A DNA stretch of 64,000 bases, from positions 62,001-126,000 of the forward strand of contig JBEWZL010000237.1 of NCBI GenBank assembly GCA_045837725.1. Reading direction: 5' to 3'. The stretch's first letter is position 1, and the number at the start of each line of letters is the position of its first letter. The notes beneath the pieces were generated by a model, which ran no database searches, had not been told where the DNA came from, and was given only the letters and a program-made list of their open reading frames with translations. The translations under genes were made by a program, and so were the position numbers. Below, piece by piece: positions 1-64,000 of the stretch. Source of the stretch: Vermamoeba vermiformis (taxonomy: Eukaryota).

Positions 1-143
1 GTAAATATTCGTAGAATAAACCACTGTATTGTAACACCATGAATCTCATTGTATGAATTGATTTCGGACAGGTCTAAAATTGGCATTAGAAAAATATCTT
101 CGGCGGCAATTGTTTCAATACAAAAGTGCTCGAAGAGATAACT

Positions 144-1362
144 ATGCTTTCAGACCGAATACTAAATCACACATTTGCCACCGCTGGAGTGGTCGCAGTA
201 GCAGGAATCGGGCTGTACTTCTTTCGAAAGGTAATCATCGCATATTCAATAAAAGGTGTTCTAAAATAATATCCGCTAGTTAATTGCAGGTGGAGTGAAC
301 CCCTATCACCCAGATCTGGCAGGGAAAGTAAGGATCTTGTTCAATTAATTTCAAAAATAATTGGGTGCAGACAGCAATAGTTACAGGCGGAAACACTGGA
401 ATAGGTTATGAAACTGTAAAATCTCTGGCAAAATTAAATGCCAATGTTATTGTGAGTAAGTAGTTGCAACTGATAATGCCATCCGTTTTGACAAGTGTCT
501 AACTTTCAATTCTTCAGCGGTCAGAAGTGATGAAAAAGGCATCCGCACCGTTGAAAAACTTCGCAAAGAGACTGGAAACTATCGAATCGATTACCTCGTA
601 CTCGAGCTGTCAAGTTTCAAATCGATCCACAACTTTGTCAAAGAATTCGAGAAGAGAGGTCAAAAGATTGATATTCTTATCAACAATGCCGGTGTGCTGG
701 TATGAAGTGATATTCCAATGAGATTGATCGAAATATAACCTGGCTTACAGGCTCCACCAAGTTCTCTTACCGAGGACGGCTTAGAATTTCATTTCGGCGT
801 GAACTACTTGGGTCACTTTCTTCTCACAAATCTCTTACTGAGGGCTAACTTACTTGCTGATGGATCGCGCATTGTATCACTATCATCGCACGGACACTTC
901 TCCGGCAAGATCAACTTTGACGATTTGAACTGCAGCGGATTCTACGCTTACGCTCAAAGCAAACTCGCAATCATTCTTTTCTCTCGCGAACTGAACCGCA
1001 GACTGAAAGAACAAGGCAAGAACATTATCTCTGTCTCGTGCCATCCTGGCATGGGTAAGTTACTCTGAACCATTAAATTACGTGACTAAACGTTTCATGT
1101 TAAAGTGGTCACTGAGATGGGACGGCACATTCCTTGGTACTTCAAGCTGGTCATGACTCCTATCATGCGTTGGTTCACAAAAACAGCCGAACAGGGAGCC
1201 CAAACAACGCTCTATTGCGCACTTGCCCCTGAAGTTGCGAAGCAAGGTGGCGAGTACTTTTTTGACTGCAAATTGTATACGAAACCAAGTGCTGACGCTC
1301 GGGATGACAAGTTGGCTAAGAAGTTGTGGGAATTCAGCGAGAGATTGGCTAAACTGATTTAG
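144..1362 (+). CDS. Short-chain dehydrogenase/reductase, retinol dehydrogenase 11/12-like (copy 1), multi-exon
   Basis: Spliced exons give an N-terminal hydrophobic anchor, TGGNTGIG Rossmann motif, DILINNAG, VNYLGHFLLT, YAQSK (YxxxK), HPG and EQGAQTTLYCA; GT-AG introns. Confidence 0.9.
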
Positions 1363-1514
1363 CATGCTGTACCTGACGTAACAAACTCAAGTATTAACAC
1401 TTCGTAACGAAGATTCTTGATATTGTGGATTTTGGTCAATAGTATTTATGGAATTGCCGTATTTGAGCTGTAGTGAAATTTTAAACCTGAACGAATTTAA
1501 CTAAACAACACAAG

Positions 1515-2766
1515 ATGAATACTCGCTTAGAATACTTCCAACGAAATAAGCTGGCCACTGCTGGCACCGTTGCTGCCGCTGGAATTGGTTTGTTCTTTTG
1601 GCGGAAGGTAAACTGAATCAACGCGCCAATTGGTGCCGTCATTAATTCATCTATTCAGTTTATCGGCGGTGCATCGAATCCCCATCACCCAGATTTAACG
1701 GGAAAGGTGAGTCAAAATTAATTTGTGATTTCAAAATAAATCAAAAATTAAAATATTTAGCTCGTGGTTGTCACCGGCGGAAACACGGGAATTGGGTATG
1801 AAACCGCTAAGGGCCTCGCCCAATTAAAAGCGGAAGTTATTGTGAGTAAGTGTTGTGTTACCAACGTGGCAAATCTGACCATTTCCTCTAGCGGTGAGAA
1901 GTGACGAAAAAGGCGTCCGTACTGTTGAAAAACTTCGCAAAGAGACTGGAAACTATCGAATCGACTACCTCGTGCTTGAGCTGTCAAGTTTCAAATCGAT
2001 CCACAACTTTGTCAAAGAATTCGAGAAGAGAGGTCAAAAAATTGATATTCTTATCAACAATGCTGGTGTGCTGGTAAATAGCTTTGGTAGTAAATGAATT
2101 TGACGGAATAATTATTTCGTGACAGGCACCGCCGTACACATTGACGGAAGAAGGTTTTGAATGGCAATTCGGCGTGAACTACATGGGTCACTTTCTGCTC
2201 ACAAATCTCTTACTGAGAGCTAACTTACTTGCCGATGGAGCGCGCATTGTATCACTCTCATCACATGGACACATCTCTGGCAAGATCAACTTTGACGATT
2301 TGAACTGGACCAAGAAGTACAGTGGATACTACGCGTATGCTCAAAGCAAACTCGCAAACATCCTTTTTGCTCGCGAACTGAATCGTAGGCTGAAAGAACA
2401 AGGCAAGAACATCACTGCTGTCTCGTGCCACCCTGGCATGGGTAAGTTACTCGGATCGACCTTACAAATTAGGAAATATACGTGCAAGACTTACGCTCCT
2501 ATGCAATAGTAACTACGCAGATGGGCCGTCACATTCCATGGCACCTCAGCTTGCTCATTGGCCTGGTGGCGTATCCGCTCTCCAAAAACCCGAAGCAAGG
2601 AGCACAAACAACGCTCTACTGTGCACTCGCGCCAGACGTTGTCAATCATGGCGGCGAGTACTTTGCCGAGTGCAAGGTGCATGCCAAGCCGAGTCCTGAC
2701 GCTGTTGACGACAACTTGGCCAAGAAGTTGTGGGAGGTCAGCGAGCAACTTGCCAAACTCGTGTAA
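1515..2766 (+). CDS. Short-chain dehydrogenase/reductase, retinol dehydrogenase 11/12-like (copy 2, tandem paralog)
   Basis: Same motifs and intron positions as copy 1 (TGGNTGIG, NNAG, YAQSK, KQGAQTTLYCA). Confidence 0.9.
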
Positions 2767-2848
2767 CGGATTGTCAAGCGCCTGTAGAATTAATACATGG
2801 TTTATTAATATGACATGGGTGGACTAATTACAAGGTGTGATAGTTGTG

Positions 2849-3598
2849 TTAAAGATTGAACGACTCGCCGCAGCCGCACGTGCCCTTTGCATTAGGGTTT
2901 GTAAACACAAATTCTGACTTTAGCTTATCTTTAACAAAATCCATTTCTGTTCCTATAATTGCTAGTGTTGCCTTGGGGTCTACTATTAGTGTAATGTCTA
3001 TAAATAAGATGGTTAGATTAACTTTTTGTGGACGGATCGAGGCACGTACCATCGGCTTTTACAACTTCGTCAGTCTTATTAATTGTTTCTGCAAAATGCA
3101 TAGTATATACATATCCGTTACATCCACCCTTTTTCACGCCAATTCGAATACCTGATAATAAAAATTTTCGATCAGATCCACGTCGCGTGCTCGGTTAGTT
3201 CAAACAACAATTTCATAAATGGCTGCGGCAGTGAAATGTAGATATAGTACTTACCAGCGCAAGGTGTCTTTCGTGTCTTCATGAGCTCTCTAACGCGCGA
3301 TTTGGCTGCATCTGTCTAAACAACGAAAAATATTAGTTCGTTTGCCAGAATATTTTAATAACGGAAAAAAATATATTATATTAACACTTAATTTTAATAC
3401 GTTCGAGCCATGGCTTAATAGAATTTTTCCGCAGAAATGGAAGAAAGCGGTATTTGGATCTCGGACGTAACTTTTTCTGGAACAATTTTTACAATAATCT
3501 TTAGTGCGAACGAGTCTAATAAAAATACTTACCATTGTAAATAACGATTTAGCACCTGAAGCTAAACGGCTAACTCCCGTCCTCACTACACCAGCCAT
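2849..3598 (-). CDS. ISCA1: Mitochondrial iron-sulfur cluster assembly protein IscA/ISCA1
   Basis: C-terminal IIGTEMDFVKDKLKSEFVFTNPNAKGTCGCGESF; GCNG exon; Arg/Ser-rich presequence MAGVVRTGVSRLASG. Confidence 0.9.
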
Positions 3599-4050
3599 TC
3601 TGCTTTGATCTGTTTAGTGCTTATTGAGAGTTGATAAATTTGTTATATAGAAGATTGATATGTTGCCTTCTACTCGTTTTGAAATTAATAATTACCCGAC
3701 AAACAATTTCGTAAAATTTTGGCAACCAGCCGAAATGGTACATTCAAAGAAATTTGTGCAGCGTAGTTGTAACCCTAATCAGATGCAGCTTGTGTAGACT
3801 GATTAGTGTTCTTAACTACGGAGGCAGCTCCGATGTTGTGGATCCGTCAGAAAAGCGTTCATGAAAAATCCTTAATTTCGCAACTCTTGCGACAATTTGG
3901 AACATTGTTCCGAAAATTACTTGTTTTCGACATAAAGCCATCGCCACCGGTGGATAATAAATAAATCTACTTAGGTTTATTAAATAATGCCCTCGGTACC
4001 AAAATAGGGCTTAAATAACACGGGTCGTGAGGAGCCAGATCAGAACTTGT

Positions 4051-5782
4051 TTAGAAGATGGGGATGTATTGAGACATCTTAGCCTTTTGTCCTTGCACAA
4101 TACACTCGGCAATCCAAACGATGTTGCGGATCTCTTGCTCCTTCAACTTGAAGTAAGAGTAAAACACACCGTAGCCGAATTGTTGCAAGAAACTGAGTTT
4201 GTTCAATTGCACTTCGTACTCGAAGAAGGCCTCTTCCAGACCCTTGTCTTCAGAGTATTGAATATCGGACAACAAGTTGCGGTAAGTCTGCGATGTGGAA
4301 TGGTCAGATCGAGTCACGTGTGCTAGGTTACACGAAGGCATTGTTGCTTACCTGGAAGTTTTCAAGACTGCTGCGGACTTGATCGGCGTCATCAGCCTTC
4401 TTTAGCAGCTCAGTGCCTTCAGGGTACAAAGAACCAAAGCGAGGGTACAACCTACAAACACGCGTGTCAGATCTACTCTGTGACATCACTAGAACATATT
4501 CTAATATTGATTATAGTCTCCCTGTCGAGTTGAATAATAACGTACTTTTGTTTTTCGTCTTTTGTCAATTCAGTACCAAAACTGTTCAATGTGATGTTAA
4601 TGCTTCGTCTGTCAGCCTCGAACTACAGAAGCACGCAAATTAGTAATTCTAACGCTATAATGACACTATTAATAGATCTATATTAACTTACGGACAAAAC
4701 GTCGTGCATGACATCAGCGGTGGGGCCACCCAAACTCAAGCAGAAGTTGTAAAAATCTTCCAAATAAGCTTTGTACAAAGTGTTACGAATAATTTCAATG
4801 TTCAATTCGTCCAAATCCTTTGCTTCGAGGCATCCTTGAATATAAGGGCCTATTGTGAAATAAAAATTAAAAAACGGTACTGTCAAATCTCAGTTCGATC
4901 GTGCCCAGATCGCGGTATAAAATAGCTTTGTAAGCTATCTATCGCTTGGAAAAAATACTTACCAAGAGGAGTATCGATGAGGACTTCATTATACAAACTA
5001 GAAACAGAGTGTTCAACAGTGATCGTGTTCATGGTAGGGAAGAGACCCAAGGGGTGGCATTTTTCTCTCAATTCCTCGGGGTTACGCTCGTGCAAAGTAC
5101 CAGTAATCAATAAAATAACGTTGTCGATCATGTAGCCGTAACTGGATAATGAGATAAATTTAGTTTGTAATCCGACAAAAATAATAAAAATAACGTTGTG
5201 ACAACCCTGAACTTGGTTAAAGCGCCAATCAAAAAACAATTAATATTTTGATGCTACTTACGTAATATAATCCAAGAAATTGGACAAGGGCTTCACTGAA
5301 TTCGTGCGCAAATAGTTGAAGTGCTCCACCATCTTCAGAGTGCACTTTTCAGCGATGGTAGCAGTGGTAAGAGGACCAACTTCGCTGTCCAAGAAGTCTC
5401 CATATGAAGTGGCAGCCAATTGGAGCTTCAGATCTACGCGTGTAACGATTATTATTTGGATTAATTTTTATTACCCGAAAGAACAATTAAATGAACTTTC
5501 CGGCGTTATAATAACCGTGCAAAAATATCAATAAAATATGTTATAATAGCTGTATAATTACAGTAAATTATTGGAGCTAATTACAAACATCCGGATGCGC
5601 AAAATATCGAGCCATTAGGAAGCGCTATTCTTACCTTCCAAGTTCTCACATTGACACAAATTGGTATATTCAGTTTGATTTAATAATCCGAGCTTGAAGC
5701 CGCGCAAAAGGGCCTCAAGGAAACCGTCATCCATGTTGAAGGTGAAAAAGCCACCGGGGAGTTGGATCGAGGGAGCTGACAT
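4051..5782 (-). CDS. ATP6V0D1: V-type ATPase V0 subunit d
   Basis: Exons encode [59 protein letters not shown] and [16 protein letters not shown]...YIPIF. Confidence 0.95.
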
Positions 5783-6074
5783 ATTTGATGTGCTGATTAT
5801 ATATTTACACTATTGATTGAACTGTGTTCCTGTGGGTCCTCAGGTTGACAACGAACACCACTACGAAAACGACTGCGAAAAATTCTACGGGCGTCATAAA
5901 ATTGATAAAAGGGACGAAATTTCTTTTTTTTTATCGTTACAAGCTTCACGACCCAAGCACGCCATTCTTGTTCCTCATTACCTTGTGAGGTCACGATCCT
6001 TGTTTATTTATTTTTTTGTCCATTTGTCTTCCTTTTGTAAACCGATCCAGTTCCGATCAGATACAGCAAAAAAG

Positions 6075-9000
6075 ATGTCAACTTTTCAGTTTGACCTGCA
6101 GTTGGCTCTCATTAATATTATAGAGCGATTCCCTGAACGAAAGGGGGATCTGGCACACTTCTTACAGAGACAGGTGAGTGAATCTCGTGTGGCCATCTGG
6201 ATCGCACTGTTTTCTCAATTATATTTTTAAAAATTAATTATTCATGTACCATGGTGATAAAAGTTGCATATTGTATCGGGGATCGGTCGATTTTGAATTT
6301 TTGTAACAATAGCTAACCACAGTTTTGTCGAATCCAGATTTGGGCCAAGGAGGATCGGAAACTGATATTGAATACACTGGCACAAATGTTATTATATCCC
6401 CAAACAACAGAAGAGATAGCTATTAACGTTCTCCCAATCATTCCTGAACTGGTCACTCGCATCATCGACGAAAGCGCGATCCAAGGAGTTCCAGCGACTC
6501 TCCGTTTTCCTCTAATCGTTTGTGCTTTTAGCAAATTAATTTCTATAACACCACATATTTCAAATTTAATTATTGAATATTTTCGTAAGTCTCCATCAAT
6601 TTTGCAGTCGCTGGATCGCCATCAGATCGCATCTTCGGCCGAGAATGGCGCAGAGACTGAAGAAATGTGTTTGGAGTTAGTTAAAGCTGTGTACAGATTC
6701 CTTAAGTTCTCTATGAAGGACTTCAGTGCGTTGTGGACCTGGAGCCCTCTCTTTCCTCTCCTCCAACAACCAAACGAGGAGATCCGAGCATTTGTCTGCC
6801 AATGTCTTGTTATGGTGCTTGGAATTAGCGACCAACGCGTCCACAACAGCGAATTTTGTAAAAAGTTGTTAATAGAATGTAATTATATTATGCGGTAAGT
6901 CACAGAATATTACTAGAGACACGTGTTGGATGTGCTTTCTAACTCCGTTGCAGATTTGACGAAGATGAGGCTCGATTGCAGCAACGCCACTTAGAGGTTC
7001 TGAAGGCCAATACAGTTGAGATCAAGCAGATTGAGAATAGAATTGAAGGCAGTATTGTGACCGGAGCAGATCTTGGTTCTCGCCTCATCGACGTTTCTGG
7101 TTTCTTGCTACCGATTAAGCAAGAGCAAAAGTAAGTAGCAGTTCGATTTAGTTCAAGGATCTGGGTATCTAATGTGAGCTGTAGCTATTTGAACCAAGAT
7201 CGAAGAACGAATCTGGTCATGACTCCGACAACTCAACGAAACATCGAGTCTTTGACTCTTGCCATTTCTCAAGGAGCACCTATTTTGTTGCAAGGTCCTC
7301 CTGGCTCTGGCAAGACGTCGGCCGTTGATTACTTATCGAAAGTAACCGGCAATCATAGTATGTATCTCTGGATCTTGACACGAACCCAGATCCGACTAAT
7401 AATTCGTCTTAGATATGATTAAAATTCACCTCGGAGATCAAAGCGACGCAAAGATTTTGTTGGGCACGTACATTTGCACTGATGTTCCGGGAGAATTTCA
7501 CTGGGTGTCTGGTGCATTGACGCAAGCGGTGACTGAGGGTCGGTGGATCCTCATTGAAGACATCGACATGGCCTCCACTGAGGTATTATCGGTGTTAATT
7601 CCATTATTGGAAAAGCGGCAATTGTTTATTCCTGGCCGTGGTGAAGTTATTGATGCCGCTGAAGGCTTCCAGATCTTCGCCACACAAACTATGCACTCGC
7701 ACGGCCACGGTGGCAAAAACAGTAAGTAGTTCGTTCTATTGGTTAGCGGCTGTACTGACACCCCTTGTAGTCGATATCCTCAACAGTTTTTGGACACGTG
7801 TCATTGTAGAGCCACTGGGCTCCGAAGAGTTGACAGCTGTGTTGCGATACAGATTTTCTCCCATCGAGCCATTGATTGCAAAGATCATTGGTAAGGAAGA
7901 TAACTCGCTGATGTGATTATGACTAACAAATATATTAGAAACATTCGAGATGTTGCAACGTGCTCAAGAGGCTTCACCAACCCCTCCTACTCTGCCCCAG
8001 AGCACTGAACCTTCGGCCAACACTGAAGCTCAACAACAGCCTCAGATCCCTAAAATTCGCTCTGGTCGCTTTATTTCTATTCGCGACGTGACCAAGTGGT
8101 GCTCAAGAATTGAAGATGCCGTCAAGGGCTCAGACTTCAATAACAACGTGATTAGCTCGCAAGTGCGCGAGATCGTGTTCTTGGAAGCTGTTGATTGCTT
8201 CTGCTGCGCCATTGCAAAGGGTCCTCTGAGACGACAAGTCGTGGATCTGATTGCAAAAATCTGGCAAATTGAAGCAAGCCGCGTCGAGTACTTTGCTGCT
8301 AGCTACAAGCCTCAACTGAACGTTACCAAGTCTACAGTCAACCTCGGTCGTGTTGTGCAGTTGCCGATTTACAATCCTGACAACTCCAGCACTCCTTCGT
8401 TGCAATTGGAAAGTGATACTTATTGCTACACTAGACACTCGCTCGTGCTTATGGAGCGATTGGCACAATGTTTGAAGTAAGTGCATCATAAGAATTCCAA
8501 TTGAATGTAACCTAATCATTCTTAGACACGAGGAACCGATCTTATTGGTTGGTGAGACTGGTTGCGGTAAAACGAGTACTATTCAACACCTCGCCAAGAA
8601 ATTGAACCAGAAATTGGTTGTGCTGGTATGTTTGGATAGCATAGATAGGTTAAAGTTATGTCGCTAATGATTTTTTCAGAACTTGAATCAGCAGAGCGAC
8701 AGCGCAGACTTGTTGGGTGGTTTCAGACCGGTCGAGTTACGTTTGTTGTGCGTGCCATTGAAAAAGAAGTTCGACGCTCTGTTCACCAAGACTTTTTCAA
8801 AGAAAGCGAACACAGCTTTCCTTGAGAAAGTACATCAGTTCTTTGCGAACAAGGACTGGAAGAAATTGGTCATGTCCTTCCGAAAGGCCGTTCAAATGGT
8901 CAAGGACAAGATATTCAAAGAGCAAGAAGAGCCTGAGCGCGGCGAAGAGACTCAGCAACGAAAGAAGGCTAAGGACAACAAACCCCAATTACGCGAAGAG

Positions 9001-12000
9001 TGGGCCAAGTTCGAAGCCGCCGTGTCAAAGTTTGACATTCAGCAAGATCAAATCAAGAACAACTTTGCATTCTCGTTTGTCGAGGGTGCTCTGATTAAAG
9101 CCATTAAGAAGGGACAATGGGTCCTTCTCGACGAAATTAACTTGGCATCCGCCGAGACACTCGAAGTAAGTAACGCTAAATACAATTTGGCATATCCTAA
9201 CCAGCCTTTAGAGCTTGAGCGGCTTGCTTGAAGGAGGTTCAATCGTTTTGACCGAACGTGGAGATGTCACCGAGGTTCCAAGACACACCAACTTCAGACT
9301 CTTTGGCTCTATGAACCCCGCCAACGACTTTGGCAAGAAAGACTTGCCAGCTACTCTCCGCAATCGTTTCACTGAGTTCTACGTGGACGATATGGAAGAC
9401 CGAGATGACTTGAAGATCTTGGTTCAGTCGTACTTGAAGACCGTGGCACCTGGCATGCAAGTTGACAACATTGTCGACTTCTATTTGGCTGCTCGAGCTG
9501 AGGCTGCTAAGAACCTCACCGACGGAGCCAATCAACGACCTCATTTCAGTCTCCGAACGCTGTCTCGTACTTTGGAGTTCACCAAGCGTATCGCCAAACA
9601 ATACGGCTATCAACGTGCTTTGTACGAAGGAGCTTGCATGAGTTTCTTGACCCAACTCGACACGAAGTCCTATCCTGTCATGAAAGAGCTTATTAAGAAG
9701 CACTTGCAGAAAGGGTAAGTTTGCTTGTTCCAAATATACAGCTTGCTGTCGTACGCGAGGGAGAGTTGAAAATGATGTTTAGATGACGAGACTGAAATTA
9801 ACAATGTGTTGATCAAAATTTGGCCTGATACTTCAACGTTCCCCGAGAATACTAGCAATTGTTTTCACTTGCGACGAATTGTTATTAACCTTCATTACGT
9901 AGAATTCCTCAAGGTCAATTGAACAGAGCACCAAACCCGCCGTCTGACAATTACGTGAAGTTTGACCAGTTCTGGATCGAAAAGGGAACTGAGTCAATCA
10001 TCGAAGACCCAAGATACATTCTGACGACCACCATTCAAACGCACTTGAACAACTTGGGTCGTATTGCTGTGGCACGCAACTATCCTGTTCTGCTGCAAGG
10101 TCCTACTAGTGCTGGTAAAACTAGCATGGTGCAATACTTGGCCAAGAAGACTGGTCATCGTATGGTCCGTATCAACAACCACGAGCACACTGACATCCAA
10201 GAGTACTTGGGTCAATACACAACTGACCCGCAGACTGGTCAACTTAAGTTCCAAGAAGGCATTCTGGTCGAGGCTGTCCGCAATGGCTACTGGATTGTTT
10301 TGGACGAGCTGAACTTGGCTCCCTCAGAAGTTCTCGAAGCTTTGAATAGATTGCTTGACGACAACCGCGAGTTGTTTATTCCCGACACGCAACAAGTTAT
10401 CAAGCCTCACCCGAGTTTTATGTTGTTTGCCACTCAAAATCCTCCTGGTATTTACGGAGGTCGAAAAGTCTTGTCTCGTGCCTTCCGAAACCGTTTCTTG
10501 GAGCTGCACTTCGACGACATTCCCGACGATGAATTGCAGACTATCTTGAAGGAGCGTTGTGCCATCCCGGAGTCTTATGCCAAGAAGCTCATTGCCATCA
10601 TGAAGGATCTTCAGCGTCATCGCCAAGGCTCTAAGGTCTTTGCTGGCAAGCACGGGTTCATCACCTTGCGTGACTTGTTCAAGTGGGCCGAGCGACATCC
10701 CCACAGCTACGAACAGTTGGGAGTCGAAGGCTATATGCTCCTAGCTGAGCGTCTCCGAAATCACGAGGAGAAGCTCATTGTGAAGAAAGTTCTCGAAGAG
10801 CATTTGAAGATCAGCTTGGACATCGACAGACTCTACGAGTCCGAGACAAACGGCTCTGACGAGTTCCAACACTTCAACGAATTGTTGCAAACACACGATT
10901 CAGAAATGGCTCGTAAGGTCGTATGGACTCAGAGCATGAAGCGTTTGTTCACTCTTGTTGGTCGCTGCTTGCGCTACAAAGAGCCCGTGCTACTTGTTGG
11001 TGAGACTGGTACCGGCAAAACAATGATCTGCGAGTTGTGGAGCTGGCTGTTGAACCAACCGATGCAAACGTTGAACTGTCATCAACACACGGAGACTCAA
11101 GACTTCTTGGGAGGTCTGAGACCAGTACGCGGAAAAGAGAAGGTCACTGCTCAATTGGACGCTAGTGTTCGCGACTTCATTTCCAAGTCCACTTCTCTGC
11201 AGCATAACAGCGAGGTGATTCACAAGTACGCAGCGGTACCCGTGGATCAGCTTAATGGAAAAGACTTGATGAACGCCTTCGAAGAAATATTGCCTGTGGT
11301 GTTCAATATGAAGGTCCAAGAGAAAGAGATTGATGCTTCAAGCTCGTTGAAGAATCAACTGGCCTACCTAATTGCCAAGGCCGAAGAGATCCGCGTACTG
11401 GAGAAGGAGCTTCAAACTTTGTTCGCTTGGTACGATGGTCCTCTTGTACAAGCTATGAAGACTGGACAGCTCTTGTTAGTCGACGAAATATCACTTGCCG
11501 AAGATGCCGTGCTTGAGCGCCTCAACTCTGTGCTTGAGCCTAGTCGCACATTAACTTTGGCTGAAAAGGGAGGTGAAGCCATCGAAGAAATCGTCGCTCA
11601 CTCAGACTTCAGAGTGTTGGCTACTATGAACCCTGGAGGTGACTTTGGCAAGAAAGAACTGTCACCAGCTCTTCGTAACAGATTTACCGAGATCTATGTG
11701 CCTCAAATCAACTCTCGTGAAGATTTGTGCATGATCATCGAAGAACGATTCACCGTGCCTGCTTTGAAAGGCTTCGGCGACAAGCTGTTGGACTTCGTGG
11801 AATGGTTTTCATCCAAGCAAATTCACAAGAACCAATTCGCGCTCAACTTGCGTGATATTCTCGCCTGGGTGGAGTTCTTGAATCGCACTCTTGGCAAGAA
11901 TGCTGTCGTAAACAGCCCTGCTTCTGCTCCTCAAGATGTTCAAACTGCTTTGTACGAGTCGTACCTCCATGGTGCATCGTTGGTGTTGCTCGACGGTTTG

Positions 12001-15000
12001 GGTATCACTCACACGCTCAACAATCAGTCTCTTAAGCGCGATAGCATCAACTTCCTGCTGAGTCAAGTGCCTGAGGACATTCGTGCACAGCTCCGTGGCA
12101 TCTTCTTGGAAGCACAGCAATTGATCGCGTCGCCCAAATTGTTGGAGATCACCGCTGATGAAGAGAAGTGTCAAATTGGACCTTTTGCTATCGAGAAGGG
12201 CCCTGTTGAAGGACACAAGCCTCAAAAGAACCCATTCACATTGCACGCGCCTACGACTTCCTGCAACGTACTTCGTCTCTTGCGTGCATTGCAGTTGCCC
12301 AAGCCTATCCTTCTCGAAGGTAGCCCTGGTGTCGGCAAGACAACTTTGGTTGAGGCTCTTGGTGCGTGGGTTAGAAGACGCGTGGCCAGAATCAACTTCA
12401 GTGACCAAACTGATTTGCTTGATTTGCTTGGTCAAGACTTGCCCGTTCCCGCTGATGAGGCTGATGTCTCGCAAGGACCTAAGTTCCAATGGATGGACGG
12501 TGTTTTCTTGTCTGCTTTGAAGGCTGGCGACTGGGTACTCTTGGACGAAATGAACTTGGCGTCTCAGTCCGTGCTCGAAGGCTTGAACTCTTGTTTGGAT
12601 CACCGAAAGACCATCTTCATCCCCGAGCTCAATCAGACCTTCCAGTGCCCACCGACCTTCAGAATATTTGCGTGCCAGAATCCTACACAGCAAGGAGGTG
12701 GAAGAAAGGGTTTGCCCAAGTCTTACCTCAACAGATTCACCAAGGTCTATGTCGATAAGTTCGATACCTATGATTTGCTCTTCATTGCCTCGAACTTGTT
12801 CCCCCAAATCGACCGGGATGATTTGAGCAAGATGATCACGTTCAATCAAGAGTTGCACAAGGATACTATGGAGCTTTGCAAGTACGGCCGCAAGGGCAGC
12901 CCTTGGGAGTTCAACTTGCGTGATATTTTGCGTTGGTGCCAGTTGGTGATCAGCAACAAGACCTCCAACCGAAGCAAGAACGACCCTGCCATGTTCGTTG
13001 ACTTGTTATACTTGCAACGTATGCGCGATCCTGAGGACAGAGAACAAGTCAAGAAGCTGTTCCATCGCGTGTTTGGTCGTCCTTTGGCCGTTGATATCCG
13101 CCCTCACTTCCACATCACTCCAACTCACGTGCAAATTGGCAATAGCTTCATTGCTCGCAACTCAGTCGGCACTATCAAGGCTGTGAAGAACCCTACTATG
13201 CCATTGATGCTGCAAGGCACGTTGAATCCGCTTGAGAACCTCATTCAGTGCGTCAACGAACGATGGATGTCAATTTTGATTGGCAACACTGCCTCGATGA
13301 AGACTACGTTGGTCAAGCTGCTAGCTGATCTCACTGGCAACACTTTGCACACGTTCTCTATCAACGCACAAGTCGACACTACTGAGTTGCTTGGTAGCTT
13401 TGAGCAAGTCGATCTGAACCGTCATAAGAAGGACGTTGTAGATCAGATCCAAGCTTTGGTTCGCTACATCAGCGAGTCAGTCTTGTTCAGCACTCCTAGT
13501 GAGGCTGCCAACCAATTGGAATTTGCTGTTAGAGTCGCTCAAGTGTCAGAGCTTCACAATGTCTGGTCCATGTTCAATGCCCGAAGCAAGTTCACCACTC
13601 AAACCACTCGTGACGCTGCATTTGATGAAGAGCAATACAAGATGCTCAATCAAGCGCTCAACTTCATCGAGAACTGCATCGCTAAGTTCTCGTTGAACAT
13701 CGACGAAGGTCAGGTCAACCATATCCGAGCTCGTTTGGAAAGGTTGCAGAAGTTGAAGCGAACGGAGATTTCAGGTCAATTCGAGTGGATCGATGGCTTG
13801 TTGATCCGTGCTATGGAGCGTGGTGAATGGCTTGTCTTGGAGAACGTCAACTTGTGTCCCTCATCAGTTGTCGATCGTCTCAATCCTCTACTTGAGCCTA
13901 ACGGCAAGCTGTTGATCAACGAGCGTGGTCTCTTGCCCGATGGAGAGTACGCCAGTGTTCAACCACACCCGAACTTCAGAATGTTCATGGTCATGGATCC
14001 AAAGAACGGCGAAATCTCTCGCGCCATGCGTAACAGAGGTATCGAGATCTGTTTGCTGCCACCGAAGACAATGTCACGTGACACTGAGTTGATGTTGGAG
14101 AATGCTGGAGTCTATGGCACTCAATTAATCCAGCAAATGACGCACTTCCATTATCAGATGAAAGAGCAGTTCTCTCGCGGTAGAGACAACGTGGTCATCA
14201 CCCTCCGCAGCTTGCTTCAATGGGCCCAGTTACTCAACGCGCAGTTGCAACGAGGCTTTGACTACTATCGCAGCCTTGAGCTCAGCATGGAGGAAGTTTA
14301 CTTGCGTTCACGAAAGTACCAGACTGAACGCATTGCAATCAAAGCACTGTTCGACAAGTGCTTCGAGAACTTCCAAATGTTGCGCTATGCTGACAAAGTC
14401 GTGCGATCTGGCCTTCAATGGCGCAAATACCCGTTGGACAGTAGCAGTGCCACCTTGAACCGTCAGGCCTCGTTCTTTGTTCAGAAGTTTGGTCAACTTT
14501 TGAACGCCAAGACAACTGATCCCGTAGATGCCCTCGTGGCTCAGCTGGTATGTTGCGTTTATTTTCAAAAGGTAATTTGTACTAACTTACAGCAGATCTA
14601 TTGCGGCAAATACATGATGCAAACTGCTTCTTCCAACGACTGGTCGTTGAGATACAACTGGCTGAAGGTTCACTTCAACAACTACAACTCCGCTGCTCCT
14701 GTTCTAGACTCGCTGGTGTTTAGCTTTGAACACTTTATCAAACACTCATTACTGAGCGAGTTGAGTGGAGTGTTGGCCAAGATTGTTGAAGTTTCGCAAG
14801 TCAATCCGGAATTGGTCAAGTACCAACCCGTCGATTTGCGCGTCAATGAGCCGTTGTTCGCGTACTTGCGTGAATCGTTGCTAGCCAAGACTGAGAACGC
14901 CACTGAGAACCAACAGTTGTGGAAGTACTTCGAGAGCTTGCTCGAACGAACCGACGTGTTGTTCTTGATCGCGATTCAAACGTTCAAAGAGCAAAGAGTA

Positions 15001-18000
15001 GCTTCCCAATTCTCCAAGAAGTCTGCGAGCAGATTCTCACCGATCGAGCAGTCGTATGAGATTGCTACTCAACGCCAAGCAGCCACGAGTGATCCCTTGC
15101 TCACGATCTTGACTACTCTCTTTGCCTCACTCGACGAGACTGTGCAACAATGGCTAACTACTGGTTACCCTCAAGTGGTGGACACGCAGACCATGAAGGC
15201 CGTCAAGTCTATTGTTCGCACTCGCAACGAGCTGTGGCAATCGTTGACGGTTGGAAATGCAATCAATTTGAGCGACTTCAAGCTCCGATGGTTGCACTTG
15301 ATGAAGCAGCTCACGCAACTCGTGTCTCAAACTCAAACTGGCCCTGTTCCGCTTGCTTTGAGTGACAAGTTAAATGCTGTAGTCACGAAGATGAACCAAC
15401 TGCTCCGTGATAAGGGCTCTATTTACGCCAAGAACAACTTGTGGAGACACGAAGGCCATCCAGTAATCTTCCACAGCGAGGAGTTGTTGCAACTGTACGA
15501 CAAGCTTGTGACTTTGGCCAAGGGATTCGAGATTGATCCTGAGCTAAGTATGTACTCGTATACTACGTTGATATTAATATTATGTATTAATATTTAAATT
15601 AATTAGTCTTGAAATCACGTCACAAGTTGGCATACTACTTGGATGAAGACATCAAGCGCACTTTGGTCCACAGCATCTGCTCACTGTACTGGCTCAACGG
15701 TGTCATGCTGCGCGAGATGTTCAATGACAAGGCATCGAGCGTTCAGCAGTCGCCAGCAAAGGCTTTGTTCGAATCTTTGACCAAGATCCCGGACACTTTG
15801 TCCAAGAAGATTGCAGATCTGAAGAAGAACGTCAATGACCCTTCGATCACGCCCGAATCAAGCCAGAAGTACTTGCTGGTGCCCATTTACGATCATTACA
15901 GCATCGTGCTTGAGTACTTTGTTTTGTCACGACTGTTCGCTACTTCCAAAGTACACGACTTGAGCACAGTCGATGAAGAGATCAAGCCTCTCTTGCCTCT
16001 CATTGAGAGATTAATCGACTTCTCGTTGGCTTACTCCACTCGAGCACCACTCGACTTGGTTCCTTTGCAACAATTGTTCTGGATCTATCAACCCGCTCAA
16101 CGAGACAGTCAAGGTAAGTCTATAGGCAACAAATTTGGTCATGGTAGCTAATTGTGGCCTTAGATCTCCGCACTGCTCGTGAAATGTTGCCTGCTTTGCT
16201 TCAAGAGTTGTTTGCTTCGTTTAACAACCGAGTATGGAACAACACTTTCAACAAGTCCTTGGCTGTCATTAAAGAACAAATTACTGGCGGCAAATTGAGC
16301 GTATGTGGAGCTAAAGTCAGTGTTATTGGAAAACTAATTCCTCGCGCAGGCTGAAACCAACACCTCGTACGTTGAAGGATGCGTTAAACTCGCACATAGT
16401 GTTCAAACTGCTTTCATCATTCCCTTGCTGAGCAGTTGGCGCGAAGTCACGATCGGTAACCGTGATTACAAATTGGCTCAAGTCAACGAATTGAGCCAGT
16501 TCTTGCTTTCGGTGAGCAACACTGAAGCCTTGCTGAAAACTTCTGGAGCTCGCGACCACACCGACATGCACACTGCCGAATGGAACTTGCTTACTAGTCT
16601 TTTGACTACTGTGATTCATAGCTTTGAGTCCACGTTTGCTGCAAGCAACTGGACTGCTATCCGTACCTTGCTCGCTGAAGTCACTGCAACGGTGACTGAT
16701 GCTGCGGATGCCTCAGATGTCACGGAGAAGCTTCAACAGCTGACAACACTCCTGTCTACAAGCGATGACGCCAAGTTCACAGAGTTACAATCGACCTACT
16801 TGCAACCTTGCTTGGCTCTTCTTGGCGAGCGTCAACGCTCTAAGAAGGACGCTGGAGTTGATCGTGCCGTTCGCGGCAAGGCTTGGACATGGCTCGGTCA
16901 ATTGAGACTCCACTTGTTGTTGCCTTCTCTGAATGTTGACCCCACTGCCAAGTATCGCATGAAATTGTCCTTGATTGATCAGCAACTCTTCGATGTCGAC
17001 TGCGAGCTCGAGGCCTTGACTGGCATTGAGAAGCACTTGACTGGCAAAGAAAAGACGCTGAAGATTGACAACTTGCACGATGAAAAATCAGTCATGCAAA
17101 AGCTTCGTCAGAAACTGCGCCAGAAAGTTGTGCAACGACCCAAACCAGAACTGTTCGATTCTCTGTTCAAAGAATTGCACAGTTTCAGCACTACTAATGG
17201 AAGCAAAGACAAGATTGGCGGTTTGATGAAGGAAATGGACGACCTTGCCAATCCTCAAAATCGTGCATTCGTCGTGCAACAAGAGTCTCTCTGGCAGGTA
17301 AGAACGACAAGTTTTAAATTCTTGTGGTTTAAGTTACTAACGCGTAAATCAGGCCAACATGTTGTACTTCGTCGAAAGATTAGTCGAACATTACTGGTCA
17401 TTCCGCGATGTCATTCAACCCGTCATCAACGCTGTCTATCAGATCAAGTTTGGTGTGCGAAAGCTCTTGAATGCCAAGCTCGAGGCTATTCCTGTGCACA
17501 AGTTGGGTTTAGAAATTGAAGAGCCCAATGTATTCGTGCGAGAGCCGTACTACAGACCACTTGAGCACGTGCAAGACGTCATGCAGTACTTGCTGAGCTA
17601 CTCTCATTTCAGCACTCGCGTAAATGATCCACACTCTGTTGTTGGTGACGGTCTGGCTCACATTCAGATGCTCCTTGACTCCAAGACCTTCGACGCTTTG
17701 GAAATTGTTGCGCAGGTTACCAAGATGCAGCCTTTGATCAAAGCTCTCGAATACAATCATAGATCCACCAAGAAGTATGTACCCAATAATTATACAGATA
17801 TTATCAGACTAACAATACTTTTAGTGATGCTGTGAAAGTAATTTACTCGTTGTTATTGCGAGTTTCGTTGTGCAAGATCTACGAGCACATCATCAATCAG
17901 AATTACATCAACTCTCGCATCATTAAAGTCCTAGACAAGATCTTTGTCACCTTTGTGGACACCTGGAACAGATTCCAAGAAGAGGAACGTGCTCGATTGT

Positions 18001-21000
18001 TGGAAGAGCAACGAACGTTCAAGTTCCGCGAAAAGAAGAAGCGCGAAGACATTGTTGAGATCGGAGACGATCCTGACTTCAAGACTCAAGATGTCGTCGA
18101 AGAAGAGAAGTTCCAAAAGAGCTTCCCTACCTTCCAAGACGAGTTCGCTGAAATACTGGAAGAGATCGGCAACAGTATTATGAACAAGGACGAAAACAGC
18201 GAAAAAGAAAGCAAAGATGATGAAGAACAAGCCAAGAGCGACGATAAGAAGATCGAAGCGATGACCCAGCCTGCTCCTGAAGAGGAGTACTTGGTCGAAA
18301 CTGCCCACTTGCGCGACAATGAACTGTACCAGTTGTGCAAGGTCCATAATCATCTATTCTCGACCATCAAGGCGCACATGGGAACTTCAAACCTCAAGTT
18401 CAGTGAGGAAGAGAAGCGTGAAACATTGTTCTTGATGTACACTTCTTGCGCAGAGATTCTCAAGGGTATGAAGATCGTTATATGTCACAGACACACAATA
18501 CTAATATTTCAACTAGTCTTGAACTACCAGCTCTCTGAGCGATTTGACATGCAAGATCAGTTCAAAGCCAGTCACATCGTGGCCATTCAAAAGATCAACG
18601 AGTACTTCGACTCCACCAAGAACAACTTGTCTAAGCTTGACCTGGCTCAAGCGAAATCTGCTTCGATTTTGCACGGCGGTCTCATTGAGAACTTCTACAC
18701 GGCTCCCAACGTCGCCGAAGTCAGTTTGATCAAGGTCCCCTTAGAAAACTTCAAGTTCCAAGTTATGAAGTTGCTCGAAGAGTTCAATGACAACGGCATA
18801 TTGATCCAATTGCAAAAGATCATCGAGAAGTAAGTCCATTTAGCACGCTTGAAGTAGAACGTCTCTAACCCTCTTCCAGGTTGATGACTTTCGGCATTCG
18901 TTCAAGTTTGTACAAGCTTTTGATCGGTCTCGAATTGTTGCTCGACAAGTCTAATGGTTGGGAACAAAACGCCCCTCAGCGATATTCCATTCGAAGTAAG
19001 TTAAGAGACCCACTTTCAACGCGTACTAACGTTTGCAGCTCACATGGATGTCATCACTTCAATTGTTTCCCGCTGGCGAAGACTTGAATTGCAATACTGG
19101 CCCGTATTGTTGGACGCTAAGCAACAAGAATTTGTATGCAAAGCCAACCGATCTTGGTTAGCTTTGTATGACCTCCTGATCTTGAGCAATCTTACGGACG
19201 TTCCTTCAGTCCAGAAAGCGTACGTACACAAATATTTTCCTTGCCGCGGATCTAATATTTGTAGTTTGGAGGAATTCATCGAGAACACAAGCTATGGTGA
19301 ATTCGAGACTCGCTTGAATCATATTCTTGCGTTCTACAATCAGTTTGATACCGAGCTGACTCTGGGTTTCACGCGCAATTATCTCTCCGAAGAGATTCGC
19401 GCGAAGATCAAGAACACTTTGTTCAACTTGTACAACTATTACAAGCAATTTGTGCCAGCGTAAGTATTCGAATTCTTCATTGTTATGACCATTACTAACG
19501 ACTGAAAAGTTTGCGCACTGCAATTGAAAAGGAGTTGGTGCCGATCCAAACAAAGTTGAAAGAGTTCATTAAGCTCTCGAAATGGGAGGACTCCAATTAC
19601 TATCGCTTGGCGAAGTCGATTGACCTCTCGCACAGAACTCTTAACAAGTTCGCGAACAACTACGAAGAGATCTTGGCGAAACCTATGACCCACGTGTTCA
19701 CTAAAGTGGGCGAGATTGACTTCGATAGTCAAAAAGACTTTGGTTATCAAGATGAGACCGACATCGTTGCCGCAAAGATCATCAAAACGTGAGTTAAATC
19801 GCATTCACTAACACATGGCATTTAAAAATAACGCACAATTCATAGCGAGGAAGAACCCAAGGACGCTAAGGGCAAAAAGGCTCGCAAGACGAAGCGCAAC
19901 CGACGTCAGGTTGACACCGAATTTGACTTGTCAGAGTTGAAGCCAACCGAGTTTGTTGTTGCTGAGAATGTTGCCGAGAAATATCTCGTGAATGTTGCTC
20001 AAAGTCCGCAGATCCCTCACGAGATTATCACCATGTTCAAGTTGACAGACGACACGTCGAAGGTACCTAAGACTGATCGCCTGTTCAAGAAGATGAAGAA
20101 ATATTGCACCAAAGATATTCTGCCCAAGCAGCTCTATTGGGGCTCACAACTCTATTTTGTCGATCAGTACGCCATTGACATCATTGCTCGTGCCTTGCAG
20201 TTGAAGACCAATCAAAACACCAAGATTGCTGCCAAGAAGTACGCTTTGGTTGAACTTCTGCGTACTTTGAACAACAAGCTTGGTCTCAGCTGGCACAAGG
20301 CAGCAATTGATAACGTAAGTTTATTGATCTCTATAGTCATACTGCATAGCTAATTTTGATATAGGATCAACTGAATGTGTCACACTTGCTTCAATTGGAC
20401 TCGTTGTCGTCCATCAACGTCAACAGCAGCAAGACTCTTGACTCGCGCAAATTCGAGGCACTTCAACTGCTTTGGGACAAATCCGAGCAGTACTACTTCA
20501 AGAACTTGATTCGCATCGTCAAGCTTCGCCAAAACGTTGGCAGACACTCCTTGGATCTGTCACAAACTGAAGTGCGCAAGTCAAGTGGCTTTGTCGAGCA
20601 CTTGTTCAACATCATCTTGAAGCAACGTTCTATGCTCAAGAAGCTGTCTGACGAGTACAAGAACCTCGACAGATTCGTCGCACCACTTAGTGGACTGCTG
20701 AATGTCGAAGAGCCTCTCAAGCTTATCGTTCCGCCTCAACAAGCCACCAAGTCCGCAGCCATTGCTCAAAAAGCTCTGTTCGATGAGATGGTCGAAAAGC
20801 TCACTGACTTGGCCATTCTCCTGCAATCGCTCACTGATGGAGTTTCTCAATGTCACGAAGTCGAGAAACAGTTGAACGAAATGAAGGCACAGTGTGAAGA
20901 CGTCAAGACCCGTTTGGCTCGTCACATTGCCTCGTTTGTTGACAAGGCTGTCGAGTCCACCGATCAGCAGTCGTTCCTGGCCACAAATGCAGTTGCCACG

Positions 21001-24000
21001 ACCATCAATGAAGCTGCCAATACCTTTGCTCAAATCAAGGAGGCCTTCAGCTCTAATGTGATGCCCAACATGCCTCGTCCGTTCTTGACTTCGTTCAGCG
21101 ACTTCTTTGATCACGCGCACAGTCGCATGGAGCAATTCGTTGCCTCTGTTGCTCCCTCCGTGGAGACTGCGGAATCGCATAACGAAGAATTAGCCGATGA
21201 GTTCAGCAAAGAATTGAATAGCTTGATCAGCACCGTGCTCGTCGCTATTCAGAACGTGATGAACGTGCAACAGCAGATCACTCGTGAAGAGGATGAAAGA
21301 CGCAAGAAGTTGGCTGAAGAACGACAACGAGAGAAAGAGGCCCGCGAAGCACGCGAGGCTGCAGCTGCTAAAGAAGGCGAAGAGAAGAAGCCCGAGGAAG
21401 ACAAGATGGAGGAAGATACTGAGCCCGAGTTCAATGAACCTGACATCGATCAGAACATTCCTAATCTGCACGACAAGTTCGAGAAGTTGTTCGACTCTCT
21501 GTTGATGGAACGCGTCAACACATACTTCAAGCGTGTGAATGACTCTTTGGTAAGCTTTAAACCGGACAAATGCCCTATTTAATCCCGATGTGCATCACAC
21601 TAATTCGATTGTAGGCCAAGTTCTCAAACAGCAAGTCACTCTCGCTGAACAACGTTAGCACTCTGTTGACTCGCAGCGCTACTCCGTTGTTTATGCAGTA
21701 CAAGAAACTCGTTGACTTGTTGTTCCTCGACATGATTTCACTGCACAAATCTCTGTCCAAATTAGAGTACGTCCTTGTCAATGTGATCAACACCTTGTTG
21801 CTGCGAGGCTTTTGCAAATCCGAGGAAACTGTCGAAGGAGAAGGCGAGGGCGAAGGCGAAATTACCGAACTCCAAGAAGGTACTGGCTTGGGTGACGGCA
21901 AGGGTCAGAAGTAAGTAACTCGAATAACCGGAAAATAAACGCTAAATGTGTCATCAGGGATATTTCTGAGGACTTGAAATTGGAAGATGAAGACAAGATC
22001 ATGGGCGAGAAGCAAAAAGACGTAAGTTTAGCAAAGACTTATCAAGGTTGGTTGTGCCTAACATGTTCGAATTGCAGAAGGAAGAAAAGCCTGAAGAACA
22101 AGAAGAGAATCCTGAGGAGAAACAGGAAGACACCGGCATTGAAATGGATGCTGAGTTCGACGGCCAGCTCCACGATGTTGAAGACAAAGAAGACAACGAG
22201 GACAACGAGGATCAGTACGTGTCATTTCTGTTGTAGTTTACTTGTCATACTAATACATTACAGGAACGACAATGAGTCTGTTGAACATGAAAAACAGATG
22301 GGCGACCTCAACCGCGACAAAGAAGAGGTCGTTGATGAGCGAATGTGGAACTCTGAAGACGAAGACGATGAGAACGAAGACGGCGACAATCAAGAGGACA
22401 CTTACGAGAAGGACGCACCTATGCCTACGAATAAGAAGTCCGAAACTGAGTTGGGCGCCAAACCTGAGGACGAAAAGAAGAAGCCACAAAAGGTACATAA
22501 ATGACTAAACAAAGTGTTATGTATTAACACCTTACAGGACGAAAAGGCTGCCGATGGTCAAGACAAAGATGATGCCGGCGAGAAAGGAGAAGACGGCGAA
22601 CAAGGCAGCGAAGAAGAGAAAGGCGATGAAGGATCCGACGAAGAAAAAGATGAAAATGACGAAACAGGAGACAATGAAGAAAAAGTCGGCGCTGAAAACA
22701 TCGAAGACAATCACCATGTCAAGCCCAAAGAGGAAGAAAAAGAATTCGAACTCGACGACAACATGCAACTCGATGGCGATGAGCCCGAAGAGAAAGAAGG
22801 CGAGGGTGAAGGTGAAGCCCAGGACGGCGAAGAAGATATGGATGAAGGCGAAGGTGACCTCAACGACTTCAAGGAAGGCGATAACGCTGAAAAAGACGAA
22901 GAGAACAAGCAAGAAGAGGACGTCAATGTGCCTGAAGAAGGCTTGAATCTCGACGCTAAAGATGAGCAAGAAGAGGAGCCCATGCACGAGGAGAACGCTG
23001 GTGATAAAGCCACGGAAGAGAACCCCGAAGAAAACAAACAAGAAGAAGAAGCTCCTAACGTCGAAGCTAACCTGCAGAAGGACGACGAAATGGAAGAAGA
23101 CCCGTACAAGAATCAGCAAGAGGACGTCTTTGGTGTCAAGGTAAGTCTATTGTAATTCAATGCTCTCGTGACAAATCTAATTTGCGGTTGCAGGACAACG
23201 TTGGCAAGACTTCAGACAATGTCCAAGTCAAAGAAGACAATCAGCAGCGTGAGGCGCAAGAACAACAAAACGAACAGGAGTCCCGTGACAATGTTCAAAA
23301 TGCCCCCGACGAGCAGTACCGCGCTGATCAACAGAACACGACTACCTCTGCCAGTGCTCAGAATGAACAAAAGAAGCCCAACAAACCCAAGCAAAAAGAA
23401 CCCAATCCGTACCGCAGTCTCGGCGATGCGTTGAAGCATTGGGAAAAGAAGTTGAACATGAGCGAGACCACTGAGACTAAAGAGGAAGAGAAGAACGAAG
23501 AGAACAAAGAGGAAGAGGAGTATGATGAGAATGAGAACGTCAACAAGGAACAATTGTTCGAGTACTTGATGGACGATGCTCAGAAACAAGACGCTCAAAC
23601 CTTGGTAAGTTTATTTGAGTTGGGTTTATGAATTTTATCTGACGGCATTCAAAGGGCTCTGCACTTGAGGAGCAACAAGAAGAAATTCCTAAAGAAAACG
23701 CGTTCCCTGAAGAAGAAAAGAAAGAAGAGGAGCCCGAACAAGATGAGGGCCCGAAGAAAAAGGAACAAGAGCAAGTCACTAACGACGAGAAGAAGAGCAA
23801 CAAAAAGAGCTCGTCGACTCATCAAAGCATTCCTTTGTTCGAAGATCAAATGGACGTTGATGACGAGCAACAAGCGCAAGACGAAGAGAAGAAGGACGAG
23901 GCACAAGAAGGCGATGAAGAGCGCAAGGACAATGACGAAGCCATGCAAGATCTGACCAGCGATGGCACGGCCCTTGAGAACAATCAGGCTTTGGACCAGC

Positions 24001-25058
24001 TTCAAGCCAAGGCCATGCAAGAGTTCACCTCCGATGACTTGAATGCCATGCGTGAAGAACTCGACACGATGATTGGCAAGTGGCGCGAGGACGCAGCCAG
24101 TGCTCAAATGGGCATGGAGATCTGGAAGAAGATGAGCGCGACCACTGCGCCATTGGCTGCTGAACTCTGCGAACAGTTGCGTTTGATTCTCGAACCAACA
24201 CTGAAATCAAAGCTCCAAGGCGACTACCGCAGTGGAAAGCGATTGAATATGCGCAAAGTCATTCCTTACATTGCTAGCAACTTCCGCAAAGACAAGATCT
24301 GGTTGCGTAGAACTAAACCCAACACGCGCAACTATCAAGTCATGCTCACAGTAGACGACAGCGAGTCCGTGGCTCATGGAGTAAGTCACTTCTACTTTGT
24401 TGTTGCATTTTTCAGGTCTAACCGTCCTCGTAGGGAGCTGGTGCTTTGCTCCGTGAAGCCGTAGCGGTTATTGCTACTGCCCTTCAAACTCTGAACATTG
24501 GTGAGATCTCTGTTGCCAAGTTCGGTCAAGCAGTGGAATTGTTGCATCCATTCCACTTGCCGTTCAGCGACGAACAAGCTGCTCGTGTCATTCCCCAATT
24601 GAGCTTCAAGCAGAAGTCGACAAACATCGAAGAGTTGTTGCTAAAGTAAGTTAAAGACCTTATTCTTCAAGTACCCAGTGTCCTAACTCTCTGCCTTTAG
24701 AACGGTACAAATGCTCGAACTGTGCCGCGAAGAGAACCACACCATGCAACAAGAGACCGCCCAGTTGATGTTCGTCATCTCTGACGGTAAATTCGGTGAC
24801 AGACGTGCCCCGATCCGTGAATGGTTACGTCGTGCGCAAGAGCACAACATCTTCGTGGTCTTCTTGGTGATTGACAACAGCGAAGAGTCCATTCTCGACA
24901 TTAAGAAGCCAGTATGGAAAGGAGCCAAAATGGAGATGACCAACTATATCGACGAATTTCCCTTCCCGTACTACATCATCTTGCGCAAGATTCAAAACTT
25001 GCCCACTGTACTCGCTGATGCTCTTCGACAATGGTTCGAACTCATTCAGCGCAAGTAG
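6075..25058 (+). CDS. MDN1: Midasin (MDN1/Rea1), AAA+ ATPase for 60S ribosome biogenesis, many introns
   Basis: Six AAA modules (e.g. GPPGSGKT, GETGCGKT, GPTSAGKT, GETGTGKT, GSPGVGKT), long linker, D/E-rich region, C-terminal MIDAS domain (GDYRSGKRLNMRKVIPYIAS, DDSES, FPFPYY). Confidence 0.97.
9765..9837 (+). ncRNA. Intronic C/D box snoRNA, snR75/U15-like (predicted LSU rRNA Gm2288 equivalent)
   Basis: Inside an unusually long midasin intron: terminal stem GTTGAA/TTCAAC, box C ATGATGT (9772), guide TTAGATGACGAG (9779-9790) complementary to conserved LSU CUCGUCAUCUAA, D' CTGA (9792), C'-like TGTTGA, D CTGA (9825). Confidence 0.85.
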
Positions 25059-25183
25059 AAATAATATAAAGTCAATCCTTATACAAAACTCGAAAGTATT
25101 CTTAAACTTACTATTATTACCGAAATTTACAAGCATTAAAATATGATACAATTTACACAACAAAATTGGTTACGAACTCAGAT

Positions 25184-26475
25184 CTAGTTCGTCAAGTCAG
25201 AATGGCTGGAGTGGTCGTGGTACTCACGCACAACAGCCTCGTCACGCTTGTCAGCATAGACGGATACAATCACTCTCGATTCGCAGAGCCACTTGGCCTT
25301 GCCTCGCTTGCGCTTCTGGCCGACGCTACCGTCTTCAAAGTTATCGTCAGGCTCGTAACCCGTAGAAGGAGAGCCGTGGCCTGTCTTTTGTCGCTTCTGA
25401 CCAGTGTACGAGCACACGTACTTCTGTGTCCAAAGTAACTCGCGCTTAGTTCCACCGGTACCACTCTTGGGTTTATTCTTGAACTTAGGCTGCAGCAAAT
25501 CGTTAGCATTTTTGCTGCAAAAGTGCAAATATCTTCTTCAACTTACCTTGAGATCCAAGCTCTTTCGATCAGCATGCGCACCCATTACCTTGCCTCCAGC
25601 CTTGACGAAATTATAGCCGTACTTCTTGCCAAGCTCTTTGATGTACTTGGGCACCTCGGCTTCAGGGATTATCTTGTCTTCAGCAGACGATGATGTACGA
25701 TTGACGGAGCCTTCTTCTTCGTCAGTGTCGGAGGTGTCGCTGTTAAGCAGCTTCTTGGGCAGACGAGTGCGACGAGGCTTGTCGTAGAGGCGAGTGGCAA
25801 TAGCTCCAGTCTTCTTGCCATCCAATGTAGTGAGGACCGGTGGCGCGACTGCGGGGAGTGACAGATTCAGGCTCTGATGAACTCTGACGTTGATAGGGCC
25901 AACGCTCTGCGTGACTGGAGTAGGCACTGAGTTGCTGGAGCGTGTGAGCTTCTCAATGTTGTCCCAGCGAAGTGCTCGGTATGGGTTTTGCGCATCGGAT
26001 TTGTCTTGAGAGACACCAAATACACCACTGATGGAGCCATTAGGAATCAACGGACGCGGAGGATTATCCCCTAGTGGATCTGGCTTGATGTTATAGTAGT
26101 TGCCGACCAAATCTGTGAAGAGCAGGTCGTTGCCAAGAGAGTTCTCGTTGGACCTGAGCACTTCAGTCGTGAAGACCGGCTTAGGAACCTAAAGTTTGGT
26201 TCAAGGTCAGATATGAGAATTTTTGGCTTAGAGCTCGAGAATTTCGGGAGCTGTGCGTTATTTTACAGCGATCAGCAAATTAAATTTGCGGATTTAATTC
26301 AAAAAATCGAGATAAAATACTGATGCGAGTCAAATAACATGCCAAGGATAAAATTGGATGTTGCTTCACTTACCCAACCATTACTAATTGACAGAGGGCT
26401 ACAGACGAGGCTAGGCTCAAAGGCGTCAGCATCCAAGAACGAGATGGGGTGTTCACAATGATCAACAGTTGCCAT
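25184..26475 (-). CDS. Hypothetical protein with putative FAR1/AFT (WRKY-GCM1-like) DNA-binding domain
   Basis: Three exons join in frame; C-terminus YIKELGKKYGYNF...KYVC...KWLCESRVIVSV...YHDHSSH resembles a C-C-HxH zinc-binding fold. Confidence 0.55.
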
Positions 26476-27026
26476 AGTGAGACGTGTGGTTCACTGTTCG
26501 AATATTTAAAGTAATTGTCGAACAAACCTGCAAAAGAAAACAAAACCTTGAACCAGTTTTCTACCAGTTTTCCGCATCATAATGTTAGGCAAATAATAAT
26601 CATAAATATTATTCTGGACTAATTCCCTGGTTATTGTGAGTTCAGTGACCGTTACAACGCATGTAACCGGGTTTCATGAAGAAGCACCTTGACTAAGGCC
26701 GGATCCACGATCGAGCTGCTAATGAGTGCGGAGATCGGCTCATTCCAGCTTGGATATCGTCTTTACCCGCAGGCAAACGTTGTGACCGTACTACGCTAAG
26801 GTGGTAACATCCTAGTCTTCGAGCTGCATTGTACTTTTCGAACTTTCCTTGACTACAAATCCGTTACGAATCCACCCCACAAATGAATTCTGTCCAAAGA
26901 ACTAAATCTTGGCCTCGTAACGGCTCACCAGGGCACAGTTTTATCTGAAATTTGAAATATCCGCAAGCAAAATTGAAGGGCGTTGTTTTACACGATCTTC
27001 GCACACGCTCACATAGAACACCCACA

Positions 27027-29038
27027 ATGACCATCTCAGCTCTTTATATTTTGGACCTTAAGGGCAAAATCATTATTTCCCGTGACTACCGTGGAGACAT
27101 CTCGGTTAATTATGTGGAGAGATTTGTCAGCAAGGTGCTCGAGGAAGAAGAGAGCAATTTAAAGCCCATATTTGAAGAGGATGGCGTCACTTATATTTAC
27201 GTCAAGCACAACAACCTCTATTGTACGTATTACTTTTTCAAAATATTTTTCTGATTCATTTTCAAATTTTATTTAGACCTCCAATAATATGCTGACGCAT
27301 AAAAATTATACGATAATTATTATGTGCGCGAGACTTTTCTATTTAAAATAATTAGCACGATAATTAATTGTCAATAACCGTTTTACAATTTCTCTACATC
27401 TGCTGATTTTTATTATTATATGAACAGTCCTCTCAGTAACTCAACTTAATTGCGATGCTATGATCGTTTTGAACTTTGTTTACAAGCTTATTGAGGCAAG
27501 TACAAGCAATTGGAAAATACGGAAATTATTGCATGATCTGACGTCGTCCAGTTTTCAATAATATTTATTACAACGCACCTAATTACTCTCAATTATTACA
27601 ATATTTTAAAATCCGCCAGTCATGACTGGAACGTTAGTACATTCATACGACACCAGATCTGGGTTTTTGGATCGAGCACAGGAGTACTAAAAAGCCTTTA
27701 TTGACAATTCCTGTTAGGTGTTCACTGCTTACTTCAAAGAAGTCGAAGAAGAGTCGATTCGCGATAACTTTGTCGTTACTTACGAATTGTTGGACGAAAT
27801 GATTGACTTTGGTTACCCTCAGAGCACAGAACCCGCCGTCTTAAAGGAGTACGTTACAATGCATTATATTACATGACACTTGGTACTTACTGCGTTCAGA
27901 TACATCACACAGAAGAGCAATGAATTACACAAAGCCTTGGTCCGCGTGCCCGCAGCAGCAACAGGTGCAGTCTCGTGGCGCCCAGACAACATTAAACACA
28001 CCAAGAACGAGGTCTTCTTGGACGTCATTGAAAAAGTCAACATTATGGTACGTCCTCAGTGACTTTAAGATCATTCAAAGCAGTGCTGACACGAGTCTTT
28101 AAGGTCTCGAGCAACGGTACTCCTTTGCGCTCAGAAATCGTCGGTCAAATCCGCATTAACTCACAATTGAGCGGCATGCCTGAGTTGCGCTTGGGTCTCA
28201 ACGATCGTGTCAAATTTGATGTTGGTAACAGAGGTTCTGGAGGTACGTGGACTCACTAGCCGATTCAAGGCTGTAATGCTAATGTAATTCGCAGATGCTG
28301 CTCCTCAACAAAGTGCCCCCGGTGCCCCTCCTAAGAAGGCTATTGAAATGGAAGACGTTGCATTCCATCAATGCGTGCGTCTCTCGCGATTTGAATCAGA
28401 AAAGTACGTTACATTGGCACTGCTTTCCGCCTAACTACGACTAACAATTGTCAATTGCAGAATCATTTCTTTCATCCCTCCCGATGGTGAATTCGAATTG
28501 ATGTCCTATCGTCTCAACACTGCTATCAAGCCATTGATTTGGATTGAAGCTGTTGTTGACTCACACGCACACAGCCGCATTGAATACTTGATCAAGGCCA
28601 AGGCTCAATTCAAGGCTCGCTCGACCGCCAACAACGTCGAAATTGTTATTCCCGTGCCCCCTGATGCTGACTCACCTAAATTCAGAGTACGTGCTCACCC
28701 ATTGGACTCAACTTCAGGACTAATCGTATCGCTTGCAGGCTAGCATTGGTAACGTCAAGTACGCCCCCGAGAAGGACGCCATTATTTGGACTATTCGTCA
28801 GTTCCAAGGTGGCAAGGAATTCTTGTTGCGCGCTCACTTTGGCTTGCCCTCCATCGAGTCTGATGAGTCCAACGCCAAGGCCAAGAGACCTATTTCAGTC
28901 AAATTCGAAATTCCTTACTTCACTGTCTCGGGCATTCAAGTCCGTTACTTGCGCATTATCGAAAAGAGCGGCTACCAAGCCCTGCCGTGGGTCCGTTACA
29001 TTACACAAGCCGGCGAGTACCAGATCCGCATGAACTAA
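27027..29038 (+). CDS. AP1M1: AP-1 adaptor complex mu subunit
   Basis: MTISALYILDLKGKIIISRDYRGD, EEESIRDNFV, LSGMPELRLGLND, FEIPYFTVSGIQVRYL, ALPWVRYIT. Confidence 0.95.
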
Positions 29039-29205
29039 GCTTGATTGTAGTCTATGAGGCCATCGTCCTGTTAGTTGCTAATAAATATTGCAAACTCAGG
29101 TCCGCTATTGTAAAGCTCTGAAAGTGTCAGTCGCGTCAACAAAATCACCCGAAGCTTCTTCGTTCTCTAACCACTTAATTACCTTAAAGAGGCAACACAA
29201 CTCAT

Positions 29206-30686
29206 ATGACACGAGCTTCATTAGTCGCTGTGCTCGTAGTAGCATGTCTGGCCCTTAGTAGTCTCGGCGTTCACGGATGGGGCTCCACTGGCCACAAAAC
29301 AGTTGGTAATTTCCTTAATTATCGAGGAAATGGAATTTATTAAATGACACGATACCTAGTGTCGAATTTATTGACGATTTACAAGTCACTCGAAATTCAG
29401 CTTTACAATTCCAAAGTCCCTTTATTGATTGTATTTATTAGCCGCTATTGCCAATGGCATGTTGAGCCCGAAGGCTAAGACCGCGGTAACAACTTGGCTG
29501 GGAGCTGGACAAGACATTGTAAAAGTGTCCATCCAAGCCGATGTCTACAAGCACGGTGCTGGCAAATGGACAAGCTCGATGCATTTTGCTAACGTGCCTA
29601 GTAAGTTAACAGATTGCTGATGTGATTGATGCTCGTCAACAAATTTGTTTCAAGATGGGATCTTATTTTATGACACGTTAGACCCGCCATCTTCCTCATG
29701 ATCATGATACTATCATAACAATTAATGAGAGGCAAAATACTGACTTCAATAATTTAGGAAGCGCATCTGAGTTTACAATGCAAAATGGTTGTTTGGATAA
29801 CTGCATCGTGAAAGCTATTCAAAACTACACGTCCATTTTGAAAGCAAGAAAGGTACGATTACTTTACTGCCGAAAAGAACGCGGTTCTCGCCTGCTGGTA
29901 TCCCCTAATTGTTTTCGAGCGAATGCTGGCTCGGGTTGTTTTACCAACACGAGCAACTTCCAACCAAATTAGTGCACCTCCCAGCCGGTGATGTTAGACA
30001 TACTCCTTGATCATTACCTAACTTACCTGGTGCATAGATTCCATTTACCTTTTTGTTTATTTTTTTTTTTGATCCGATCCTGGTTTTAATCGTGTTGCTA
30101 GCCTTTCTTCTTTCCCTCGCCTAACTGGGAGATTAATGAACCCTCGCCTATCGCATTCTTGGTACACCTCGTTGGCGACGTGCATCAGCCTCTGCATATT
30201 TCGTGAGTACACACTAGATTTGCTCTCGTGCCAACTCCAGCAACTACTAACGAACTAAAATAGATTCGCTGACGATAAAGGCGGCAACAATGTGGTTGTG
30301 ACATGGTTTGGCCAACAATCAAATCTGCACGCTCTATGGGATGACGGGATACTAAGCAAATTGAGTACGTGGTGACTGGCCTACAGGTGTCTGCCCTAGC
30401 CATACTAATTCCGTATTTAGGCAAGGATTACAATTCACTCGCGAAGGAGCTGACTGATGAGATAAACAAGAACCCAGCAATCATGACCAAATATTCCAAA
30501 TCTACCGATCCCGTTCAGTGGGCGAGAGAGTCGTTCCTCATCACGAAGGATATATACAAAAAATTGCCTAGCAATTTGTCGTCGAAAAATCAAGCATACG
30601 TGGACAGCAACAAGCAAACTGTGAGAGAACAGCTGATGGCTGGAGGTATCAGACTTGCCAAGCTTCTTAACCAGATTTTTGGTTGA
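29206..30686 (+). CDS. Secreted S1/P1 nuclease (copy 1)
   Basis: Signal peptide followed by WGSTGH; ADVYK, HF, FLVHLVGDVHQPLH, DKGGN, NLHALWD, WARES, GGIRLA. Confidence 0.92.
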
Positions 30687-30878
30687 TAATAGAGTAATGT
30701 GCTCGTGTGTAGCTATTATATCAAATAAAATGTATTCTATGGCAGGGAATCTTACAATTCGACAATTGTCGGTTTGCAACGGTTAGTCGACAAACAGTTT
30801 TTGTGCGCATAATCACACCAATTACTGTTAGCTCTAACACAACAGCAATTTTGTTGCGATTATAACTGTTACTTGCTA

Positions 30879-32387
30879 ATGAGAGCTAGTCTGATTGTTG
30901 CCATATTTGTTGCAGTTTGCTTGGGCAGCTCGATCGTGAGCGCTTGGGGTACTACTGGCCACAAAACTGTTGGTATGAATAAATAGTGGCTAAACCCCGC
31001 TATTTATTACGACCTACATTCGTTCTCACCCTTCCTCTAGCTGCCATTGCTGAACAGCTCTTGGACAAATCCGCAGCCAGCGCGGTTACCACTTGGTTGG
31101 GCAGTGAAGACTCAATGGTCACTGTCGCCATTGAGCCTGATATCTATCGCTATGGCAATGGCAAATGGACTTCTTCATACCACTACTGCAATCTTCCTCG
31201 TAAGTTTCGACAAACTTTTTTTTCGAGCAGAGATACGAAATATAAATACATAATTAATACAAATGATATTTATGGTACATATTGTCGTAATCTTGCTTGT
31301 TTTGGGATATTCAGATCGATCTTTATTCTTTGTTGTACCATTACCAGGCTTCATTCTTCGCAACATTATTAATGTTAATTAAACACACATTATGCTTTAT
31401 TGTATGATCTTATGTACGTGGCCTATTATTAATAATAATGAAATCAGTGGTCACAAAGTCAGATCATCGAAAAGGCACCTATTAATAGGTTACTTCTACC
31501 TACAAATATTTATAATTGCCTATTAAGACTTTAAAATAAGTTTATCATAGACGATTGGTTAATTAAGCTCTTCCTAGTTTTTTGATTTCGTACTCATTTT
31601 TTGATCACAAAAAGGTTCTGCCAAGAAGTTTACTATGAAGAATGGCTGCCCTAAAACTTGTGTCATCACTGCCATTCAAAACTACACTAGCATCCTCGAG
31701 AAGGTTGAAGTAAGTAGCGAGGACGCAACGTAGTCATTAGGGCTCTTTTAACGCTTGTCTGCCTAGCCCACCCCAGATATTGTTACTGACTGGCGTGATG
31801 TCGAGCCCTCTCCTGTTTCGTTCTTAGTCCACTTCATTGGTGACATTCATCAGCCTCTGCACATCAGGTAATGCTTCAAAAAGTCTTCTTTTGCTCGCGA
31901 TCCAGTTCTCATCTTGTTCTCTTGCAGCTACGAGGACGACAAGGGTGGCAATGCAGTCAAGGTCACTTGGTTCGAGCACTCGCACACCAACTTGCACTCT
32001 GTTTGGGATGACCGCATCCTCAACCACACTGGTACGTGCCCAGATCTCGAGCGCATTTATCCATCCGTACTAACCCTATTGTCTCATGCAGGCATGTACT
32101 GGCCTGAGTTGTCCAAACAATTGCTCGGCATGATCAAGAAGGACCCTTCAATCATCTCCAAGTACGCGCAAGACATGGACCCTGTCAGCTGGGCCCAAGA
32201 GTCCTTTGCCATCACTCTTCAAGTCTACAAAGAGTTGCCTGCGGAGCCAATTAACTTCGGCCAGGAGTACTTCGACGAGTGGTACCCTGTCGTTCAACAG
32301 CGCTTGCTCGCTGGTGGTATTCGCCTCGCCAAGCAGTTGAATCAGATTTTTTCTTCTTCGAAGAGCAAATCCGGCCGTTACAATTAG
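30879..32387 (+). CDS. Secreted S1/P1 nuclease (copy 2, tandem paralog)
   Basis: Signal peptide followed by WGTTGH; FLVHFIGDIHQPLH, DDKGGN, NLHSVWD, WAQES, GGIRLA. Confidence 0.92.
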
Positions 32388-32608
32388 AGTTGTGAGCGGA
32401 TCCTATTGATTTAGCCATATTTATTTAACTCCTTAGTGTTACAATTTTGAAATAAACGCTGGATGTCATCCAGTCCTTGCGGATACGAACGGGTAATATT
32501 CGTGCGTTGTGGCTTGGCAAACACGTGATTTACCACGTGACCGCGAAGAAATCTAAGTTATTGAGATTTCCAGCTTTACAAAGTTATTCCAAGATACAAT
32601 ACAATACC

Positions 32609-33871
32609 ATGGAGCCAAACTTTGATGGATATCATAAAATTGTCGAATCCAGTCAAAAATGGGTAACAGATGAGTCAACCAACTCTCTGATAAAGAAGAC
32701 AAAATGGGTGGTTATGGAGAAAGTACACGGTGCAAATTTTTGTATAATTATTGATGGCAGTAAGACGATAAAGTGTGCTAAGCGAAGGGAGATCTTGCCC
32801 GAAAATGAAGACTTCTTCGGACACAAGCGACTATTACCGGAGCTTCGACCAAAAATCGAAAGACTACAAGAGATAATATCACAGAATTTTCCTGATACTC
32901 GGCACGTATTCGTGTTTGGAGAAATATTCGGAGGGGCGTAAGTATCAGCGTTCTCAATAATTTCACAGTAATTAACCAGCTCAAATATAACAGCTATCCG
33001 CACCCCGATGTACCCAAGGTTACGGAGGTCCAAGCTGTACAGACTGGCATCTACTATTCGCCGAAGATAGAATTCTATTGCTTTGATATTATGCGTGAAG
33101 CGACAGGTAATGACAGTTGTACATTTTGATCTGGATCTAACCGCCACTTAGATGGAAAGAAGGAGTTTCTCGATTACGACAAAGCATTAGAGTATTTCAA
33201 AGCAGCGACGCTATTTTGTGCCGAGCCGTTAATGATTGGTATGAGTTCTAGTGCCACACGCGTTAAATTAATTTTTTCCTTATTAGGCAAGTATGATGAA
33301 GCGGTCAACTACCCAATCAGATTTGAAAGTACCATTCCCGCACGATTAGGACTGCCAACGATCAAGGGCAATGTAGCTGAAGGTGTTGTCATCAAGCCAG
33401 TCAAAAACATTCTCGTCGGTACTGGAAAGGGTACAGCACGTGCGATTCTGAAACTGAAACTCGATGAGTTCAAAGAAGACGCTAAGTATGTGTTTCTACT
33501 CGCTAATCATTAGTGTCTAACTGTTTCAAAGGTTTTATCAAGCTGAAAAATGGACGAATAACAACAATCAACCGAGCAACAACAACGACGTGGCTACCAA
33601 AGAGCTATTGAGTTATGAAATTCCGTCGTTAATTAATGCACAGCGAGTAGTCAGTGCGATATCTAAAGTAGGGCAGGTGGATCTGAAAGACAAGACCAAA
33701 ATGCGCAAGTTACTCGATGAAGTCACGAAAGATGTGCGCGACAGTCTCGCAGAGAGTTACGAAAAAGAATGGAATGAATTGAGTCAAACTGACCGCGATG
33801 AACTTTTCAAAGACATCGTTGAGCAGTGCAAGGCATTCATGACGGAATATTTTCTGAACAACAAGAAATAA
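32609..33871 (+). CDS. RNA ligase 2 (Rnl2) family ATP-dependent ligase, intron-containing
   Basis: Nucleotidyltransferase motif I EKVHGANF, III FGEIFGG, IIIa FYCFDI, IV EGVVIKP, V ILKLK; C-terminal RVVSAISKVG. Confidence 0.88.
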
Positions 33872-33944
33872 AACTGGAAGGCACAACATCAATCAGGACA
33901 GTTCAATATTTACATCGGATTATTACAATTTAGCATTATATTTA

Positions 33945-35045
33945 TCACTGGTTGCGTGGAGATTTCTTTTCTGGACTTAAACTTGCCGCGCCACCCTCTC
34001 TGCTCTTGGTCAAGTCACCTCGATGCGGCACTAATATCGCAGCACTACTCTTGCTTAGTTTGCTCGAGTATTGCAATGTGTCGTCTTCGTCTTCATCGAC
34101 CAGCATGTGCGGGTCAACAAACTTCATGTCAAAACTCGCGAGCAGTGTTGGATTGGACAAAATCATTTTGCGGTATTCATCTAATGACACGTGTCAAACA
34201 GAGGTCAGCATTGAGTAGATGTCGGGCACTTACCGAATGATAGTCTGCCATCCTTATTTAAGTCAACCTCTTCGAACGTACTGTCCACTAACTTGCGCAT
34301 TTGAGCTTCTGACAGTTCGAGCAGAAAATTCTCAAACAAACTGGCTTGTAACATGTGAAATAGCTCTTCTTTGTCTATGTAGCCATCGCGATCGAGATCA
34401 TATATTTTAAACGAAACTGTCACTTAATTAGCAGTCGAATATGTAATATTACTGTGCACATACATTTGAGTTTGTCTTCGAGCGGTGCTTTCGAGCAATA
34501 AACTGACAATCCTTTGCAAAACTCTTCAAAATTAATCTTCTTGTCATTGTTTTCTGTGGTTGATTGTTAGTGATTAGTAACCAGAGTGTAATGTCGGCAA
34601 CATACCGTCGATGACTTTGAAAATTCTTTTAGCCACTTGCGAATTCTCGAATCCGAGTGCTTGTTGGAATTCATGAACGTCTATAACACCGTCGTCCTCA
34701 ATTGACGAGCTGATCCACTTGTATTTGTTGTACAAACCTACAATTTCTTCGCGTGTAACTGTTGGACAATTAATATTGCGATCAAATAGATTGTACGAAA
34801 AAAATAACACAGTATTAATTACAATCTATAGCGAATAATCGTTATACAACAGAATCTCAGCGATAAGATTTTTAATGAAATTCACATCTGTTTCGTGATT
34901 TGTCTGCTAGTGACTCTTTACTATAAATATACTTCCAAAATAATTAATATTAATTTTAGTGGCACTTACAATGAGTTTTCTTCAATAAATATGCGATCTC
35001 GTCTTCGTCGAGGTTTGGTTTCAATTTTCCTCCTTTTTGACCCAT
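33945..35045 (-). CDS. Calcineurin B-like EF-hand calcium sensor, N-myristoylation motif
   Basis: MGQKGGK start; EF-hands DDGVIDVHEF, FKIYDLDRDGYIDKEEL, DLNKDGR. Confidence 0.85.
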
Positions 35046-35189
35046 CGTGCTTATGTATGGTTACTAAATAATAATTTCGAAAACGAGGGTCAGTTATGTT
35101 CTTTACAATGCTGTGACAAAAACTGTCTCGTGCCTAGATCGTGAATTCATTCAAGAACAAACAAATTTATTTGCAAATTACAGAGCACT

Positions 35190-36469
35190 ATGGCACAACA
35201 ACTGCAACAACTTTTTACGCGCCTATTTGTAGGTGGCTTGTCCTTGAGTGTTGGTGCATTCACCTTGTCACAATCTCTTTATGTTGGTAAGGAACTTGCC
35301 CAGATCGCCTAAATAATATTGCGCAATTTTATTATCGCCACTGATAATTATATTACTCTACGGCGCTGCAAATTTACCAATAGTAATAGTAAGCTCACTA
35401 ATTATTTTTAAAAATATTTTTCAAATTCGTCATCACTTCCTAATTATTCGTATTATAGTGGAGCCTGGGTATAGAGCAGTTATATGGGACAGATCACGTG
35501 GTATGTTGCCTAACACGAAGGGTGAGGGCATGCACTTCATGATCCCTTTCTGGCAAAAGGTTCGCCAGCTCAGTGTCAGAAAAACACCCAAAAACATTCA
35601 TACACAGACTGGTAGCAAGGGTGCGTATATTACATACGGTGACGTTGGCGTCATTTGTTAACGTGGATCCGTTTTAGATCTGCAAGAAGTGAAGATCAGC
35701 TTGCGAGTATTGTACAGACCTGACAAGAAGAAATTATCAGAATTATACGACAAATATGGCTCAGATTATGACGAGCGATTCTTGCCCTCATTAGGCAATG
35801 AAGTCTTGAAGGCTGTTGTCGTACGTATTGGCACGAGATCTGCACTGAACAGCGGGCATTACTTAACGTCTTGTCATAGGCTCAATACGACGCCGGCGAG
35901 TTGATCACACAACGCGAGGTCGTGAGTCGTGAGATCCGCGAGCAATTGACTGAGAAATCAAAGATGTACAGCATTGTGTTGGACGACGTGTCAATCACGC
36001 ACTTGTCATTCAGCGAGGAGTTCACGCGTGCCATTGAACAGAAACAAGTCGCCAGTCAAGAGGCTGAACGCGCCAAGTTTGTTGTCGAGAAGGGTATGTT
36101 ATTAGTAGTTAGTTAACACGGCCCATCCTGACAACACTTAGCACTTGCTTTATTTCCGATATTGGATTGATGCCAATCATCGTATTATAAAGTATACTAA
36201 TGCGTCACATTCCAGCCGAACAAGAAAAGAAAGCAGCAGTTATTCGAGCTGAAGGTGAATCTGAAGCCGCACGGTTGATCACTGAGGCCACAACACTCGC
36301 AGGCCCGGCACTGATTGAATTGCGTCGATTGGAAGCTGCCAAGGAGGTCGCAGAGACCTTGTCCAAGTCCAAGAACATCACCTACTTGCCCTCGGGTCAG
36401 GTGGGCGCTGATGGCCAGCCCGGTGGTGGATCGAACTTGTTGCTTGGTCTGCAAAGCGGTCGGTTGTAA
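35190..36469 (+). CDS. Prohibitin (SPFH family)
   Basis: [69 protein letters not shown]. Confidence 0.92.
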
Positions 36470-37095
36470 GGCCTCAGTATTAATTGTTAATAGTGCCTAG
36501 ACTAGGCGTACGATTTTGAATTGTAATAAATTATGCACCGAAAACTCTGCAACTTGGTTAAAGGCGAGGTGAGTTTAACCGACGCCAAAGTGAAGAGACT
36601 CTCTCTGTGGCAAGCCACTGACGTAAGATTTGCTTGTGCGCATTTGAACGCTTAATACATAAAAGAATACGTAAAATCCAGATTTACTATGTATGCCATC
36701 TTCATTGAGAATTCTGTAGATTCAATAACGGTCTTGCGGCGAAGACTGCCATATTGCCGAATGTTGCTAGACCGTGATATAATTTGATCAGCAGATCACT
36801 AAAATATCTTTGAAATCACAGTTTTGTGAGCTGAGATCGGATCGCGATCCAAGTTAAGAATTGTTGTACCAGGAGGGGAATCCTTACAGCTGGCTAAGCC
36901 ATGTGCGAGCGATTAACTACCAAAATATTCCTAGAGATGATTGTGGACGTGCGAGTCCAGTGGTGTTGAGAAATAAAACGAAATTGGAAAAGATTCAGAA
37001 ACTAATAAGAAAATGACCACCAAAATAGACAGAAAAGAATCTGAGAATTGGCCATCAACAGCAGTTAAAGTACAACTACTTTCTGAGCACAACAG

Positions 37096-38699
37096 ATGGC
37101 AAACAACGAAACCACCACAATCAGCTGTTCAAACGGCTCACTCGTCTACGTAGGCAGTGCAGTGCAAGTCCCGAAAGAGATCGGCAAGTCCCAGCCTAGT
37201 GATTTTGAGAGCTTCATTTCTGGGAAAGTGACCAAGGAATCTGACTTCCTGCACAACCCCTACTTGGAGGGCAAGTAAGTACTTGACTAGTGAAAGAGTT
37301 GCGCAAGTCCTAATCCTGGTGCTGTTTTAGTGCCCTTGAGTTCGCTGGCCTGAGCAATGTAACGCGAGTGCACCTTGTGAACGGCGACAAGGCTACCATG
37401 GCCAATGGAGTGGGTGAGTAGCAAAACATCGAAATACTTCAAAACAATACTTAAAGCTGTACTTGTTAGGCATCTGTCGCGACAAAAATACGAATCAGAT
37501 CTTGTACAACGGTGAGTGGAGACTTGGCTATCGACACGGCTACGGAGAAGCCACTCTGTTCGGAGGTAAGACTACACCGTTTGATATGTATTGCGCACTC
37601 CACTCACTGTAGTAGAATATGGTGCACTGTTGGGCCAGTACAAAGGCATGTTCCGCTTCAATCATCGTCACGGCTACGGTGAACTGACCTACCCTGATGG
37701 CACTGTGTGGTGCGGTGAATGGAAGCACGATAGAAAGGTACGTAGTGACAATAGTACGATCGCATTGCCAACTATGTCGTCAGAACGGACCTGGCGTTGA
37801 AACAGATCTGAGTGGTGGAAGTTTTGCCGGAATCTGGCGCAACGGTCGCAAGTCAGTACAATAAGACATATCTTAGATTACATTAACTAACCGACGACTT
37901 CAGAGTGGGCAGTCTCAAGTACACCTTCCCCGACAAGTCGGTGTCGTGGTTCTTTTACACTGAAGACGGAGTGTGGCGTCATGCCTCGCCGGTGACTGGT
38001 GAACCGGGCGTGGACGTTGCAGCGCTCGTCAAACAGCTGCGCGAACAAGCACGATTTGACCAGCAGTCGAAGAACATTGTGCAAGGTAAGTAAATGACCG
38101 CGTGATTAGGACTGCACATTGCTAACCTGTCCGTGCAGAGGTCGCTACAAGCATACCAATGGGCTCTGAAGCGCAACCCGCGCCTGGACCTCTCAACTTG
38201 ACGTTGAAGAAAGGTCTCGCAGAGTTCAAGGACTCTACATTGCCCACACTCAACACCAAGTTGAAAGTACGTCTGAAGTGTCAACACCAATAACATACTA
38301 ACTCGTATGCAGACTGTGTGGACAGACATGAGCATTGACGTGGACATTGACTCCTTCGCCGCCATTGAGCCCCCAGCCGTGGCAGTGTGGACCTTGTTCG
38401 TTTACAAGTCTGGCTTCGTTGTCTCGCCTGTAGTCGACACCATGGCTGTGATGGCTAAGGACCCGTTCTATGGTGTAAGATAATGCGTGATTATTGACTG
38501 ATTGTACTGACACGTGTCACAGAATGAGCTCGGAGGTATCGTGAAGAAGATTGTCATTCGTTGTGTGCCCAAGCTGCATCAACTCAATGCCAAGGTCGAT
38601 AGCAATGGACTGCTGACCATTGAAGGCTCATTTGACCTCGGTGAAGAGAGTCGCATCACGGTGGAGAACCTCAAGCAAGTGCTCATCAAGAATCTTTAA
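37096..38699 (+). CDS. MORN repeat-containing protein
   Basis: MORN repeats YNGEWRLGYRHGYG and YKGMFRFNHRHGYGELTYPDG; multi-exon. Confidence 0.7.
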
Positions 38700-38961
38700 G
38701 TGGTACCTGGCCGCGACATGTAGTGCCATAGCCGAATAAATACTGATTAGGGTTTTACTTCTAATGGTGCGCTGTATCAAATAGATCGCTTGTGTGCCTA
38801 CATCGGAATTTACTTCGGGAATGGGGGACGACGATGTGACAAGACAAAAGTCCTGTTCTCTAAACACATTTATATCTGTCCACCGTTCAATAACACAAAG
38901 TAAGCCTATACAAAGCCTTTCGGTTCAGAGTTCAGCACTAATTGACCTTAACGGCACCAGA

Positions 38962-41101
38962 ATGAACAGATCCAGCTTATTATTCGCAGTGGCGTTACTG
39001 TGTTTCTTCGCCTTATTAGAGGCGAGAGTTATTTTAGAGAGGACATCTGTGCCTAAGAACTACGTCTTGCTTGGACGAGCGAATCCCGAACAACAAATTG
39101 AATTTATTATCGGTTTAAAACAAAGAAATATCGACTTGCTGCAGGTAATTGTTTGTTATAAATTATATTCACCATTTAATTAATATAATCAGGCCTCGTT
39201 GCTGGACGTGTCAAACCCAGAATCACCGAATTACGGCAAGTCCCTTCTAATGTCAAATACTATGTTGGATATCTAATAGTATTCAGCTCGTTGGTGGACG
39301 TCGCAACAAATTTTGGATCTAATTGCTCCTTTGCCCGAACAAGTGCAGCCAGTGATTGATTGGTTGACCGCGCAAGGTGTCAATCAGATCGACGCTTCAG
39401 GTCGAGATTTAATCAAAGTCAGTGCGAGCATTCAACTCGTGGAGCAGCTGTTCAACACCAAAATGTATTATTATCGCTACACGATCAACGGTACGGGTGA
39501 CACTTGATGACACGTGTCATTCTCAGTCCTCGCTGACATCCGTTACAGGCCGAATTGTACCACGCGCACTCGGAGCAGTGAATATCCCCGACCACTTGGC
39601 TATCATCGATGGTGTGTTTGGCTTGACTGAGCTCATTCAGCCTTCGTCCGTCAAAGCACGCAGATCCACCAAGGACAACGTGGACCCACTGGGCTATATT
39701 TATCCTGGTGTATTAAGACAGCTGTACAACATCCCCTCGAGCTTCCCCTCCAATCCCAAGAGCTCTCTGTGCGTCGCAGAGTTCTTGGACTCAGCGTCGT
39801 TCAACAAGGACGACATCACCGCATTCAACTACTGGTTCGATGAAATTGTACACGTGGATACGATTGTCGGTGGATACAACGGCGCCAATCCCTTCTTAGA
39901 GTCGAGTCTCGATGTGCAAGTAAGTCACTAACATTCCGTACTCTGCAAATGATATTGTTCTCACACGTGCACTCAGTACGGCAGTGCCATGGCCTTGAAC
40001 ACGACATTCTGGTTTTGGACGGTCAAGGGCTGGTTGTTTGAATTCGCGACTGAGCTGTTCAATGCCACACAAGCACCTAATGTCGTGTCCATCTCGTGGG
40101 GCTGGCCTGAAGACGATCAGTGCAAGATCATTGGCTGCAAAAACAGCTGGAACCCTGTGCAGGACTCGTACAACTACGTGTACAAAGTGGACATTGAGTT
40201 CATGAAGATTGGACTGCGCGGCATCACCGTGCTGGCTTCGAGTGGTGATCAAGGTGCACCGGGCGATGAGAACAGCGATTGTCCGGGCTATTTGTCCAGC
40301 ATCTATCCCGGTGCCTCGCCTTGGGTCACGTCTGTCGGTGCTACCATGCTGGTCAAATCGACTGAGCAGCCGACTGACAGCGCTGCATTGCCGCCCATCT
40401 GTCAGAAGTAAGTTGATTGCATCGATCGATGCTCTTGCCACCAAATCTGATCACGTGTTCAGGGTGCACTGTGCCACCAAGATGAGTGAAGCAGTCTGTT
40501 CGTACCCCACTTCCATGATCACGAGTGGCGGTGGATTCTCAGACATTCTGCCCATGCCGCTCTATCAACAAGCTGCTGTCACCAACTACTTGAACTCGGG
40601 TGAAGTGGACCTGCCCAGCACGTACTACTTCAACGCCTCTAATCGCGCCTTCCCCGATGTCGCTGCCAACGGTCACAACTACATTGTCGAGCTGGCCGGT
40701 GGATTGTATCCCATTGACGGGTATGGATGACACGTGTCACCGCGGCTTCAACTAACCTCGTCCCAGTACCTCGTGCTCCACACCAGTGTTCGGCGCTGTC
40801 TTGGCACTGTTGAACAGCTACAGACTCGACAACAACAAGCCACCCTTGGGCTTTGTCAATCCTTTGCTGTACAAGATGGCAGCCGCAGACAGCAGCACGT
40901 TCATTGACATTACTGTCGGCAACAACTACTGCACTGAGGCCTGTTGTGGTGAGATTGGTTATCAAGCTGCACCTGGCTGGGATGCCACTACTGGTAATTG
41001 CAATGCAAATGTGACACTTTGACACTTACATTTCCTTTTTAGGCCTTGGCACTCCCAACTTCCCACGCATGTTGAATTACATCAAATCACTCAAAAACTA
41101 A
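38962..41101 (+). CDS. Sedolisin family (S53) tripeptidyl-peptidase 1-like secreted protease
   Basis: Signal peptide and prodomain; ESSLDVQY, SISWG, ASSGDQGA, YPGASPWVTSVG, SGGGFS, RAFPDVA, GTSCS, GWDATTGLGTP. Confidence 0.92.
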
Positions 41102-41380
41102 CGAGCTCGAACATTGTTCTTGTCGTTCCCAAATAAAGTGCATAGTAATACTAGAACCAAATCAATTAGCTTGCCTTCTGTTAAACGCCTCCACGTGCCA
41201 AATAAGCCATCAGGATATTTTTTCACGAAGCTCGTGGTAATTGGTAACATGTGAAACATTCATTTTTTCACGCAGTTTTATTTGAATGAGAGCACGGACA
41301 ACAAAACAGAGCACCGTTGTCATTGCTTCTAACTGCCACTACGAGGCGAGTGAAAAGAGGAGCACGATATTGCTAGTATT

Positions 41381-42984
41381 ATGGGCTTAACAGGCAGTCA
41401 GCCACAACCGCAACAGCAGAAGGATCTGGATGACTTTGTGCTGGTCAAACAAACACTCAAAACACCGCCTATTAAATTATATTGGAAAGAAGAAGGCGTG
41501 CCACCACTAGTTCACCTGTGTGTGCACCTATTTGCATTTAATTTAGAGGGATTCAGCTCAAAATTAAAATTACTGCCAGCAGACCTCAAAAACAAAATTA
41601 TTGTGTATTGTCTACGACACGAAGTTGTTAATAGTAATCAATTGTCATTATTAATAGATGTTAATACGGTAAGGCACTCGATTTTATCGGTTAAAAGACT
41701 ATTTATTTCAAATATACCAGTTTATTATTATAATAGCTTTAACCTATAATATGTTCGCACCTTATTAAAATATTATTATAGCGTAGTTTAAATCTGCATG
41801 CAAGCAAAACAAAAGATTTGGATCTCCAAAATATTCTGCCTAGGTGCCCTGAACTCGAAGAGCTTGACATCAGTGGTATGTAGATGGAATAATGCGTTGA
41901 TTATTATAAAAGAGTGAGTTCAAGTGCACTTACCTGTCAATAATTAGGCAATCTGAGGCTGACAGATCTCAGCATCGAATGTATTGTAGCCAAGTGCGCG
42001 CAGTTGAAGAAATTGAATTTAGCAGCGTGTTTAGGGTACACAACACTATAATACAAATGTTGCGCGTCAATTCTAATTCTCAGCGCAGATTCAGCACCAG
42101 AACGCTGTCACTGCTCAAAAATCTCAAGCAGCTCGAAGAACTCAACTTATATTACTGTGGCGACGGTCAACTGACCTCGTGCATTGAAGACATTGCTGCC
42201 AATTGTCCTAATTTGGTATCACTCAATCTCGGAGGCATTCCGCTGTCACGTGCCACGGTCAAATGTCTCGCCGATCGCTGCAATCAGTTGGTGGCACTCA
42301 ATCTTTGCGGCTGCAAATTAGGCGATGCAGAACTCATGCATTTGTCGCGCTTGAAGAATTTAATCTCGCTGAATATCTCCAGCAATCTGGACTTGACTAA
42401 TAAGGGCGTGAAGATATTGGCCGAGTTCAAACATCTGCAAAGATTGGACTTGTTTGGCATTGGACGGGCAGAGGGTTTTGACGATGGTACGTACCAGTAT
42501 TTCCAAATAAGGCAATGCACTACTAACACACACAACAGCAATGATTGAAGTGTTTGCAGCGTGCAGTGCGCTGGAAGAAGTGTCACTGGCCTCGTGCACT
42601 GCGCTGACTGATGCCGCGGTGATGCACTTGGCCGACCACTGTCCGCGCGTGACATCTTTGCAGCTCTCGAACACGCAAGTCACCGATGCAGGTGTCATCA
42701 CCCTGCTCGATAAGTGCGACTACTTGCGTCGCTTGCACGTGTCCGCGACTGCCATCACAGACCAGACACTGCTCGCCATCAGCACTGGTCGCGCGAGACG
42801 GCAGCTCGATGAACTCGACATTTCATTCTGCAAAGAGCTCACGCCCGAGGGAGTCAAACAGCTGTTCGAGCAGTGCGAGTTCTTGCAGCGCGTGGTGCTG
42901 TCACAGCGCTACGAACTGAACATCACTTTGTTGCGGTCTGCGCGGCCTTATTTGGTGCTCGAGTGCCCTGATCAGCGCCACTAG
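41381..42984 (+). CDS. Leucine-rich repeat protein (cysteine-containing/FBXL-type LRRs)
   Basis: Repeats such as CPNLVSLNLGG, CSALEEVSLASC and CPRVTSLQLSNT; MG N-terminus. Confidence 0.8.
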
Positions 42985-43109
42985 CGACCTTGTATTTGTA
43001 CACTTGTAAATAGGACTTTACTTTCACTGGTGTTATATTTATATACACATAGTATGAATGCGATGCATGCCAGTCCTCGTTCATTGTGACTATATTTAGA
43101 CACCAATTC

Positions 43110-44986
43110 TTATTTTGCCTTGGACGCACCTCTCAAGGCGTTCAACTCTTGCAAATTAGGCAAGTACCAGTACTGGCCTCTGTCGCACGTGGAGAAGGTG
43201 AATGTCGCGTCAGCCACGCCCTGTCCATGACACGTGTCAAACGCAGCACAGCACTACAACCGCACTACTTACGTCCTCGAGTCCAGTCATGCGGTCCAAC
43301 AGCTTGTCAAACTTGGCGGGATTGTTGCTGTACGCGATGAAGAACAGCCCGTGCAGTCCGCTGTGATCGCCAAACGGCATGGACTGGCGCACTATTTTCA
43401 CCTCGCGACCCTTCTCATCGAGCACGAGACGCGATGAAGTTCGGTGCACGTGACTCGACTGTGGCAAGGGGTCCAATTCCGCGCTGAAGTCCTTGGTGCG
43501 CCCAATCACCTGCTCTTGTTCTTTCACTGAACGGCTGTGCAGGGCCTTCAAGTTGTGCAACCAGCGCTGTGTCATGATGTAACTGTCAAACAGCGGTCAG
43601 TACGCCTGCAGTCCAGACATCAGAATGACACGTGTCACTCACCTGCCTCCGCGGTGGCCCTTGTCCTCGCTGCCAATCAGTGACTCGTCGGCACGGTCCT
43701 CTTCGCCCGTCACATTCATCGTGCCGTCAATGAAGCCACTCAAATCGCGGTTGTCTTGGAACACCCAGCCATAGCTGTCACGTGTCAGTGCTGTACGGCA
43801 TTGACACCTTTTGATAATTATGACACCTGTCACTTACATGTCCTCGACCTTGGCCACAGAGCCAGGCGGCAATGATTGCAAAAATTCATTCACAACCTCA
43901 TAGGCGAGACCGCGAGTCTTGGCCTTGATGTGCACGAAGATCTGCAAAGAAACGAATCAGTCAGTGACACGTGTCAAACAGAGGTCAGCACGCACTTCAC
44001 CACCAGTGGCGGGCATGCCACCATTCGTGCTGCTGCGCGTGTGATAAGTGCGAGCGTTGCGCGGCACTGACAGGCCTGACACTTCACGCGTCAATCTTTG
44101 CCAGAATTCGGGGCTATATTTGGACGTGTCAGTTACAGATCACCTAATGACGTGTTGACACTTGCCTGAATGCCACACCACCCACTGCGCCCTCGCCGTT
44201 GATGCGTTCTTCCCTGCTGACTGGTGACACCTGTCAAACGCGTCAAAATGTGGTCTAGTGTGGCACTTGACACGTGTCATTTTACCTTCTCTACAATCTT
44301 TTGAATATTTGCAGCTGCGGCAGCGACTTGCTTGGGGTCAGCGGCGTAGGCTAAGTGAACTGATGCAAAGATTAGACTGACAGCCATTGCCATTTAAGGA
44401 AATAGTTCGTACCAGTGACGTACGCAGCGTGTTGATTTCCTTCACTGAACGGTGTGGGTTGCGCGAGTGAAGTCTGTGGAGGTCAGTCACGTGATTTCAG
44501 TCATTGCAAGTATTTATGTGACGCACCAACTTCTCCTGTGCCTCAGCGGTGAGTGACTGCGCGAGGTGATTGGCCACGTGCGTCAAGTGACTGTTGTTGG
44601 TGAAGAGTGCTGACGTCACGTAACACGCTGCGGATGTCACGCCCACTCCGAATAGCACTCGCGTCACCTGACCTGCGAGGCATTAGCGCTGCAGACAAAC
44701 AATACTGTCGAATATACTCACGCTTGGTTGCTTGCTTGGCAGTGCTGGTCAGTGCTCGTTGTACTAATTAGGCAGTGAGTTTGAATATCGTAAAATTTCA
44801 ATTACAGAATAAATCGAAAAACTTTTCGCGCACTCAATATTACTGCATTGTATTGTCTTTTTTTATTACCTTGTTGCTTGTTGCTACGCGCAGCAAATAA
44901 TTTCAAAGCTGAAAATGCAGAGTTAGAGACCTTTATCAAGTACTCATACTGTAGTGCTTACTGCCACGGCTAACTCGGCTGAACAT
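43110..44986 (-). CDS. Dye-decolorizing (DyP-type) heme peroxidase with predicted mitochondrial presequence, about 12 exons
   Basis: VAFSPEFW, MPATGGEIFVHIK, RDLSGFIDGTMN (GXXDG), TQRWLH, EQVIGRTK, SHV, IVRQSMPFG, GLFFIAY; N-terminus MFSRVSRGTLKLFAARS. Confidence 0.9.
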
Positions 44987-45243
44987 GATTGCAATATGAT
45001 ATAGGTATGTATGACGTGCGGTCGTCAATGAGTGATCACTAACAAATGCGTTGCAGCGGAGAAAAATAACCGATCGAATCTTCGAGAATCAAAGTCGCCG
45101 CCCAATACGGCAATCAAATTTGAACTCGCACAAGCTGTAACTAGGCAATCAATTGGTGTGCATGCCACACTGTGCGGCGCCTTGCCGGCAACAGGTCGAG
45201 ATTTCACCAGTGTTGAGCTGGATCCAGACAGTCGCTCTGCACG

Positions 45244-46888
45244 ATGAGTACGAACAACACAAATGTACCTACAGCGGACAATACAGAGGCCGTAAACAAG
45301 ACCAATAAGCCCGCTACGCAATATCGATGGGAGACACTGAACAAGTCCTGGGAACACTTGCGCGAGACCTCAGCAGGCAGATTGACCATTGAGTACGCGG
45401 ATGAGGCACGCAAGTCAAGCGTCAGTGCGAGCAGTAATAGCAATAATAGTGCGGCACATAGAAGAGGTCTACAACGGGCACTGTGCATAATTATCGATAA
45501 TAGCGCGAGCATGGCTGACAAGAATTGCGTGTTAGAATACAACCAAAATGCAGGTACGAATATTCACCAATGATTATGCACTGTGTTGATCGTATTTAAC
45601 GCAATGCAGAAATATTGTCAATTTTTCCAATTTATTTTTAAAATTCTCGGAATTAACTTTAGTGCTCTGTGTGGCTGTTACTGTGTTATTCTACGACCTT
45701 TTAAGTGCACGTACATATTGTATTAATCCTTGTTCGACACTACAGCCGCTGCCAACATGACACCGCAGATGCAAGTCAAAGACACGCTGACAGAGCTGAT
45801 TAATCAATTCTTCGTGCACAATCCACTCTCCATGCTGCAGCTGATTCAGACCAGCGACAAGCTCGCGACAGCAGTGACGCCAATGAGTGGCAACAGACGG
45901 CAACAGCTCGATGGTCTCAACGCCCTGCCTGCCCCAAGTGGCGAGCCCTCGCTACAGAATGCGCTGTTGCTGGCCCGTGCCACACTCAGGTACGTCACGT
46001 GATCGACCATGATGCACGACACTTGTTGACACGGTCACCGACAGTCAACTGCCCAAATATGGCACGCGCGAGATGTTGGTGGTGTTCAACAGCCTGCACA
46101 CGACTGACCCTGGCAACATCAACAAGACCATCGCACTGCTAGCGCGCGAGAAGATGATTGTGAGCGGCATCAGCATGTCTGCCGAGATGTACGTCTGCAA
46201 ACGATTGAGTGACCTCACGCAGGGCGAGTATCACGTGGCCAAGCACTACTTGCACTTCCAACAGCTAGTCTTTGCAGCTATTCAGCCGCCACTCGCGACA
46301 GCACTCGCGGACAATGCGCTCGACACCAAATTGATTCGCATGGGATTCCCGAAATTTCACTCGGGCGTGTTCCGCGAGGGCGTGATTGCGGTGGACGAGG
46401 ACAGCGACGATCACGTGACTGGGCCTGCGATCTGTGTCTGGTACGTACCTGCTGACCAAATAAGGCAATATCTCGCTAATATCTCCGCGTCAGTCACCAG
46501 CGCGTGCAGACAGAGCAGGGCTATTACCCGTGTCCGCAGTGTCGCGCCGTGTTGTGCGAGCTGCCCGTCAACTGCAAGATCTGCGGGCTGTTGCTGGTCT
46601 CTTCGCCCCTCCTCGCACGCTCCTATCACCATCTCTTTCCAGTGCCACCGTTCACTGAAGTGTTGGTCAGGGCTGAGTCCCGCACCTGTCACGCGTGTCA
46701 TCGCGAGCTCGAGGTGGAAGACACGGCCACGCAATGTGTCAAGTGTCAACACGTGTTCTGCTTGGAGTGCGATCACTTCATTCATGAATCACTCTTGTAA
46801 GTGGCGATCAAGTAATCGGTTCACTGAATACTCACTTGCCTAATTTAGTAACTGCCCGGGATGCGAACTCGAGCACTATCAGAGCTAA
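45244..46888 (+). CDS. GTF2H2: TFIIH subunit p44/Ssl1
   Basis: YRWET...SWE, vWA domain (FFVHNPLSML, GEPSLQNAL, TTDPG), C-terminal zinc fingers CPQC...CELPVNCKICGL...LARSYHHLFP and FCLECDHFIHESL. Confidence 0.92.
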
Positions 46889-47097
46889 TTGCCTTATTTG
46901 TACAAACACTTGTAAATGGATGCAATGTAAATTACTAACAGCGGAATTATTAACAAGCATGCGCAGGGCGTTTTATTGTACAAATTTAGACAAGGCGGAG
47001 AAATACAAACGAGATTGATCGCCGCGCAGTGCCGCTGAAAAGCAGCTCAAAATACCACGCGATCGATCGACCCTCGCGACTATAATACAAGAGGAAC

Positions 47098-48068
47098 TTA
47101 GGAGGTGAAGTGCGGCAACACCTGTTCGAATCGAATCACGTGCTGCGTACTGGGTTTGACACGTGTCTTGGTCACGTGACTGTCGTGGTAGCAGCGACGA
47201 CACACCGCGACGTACTTGTCCGCGCCACCGATCAGCTCCACTTGTGTCTCGGCACCCAATCGCTTGGAGAAGGCTGCAGGGGCTTGACATTCCTAATTAG
47301 GCAATAGATCAGTATCAGCGGTCACCAGGGCTCAGTGCACTGTACCTGACAGATCGCAGTCAATTTGACAACGGACTCAGCCAAGGGAATCAATTCGAGC
47401 ACACTGCCGAAGGGCTTGCGTTGGAAGGTACCTGGTCATATATATAGCGCTATTAGTCCCTTGCGCAGTGATAGCAAGATCTGAACTTTGCTGCCCGAGT
47501 GAGCTCAAGGAACTGCACTCTGTATGCATCAGTGCGTGTACGTACCGTCCAATGCCGCCACTACAATAGTCTTGCCTCTATTAGCCATCTCCTCGCAGAA
47601 AGGCACAATATCAGGGAACTAGAAGCAGACAGGTCAGATCTAGGTCGATTTTATAGGAAATTAATTTGATTTAGACTTACGAACTGGCCCTCATCAATAC
47701 CTGTGCACAGTAGTATTAGTATCATATGCGGAAGACTAGAAATAAAATTGTCCTACCAATGACATCGTACGTGTTGGCCAGATCGTGCAGCTCGTCGAGC
47801 TTATCAGCAGGCACAGCGACCCACTGCTGACTAAGTATAGGCAAGACTCGTGTTAGTATGGCTGCCTACATCCAGCCCGCACCAGGCCAATGACATACCG
47901 ATCGTGCGTGGCCAAGCTCTCCTGCGAGTAGCGCGTGTCTTGTTTGTATTTCACCACCAAGCACTTGCGCTTAGCTACCGTGTAGCGACGAATACGGCGC
48001 AGCAGTTCAGTGGATTTGCCTGAAAACATGGGGCCAAGGATGAGTTGGATCTCGCCTGCGTGTTCCAT
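47098..48068 (-). CDS. TK1: Thymidine kinase (TK1 type), includes a 20-nt microexon at 47681-47700
   Basis: [50 protein letters not shown]. Confidence 0.95.
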
Positions 48069-48418
48069 AGGTGTGCGTGGAGGTGTGGTCTTAGCTTGTT
48101 AAAAGTGATGTTAAATGCTGCTCGGTGCAACGGTCACTGGTTGATTTCAGCGCTCAACCAGGGCTCGGCACGTGATTGCTGCAACGGATACTTGCCTTAT
48201 TTGGTACCAATAAAAACTAAGTCGTGTAAGTTCATTTCGTTTCAAAAGCACGTAATTCGATATACTTATATTCACATTACTGCCGCACCTTGCAGTGCTT
48301 ACCTTGATCCAACCAAACGGAACTGCACTAAAAACAAAACAATACTCGCTCCTCTTGAAGACAACTATTTACAATTAAAATACTATGTACATGGTTACTA
48401 AGACGCCGTTCCTTCGCT

Positions 48419-48518
48419 GCACATTAAATCAACCCAGATCTTGGTCCGCAGCACTCGATCGAGTCAATTCGATTCTCAAAGCACTGGTTCATAACAGATC
48501 TGCGCCCATTTAATGCGC
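48419..48518 (-). promoter_or_regulatory. Eukaryotic type II SECIS element in the 3' UTR of the small selenoprotein gene
   Basis: Minus-strand fold: helix I GCATTAAAT/ATTTAATGT plus CAGATCT/AGATCTG; core AUGAA (48492-48488) opposite GGAC (48447-48444); helix II CAGTGCTT(T)GA/TCGAGTGCTG with G-U pairs; unpaired AA at 48474-48473; apical mini-stem TCGA/TCGA. Confidence 0.85.
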
Positions 48519-48549
48519 TACATAGTCTCGCGTCTTATGATATTGAATA

Positions 48550-48951
48550 CTACTTCTGAAGATTGCGCACTAGCTCGGCAAATGAGCTCTGAATTGTGTC
48601 CTCACTGCCACTCTTGTGCGTATTTGTCTTAGTGTCGTGAGTGCTGCTGCCAGTGCTGCGTGTGTTCTCGTGTCCAGAACAGCGCTCTGAGTGCGGTATG
48701 CCGTGCAGAGCCTGTTCGATGTGCAGTCCTCAGCCTGTGCGGGATAATTAGTGGTAATTCAATTTCGAAAATAATAATTATTTTTAAATTCTGTATCGTT
48801 GATTATCGTAGATTTTATTTAAATAATATTATATTTATGTTAAGTAAATTATTAGACGTGCAATGAAATTAGATCCGGAGTTTGTCTTCAAAAGCAACTT
48901 ACCGACCCAAGTCCACTTTTGACACTGCTTACACCTCACTTTTTGGCACAT
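48550..48951 (-). CDS. Small (77 aa) Cys-rich putative selenoprotein; exon 1 48951-48903, exon 2 48734-48550; in-frame TGA at 48732-48730
   Basis: Canonical GTAAGT...CTAAT...CAG intron (48902-48735); spliced translation MCQKVRCKQCQKWTWVG(U)GLHIEQALHGIPHSERCSGHENTRSTGSSTHDTKTNTHKSGSEDTIQSSFAELVRNLQK*; SECIS downstream. Confidence 0.85.
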
Positions 48952-49253
48952 ATTTGTACGACACTAATACTACACTTGTGTCGTGCACTGCTGCTACGAG
49001 TTGATTGAACCGGCATTGGGCCATTTTCAGTGAAATTCACGGCCCTGGTCCAGCGCAATGATATCATGCGACACAGTGCAGCATTTCAGTCTGTTGTCAG
49101 TGCAAGTGATGGCGCGTCGTTGATTGTATATTGAATTGATATTACACGCGAGCAATTAATCGACTGTTTGGGGCTGCAAAACTCCATCTCGGTCGAAAAA
49201 TGTTTTCGAAATGTTTGTCATCGATAAAAGTGGCCAAAAAAATGGTTGATAAT

Positions 49254-50884
49254 ATGTTTCGAATTAATACAGGTGTTACGGTAAGTTGCAAGCTGTGGAT
49301 CTAGTCAGATCTAGTTTACTATTTTTTCATGAATTAACCGGCATTTGTTGGCGCAGAAAACATTAAAAATCATTAGCACATCTCGTAATAGATCTATGCA
49401 CACAACTAGGCCAGCATTATCGGTAATAGATTGCAAGTTGAAGTCCCTGGATCTGATTTCTTGTTCAGCAACACAAAGACGAGCCACTCATCAGTGAGAT
49501 TGATACGCATGACCACGCGAAGAAGATTGACTACTACATCACCGAGTCACGCGGCAAGCTGAACTTCAAAGGTGAGTGGACCATCAGATCTGCGCGACAC
49601 GTACTGACACCGCAGCTAAAAATAGAATCAGCGCGCACTCACGACCCCGCACACGCACCGCCCTCGCGCAGCAGACTGATGAATGCACTGCGCCGCACAT
49701 TTCTGCCCATCGACTACCCCGCGAGTGTCACCTCGGGCTATGCGCGCTACATGTCGTGGCAGTTCGTGCAGAACTGTGTGGGCTCAGCGCAGTGGGTGCT
49801 GACTACCAATGCACTGCTCGCGGGGGTGGGACTCACACAGGGACTGGGGGGACTGCCCTGGGCTGCGGCTACCACTTGGGTGCTGAAGGACGGACTGGGC
49901 GCACTGGGCATCATCTGGAGTGCGAATCTGTTGGGCCACTGGTTCGATGCGGACACGAAGCGTGCACTGTGGCGTGCAGATCTGATGCACAACACTGGCT
50001 CCGTGCTCGAACTGCTCACTCCGCTCTTCCCGCAGTTCTTTTTGCCGGTACGTGTGACTGCTAGTAGCGTTGACTCGAGCTGACCAATCACGTAACAGCT
50101 GTCGAGTGTGGCCAATCTGATCAAAGGTGTCTCGGCACTGACGAGTGGAGCCTGTCGTGCGGCAGTGTACAAGTCGTTTGTGCTGCGCGAGAACTTGGCT
50201 GAAGTCACTGCCAAGGCCCACACTCAGGGCACCTGCGCGTACGTCACGGGCATGTCACTCGGCATTGGCCTCTCTGCCCTGGTGCAGACTGGCACTGCCC
50301 TGGTATGGCCGGTATTTGCAGCTCTGGCCGGCACGCACTTGTTTTGCAGCTATCGCAAAGTGTCGAGTGTGGTGTTGCGCACGCTGAATCAACAGCGCAC
50401 CAGTCTCGTGCTCGATCGCTACTTTGACGCGCGCACTGTGCCCACGCCTGACGACATCTATCTGCTCGAGCGTGTCATTCGCGCACCGCTCTGCAAAGAT
50501 CGACCGGAGATTGTGCTCGGTCAGTCCATTCGCAGCTGTTTCAGTGAACAGACGGAGCTACAGCACACAGTGCTGCAATTCCGCGACGAACAGTACTTGA
50601 TCACGTGCGCGGAGGAGCAGATCCACGTCGTCTTGCACGCGCACATCACTGCCACACACGAACTGCGCGCCTATTTCAACGCGTATTATCTGCGCCACTT
50701 GATGCGCACTGAACCAAACGGCGCCGTTCATGAATTGATTGCGCGCAGTCTCGACTACACGCGACAGCAATTCACTGAATTTGTGCAATCACTCGTCACT
50801 CAGGGCTGGCACGTGACCGATGTCGTGTTCACACCGCGACATTACCGGGCCACGTGGAGCAGTGCTGTCACCAGCGACAACTGA
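49254..50884 (+). CDS. RUS1 (root UV-B sensitive/DUF647) family protein
   Basis: FLPIDYPASVTSGYARY, ALLAGVG, WVLKDGLG, FDADTKR, ENLAEVTAK, LRTLNQQR; start exon inferred from splice signals. Confidence 0.88.
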
Positions 50885-51027
50885 TTTCCTTTTTTGTAAT
50901 TACACCGATCCTTGTACAGTTGATATCTTTTCACCCACACCTGCGCGTTGATTAGTCTTAGTATCATTGATTAATACACAAGTACTCGCAAACAAAAGTA
51001 TTTATAAACACAAACGCAGTACTGTCT

Positions 51028-52583
51028 CTAGTTAGACTGACACTGCACGCCTTGAGGTCTGCCATCGTCCTCCTCATCGCTGTCAGATCCACCGTGGCCG
51101 TGATAGTGTTCGTGACCACCCTGCTGTTGTTCACGGCCCTTGAGTGCAGGACCCAATGTCGCCTCTTCAATCTGATCTTTGCTCACACTCGGCAGTGCGG
51201 GGCGGGGCGAAGCAGACAACAACAACTTCTCGAGATTGCCAGCCACGGTCTTGTCGAGCTGTTCGGGGAATTTGACCGAGAATTTAATGTAGAGATTGCC
51301 GCGGTTGTAGGGGTCCTTGTACTTGGGCATGCCCTCTTGACTCACGGCGCGCAGATCGTCGGGCTTGATGACCACACCCGGCTGCGTGGTGATCTTGAGT
51401 TGTCGCTCGTCGAGGTGTTTGACGTAGAAGGTGGTGCCGCACAGTGCTTCAGTCAACATCAGCTCCTTCTCCATGTGCAGATCGTGACCGTCGCGCGTGA
51501 ACACAGCGTGCTTCTTCTGCACGAGCACGATGATAATGTCGCCAGGCTCAATGCCCGGGGCCTGATCGCTCTCGCCGCGGAATGTGATCTTCTGTCCGTG
51601 CGACATGCCCTTGTCGACCTCCACTTCGAGCACCTTCTTCTCTTTGAGCACTTTGGCACCGCGACACTTGGGGCACTTGTCTTCTTCTTTGATCGACTCG
51701 CCGCTGCCCTCGCAGTCGTGACACACAGTCTGCATCTGTTGCACGAACATGCCCATGCGCTGCACCACGATGCGAATACCACGACCATCGCACGTCTTGC
51801 ACTTTTGTGTCGCACCTTCTTTGGTGGCACCAGAACTGTGGATGTGTTAGCAAAGGGGAGCAGGGAAATTTAATTTATGGGTATTTCAATTATTGGTGTG
51901 AATTGTATGGACGATCGTTGTGCGCTCATGACGTCAACGTCGATCTAGATTCGCAAAAATAACAAAATCGATAAAAATAAGAAATTCGTCAACAATTCTT
52001 AAATCAACGATGTAAATATTAATAGGACGATTAAATATGAAGCACTCACCCCTTGCAGCCAGCACAAATAATGTCCTTGGTGACTTGCAGCTTAGTCTTC
52101 TTGCCGTTGTACAAGTCCTCGAGCGTGACAGGCAGTTGATGCACCAAGTCCTCACCTCTGCGCGGTCCTCTGTTGCCTCCCTCGCGCGGATTGAAGCCGC
52201 GGAAGAATTGCGAGAAGATGTCGAAGGGATCCGCTCCGGGACCTCCTTCCTTCAAGCCGTCTTTACCGTATTTATCGTATAATTTTCTCTTTTCAGGATC
52301 GCTGAGAGCTTCATAGGCTTCTCCGATGAGCTTGAACTACAGAACAAAATCCACCATTATTATAATAAAAAAAGAATAACCGAAAAATTATGAGTCATCG
52401 AGGTCTTTAAGTTGCCGCACCACATCTATAAATTATATATACCTTTTCAGTAGCGTCTGGGCTGCTGTTTCTGTCAGGGTGGAACTGAATCGCAAGTTTG
52501 CGATACGCTTTTTTGATGTCGGCTTCAGAAGCGTCAGGCTTAACGCCAAGACGTTCGTAGAATTCAGTTTCACGTACAGACAT
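51028..52583 (-). CDS. Type I DnaJ (Ydj1/DNAJA) co-chaperone
   Basis: J-domain with HPD, G/F-rich region, four CxxCxGxG-type repeats, C-terminal CaaX-like CQSN. Confidence 0.95.
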
Positions 52584-52760
52584 GTTGTGGTGTGTGGACG
52601 AGTCGTGCGGCTGACAATAATAACGCTTGTTTTTGTCGAGATCAAGACTCGCAGCCCTGGTAGATCTGGATCTCAAGAAACTGTTTTCTGACAGTTGTAC
52701 GAATGTATTCTGCGCAATAGGCATCAAACACTAATTGTCGATTATTGAGTCAACAAGGCA

Positions 52761-54052
52761 ATGGGTATTGGTGAGAAGATCAAGGACATCGAGGCTGAGA
52801 TTGCACGCACGCAAAAGAACAAAGCGACAGAGTTCCACATCGGTCAATTGAAAGCACGTCTTGCTCGTTTGAGAGAGCAGCTGCTCGAACAGCCCGGCAA
52901 AGGTGGCACCAAGGGCGATGGATTTGAAGTGCAAAAGTCAGGTGATGCACGTGTCTGCTTAGTCGGGTGTGTATAAATGTGTAATACGCATATAATTATA
53001 ATTAATATTATTTTATGACGTGCATGGATTATTTTTTCACCAAATAACAACCGCCAACATATTTATTGAAATTTATAATTAATTTGTCAAAATCCGGTTT
53101 ATTATTGACATGACACCGTTCAATTTCCTCTCCCATTCTTCATTTAATTGACAATAATATATGCAGTTTCCCCTCAGTTGGCAAGTCCACATTCTTGTCC
53201 AAAGTGACCACAACCGAATCTGTCGCCTCTGCGATCGACTTCACCACTTTGACGTGCATTGCAGGTGTAATCAACTACAAAGGTGCGCGCATTCAGCTGC
53301 TCGATACACCGGGTATCATTCAAGGTGCCGCATCTGGCAAAGGTCGTGGTCGTCAAGTGATTGCCGTGGCGCGCACAGCAGATCTGATTCTGATGATGCT
53401 CGAGCCTGGCAAGGGTGAGGTTCAAAAGCGCTTGTTGACCAAGGAACTCGAAGCCATGGGCGTGCGACTCAACCGCAAGCGACCGAACATCTCTTTTGTC
53501 GAGAAGAAGACGGGCGGCATCTCCTTCAACACGATGGTGCCGCTGACGAAGATCAACGAGAAGACAGTGCGCACCGTGCTGCACGAGTACCGCATTCACA
53601 ACGCGCAAGTGCTGTTCAGAGAGGACTGCACCGTCGACGACTTTATTGACGCCATTGAGGGCAACAGATCGTACCTGCGCTGCTTGTACGTGTACAACAA
53701 GGTCGATCGCACGACTATACAGCACCTCGATAAGATTGCACGTCAGCCCGACACAGTGGTGGTGAGCTGCGAGATGGGTCTGAACATCGACTACTTGATC
53801 GAGAAGATCTGGGAGTACTTGGCCCTCGCACGCGTGTACACCAAGAAGCGAGGTGCGCGACCAGACTTCTCCGATCCAATGATCATGCGCAGTGGCTCGA
53901 CTGTCGAGGATATATGTCGCGCTATTCACAAGGACATGGTCGAGAAGTTCAAGTACGGACTCGTGTGGGGCACATCCGCCAAACACATGCCGCAACGAGT
54001 CGGATTGAATCACTTGGTGCAAGATGAAGACGTAGTAGAGATTCATACTTAA
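52761..54052 (+). CDS. DRG2: Developmentally regulated GTP-binding protein (DRG2-like)
   Basis: [45 protein letters not shown] domain [14 protein letters not shown]. Confidence 0.92.
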
Positions 54053-54261
54053 GTCGAGTGCATTGTTGTACGTGGATGGAGCACGTTGTACATAATAAAT
54101 CAGTTGTAGCGCAGAATTCTCGATTTTGTTATTTGCCGGCATGGTTCTCTTGATTTTCAGAATTCCCGCGCAAACTAGCCGTTGCGGGATTTGAATGTTG
54201 AACGCGAAATCGATGTCATTTTAGCAACGAACGTGAAGAGAGAAGCAATGCATTAAGCACC

Positions 54262-56259
54262 ATGACGACATTGTTGGATCAGAATAAGGAGAATATTGTC
54301 GATAACGTTACTCTTGGGCAGTTTATCAAAAAAGATCATACAAATCCCAAGCGAGCACCATTATCAGCGATTACAAACCAGCAACACGTTCAACGCGACA
54401 CAAATAAATCAGTTTTATTGGACAAAGCGAAGAAGATTCAAGACAAACAGCCTTTGGGACCTCACGAATCTGCAGTTAAATTGCGCAAACCAGCGAGCAA
54501 AACACCGTCGAGTTTAGGTAAGGCAATACTCGTTTACTCTCTATAAATAATTCAAAATTGTTGTTGTTGGTATATTAATTAAATTTTAATACGTCACAGG
54601 TGGAATTTTTTCAGGAGGAGCAAAGAGAGCGAATCCAGTTGAACACATTGTCGTGTTAGAGGACGAACCCGAGGCAGCTGCAGTACCCGCGACGCCTAAA
54701 GTGCCCGATACACCACGCTCAGTGCCCTCCAGCGCACCCTCAGTGTCAGATCCAGTGCTGAGCACGCCCCTGGCAGCCACGAAGAGTGTGCCGCAGAGTG
54801 TACTGCGCACCCCCCTGCAATCACCGCACGTGCACAGTGTCGCGCAACAACAGACACCGAGTGGCCACTCCACACCCCCACTGCAGCTCCTAGCACAGCC
54901 CACACCCAGTCACAGCGCTGCACCGAGCACGCCACACATGCACACTAGCACTGCCTCGCATATGAACACTAGTACCCCGCACCTGAGCACCACCAACACC
55001 CCACTAGTCGCATCAAACACGCCCCTCGCTGCACCGAGCAGTGCTGGCTATTCAGTGCCGCGGCCACACAGCACACAGCAGCGCACACAGAGCAGCGTGC
55101 CACCACTCATCATCACGCCACAGCTCTCGGGGGCCAGTGTGCCACCACTCCGACATCACGTGCCACAAGTACTCGTGCCCATGCACACCCCTGACCACAA
55201 TCACGTGACACCGAATCAGAGCGTGCCTGCCACACCACACATGCCCGCGTCAGTGCTGCAGCCTGTCAAACACACGCAGCGTGCTGTCTCACTGCCCATG
55301 ACACGTGTCGCACACCCGCTCATGTCACTCGACCCGCAGCGCATCATTACCGTAAATGGCAAGACCTACATCTCGCTGGACGGTGAGATTGGCAAAGGTC
55401 AGTCATCACGTGTGCACAAAGTGGTGGGTGAAGATTTGCAGATCTACGCCATCAAAGAAGTGAAATTTCGCGACCCCGAAGACCCTTGCATCCCGGGATA
55501 TTTGCAGGAGGTAGAGCTGTTGAAGACACTGCAAGGCGAGCCCTTCATCATCAAGTAAGTTGTCACTGCGACACGTTGACATGTCGATCACGTGACTGAC
55601 CGAATTGATTTAACAGATTGATCGATCACGAGATCACCACCGAGGCTTTGCACATTGTACTCGAATATGCCGAGACAGATCTCGCTCGTGCGATGGATCC
55701 CCGCAAACCCAACCGCGTGATTTTCGACTTCAATTCCATCCGCCACTACTGGCTGCAGATGTTGATTGCGGTGCAGTCGATACACAAGCACAAGATCATT
55801 CACGGTGACTTGAAGCCACCCAATTTTGTGCTGGTGAAGGGTCAGTTGCGCCTGATCGACTTTGGCATCAGCAAGACCATCCCCGAGGAGGCAGTCACCA
55901 CCTCCATAGTCAACAACAATCTCTGCGGCACCATTGGCTACATAGCCCCTGAGGCCCTCGTGCCGACAGAGTACGACGCCGATCAGCAGCAGCACGTGCA
56001 CAAGTACGGACGCGCGGCCGATGTCTGGTCGCTGGGCTGCATCCTGTATCAGATGGTGTTCGGCAAATATCCGCTGCACGGCTACAATCCCACGCAGCGC
56101 GCACTGCTCTACACCAACCCCAACTTCACGGTCGATGTGCCCAACTGTCAGTCGGCCTCGTGTCGCGATGCCATTCTCAAGTGTCTGCAGCGAGACCCGC
56201 AGAAGCGTGCCACCATCCCTGAACTGCTGCAACACCCGTTCTTGAAGTACATGCACTGA
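54262..56259 (+). CDS. Mps1/TTK-like dual-specificity kinase
   Basis: N-terminal KEN and D-box-like RAPLSAITN; kinase motifs ITVNGKTY, IGKGQSSRV, YAIKEV, HGDLKPPNFVLVKGQLRLIDFGI, DVWSLGCILYQMVFGK. Confidence 0.88.
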
Positions 56260-56567
56260 GGAGGAGGGCGTGAGTGTAGCGGACCCTTCGCGCAGTATGA
56301 TCCGTGCTGGCTGCGGAGATGAAATTTTGAAGTAGTAACTAACCAGTCTTCTGACCTGTAGCGTCAGATGTGTCCTCAAGTCTGTAAGAGAGGCTTGAAA
56401 ACACTTGTAATTTACATGTAAATAGTTGCCGTGCATTAAAAGTCATATTTATGCCACTCGGTGCCTATTAATCGCATAAGATTGCGTGGAGAATTCTCAG
56501 CGGACAGTTTTCTTGTTTGCCCGCGAATATGATGCAGTGACAATAGTATTATAATACATACAACACA

Positions 56568-57749
56568 ATGGAGGTCGATGAGGCATTATTATCAAACACA
56601 TTCGATCAAGCTCTGAAGCAGTTCAAAGAGCTGGATTCAGGTGCGATCCCTGCTCTCGATCCCAAATACGCGTCATTAGTCGACAATACGATCGGTCTAT
56701 TTAACAAGACCATTAATATGGTGGCTCAACAGTCCGTGTTCTCATCAAATGAAGAGCTGGATGACATTCACACGACTTCAATCAAGTAATTATTATTCAC
56801 CAATTATTTAATTTTAACACTGCGACAGTAGTATTAATTAGCGATATTAACACCAATTTTATAGGTATCTTTTAATTCCGTATTATTTGAGCGGACTGTA
56901 CAACAAGATCCAAAAACGAGAGCAAAGAGCAGATGCGTTGAAAAAGAGTTTAGTAAGTAAATTTGCCACAAAGAGGACTCCTATTGATATGTTTAGATTA
57001 TGGCTAAACAATTCTTGAATAACTGTCTGCACCTCAATCTGGTCGACAAAAGTGTAAGTGGCAATTACGGCACTAAGAGCAGTTTAGTAAACGTTTAATA
57101 GGATACACAAAGTGTCGAGAGCATATTGAGCGACAGCTCCGACAAGCAAGCACAGATGACCGATCCAAACAAATTGCGCGAGGAGAAGATCCGACGCCAC
57201 AAGCGCGATCAAGAACTCTCAGCACAACTCAGTACACTCACTGAAAAACTAGAGTGTGCACTCGAGGAAGAACAGCAACGCGAGCTTACTATAACACAGC
57301 TGCGCCTCGCTGTCCTGCAAACACTTGCGGATGTAGCGCTGACCGAACAAGAGCTCACCTTGCTGCAGATGCGCGCCTCGATGGAGAACAATCAAAATAA
57401 TGACCAGCGCATGGCTCAGAAGCCCTTGCAACCTAAACCAGGCCCCATGAAAGTGACACGCGTGTTCAATGTGGATGGCAAGCTGCAGATGCGCGAAGAA
57501 GTGTTTCAGCCAGGCTGGAGACAACCAACGATATCGATTGAAGAGGCAGGCATGTGGGACCTCAAGTACGCGCAACAGACTGCTAAAGTGTCTGCTGAGC
57601 GCGAACAGAAAGAGCAGCAGCGCGTCGAGCAACAGACGAGTGACGAGCGCGAAGAAGAAGAGCGCAAGAAGGCGAGTGAGTGGAGCGATTGGAAGGACGA
57701 GCATCCGAGCGGATCTGGCAACACTGGCTACAAGGGGTACACCTATTAG
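56568..57749 (+). CDS. TAP42/alpha4 (IGBP1) PP2A regulator
   Basis: FSSNEELDDIHTTSIKYLL, REEKIRR, VFQPGWRQPTISIEE, WSDWKDEHPSGSGN. Confidence 0.92.
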
Positions 57750-58121
57750 ACCGGTCCCTCGCGTCAAATGTACATAGCAATAAACGCAGCACGAATATAC
57801 CATAAACATCGACGGCGCTTATCTAGACCTGCGTGGTGCAGGACAGTGCAGTTAAGTCACGCCAGTACGCGCCGGAAATTTCTGCCGTCGACCGTGACTT
57901 AACTGGCGAAAGAATAAAAAACAAAATTCTCTCGGTTGTTGGCGTGTGTTTGTGACGAGAATAACACGAGTGATAGTAATATTTATTTGTGGAGTTATCG
58001 ATCATTTAGAAGAATTGTCAGTCAACACACTAGGGACAAGTTGCGAACTTTTCTCATCTGTATTATAATTTATTGAATAATAATAATTATTTATTTCTAA
58101 AAATATATTTCACACACAACC

Positions 58122-60090
58122 ATGGGTGATCTACTCGATAGTATGTTAGACCCGAATTTTGAAGCACCTTCCGTGCCGACGAACGATCCGCTCGCGAGTG
58201 CCATTAGAGATTCAGTTCTTGGACAAGCGCAACCAGTTCAAAATATACAACCTCAACCCACATTAGTACAACCCACACCTATTGCTATTGCACAACCACT
58301 GCCAGCGACTGTAGTTTCAGGTCGACCAAATCCAATGCTGAGCGTGCAGCCCAAGCAGGCAGGCACACTGTCACCAGCACTACTGCTCAGTCAAAATCCA
58401 CAAATGCGACAGAACCTGATGAACTTGTTAAAGACACGTAAGTAGCTCTACTTCACCGAGAACAAGTGTTGCTCGAGCTGACGCGGTACCGCTCCATCAC
58501 AATTGGCCGTGCACTCACTGACCTCTGACGCAGTGTTTGACCACGCCCTCAAGCCCGTGCGTGGTGCACTCGATGCGCGCGTGAACAAAGAGCTCGATGA
58601 AGTCTTGAAGCGCATTGGTGAGGGCACCATGACGCCGCAGAGTGCACTCAAAGACCTGCCGCAACTCATCGGCAACGAGCACGCGCAACTCGTCGCCAAG
58701 AACTTTGCCGTGCTGAATGCCAAGGGCTCCATGATGGGTGGCACGGTGACACCTGTCACTGGTGCTGTCAATGTCGGACTCGTCAAAGCACCGCTCGGCC
58801 AGGGCAAGATGCCGGTCAATGCGATCGCGGTGCCCACGGGTGTCGTGCGCCCTGTCACTGGCACACCTGTCATGCCTGGCACTGCCAAAAATAGTAAGTT
58901 TGCGCACGTGACGTCACTTAGAGCACGTGATATTAACTTATTATTAGTGCCCACGCCTGTAGCAGTGGGAGTGCCCATTTCAGTGCCCACACAACCAGGA
59001 CCACCTGGCCAGCCTGCGATGTAGGTGCAGTGCACGTGATCGAGTGGTTGCTAATTACCTTATTAGGAAAAAACAAAAGCTGTCCAACCCGAGCACTCAA
59101 CCACCCATCAAAATGGAGCAGGGTGCCAACACCAACAGCCCCGCGCCGAACAAGAAGGGCGACGAGGACAAGGACGATGACGAGTCACAGCCCAAGGCCA
59201 AACAACTGCTCGACATTGCGCACTTGGCTGGTGTGGACATCAACTCGGAAGAGACCAATCTCATTGAGAGTCGGGTGGCAGCCACTGGTGGCATCACTGA
59301 CGAGCCTGGATTTGTCACGCGACCAGTGCTGCAACGACGCGTGGAGCTGCAGTGCACCAAGCGCGGCATGAGTGCGGGCAAAGAGGTGGTAGATGTGCTG
59401 GGCCACGCACTGCAAGACAGACTGCGCGCGATATTGGAACAGCTCGTGCGCGTGAGCAAGATGCGCAACGAAGTGTACAAGAGCGAGAGTGGCTACGATC
59501 ACGTGATCAGCAGCAACAGCAAGCGCTATTTGCATCTGTTGGAGAAGCGCATGAAAGAGGACCAGGACCGCAAAGAAGTGCGTGAACGAGAGCGGCAGAT
59601 GAAAGAACAAAAAGACCGTGAACGGCGCGAGAAGAAGACGGAGGAGAGTGAAGTGGACAAGCTGACCAAGGCCAAGATGGAGGAAGAAGCTGCCTCCAAC
59701 ACGGCACTCGCTGCGATCGGTGACACCAAGGCCCGTGCTGCAAAGAACAATCCCCCCGCTGCGAACACCCCTGGACCTAGTGCAGGACCAGCCAAGTCGC
59801 AGATTGTGTTCAGTGCGCAACAGTTCCAAGCGCTGCAACAGCTGAGCGAGATGAAAGCCAAGGGTGTGGGCATGAATGTGCAGCAACAACAGGCCCTGCA
59901 GCAGTTGAGCGTGCAGTATCAGCTCTTTCAGCAGCAACAGCAAGACAGCGCCAAGTCCGCGCAAGACAAGGTGCAAGATCGCATGTTCAAAATCACCAAG
60001 AAAGACGTGCTCTCATTTGTGGAGAAGGATCCGGAGCTCAAAAAATCAAAAATGTTGCAGCTCGTCAATTTAGGCCTCAAGCCCAAGTAG
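58122..60090 (+). CDS. TFIID subunit TAF4-like protein
   Basis: DIAHLAGVDINSEE, histone-fold HALQDRLRAILEQLVRVSKMR, SNTALAAIG, C-terminal ITKKDVLSFVEKD. Confidence 0.8.
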
Positions 60091-60352
60091 TGTTGTGTAT
60101 ATAGTCGAATAATAATACTGTTGTACAAAACAAGTCGAGATATATTGTTCATGATAGTGTTTTATTTGTTTCAAAAGTTGCGTATTTACAAGCTAATTAC
60201 AAAATTCAGGTGCCACATCCAATTCCAGTCTCGGCTATCAGATTACAAGACCAGTTGAATGCTGCACCATTCGCTGCACTGAATATCTGTTCAGCTCCAG
60301 TGTCGTTACTATTCACAGGGTGTTGCTTGCTGTCAGTTCTGCAATTGTTGTT

Positions 60353-61198
60353 TCAGTGGTCAGTCGCGGCAGTGAGTGGATGTCGACGACTCTCAAACCA
60401 CCAACTGTGCTGCATGACCTCCGCGAGAGTGATGCGCTGCTTGGGGTCCTTGGTCAACATGCGGCCAATCAAGTCCTTGAGATTGTCGGACAGGCCCATG
60501 TTGGCTGGGAACACCACCGCATCGAACAGCACGCGCTCCTCGAGTTCGTGATAGGTCTCGGCGCAGAAGGGAAATGAGTCCGTGAGCAGGTAGTACAGAC
60601 ACACGCCCAGCGACCACACGTCACACGCCTCGCTGTGCGGCTGCAGTGAAAATATCTCGGGACTCATGTAGAGCGGACTGCCCGCGTAGTGATCGTGAAT
60701 CAGTCCCTCGGGGCCGAGTCGTGCGCACAGTCCAAAGTCCGTCAAGCGAATCGTATTGTCAGCGGTCAGAAGCATATTCTCCAGCTTCAGATCGTGGTGC
60801 GCAATGCCGAGCTGATGGCAGTGCTGCACCGCAACTACAATTTGCTTGAAGTACTCACGGGCAACAGACTCTTCTAGTCGTCCATGGCGCTCTAATAAGG
60901 CAGCTAGATCGCCTCGTTCAGCAAGTTCCATGATCATAAAGATGTAGGCATCTTCTTCATAAATTCCGTGCAGCGTAATTATATTCTCGTGTCGAAGCTT
61001 TCTGAGCACTTCTGCTTCTTGTATTGCGCGCTCACGAATTTGTGGTTGGCACTGGGCATCAAAGATCTTCACTGCTACTCGATCTTGCGAATGCAGATGA
61101 ACGCCGAGTCGAACAAAACCATTCGAGCCAGCACCCAGCATATGTTGTTCTATTCTATACTCGTCCACAAATTCGGGAATCTCTCCTGCTGCTGCCAT
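60353..61198 (-). CDS. CAMK-group (AMPK/MARK-like) Ser/Thr kinase, intronless
   Basis: LGAGSNGFV, VAVKI, HHDLKLEN, DFG, GSPLYMSPE, DVWSLGV. Confidence 0.9.
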   Translation of the reverse strand: MAAAGEIPEFVDEYRIEQHMLGAGSNGFVRLGVHLHSQDRVAVKIFDAQCQPQIRERAIQEAEVLRKLRHENIITLHGIYEEDAYIFMIMELAERGDLAALLERHGRLEESVAREYFKQIVVAVQHCHQLGIAHHDLKLENMLLTADNTIRLTDFGLCARLGPEGLIHDHYAGSPLYMSPEIFSLQPHSEACDVWSLGVCLYYLLTDSFPFCAETYHELEERVLFDAVVFPANMGLSDNLKDLIGRMLTKDPKQRITLAEVMQHSWWFESRRHPLTAATDH

Positions 61199-61491
61199 TT
61201 TTGAAGGTCCGGCGAAATTGATTCAAATCAAAAAAAATAATCCACAAAAAAATACAAAGGGTGAAATAATATACAAGAGGTGTTGTATCAACAAATATTA
61301 ACAAGTAAATACAAGGGGGTTTCAATACTGCAGTTTTAATTACAAATATAATATCATCGCTTTGTGTTGCTGTTGTTTAATCAGACGGGTTGAAAAGAAA
61401 AAAGCCACGAATTTTCCATTTTTGGTCTGAAGAATAAAATTGATAAAATATCTGTGTCTCTCACCGTCCAGTAAGTCAAATAGTCATTGTA

Positions 61492-62002
61492 ATGTCAAGC
61501 ACTGAAGTAAAACCTTACACGCGAAAGCGCAAAATAGATCAAGTCGCTGCAGATGTAGACGAGATTGCTACCCCACTGCTGTCTGCGAGCACAAATGATG
61601 ACAATAAATCGAGCGATGTTACAACTACAGCACTGTCAATAAGAGAAAAACTGAAGAGTAATGCGATTTATTAAATAATTTATTGAATTATTTTTAATTA
61701 ATTTCTTTCTCGTCAAAGAGCCCAAAACTACCCACGAAGGGTCCTCTGAGGGAAATAAGAATAAATCCGACAATAGAGATCCTGAAATTATGAAAAAAGT
61801 GAAGGCACCTGTTATTGTGTACAATCGCACATCGCGTGGTCTGAGCGAAGAGCAGATCCGCAAGTCTGTTGAAGAGCACAAACGCAAGCTCATTGGCTGG
61901 AGGGTATGTCAAGTATGTATATATGTATAATATAGCACCACTGACCTAGTACAGTACCACGTGGCGAGCAAACAAGCAGAGAGTCAACGCAAGCCCAAAT
62001 GA
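61492..62002 (+). CDS. Small basic hypothetical protein (3 exons)
   Basis: Exons join in frame through GT-AG introns; NLS-like RKRK; no family recognised. Confidence 0.55.
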
Positions 62003-62245
62003 GTCCCTCGTGTACGTGTATATTGAGCGATGTAAATAGGAGATTAAGCGACTATTTATATACTAGTTGAGTAATATGGGGCATAAACAGGTGTTAAATT
62101 ACAAGGGCAGAGCTCTTCATGGGCGCGCAAGAGACAGGGTGATACTCGGGGTGATATTGTAGGCAGTGTATGTATAGGCAGGGTGGGGAGTATATAGGCA
62201 GGGAGTATATAGAGGGAGTATTATATTAGGCAGTGGTGGGGGGGC

Positions 62246-62762
62246 TCATTCGTGCTGTTCGAGCTGGCCCTCAGCGGGTTGTTTGGCACTGCCAGCCTTG
62301 GGCGCGCCTTTCTTCAAGTTCTTGGCCCAGTCTGCCGAATCAAACTTCTTTTGCTGTTCAATAGTAACCAGAGTGTTAGTACGACTGCTCTGTGGTCTTG
62401 GAGGGGCGCAGTTGGCATCAGATTGCAACTACGCGCACCAGAGATTTTTTGAGCGATATCTTACCTTTTTGCCGCCTAACAGATTGGGTTTGGGCAGACG
62501 ACCATACTTTTCAAAATATTTTCGGTCTTCTTCGGAAAGATTCGAGGGTATTTGCTGCAAAATAATATTTGTGTTATTATTATTATATGGATAATTGAAA
62601 TTAATTGAACGCGGTATTAATATCACATATTATAACATAGAGATAATAATATTGAGGAAATACGCAGGAATGGAAATAAAATTTAATTAAATTAGATTTT
62701 AGATTTGAGTCGTTTGGCAGGGTAGCGTATCATGCAATAAGTACCTGACTTTCAGTAGCCAT
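62246..62762 (-). CDS. Endosulfine/ARPP19 (Igo1-like) PP2A-B55 inhibitor
   Basis: KYGRLP...LLGGKK|QKKFDSADWA (Greatwall-site FDS motif). Confidence 0.85.
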
Positions 62763-62919
62763 TGTGTTGTAATAATACAAGAGATGTGGTGGATTGATTG
62801 TTTGAATAGCTCAAATTGATGTGCATTAAATTTGCGTTAATTTTCCCACCAAACACGTGACTGCTACAGCGAGGGCCAGAGGTATGTATGACAATATGTA
62901 TTTATGTACAATAGGGTGG

Positions 62920-64000
62920 TTACACTATGCGCACACGACGCGCGAAGGTCAAGTAGCCAGTGTGGCCGCGCATTTCAGGGAAGGGACGCGTCGTAATGAG
63001 GGATGTGGATGCAGCGCTCGGCGCATCATTAGTACTCGCAGTGCCAGTGTCTGAACTCTGCTCGCGCTTGCGTTTGTGACCGCGCTTGTTGTCTGCAGCA
63101 CTCGTCTTGACCTCGTAGTCGCGGAACAAACACTCCACGGTGCACACGTCCTCGAAGCGCGCCGTCATCAGTGCCGCACTCGTCTTCTGCACCTGTTCAA
63201 TGCAGGGACTGAAGGACACTACGCGCCCATTCACCTTCAGACTCCGCTGCACACTCTCGATCACCAGCCACGGGGAGGGCAGATCTAAGAACGCGGCGTC
63301 AGCGAGCACTGCAGTCACGTGCTCAGTGCTGCCGTTCACTGCACGGTGTTGCGTGTCCAGGGCTGTGCGCAGTGCAGTGCCATCAGTGACAGCCGTGTTG
63401 CCCTCGCTCGCTGTCTCCGCGCTGTTCAGCTGCACTGTGAAGCCACGTGCCACCACATCGCCGTGCACCACGTGGATGTGTCCCGTGTAGTCCAGTCCAC
63501 CGCGCGCCAGTCGCTTGAGTTGTTCCGTGATGTTGTGCGCTCGTTCGCGGTGGTACTCGAAGGTGACCACGTGACCAGTGGGCGCGACAGCACGTGACAG
63601 CGAGACAGTGAGCGAGCCCGAGCCCGTGCCACTCTCCAGCACCCAGTGACCGGGCCGCAGATCCAAGCCTGCCGTGACAATGGTGGCAATGTCGTGCGCG
63701 TAGAGAATTTCAGTGCGATGAGGACAGGCTTGCGTCCAGAGAGCGGCTGTTAGCGGCAACAACACGATCCAGCCTGACTTGCGATCTGCGCTGTAGAGCT
63801 GAAAATAGAGGATTAATTTACTATTGGCAGAGATCATGTTATTGATACTATTGTAGTAATTATAAACAATTTTGGTAATTTTAATAGAATTAAATTCGAA
63901 ATGCGTTGTCGTGAGTTACCTTCGATCCATATTCCAAACCAATCAACGAATCATGTTTAAAATTTCCGAATTTAGAATTCAAATATTGACCGGGAGTAAT
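62920..64000 (-). CDS. TRMT61A: tRNA m1A58 methyltransferase catalytic subunit TRM61, 5' part beyond the window
   Basis: PHRTEILY, VLESGTGSGSL, TFEYH..RA, AFLDLPSPW, SFSPCIEQV, GHTGYLTFAR. Confidence 0.93.

Follow-up and report, generated by a model that had tools for sequence, protein, structure and literature searches.

Does the long hairpin on the minus strand at 48419..48518 function as a SECIS element, and if so, which UGA does it serve? The window, by which we mean the whole 64,000-nt stretch of Vermamoeba vermiformis DNA analysed here, contains upstream of the hairpin and on the same strand a two-exon gene whose reading frame opens with an ATG at 48951, runs through an in-frame TGA, and closes with a TAG at 48552-48550. 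A first-pass annotation made from the letters of the DNA had called the hairpin a canonical type II SECIS lying downstream of a UGA-containing gene. We propose that it is a functional eukaryotic form-2 (type II) SECIS, a reading to which we assign a probability of roughly 0.87. SECIS elements as such are textbook biology; this one matters because it supplies a second, independent line of evidence for a selenoprotein.

Structure and strand specificity of the hairpin

The minus-strand letters quoted in the first-pass annotation match 48518..48419 exactly. When the segment 48525-48410 of the minus strand is folded with RNAfold, the minimum free energy is −43.9 kcal/mol (z = −4.37), and none of 200 dinucleotide shuffles is equally stable; in the same test the plus strand reaches only −25.9 kcal/mol (z = −2.16), a value equalled by 8 of 200 shuffles. 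The annotation had argued that G-U pairs confine the fold to the strand of the gene, and the two energies fit this: six of the 35 base pairs of the minus-strand fold are G-U, with which the weakness of the plus-strand fold is in keeping. The plain minimum-energy structure pairs one A of the apical AA. Leaving both adenines and the core quartet unpaired, as in a SECIS-type fold, costs 0.5 kcal/mol and gives −43.4 kcal/mol.

The SECIS-type fold displays each of the parts that the annotation had listed, namely a long helix I, an internal loop, the AUGA/GA core, and an apical mini-stem. Helix I comprises three segments of 11, 3, and 7 bp (48518-48508 with 48429-48419, 48506-48504 with 48433-48431, and 48502-48496 with 48441-48435). 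A 5' loop, GUU, separates it from the 5' core AUGA (48489..48492), which is followed by A48488, and on the opposite side the 3' core GGAC (48444..48447, with its GA at 48446-48445) is followed by the 3' loop CA. A C.C mismatch (C48487.C48448) lies directly above the quartet. Helix II (span 48449..48486) encloses the apical part and contains 8 + 2 bp (48486-48479 with 48456-48449 and 48477-48476 with 48458-48457) with U48478 bulged, close to the 10 bp or so that had been estimated. Between helix II and the mini-stem, G48475, A48474, and A48473 form an unpaired 5' bulge, and its AA (48473..48474) stands, as had been claimed, 13 nt above the core, counted from the end of AUGA+N. Helix III (48459..48472) is a 4-bp mini-stem of UCGA with UCGA (48472-48469 with 48462-48459) closed by the 6-nt loop AUUGAC.

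The hairpin is prolonged by an outer 8-bp stem, in which 48529-48536 pairs with 48400-48408 of the minus strand, so that nearly the whole 156-nt 3' UTR forms one structure. A variant contig that does not include the partner base alters position 48532 within this outer stem. Folded as a unit, the complete 156 nt (48549-48394, minus strand) reach −56.6 kcal/mol (z = −5.44), and no shuffle among 200 is as stable. Sequences of near relatives provide a limited view of how the hairpin varies. Within its 100 nt the variant haplotype carries two changes: C48504 to U, which preserves the pair with G48433 as U-G instead of C-G, and G48507 to C, which falls in a bulge. The 31-nt linker carries two to four changes. 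Evidence for covariation in the helices thus consists of a single one-sided change, C48504 to U, seen in near relatives only; no Sec orthologue from a distant organism came to light.

A helix of unusual length, with an outer stem that spans nearly the whole UTR, is also what might be expected of a generic 3' UTR structure with a role in stability, localisation, or 3'-end processing, or of an inverted repeat. Under such a reading the resemblance to a SECIS would be due to chance, and the UGA would either terminate a 17-codon ORF, as in a decayed gene, or be leaked through by a near-cognate tRNA. We regard this as unlikely. The window contains no second copy of the hairpin arm (one match at up to three mismatches, none expected), and further evidence on both sides comes from the SECIS patterns and from the protein, as described below.

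Comparison with SECIS patterns, filters, and covariance models

How closely does the hairpin conform to published descriptions of SECIS elements? A descriptor of our own making proved too permissive, returning six loose matches in the window, and the SECISearch1 PatScan patterns (strict, default, loose, and loose+) were used instead, re-implemented by us from Supplement S1 of PMC3753652 and run outside the original program. As given there, the pattern consists of a helix I of 8 nt, a loop of 3-13 nt, ATGAN, a second strand element p2 of 11-13 nt, AA, a spacer, the paired p2, NGAN, and a loop of 3-10 nt. The hairpin matches all four of the re-implemented patterns. The strict pattern is by itself no rarer than chance, since it finds five matches on the two strands of the window compared with 4.5 ± 2.1 per dinucleotide shuffle (n = 40 shuffled windows), and this background of 4.5 matches per shuffled window is a point in favour of the generic-structure alternative. 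Two further considerations weigh against it. First, at about five matches per 128 kb of both strands, we estimate the chance of a strict match in one given 156-nt UTR and on the correct strand at about 0.5%. Second, the hairpin is more stable than every match found in shuffled sequence: the constrained energy of the 88 nt under the pattern is −28.4 kcal/mol, which undercuts 180 of 180 strict matches (lowest −24.3) and 225 of 225 default matches (lowest −27.0) in the 40 shuffled windows, a comparison whose energy threshold was set after the candidate was known. The four other strict matches in the window, at 30975 on the plus strand and at 43719, 6245, and 3216 on the minus strand, have no SECIS-shaped fold. 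The one at 30975 is a chance match within an S1/P1-nuclease gene, at an exon edge.

The SECISearch3 filter limits considered here are a stem 2 of 7-15, an apical loop of at most 30, a bending of at most 2, and an energy below −4. Applied by hand, they enclose the values of the hairpin, which has 12 levels, one one-sided bulge, 17 nt from G48475 to A48459, and an energy of −28.4 to −43.4 kcal/mol. The AA, unpaired at 0.5 kcal/mol above the minimum, and the 4-bp helix III with its 6-nt loop agree with form 2. It is, moreover, a stem-loop in a 3' UTR, on the sense strand, with an in-frame UGA upstream. The UGA-to-core spacing is 237 nt in the spliced mRNA, above the minimum UGA-to-SECIS distance of 51-111 nt stated in PMC3753652.

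The core is less regular. The consensus for the 3' core in that paper is KGAW; with AUGAA on the 5' side and GGAC on the 3' side, GA/AG pairs can form and K is present as G, while the position of W (A or U) is occupied by C. When the grading code of Supplement S4 is worked through by hand, GGAC and the C.C mismatch together would cost 0.6 points and the hairpin would receive grade B, or grade A given a Covels score of at least 15.

The first-pass annotation had proposed scoring the hairpin with SECIS covariance models, and here the outcome went against it. Rfam 15 at gathering score matched no family anywhere in the window, SECIS included, and searches at E ≤ 10 with 601 nt and 126 nt around the hairpin likewise gave no SECIS-family match, although the library presumably includes the eukaryotic SECIS family RF00031. 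A snoU54 row in these searches is a chance match. The lack of an Rfam match is a further point for the generic-structure alternative. We consider it a failed test, yet not a decisive one, because SECIS elements outside the Metazoa are difficult for standard models: PMC3753652 describes non-metazoan elements as the hardest to predict, and bioRxiv 10.1101/314781 records a detected SECIS for only five of 16 fungal selenoprotein candidates. The designation "canonical" therefore has to be softened. The listed hallmarks and the location on the strand of the gene stand; the C in place of A or U after the GA, the C.C mismatch, and the missing Rfam match depart from the canonical element.

The probable transcript that carries the hairpin

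Is the hairpin part of the mRNA that contains the UGA? Contigs from three public sequencing runs of three studies (X1, X2, and X3, whose status as RNA is guessed, not on record) delimit a small two-exon gene on the minus strand. A 425-nt contig of X2 covers 48980 to 48396 and includes the entire hairpin; its start sets the minimum extent of the 5' UTR at 48952..48980, a segment with no ATG ahead of 48951. The coding part of exon 1 (48903..48951) holds the ATG, 16 codons, and the first base of a Gly codon. A 168-nt GT..AG intron (48735..48902) interrupts this Gly codon in phase 1, and exon 2 (coding part 48550..48734) begins by completing it, proceeds directly to the in-frame TGA at codon 18 (48730..48732), and ends with the TAG. 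The hairpin starts 31 nt past this stop, and the 3' UTR extends over at least 156 nt (48394..48549), the contigs reaching 48394 in X1 and 48396 in X2. The splice joint 48733|48902, which skips 168 nt (CT..AC on the plus strand), is present in contigs of both X1 and X2, and a contig of X3 continues past exon 2 to take in 15 letters of exon 1. The first-pass assignment of hairpin and gene to one strand is thereby upheld: contigs that carry the spliced joint traverse 48518-48419, in runs whose RNA status is guessed.

Could these contigs instead be DNA, derived from intron-less relatives or from a retro-copy? In that case there would be no proof that transcription passes through the hairpin, and the hairpin could still be a SECIS. 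Such an origin is in line with the guessed label of X1-X3, and in X17, a run recorded as RNA from a relative of 90-95% identity, five of nine partly fitting reads pass unspliced from exon 2 into intron-like sequence. The form of the contigs points the other way. All are 95-425 nt long and confined to 48394-48980, with zero depth in the intron and on both flanks, and the longest records in the same runs measure 7-12.7 kb. From this shape we infer that the X1-X3 contigs are transcripts, and we judge a DNA origin to be quite improbable.

For the TGA itself, none of the runs, X1, X2, and X3 included, lists a change, and the listed changes explain all of the differences in X1 and X3 and eight of ten in the X2 piece; this also argues against a generic hairpin behind a decayed gene. 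The UGA lies in the last exon, 2 nt past the only exon junction. Under the exon-junction rule, a stop codon in the last exon is not expected to trigger nonsense-mediated decay, and the mRNA would therefore escape such decay if the UGA were read as a stop. Directly 3' of the UGA, a stretch of 70 nt folds no better than shuffled sequence (z = −1.67, 15 of 200 shuffles), and a recoding hairpin of the SRE or bSECIS type directly after the UGA was rejected on this result.

UGA as a stop codon in this genome

An alternative that would make a SECIS superfluous is that the organism generally reads UGA as sense, as Cys or Trp. The position of the TGA, exactly at a Cys of the relatives, would agree with it. 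The coding sequences of the window do not. Of the ORFs of at least 200 codons delimited by TAA and TAG only (n = 96), ten lack TGA altogether. These ten, which include a 1902-codon midasin exon, total 4573 codons, and the background frequency of TGA is 2.1% of triplet positions. In addition, the UVB_sens gene stops at a TGA located eight residues beyond the end of its C-terminal domain. UGA is thus generally a stop codon in this genome and the UGA at codon 18 is an exception to that use, and we regard general reading of UGA as sense as scarcely credible.

UGA at an invariant cysteine of a family of very small proteins

What protein is encoded on the two sides of the UGA? Exon 2 alone matched nothing in Pfam or in a word-indexed protein search. 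A query reading through exon 1, the intron, and exon 2, compared with 1.84 billion proteins without a word index, retrieved P0004 (72 aa, E = 8.2e-4) and P0005 (67 aa, E = 9.4e-4); the remaining match, P0003, aligns with the intronic segment of that query and was discarded as junk. A search with P0004 returned 80 relatives of 42-84 aa, all labelled 'hypothetical protein', and the family accordingly comprises more than 80 small proteins. The clusters that bear organism names belong to freshwater Actinomycetota. A look-up of P0005 in the Atlas gave eukaryotic clusters of 57-72 aa with scores of 0.92-0.93, which we treat as a lead only. Searches of Pfam, NCBIfam, and PDB sequences gave no match for the family.

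Alignments of 16 homologues and of 46 sequences (alignment A2) define the invariant residues of the family as M1, C2, C7, C10, K12, G17, C18, G19, H21, and C35. The protein of the window keeps M1, C2, C7, C10, K12, G17, G19, H21, and C35, and at C18 stands the TGA. It aligns with the Cys of a G-C-G-x-H motif in all 16 aligned homologues, as it does in A2, and the proposed Sec codon would convert this motif to G-U-G-x-H. Profile comparison with hhalign places exon 1 on columns 1-16 of the family profile (probability 96.7, E = 3.5e-10, 69% identity to the consensus over 16 columns) and exon 2 on the profile from column 16 onward (probability 98.7, E = 4.5e-16, 48% identity over 29 columns); splicing thus restores the family architecture exactly. 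Beyond the TGA the family residues H, G, P, C, and GH are retained, and by the kind of comparison used in Seblastian the UGA falls on the Cys of the homologues with at least three conserved residues on each side. Retention of family invariants in the frame past the TGA, at E = 4.5e-16, is also difficult to reconcile with a UGA that merely terminates a 17-codon ORF.

Do other members of the family contain Sec? A metagenome scan with exon 2 yielded 38 loci, Cys forms throughout, obtained with search patterns that demanded a Cys codon, so that Sec orthologues could not show up among them. One of these loci (L021:1890-2130, plus strand), on a eukaryote-like contig with a GC content of 0.33, encodes a Cys form whose 63-nt GT..AG intron agrees in position and phase with that of the window gene, lying within the Gly codon before the Cys. 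Examination of 600 nt past the stop codon in four Cys-form loci of low or mixed GC, L021 included, gave no strict, default, or loose SECIS matches.

The chemistry of the family can be approached from its sequences and predicted fold. We propose that its members are probably small, Cys/His-rich, metal-binding or redox proteins. An AlphaFold2 model of the homologue P0004, built with 46 sequences, has a pLDDT of 66.7 overall and about 80 over residues 1-40, and it displays two short hairpins and a helix. Foldseek found nothing for this model in the PDB at E ≤ 0.001, and its weak rows are zinc-finger-like. A metagenome homologue (L007:279-692, plus strand) is fused in one ORF with a BolA-like domain (PF01722, 33.7 bits against a cut-off of 25.7, E = 4.6e-8). 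Judging by this gene fusion, the family may be connected with iron-sulfur or glutaredoxin-linked biology, or with thiol redox biology, and we offer this as a lead.

A candidate selenoprotein family

The gene served by the SECIS appears to represent an uncatalogued selenoprotein family, where "uncatalogued" is meant provisionally. The motif strings of the family are absent from the candidate selenoproteins in those files of the SECISearch3 supplement that were searched, all of them outside file 1. A full-text literature search with the motif strings gave only unrelated papers among the matches listed (the best 10 of 75), and a search on new protist selenoproteomes returned two papers, both unrelated. 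The reach of all these searches ended before the sequence tables of later selenoproteome surveys. On balance we favour, with some reserve, the view that this gene is the first Sec-containing member of an undescribed family of very small Cys/His-rich proteins and hence represents a selenoprotein family new to eukaryotes. In this view Sec takes the place of an invariant Cys that is probably a metal ligand or redox-active, and a link to iron-sulfur or thiol metabolism is possible. The family as so conceived is widespread in freshwater Actinomycetota, is present in eukaryote-like contigs, and has one BolA-fused member.

We propose the following model for the decoding of codon 18. The hairpin occupies the greater part of a short 3' UTR in a two-exon mRNA, and its AUGA/GA core would adopt a kink-turn to be bound by SBP2 or an orthologue. 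The bound complex would deliver eEFSec with Sec-tRNA to the ribosome at the codon-18 UGA, 237 nt upstream. Reading of this UGA as Sec would yield a 78-residue protein in place of a 17-residue peptide, and the Sec would substitute for the invariant Cys of the G-C-G-x-H motif. Kink-turn geometry, protein binding, and Sec insertion enter this model as deductions from the sequence and its fold. A tRNA search of the window found none.

Several consequences follow if the SECIS serves this UGA. An apparent 17-codon ORF becomes a selenoprotein of 78 residues, one that routine annotation would overlook. Since Sec usually marks a catalytic or redox-active residue, the SECIS offers a way into the study of an uncharacterised and widespread mini-protein. 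The hairpin is, in addition, a non-metazoan SECIS left undetected by Rfam, which makes it useful for improving SECIS models. We consider the significance moderate; it lies chiefly in the selenoprotein family brought to light by the SECIS.

Comparison with known systems

The closest counterpart is the eukaryotic SECIS of form 2 as described in PMC3753652. Both are 3' UTR stem-loops with a helix I, an internal loop, AUGA and GA on opposite sides, an unpaired AA, and a helix III; the helix II of the present hairpin, with 10 pairs over 12 levels, its passage through the strict PatScan pattern, and its distance of 237 nt from the UGA agree with that description as well. It differs in having GGAC where KGAW is expected and a C.C mismatch directly above the core. 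Its helix I is, in addition, very long (21 bp plus the outer 8-bp stem), and Rfam misses it.

Fungal SECIS elements lie about 40-420 nt past the stop codon according to bioRxiv 10.1101/314781. The hairpin resembles these elements of early-branching fungi, and non-metazoan elements more broadly, in lying tens to hundreds of nt past the stop and in being hard for standard models; unlike them, it shows a pattern that is easily seen, and it starts only 31 nt past the stop.

Bacterial SECIS elements (bSECIS) deserve mention because the homologues of the window protein are mostly bacterial, and they too direct Sec at UGA. A bSECIS sits inside the ORF, immediately 3' of the UGA, whereas here the signal is located in the 3' UTR and the 70 nt past the UGA have no significant fold.

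Finally, in comparison with the proteins of freshwater Actinomycetota and of eukaryote-like contigs that share the arrangement MC-x4-C-x2-C ... G-C-G-x-H ... C, the window protein retains every invariant except C18, where it has TGA for the proposed Sec, and it is further distinguished by its phase-1 intron and by a longer Ser/Thr-rich tail.

Genomic neighbourhood

The genome is a compact eukaryotic one, and the genes that surround the locus are thymidine kinase, UVB_sens, DnaJ, midasin, TAF4, TAP42, GCD14, and DRG. The thymidine kinase gene (PF00265; 46986-48098, minus strand) lies on the same strand, about 300 nt downstream of the last base seen in the mRNA, and intergenic spaces are very short throughout the window, the gap between the thymidine kinase and selenoprotein genes included. 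At 29188-31372 on the plus strand, two adjacent S1/P1-nuclease-like gene starts encode similar N-terminal peptides, with a Pfam match only for 30983-31372; the similarity of these peptides suggests a tandem duplicate. It is the exon edge of the second of these two genes that coincides with the chance strict-pattern match at 30975. The segment 22001-24000 has an AT skew of 0.447 and a GC skew of 0.169 on the plus strand, values that set it well apart from the remainder of the window, and contains several long overlapping ORFs; possibly it is coding sequence of low complexity or rich in purines.

What the first reader, a model, noticed from the sequence alone, without database searches (positions are those of the whole stretch)
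48550..48951. Hidden two-exon gene encoding a candidate novel selenoprotein (UGA in a G-U-G-x-H motif of a small CxxC protein)
Seen in sequence: the apparently empty gap between TK and RUS1 holds a minus-strand ATG at 48951 and a 49-nt exon (MCQKVRCKQCQKWTWV). A canonical intron follows (GTAAGT at 48902, branch CTAAT, CAG at 48735). Exon 2 begins GC TGA GGA CTG CAC and stays open for 59 more codons to TAG at 48550. The spliced protein is MCQKVRCKQCQKWTWVG-U-GLHIEQALHGIPHSERCSGH...NLQK (77 aa). Recollection, not searched: this matches a family of small uncharacterised proteins in bacteria, fungi and plants with pattern M-C-x4-C-x2-C-x-K-x-T-W-x-G-C-G-x-H...P-x3-R-C, with the TGA exactly on the Cys of GCG. 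That is the classic Sec/Cys-pair signature. TGA is a normal stop in neighbouring genes (30684, 50882, 56257), so this is not a code reassignment. A SECIS lies 30-130 nt downstream of the stop. Inference: a selenoprotein family not among the eukaryotic ones I know, with Sec in a probable metal-binding or redox C/U/H site rather than a thioredoxin fold.
Basis: partly seen in the sequence, partly recalled or inferred. Interest (0 to 1): 0.95.

Follow-up and report, generated by a model that had tools for sequence, protein, structure and literature searches.

The report
Hidden small selenoprotein gene, TGA-for-Cys
A small two-exon gene between TK and RUS1 very probably encodes a selenocysteine-containing member of an uncharacterised cysteine-rich protein family, whose bacterial relatives sit in sulfur-detoxification operons and whose selenocysteine forms turn out to be common in marine algae.

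Summary
The ATG, the 49-nt exon 1, the GT..AG intron, the TGA at 48732-48730 and the TAG at 48552-48550 are all as described.

- **Family:** a degenerate motif scan found 116+ bacterial loci with small Cys-form genes. Their HMM scores the spliced product at 60.5 bits. The post-TGA piece alone scores 26.4 bits, E 6.8e-7.
- **Transcript:** an RNA-derived contig from another study carries exactly the predicted junction and keeps the TGA.
- **Sec forms elsewhere:** the same motif with TGA at the Cys codon found 40 metagenome loci. Of these, 35 stay open through the conserved R-C motif. In 19, a SECIS-like hairpin lies downstream on the gene strand.
- **SECIS in the window:** a type-II SECIS-like hairpin at 48502-48435 is the only strict-descriptor hit in 128 kb.
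- **Code:** TGA is an ordinary stop here.

Weak points: no genome is held, so the Sec machinery is untested. Rfam and my own covariance model miss the hairpin, but they also miss control SECIS elements.

Novelty is uncertain. Algal catalogues list unnamed "hypothetical" selenoproteins whose sequences I could not see. Bacterial relatives lie beside persulfide dioxygenase-rhodanese, CsoR-like and TauE genes.

The parts
48903..48951 (-). Exon 1 coding part: ATG plus 16 codons and the first base of Gly17. It carries Cys2, Cys7, Cys10, Lys12, Thr14 and Trp15 of the family motif.
   Evidence: The exon-1 piece alone scores 21.3 bits against the bacterial family HMM. The X5 contig covers 48902-48931.
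48735..48902 (-). Intron of 168 nt, GTAAGT...CTAAT...CAG, phase 1 inside the Gly17 codon.
   Evidence: Sequence. X5 contig record 4 (depth 18) skips 168 nt with GT..AG ends on the minus strand, cut at 48734|48903.
48550..48734 (-). Exon 2 coding part: the last two bases of Gly17, the TGA (residue 18), then 59 codons and the TAG at 48552-48550.
   Evidence: The post-TGA piece scores 26.4 bits, E 6.8e-7. It is covered by the X5 contig with 2 differences, neither at the TGA.
48730..48732 (-). In-frame TGA, the proposed selenocysteine codon. It aligns with invariant Cys18 of the G-C-G-x-H motif.
   Evidence: Cys18 is invariant in 27 of 27 aligned bacterial members. The same codon is TGA in 40 metagenome loci. 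The TGA is kept in the spliced X5 contig.
48394..48549 (-). 3' UTR, shown transcribed at least down to 48394.
   Evidence: X5 contig records 1-3 cover 48394-48568.
48435..48502 (-). SECIS-like type-II hairpin. Helix 1 is 48502-48496 paired with 48441-48435 (7 bp). The 5' core A-UGA-A is at 48492-48488 and the 3' core G-GA-C at 48447-48444. Helix 2 has 11 layers with 2 mismatches (48487-48477 with 48458-48448). The unpaired AGAA is at 48476-48473. Helix 3 is 4 bp (48472-48469 with 48462-48459), with a 6-nt loop.
   Evidence: The MFE fold leaves AUGA and GA in one internal loop. It is the only hit of my strict descriptor in 128 kb, against 2 hits in 3.2 Mb of shuffles. The features were compared with the published consensus in PMC2647825 (whole text).
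48419..48518 (-). Extended hairpin that carries the SECIS-like element on a further 11-bp and 3-bp lower stem.
   Evidence: MFE -42.2 kcal/mol, z -4.21; 1 of 200 shuffles folds as well.

Best explanation
This is a real, expressed, two-exon gene for a 77-residue selenoprotein.

**Shown:**
- The mRNA is spliced at 48903|48734 and keeps UGA as codon 18.
- UGA is otherwise a stop codon in this genome.
- A stable hairpin with the UGA/GA core, an 11-layer helix 2, unpaired A's and a short helix 3 lies 48-115 nt past the stop.

**Inferred:** this hairpin is a type-II SECIS. It would recruit the selenocysteine insertion machinery, so that residue 18 is read as selenocysteine and translation continues to the TAG.

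**The protein:** it belongs to an uncharacterised small Cys/His-rich family with no Pfam or NCBIfam model. The motif is M-C-x4-C-x2-C-x-K-x-T-W-x-G-[C/U]-G-x-H ... R-C. Sec replaces the invariant Cys of G-C-G-x-H. I therefore infer that this residue is the reactive one, with His21 nearby, and that the other cysteines hold the fold, probably through a metal.

**Likely role:** Actinomycetota members of the family lie beside persulfide dioxygenase-rhodanese fusions, CsoR-type repressors and TauE sulfite exporters. The most likely role is therefore a thiol/selenol acceptor or reductant in sulfane-sulfur (persulfide) handling. This last step is inference from gene neighbourhood only.
For: **Gene model and homology**
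- the spliced product scores 60.5 bits, and the post-TGA piece alone has E 6.8e-7.
- The residue is Cys in 27 of 27 aligned bacterial members.

**Transcript**
- X5 contig record 4 (depth 18, a different study from the best DNA holder) carries the exact junction. It covers 48539-48733 with differences only at 48605 and 48650, so the TGA is retained. Records 1-3 extend the transcript to 48394.

**A relative 90-95% alike (X21, X23)**
- Its reads cover 48684-48745, and differences are listed only at 48709 and 48718. Both are synonymous third positions.

**Sec forms elsewhere**
- 40 of 40 metagenome loci found with TGA at this codon have the motif in frame, which the search pattern itself required.
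- 35 of 40 stay open through the conserved R-C motif. They give 24 distinct products.
- 19 of 40 have a SECIS-like hit 60-1500 nt downstream on the gene strand. Only 5 hits occur anywhere else on both strands of 160,628 bp.
- The elements look canonical and show compensatory helix-2 changes.
- One such locus is diatom-like: a neighbouring protein clusters with Skeletonema proteins.

**SECIS in the window**
- MFE fold z -4.21.
- The strict descriptor gives 1 hit in 128 kb, which is this one, against 2, 6 and 15 hits in 3.2 Mb of shuffles for helix 1 of at least 6, 5 and 4 bp.
- In a second X5 variant, all 6 differences fall in the 35-nt stop-to-hairpin linker. None falls in the 30 nt of the hairpin's 5' half or in the last 30 nt of coding sequence and stop codon.

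**Genetic code**
- TGA closes 18 of 42 long frames, and a 1902-codon midasin frame has none.

**Function context**
- A rhodanese cluster occurs in 44 of 116 bacterial loci. In 32 of these it includes Lactamase_B+Rhodanese fusions of at least 400 aa.
- A CsoR-type repressor occurs in 22 loci and TauE in 12. At least one of the three occurs in 51 of 116.
- The same four-gene circuit is described for Streptomyces in PMC7533328 (passages).
Against: - No genome is held, so tRNA-Sec, eEFSec, SBP2, PSTK, SepSecS and SPS2 could not be sought. ARAGORN finds no tRNA in the window.
- Rfam gives no SECIS match at E<=10 in 48100-49100 or in 48385-48550.
- My covariance model R1, built from 7 SECIS-like elements of Sec-form loci, does not report the window hairpin.
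- The hairpin departs from consensus in two ways. The 3' core reads G-GA-C where the consensus is K-GA-W, and the AA starts at the third unpaired base, not the first.
- On its own the 74-nt core folds only modestly better than shuffles: z -1.96, with 7 of 200 shuffles as good.
- With my looser descriptor the window has 9 hits in 128 kb, so that version alone is weak evidence.
- The descriptors were written after I had seen the candidate.
- X5 is labelled RNA only by a guess. X21 and X23 gave 11 laid reads each and no spliced read, and 5 X21 reads run on into the intron.
- After the TGA, changes in relatives are 4 synonymous and 4 non-synonymous overall.
- None of the 40 Sec-form loci shares the window's G-H-E-N tail, which is of the bacterial long-form type.
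Confidence: 0.8

Rival explanations
1. The gene is a Cys-family member hit by a recent TGY-to-TGA nonsense change or by an assembly error. It would then be a young pseudogene that makes only a 17-residue peptide.
For: One base change suffices. The Sec machinery is untested. Rfam and R1 do not recognise the hairpin. The C-terminal tail shows non-synonymous changes in relatives.
Against: - The TGA is present in an independent spliced contig. No change at it is listed in reads of a relative 90-95% alike.
- The frame stays open for 59 codons, with a family match of E 6.8e-7.
- The 2 changes in the conserved core are both synonymous.
- A SECIS-like hairpin sits in the right place.
- The same codon is TGA in 40 other loci with 24 distinct products.
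Confidence: 0.08
2. UGA is read through without selenium, by a near-cognate tRNA giving Trp, Cys or Arg. Alternatively, termination at UGA is itself the point, and the transcript is regulatory.
For: Nothing here shows selenium in the product. The hairpin could be a general read-through or stability element.
Against: - The hairpin has the UGA/GA core geometry specific to SECIS.
- The position is an invariant Cys. That is the classic place for Sec, and Trp or Arg would be a poor fit there.
- Homologues with TGA at the same codon carry canonical-looking SECIS elements.
Confidence: 0.05
3. The exon model is wrong, and the true transcript avoids the TGA through another acceptor such as the AG 23 nt further on.
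For: A second CAG lies 23 nt inside exon 2. X21 and X23 show no spliced read.
Against: The only junction observed is the predicted one, in a contig of depth 18. The alternative acceptor shifts the frame and loses all family similarity. The predicted frame matches the family on both sides of the junction.
Confidence: 0.02

Closest known systems
Sec-form homologues in marine and aquatic eukaryote metagenome contigs
   Same: They share the N-terminal motif with TGA at the same codon. 35 of 40 show conserved sequence after it, and 19 of 40 have a SECIS-like element in the 3' region. The window product scores 65.9 bits against their HMM.
   Different: After the R-C motif they continue with G-W-(K/R)-T-G-K-C, and often with a second Cys-rich module. 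The window has the G-H-E-N tail of bacterial long forms. Their motif region is intronless. Their SECIS cores read UGA(A/U/G) on the 3' side, where the window has GGAC.
Actinomycetota small Cys-form proteins (annotated 'hypothetical protein'; no Pfam or NCBIfam family)
   Same: They have the same invariant residues, apart from Cys18 where the window has TGA: M1, C2, C7, C10, K12, T14, W15, G17, G19, H21, C35. Long forms share the R-C-x-G-H-E-N tail and a hydrophobic C-terminus. The window product scores 60.5 bits.
   Different: They carry Cys, not Sec, at residue 18. They are bacterial and often sit in operons with persulfide dioxygenase-rhodanese, CsoR-like repressor and TauE genes. The window gene lies between TK and RUS1.
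Unnamed algal selenoproteins: 'Hypothetical protein 1-3' of Ostreococcus (PMC2375036, passages) and the 'Hypo' family (PMC7539508, passages)
   Same: They are small eukaryotic selenoproteins of unknown function in marine algae. One O. tauri hypothetical protein has that genome's only ATGA-type SECIS. All the prasinophyte-like loci I found also have ATGA-type cores.
   Different: I cannot tell whether they are the same family. Their sequences are only in supplementary files that I could not open.
Eukaryotic type-II SECIS elements (consensus in PMC2647825, whole text; PMC3753652, passages)
   Same: The window element has an unpaired A before UGA, a UGA/GA quartet, a helix 2 of 11 layers (published range 11-16 bp), an A-rich internal loop 2, a helix 3, and lies 238 nt from the UGA.
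   Different: The W position is C. There are two mismatches in helix 2. The AA is preceded by A-G. Rfam gives no match at E<=10.

Membership tests
Eukaryotic selenoprotein gene (Sec-UGA plus 3'-UTR SECIS) | The in-frame UGA aligns with Cys (or Sec) in homologues. | tested here: met
   Cys18 is invariant in 27 of 27 bacterial members. TGA stands at the same codon in 40 metagenome loci.
Eukaryotic selenoprotein gene (Sec-UGA plus 3'-UTR SECIS) | Sequence is conserved on both sides of the UGA, with no other frame defect. | tested here: met
   The exon-1 piece scores 21.3 bits and the post-TGA piece 26.4 bits, each significant alone. There is a single internal stop in 77 codons.
Eukaryotic selenoprotein gene (Sec-UGA plus 3'-UTR SECIS) | A SECIS element lies in the 3' UTR of the transcript. 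| tested here: inconclusive
   A hairpin with the UGA/GA core, an 11-layer helix 2, AGAA and a helix 3 lies inside the transcribed 3' UTR. It is unique under my strict descriptor. The curated Rfam model and my model R1 do not report it. Both also miss control elements.
Eukaryotic selenoprotein gene (Sec-UGA plus 3'-UTR SECIS) | The organism has tRNA-Sec, eEFSec, SBP2, PSTK, SepSecS and SPS2. | not testable with these tools
   No genome is held for the window. There is no tRNA in the 64 kb.
Eukaryotic selenoprotein gene (Sec-UGA plus 3'-UTR SECIS) | Selenium is present in the protein. | not testable with these tools
   This needs 75Se labelling or mass spectrometry.
Small M-C-x4-C-x2-C...G-C-G-x-H...R-C protein family (no database model) | The invariant residues M1, C2, C7, C10, K12, T14, W15, G17, C18, G19, H21 and C35 are present. 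| tested here: met
   All are present in the spliced product except C18, which is the TGA. Profile score 60.5 bits.
Rfam SECIS_1 (family name recalled; Rfam accession not checked in any call) | A match to the covariance model. | tested here: not met
   No match at E<=10. As a control, there was also no match in 20 Sec-form loci, 15 of which have descriptor hits. The test therefore has little power here.
Algal 'Hypo' / Ostreococcus 'Hypothetical protein 1-3' selenoproteins | Sequence identity with the catalogued families. | not testable with these tools

The most novel reading that the evidence does not exclude
The M-C-x4-C-x2-C...G-[C/U]-G-x-H family is a widely distributed eukaryotic selenoprotein family that has not been catalogued. 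It would occur in diatom-like, prasinophyte-like and other plankton, and in this unsampled protist. Its reactive Sec/Cys would work in sulfane-sulfur (persulfide) metabolism together with persulfide dioxygenase and rhodanese, making it a selenium-dependent step in sulfide detoxification.
Probability: 0.25. Interest if true: 0.7.

Novelty: new member of a known kind. Interest (0 to 1): 0.55.

Why it matters
**Annotation.** Gene callers miss or mangle this gene. Public protein sets hold relatives that start after the TGA (3 of the 36 I fetched) or read it as Trp (4 of 36). A family model with Sec at residue 18 would repair many annotations in algal and protist genomes.

**Organism.** If the gene is a true selenoprotein, this poorly sampled protist uses selenocysteine. 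Its best named relatives for a housekeeping protein are only about 41% identical.

**Function.** A Sec/Cys pair marks residue 18 as the reactive centre of a family that has no Pfam model, no solved structure and no assigned function. The bacterial operon context gives a concrete, testable hypothesis for it in persulfide handling.

Tried and rejected
**Searches that found nothing**
- Pfam and a word-indexed homologue search with the exon-2 product found nothing.
- Pfam and NCBIfam on 4 bacterial members gave no family above cut-off.
- The AlphaFold2 model of a bacterial member (pLDDT 79) had no PDB fold match with E below 6. A profile search of PDB sequences gave nothing below E 0.068.
- Our earlier findings hold nothing for this genome or sequence. 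A word search returned only unrelated bacterial selenoprotein notes.

**SECIS models**
- Rfam gave no SECIS on the window. It also gave none on 20 Sec-form loci, so it is uninformative here.
- Covariance model R1 was built from 7 GC-rich SECIS-like elements. It found its own relatives, plus L148 at 14.2 bits and L141 at 12.6 bits. It missed three AT-rich descriptor-positive groups (L117/L133, L143, L129/L152) and the window hairpin, so it too is uninformative.
- MAFFT alignments of more diverse elements were not structurally consistent. I built no second model.

**Other steps**
- Run X8 (water metagenome) laid nothing.
- No whole genome is held.

**Readings considered and rejected**
- A 3' core at UGAU 48431-48428 matches the consensus letters. 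It would leave 27 nt facing 13 nt in helix 2, so I rejected it (by inspection).
- Code reassignment of TGA is rejected.
- An alternative acceptor 23 nt downstream is rejected, because it shifts the frame.

**Literature**
- Searches found no paper whose main text describes this motif as a selenoprotein.

Full report
**Observation.**
- The ATG is at 48951 and exon 1 is 49 nt long (16 codons plus one base).
- GTAAGT starts at 48902, a CTAAT lies shortly before the acceptor, and the CAG ends at 48735.
- Exon 2 starts with GC and then TGA at 48732-48730. It stays open for 59 codons to TAG at 48552-48550.
- Joined by coordinates in a script, the frame is 77 codons with one internal TGA.
- The flanking genes are indeed thymidine kinase and a RUS1/UVB_sens gene. 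Midasin, DnaJ and GCD14 lie elsewhere in the window.

**Is it a gene of a real family?** Pfam and a word-indexed search with the exon-2 product found nothing.
- I turned the motif into a degenerate DNA pattern and scanned one genome per prokaryote species.
- Each locus holds a 37-71-residue ORF that begins M-C-x4-C-x2-C-x-K-x-T-W-x-G-C-G-x-H and continues to R-C.
- In an alignment of 27 diverse members, these residues are invariant: M1, C2, C7, C10, K12, T14, W15, G17, C18, G19, H21 and C35.
- An HMM of 117 members was run against all 2915 six-frame pieces of the window plus the spliced product. The spliced product scored 60.5 bits (E 1.6e-17), the post-TGA piece alone 26.4 bits (E 6.8e-7) and the exon-1 piece 21.3 bits (E 2.7e-5). 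Nothing else scored better than E 0.14.
- The window product even shares the R-C-x-G-H-E-N continuation and a hydrophobic C-terminus with the bacterial long forms.
- The family has no Pfam or NCBIfam model. A profile search found 3180 proteins among 3242 candidates. The named ones among the 120 best listed are all 'hypothetical protein'.

**Transcript evidence.** One call listed runs and one laid four of them.
- In X5, contig record 4 (247 nt, depth 18) skips exactly 168 nt with GT..AG ends on the minus strand, at 48734|48903. X5 comes from a different organism label and study than the best DNA holder, and is labelled RNA only by a guess.
- That contig covers 48539-48733 with differences only at 48605 and 48650, so the TGA is in the spliced form. 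It ends in what I recognise as sequencing-adapter letters (recalled, not checked).
- Records 1-3 extend the transcript to 48394, so the hairpin described below lies inside it.
- A second X5 variant of 48474-48568 differs at six places. All six lie in 48504-48538, the linker between the stop and the hairpin core. None lies in the last 30 nt of coding sequence and stop codon or in the 30 nt of the hairpin's 5' half.
- X21 and X23 are raw RNA reads carrying the same species label as the best DNA holder. Each gave 11 laid reads, only 90-99% alike, so they come from a relative.
- These reads cover 48684-48745, and differences are listed only at 48709 and 48718. Both are synonymous. The listing rules make this supportive of a retained TGA, not proof.
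- These runs show no spliced read, and five X21 reads run into a diverged intron.
- X8 laid nothing.

**Genetic code.** TGA is a stop in this genome.
- It closes 18 of the 42 stop-to-stop frames of at least 170 codons.
- It ends the RUS1 frame after a complete C-terminal domain match.
- It is absent from a 1902-codon midasin frame.

**Sec forms elsewhere.** This is the most telling result. I scanned metagenome contigs with the same DNA motif, but with TGA at the Cys18 codon. That returned 40 loci.
- In 35 of 40, the frame runs on through G-x-H-(I/V)-(D/E)-x-A-L ... R-C. It usually continues with G-W-(K/R)-T-G-K-C and often a second Cys-rich module.
- Five of 40 stop 8-11 codons after the TGA. 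For three of them a sister contig suggests an intron there (inference).
- One of the 35 is cut by its contig end.
- The loci give 24 distinct products of at least 38 residues.
- G+C ranges from 0.42 to 0.76.
- One locus has a neighbouring protein that clusters at 90% identity or more with Skeletonema proteins, so at least that one is a diatom-like eukaryote.
- A phmmer scan with one diatom-like form found 314 cluster representatives at E<=0.001. I fetched 36 of them. Of these, 29 have Cys at the site, 4 have Trp and 3 start just after the site.
- One of the four Trp forms is nearly the same product as locus L142, which has TGA there. I take all four as a gene caller's reading of TGA as Trp (inference).
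- Named Cys forms come from carrot, Norrisiella, Tisochrysis and Epipyxis.
- I saw no fungal member among the 20 hits I looked up.

**SECIS.** The 3' UTR folds into a long hairpin, 48518-48419, with MFE -42.2 kcal/mol and z -4.21.
- Within the hairpin, the MFE leaves A-UGA-A (48492-48488) and G-GA-C (48447-48444) facing each other in an internal loop.
- A 7-bp helix 1 lies below the loop. Above it are an 11-layer helix 2 with two mismatches, an unpaired AGAA, a 4-bp helix 3 and a 6-nt loop.
- The published consensus is UGAN/KGAW with only UGA/GA invariable. It also has an unpaired A before UGA, a run of A's, a helix 2 of 11-16 bp, and a helix 3 in type II (PMC2647825, whole text; PMC3753652, passages).
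- The window element fits, with two departures: a C at the W position, and A-G before the AA.
- I wrote a descriptor of these features after seeing the candidate. It finds one hit in both strands of the window, which is this one.
- In 25 dinucleotide shuffles (3.2 Mb) the descriptor finds 2, 6 and 15 hits for helix 1 of at least 6, 5 and 4 bp.
- A looser version finds a hit 60-1500 nt downstream on the gene strand in 19 of the 40 Sec-form loci. It finds only 5 hits elsewhere in 160,628 bp on both strands.
- Those elements look canonical, with ATGA or GTGA cores, A-rich or C-rich apical parts, and compensatory helix-2 changes among related contigs.
- On the window the looser version gives 9 hits. 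They include this one and a second at 48275-48223.

**Negative SECIS results.**
- Rfam reports no SECIS in the window at E<=10. It also reports none in 20 Sec-form loci, 15 of which have descriptor hits. In that tool E-values are multiplied over 4227 families, so it has little power here.
- My covariance model R1 came from seven GC-rich elements. It recovers L148 and L141 weakly. It misses three AT-rich groups and the window hairpin.
- Attempts to align a more diverse training set failed structurally.
- Alone, the 74-nt core folds with z -1.96.

**Function.** No fold or sequence relative is solved. Gene neighbourhood in the 116 bacterial loci is informative.
- Within 2.5 kb of the small gene, a rhodanese cluster occurs in 44 loci. 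In 32 of these it includes proteins of at least 400 residues.
- Three representatives of those long proteins are Lactamase_B plus Rhodanese fusions, the architecture of type III persulfide dioxygenases.
- A CsoR-type repressor occurs in 22 loci, TauE in 12, and a CMD protein in 6. At least one of the first three occurs in 51 of 116 loci.
- In L059 the small gene ends 4 nt before the fusion gene.
- The same four-gene set is the sulfane-sulfur oxidation circuit described in Streptomyces coelicolor (PMC7533328, passages).
- I infer that residue 18 is the reactive thiol or selenol of a small carrier or reductase in persulfide handling. This is neighbourhood evidence in bacteria, not a test, and it may not carry over to the eukaryotic proteins.

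**Lineage.** A GCD14 exon of the window has unnamed hits at 97% and 74-79% identity. The next best are about 41% (plants, green algae, Arcella, fishes). No genome is held, so the Sec machinery is the main untested link.

**Novelty.**
- Searches found no main text describing this motif.
- Lobanov et al. 2007 list three 'hypothetical protein' selenoproteins in Ostreococcus. One of them has O. tauri's only ATGA-type SECIS (PMC2375036, passages).
- Jiang et al. 2020 list a 'Hypo' family (PMC7539508, passages).
- PMC6627142 had nothing relevant.
- The sequences of those families are in supplements I could not open, so this family may already be catalogued without a name.

**Verdict.**
- I put the selenoprotein reading at about 0.8.
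- I rate the find as a new member of a known kind.
- The finding is of moderate interest. It would rise if the family proves uncatalogued and the persulfide link holds.

Noticed in passing
window 48223-48275 (-): A second, weaker SECIS-like descriptor hit (11 layers, 2 mismatches, 5-bp helix 1) lies between this gene's 3' end and the TK start. It is beyond the transcribed stretch seen in X5.
   Followed up: partly
window 48691-48737, run X21: Four reads have a loose part before 48705 that reads like the opposite strand of the same region, which looks like a strand-switch or fold-back cDNA artefact. Five reads run into a diverged intron with a 2-nt difference before the CAG.
   Followed up: no
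proteins P0330, P0337, P0341 and P0332, P0338, P0369, P0454: Public gene calls of Sec-form relatives either start after the TGA or show Trp at it. These are probably mis-annotations of selenoprotein genes.
   Followed up: partly
L129, L132, L134, L137, L152, L154, L155: Many eukaryote-type forms carry a second conserved module after G-W-(K/R)-T-G-K-C. It has a C-x-x-C, then (M/F)-x-A-S, and ends near A-H-(K/Y). The function is unknown.
   Followed up: no
P0348 (244 aa) and P0373 (351 aa): The small domain is fused at the N-terminus of much longer proteins in two metagenome-derived predictions. I did not check whether these are true fusions or merged gene calls.
   Followed up: no
L008, L031, L085: Two copies of the small gene, one short form and one long form, lie within a few kb in the same actinobacterial locus.
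   Followed up: no
L139 (G+C 0.76): This Sec-form locus has a tail that resembles the bacterial C-terminus rather than the algal one. I did not determine whether it is bacterial or eukaryotic, and my descriptor found no SECIS-like hit.
   Followed up: no
window 62920-63912 (-): The best named homologues of the GCD14 exon are only about 41% identical, so the organism belongs to a poorly sampled eukaryotic lineage.
   Followed up: partly
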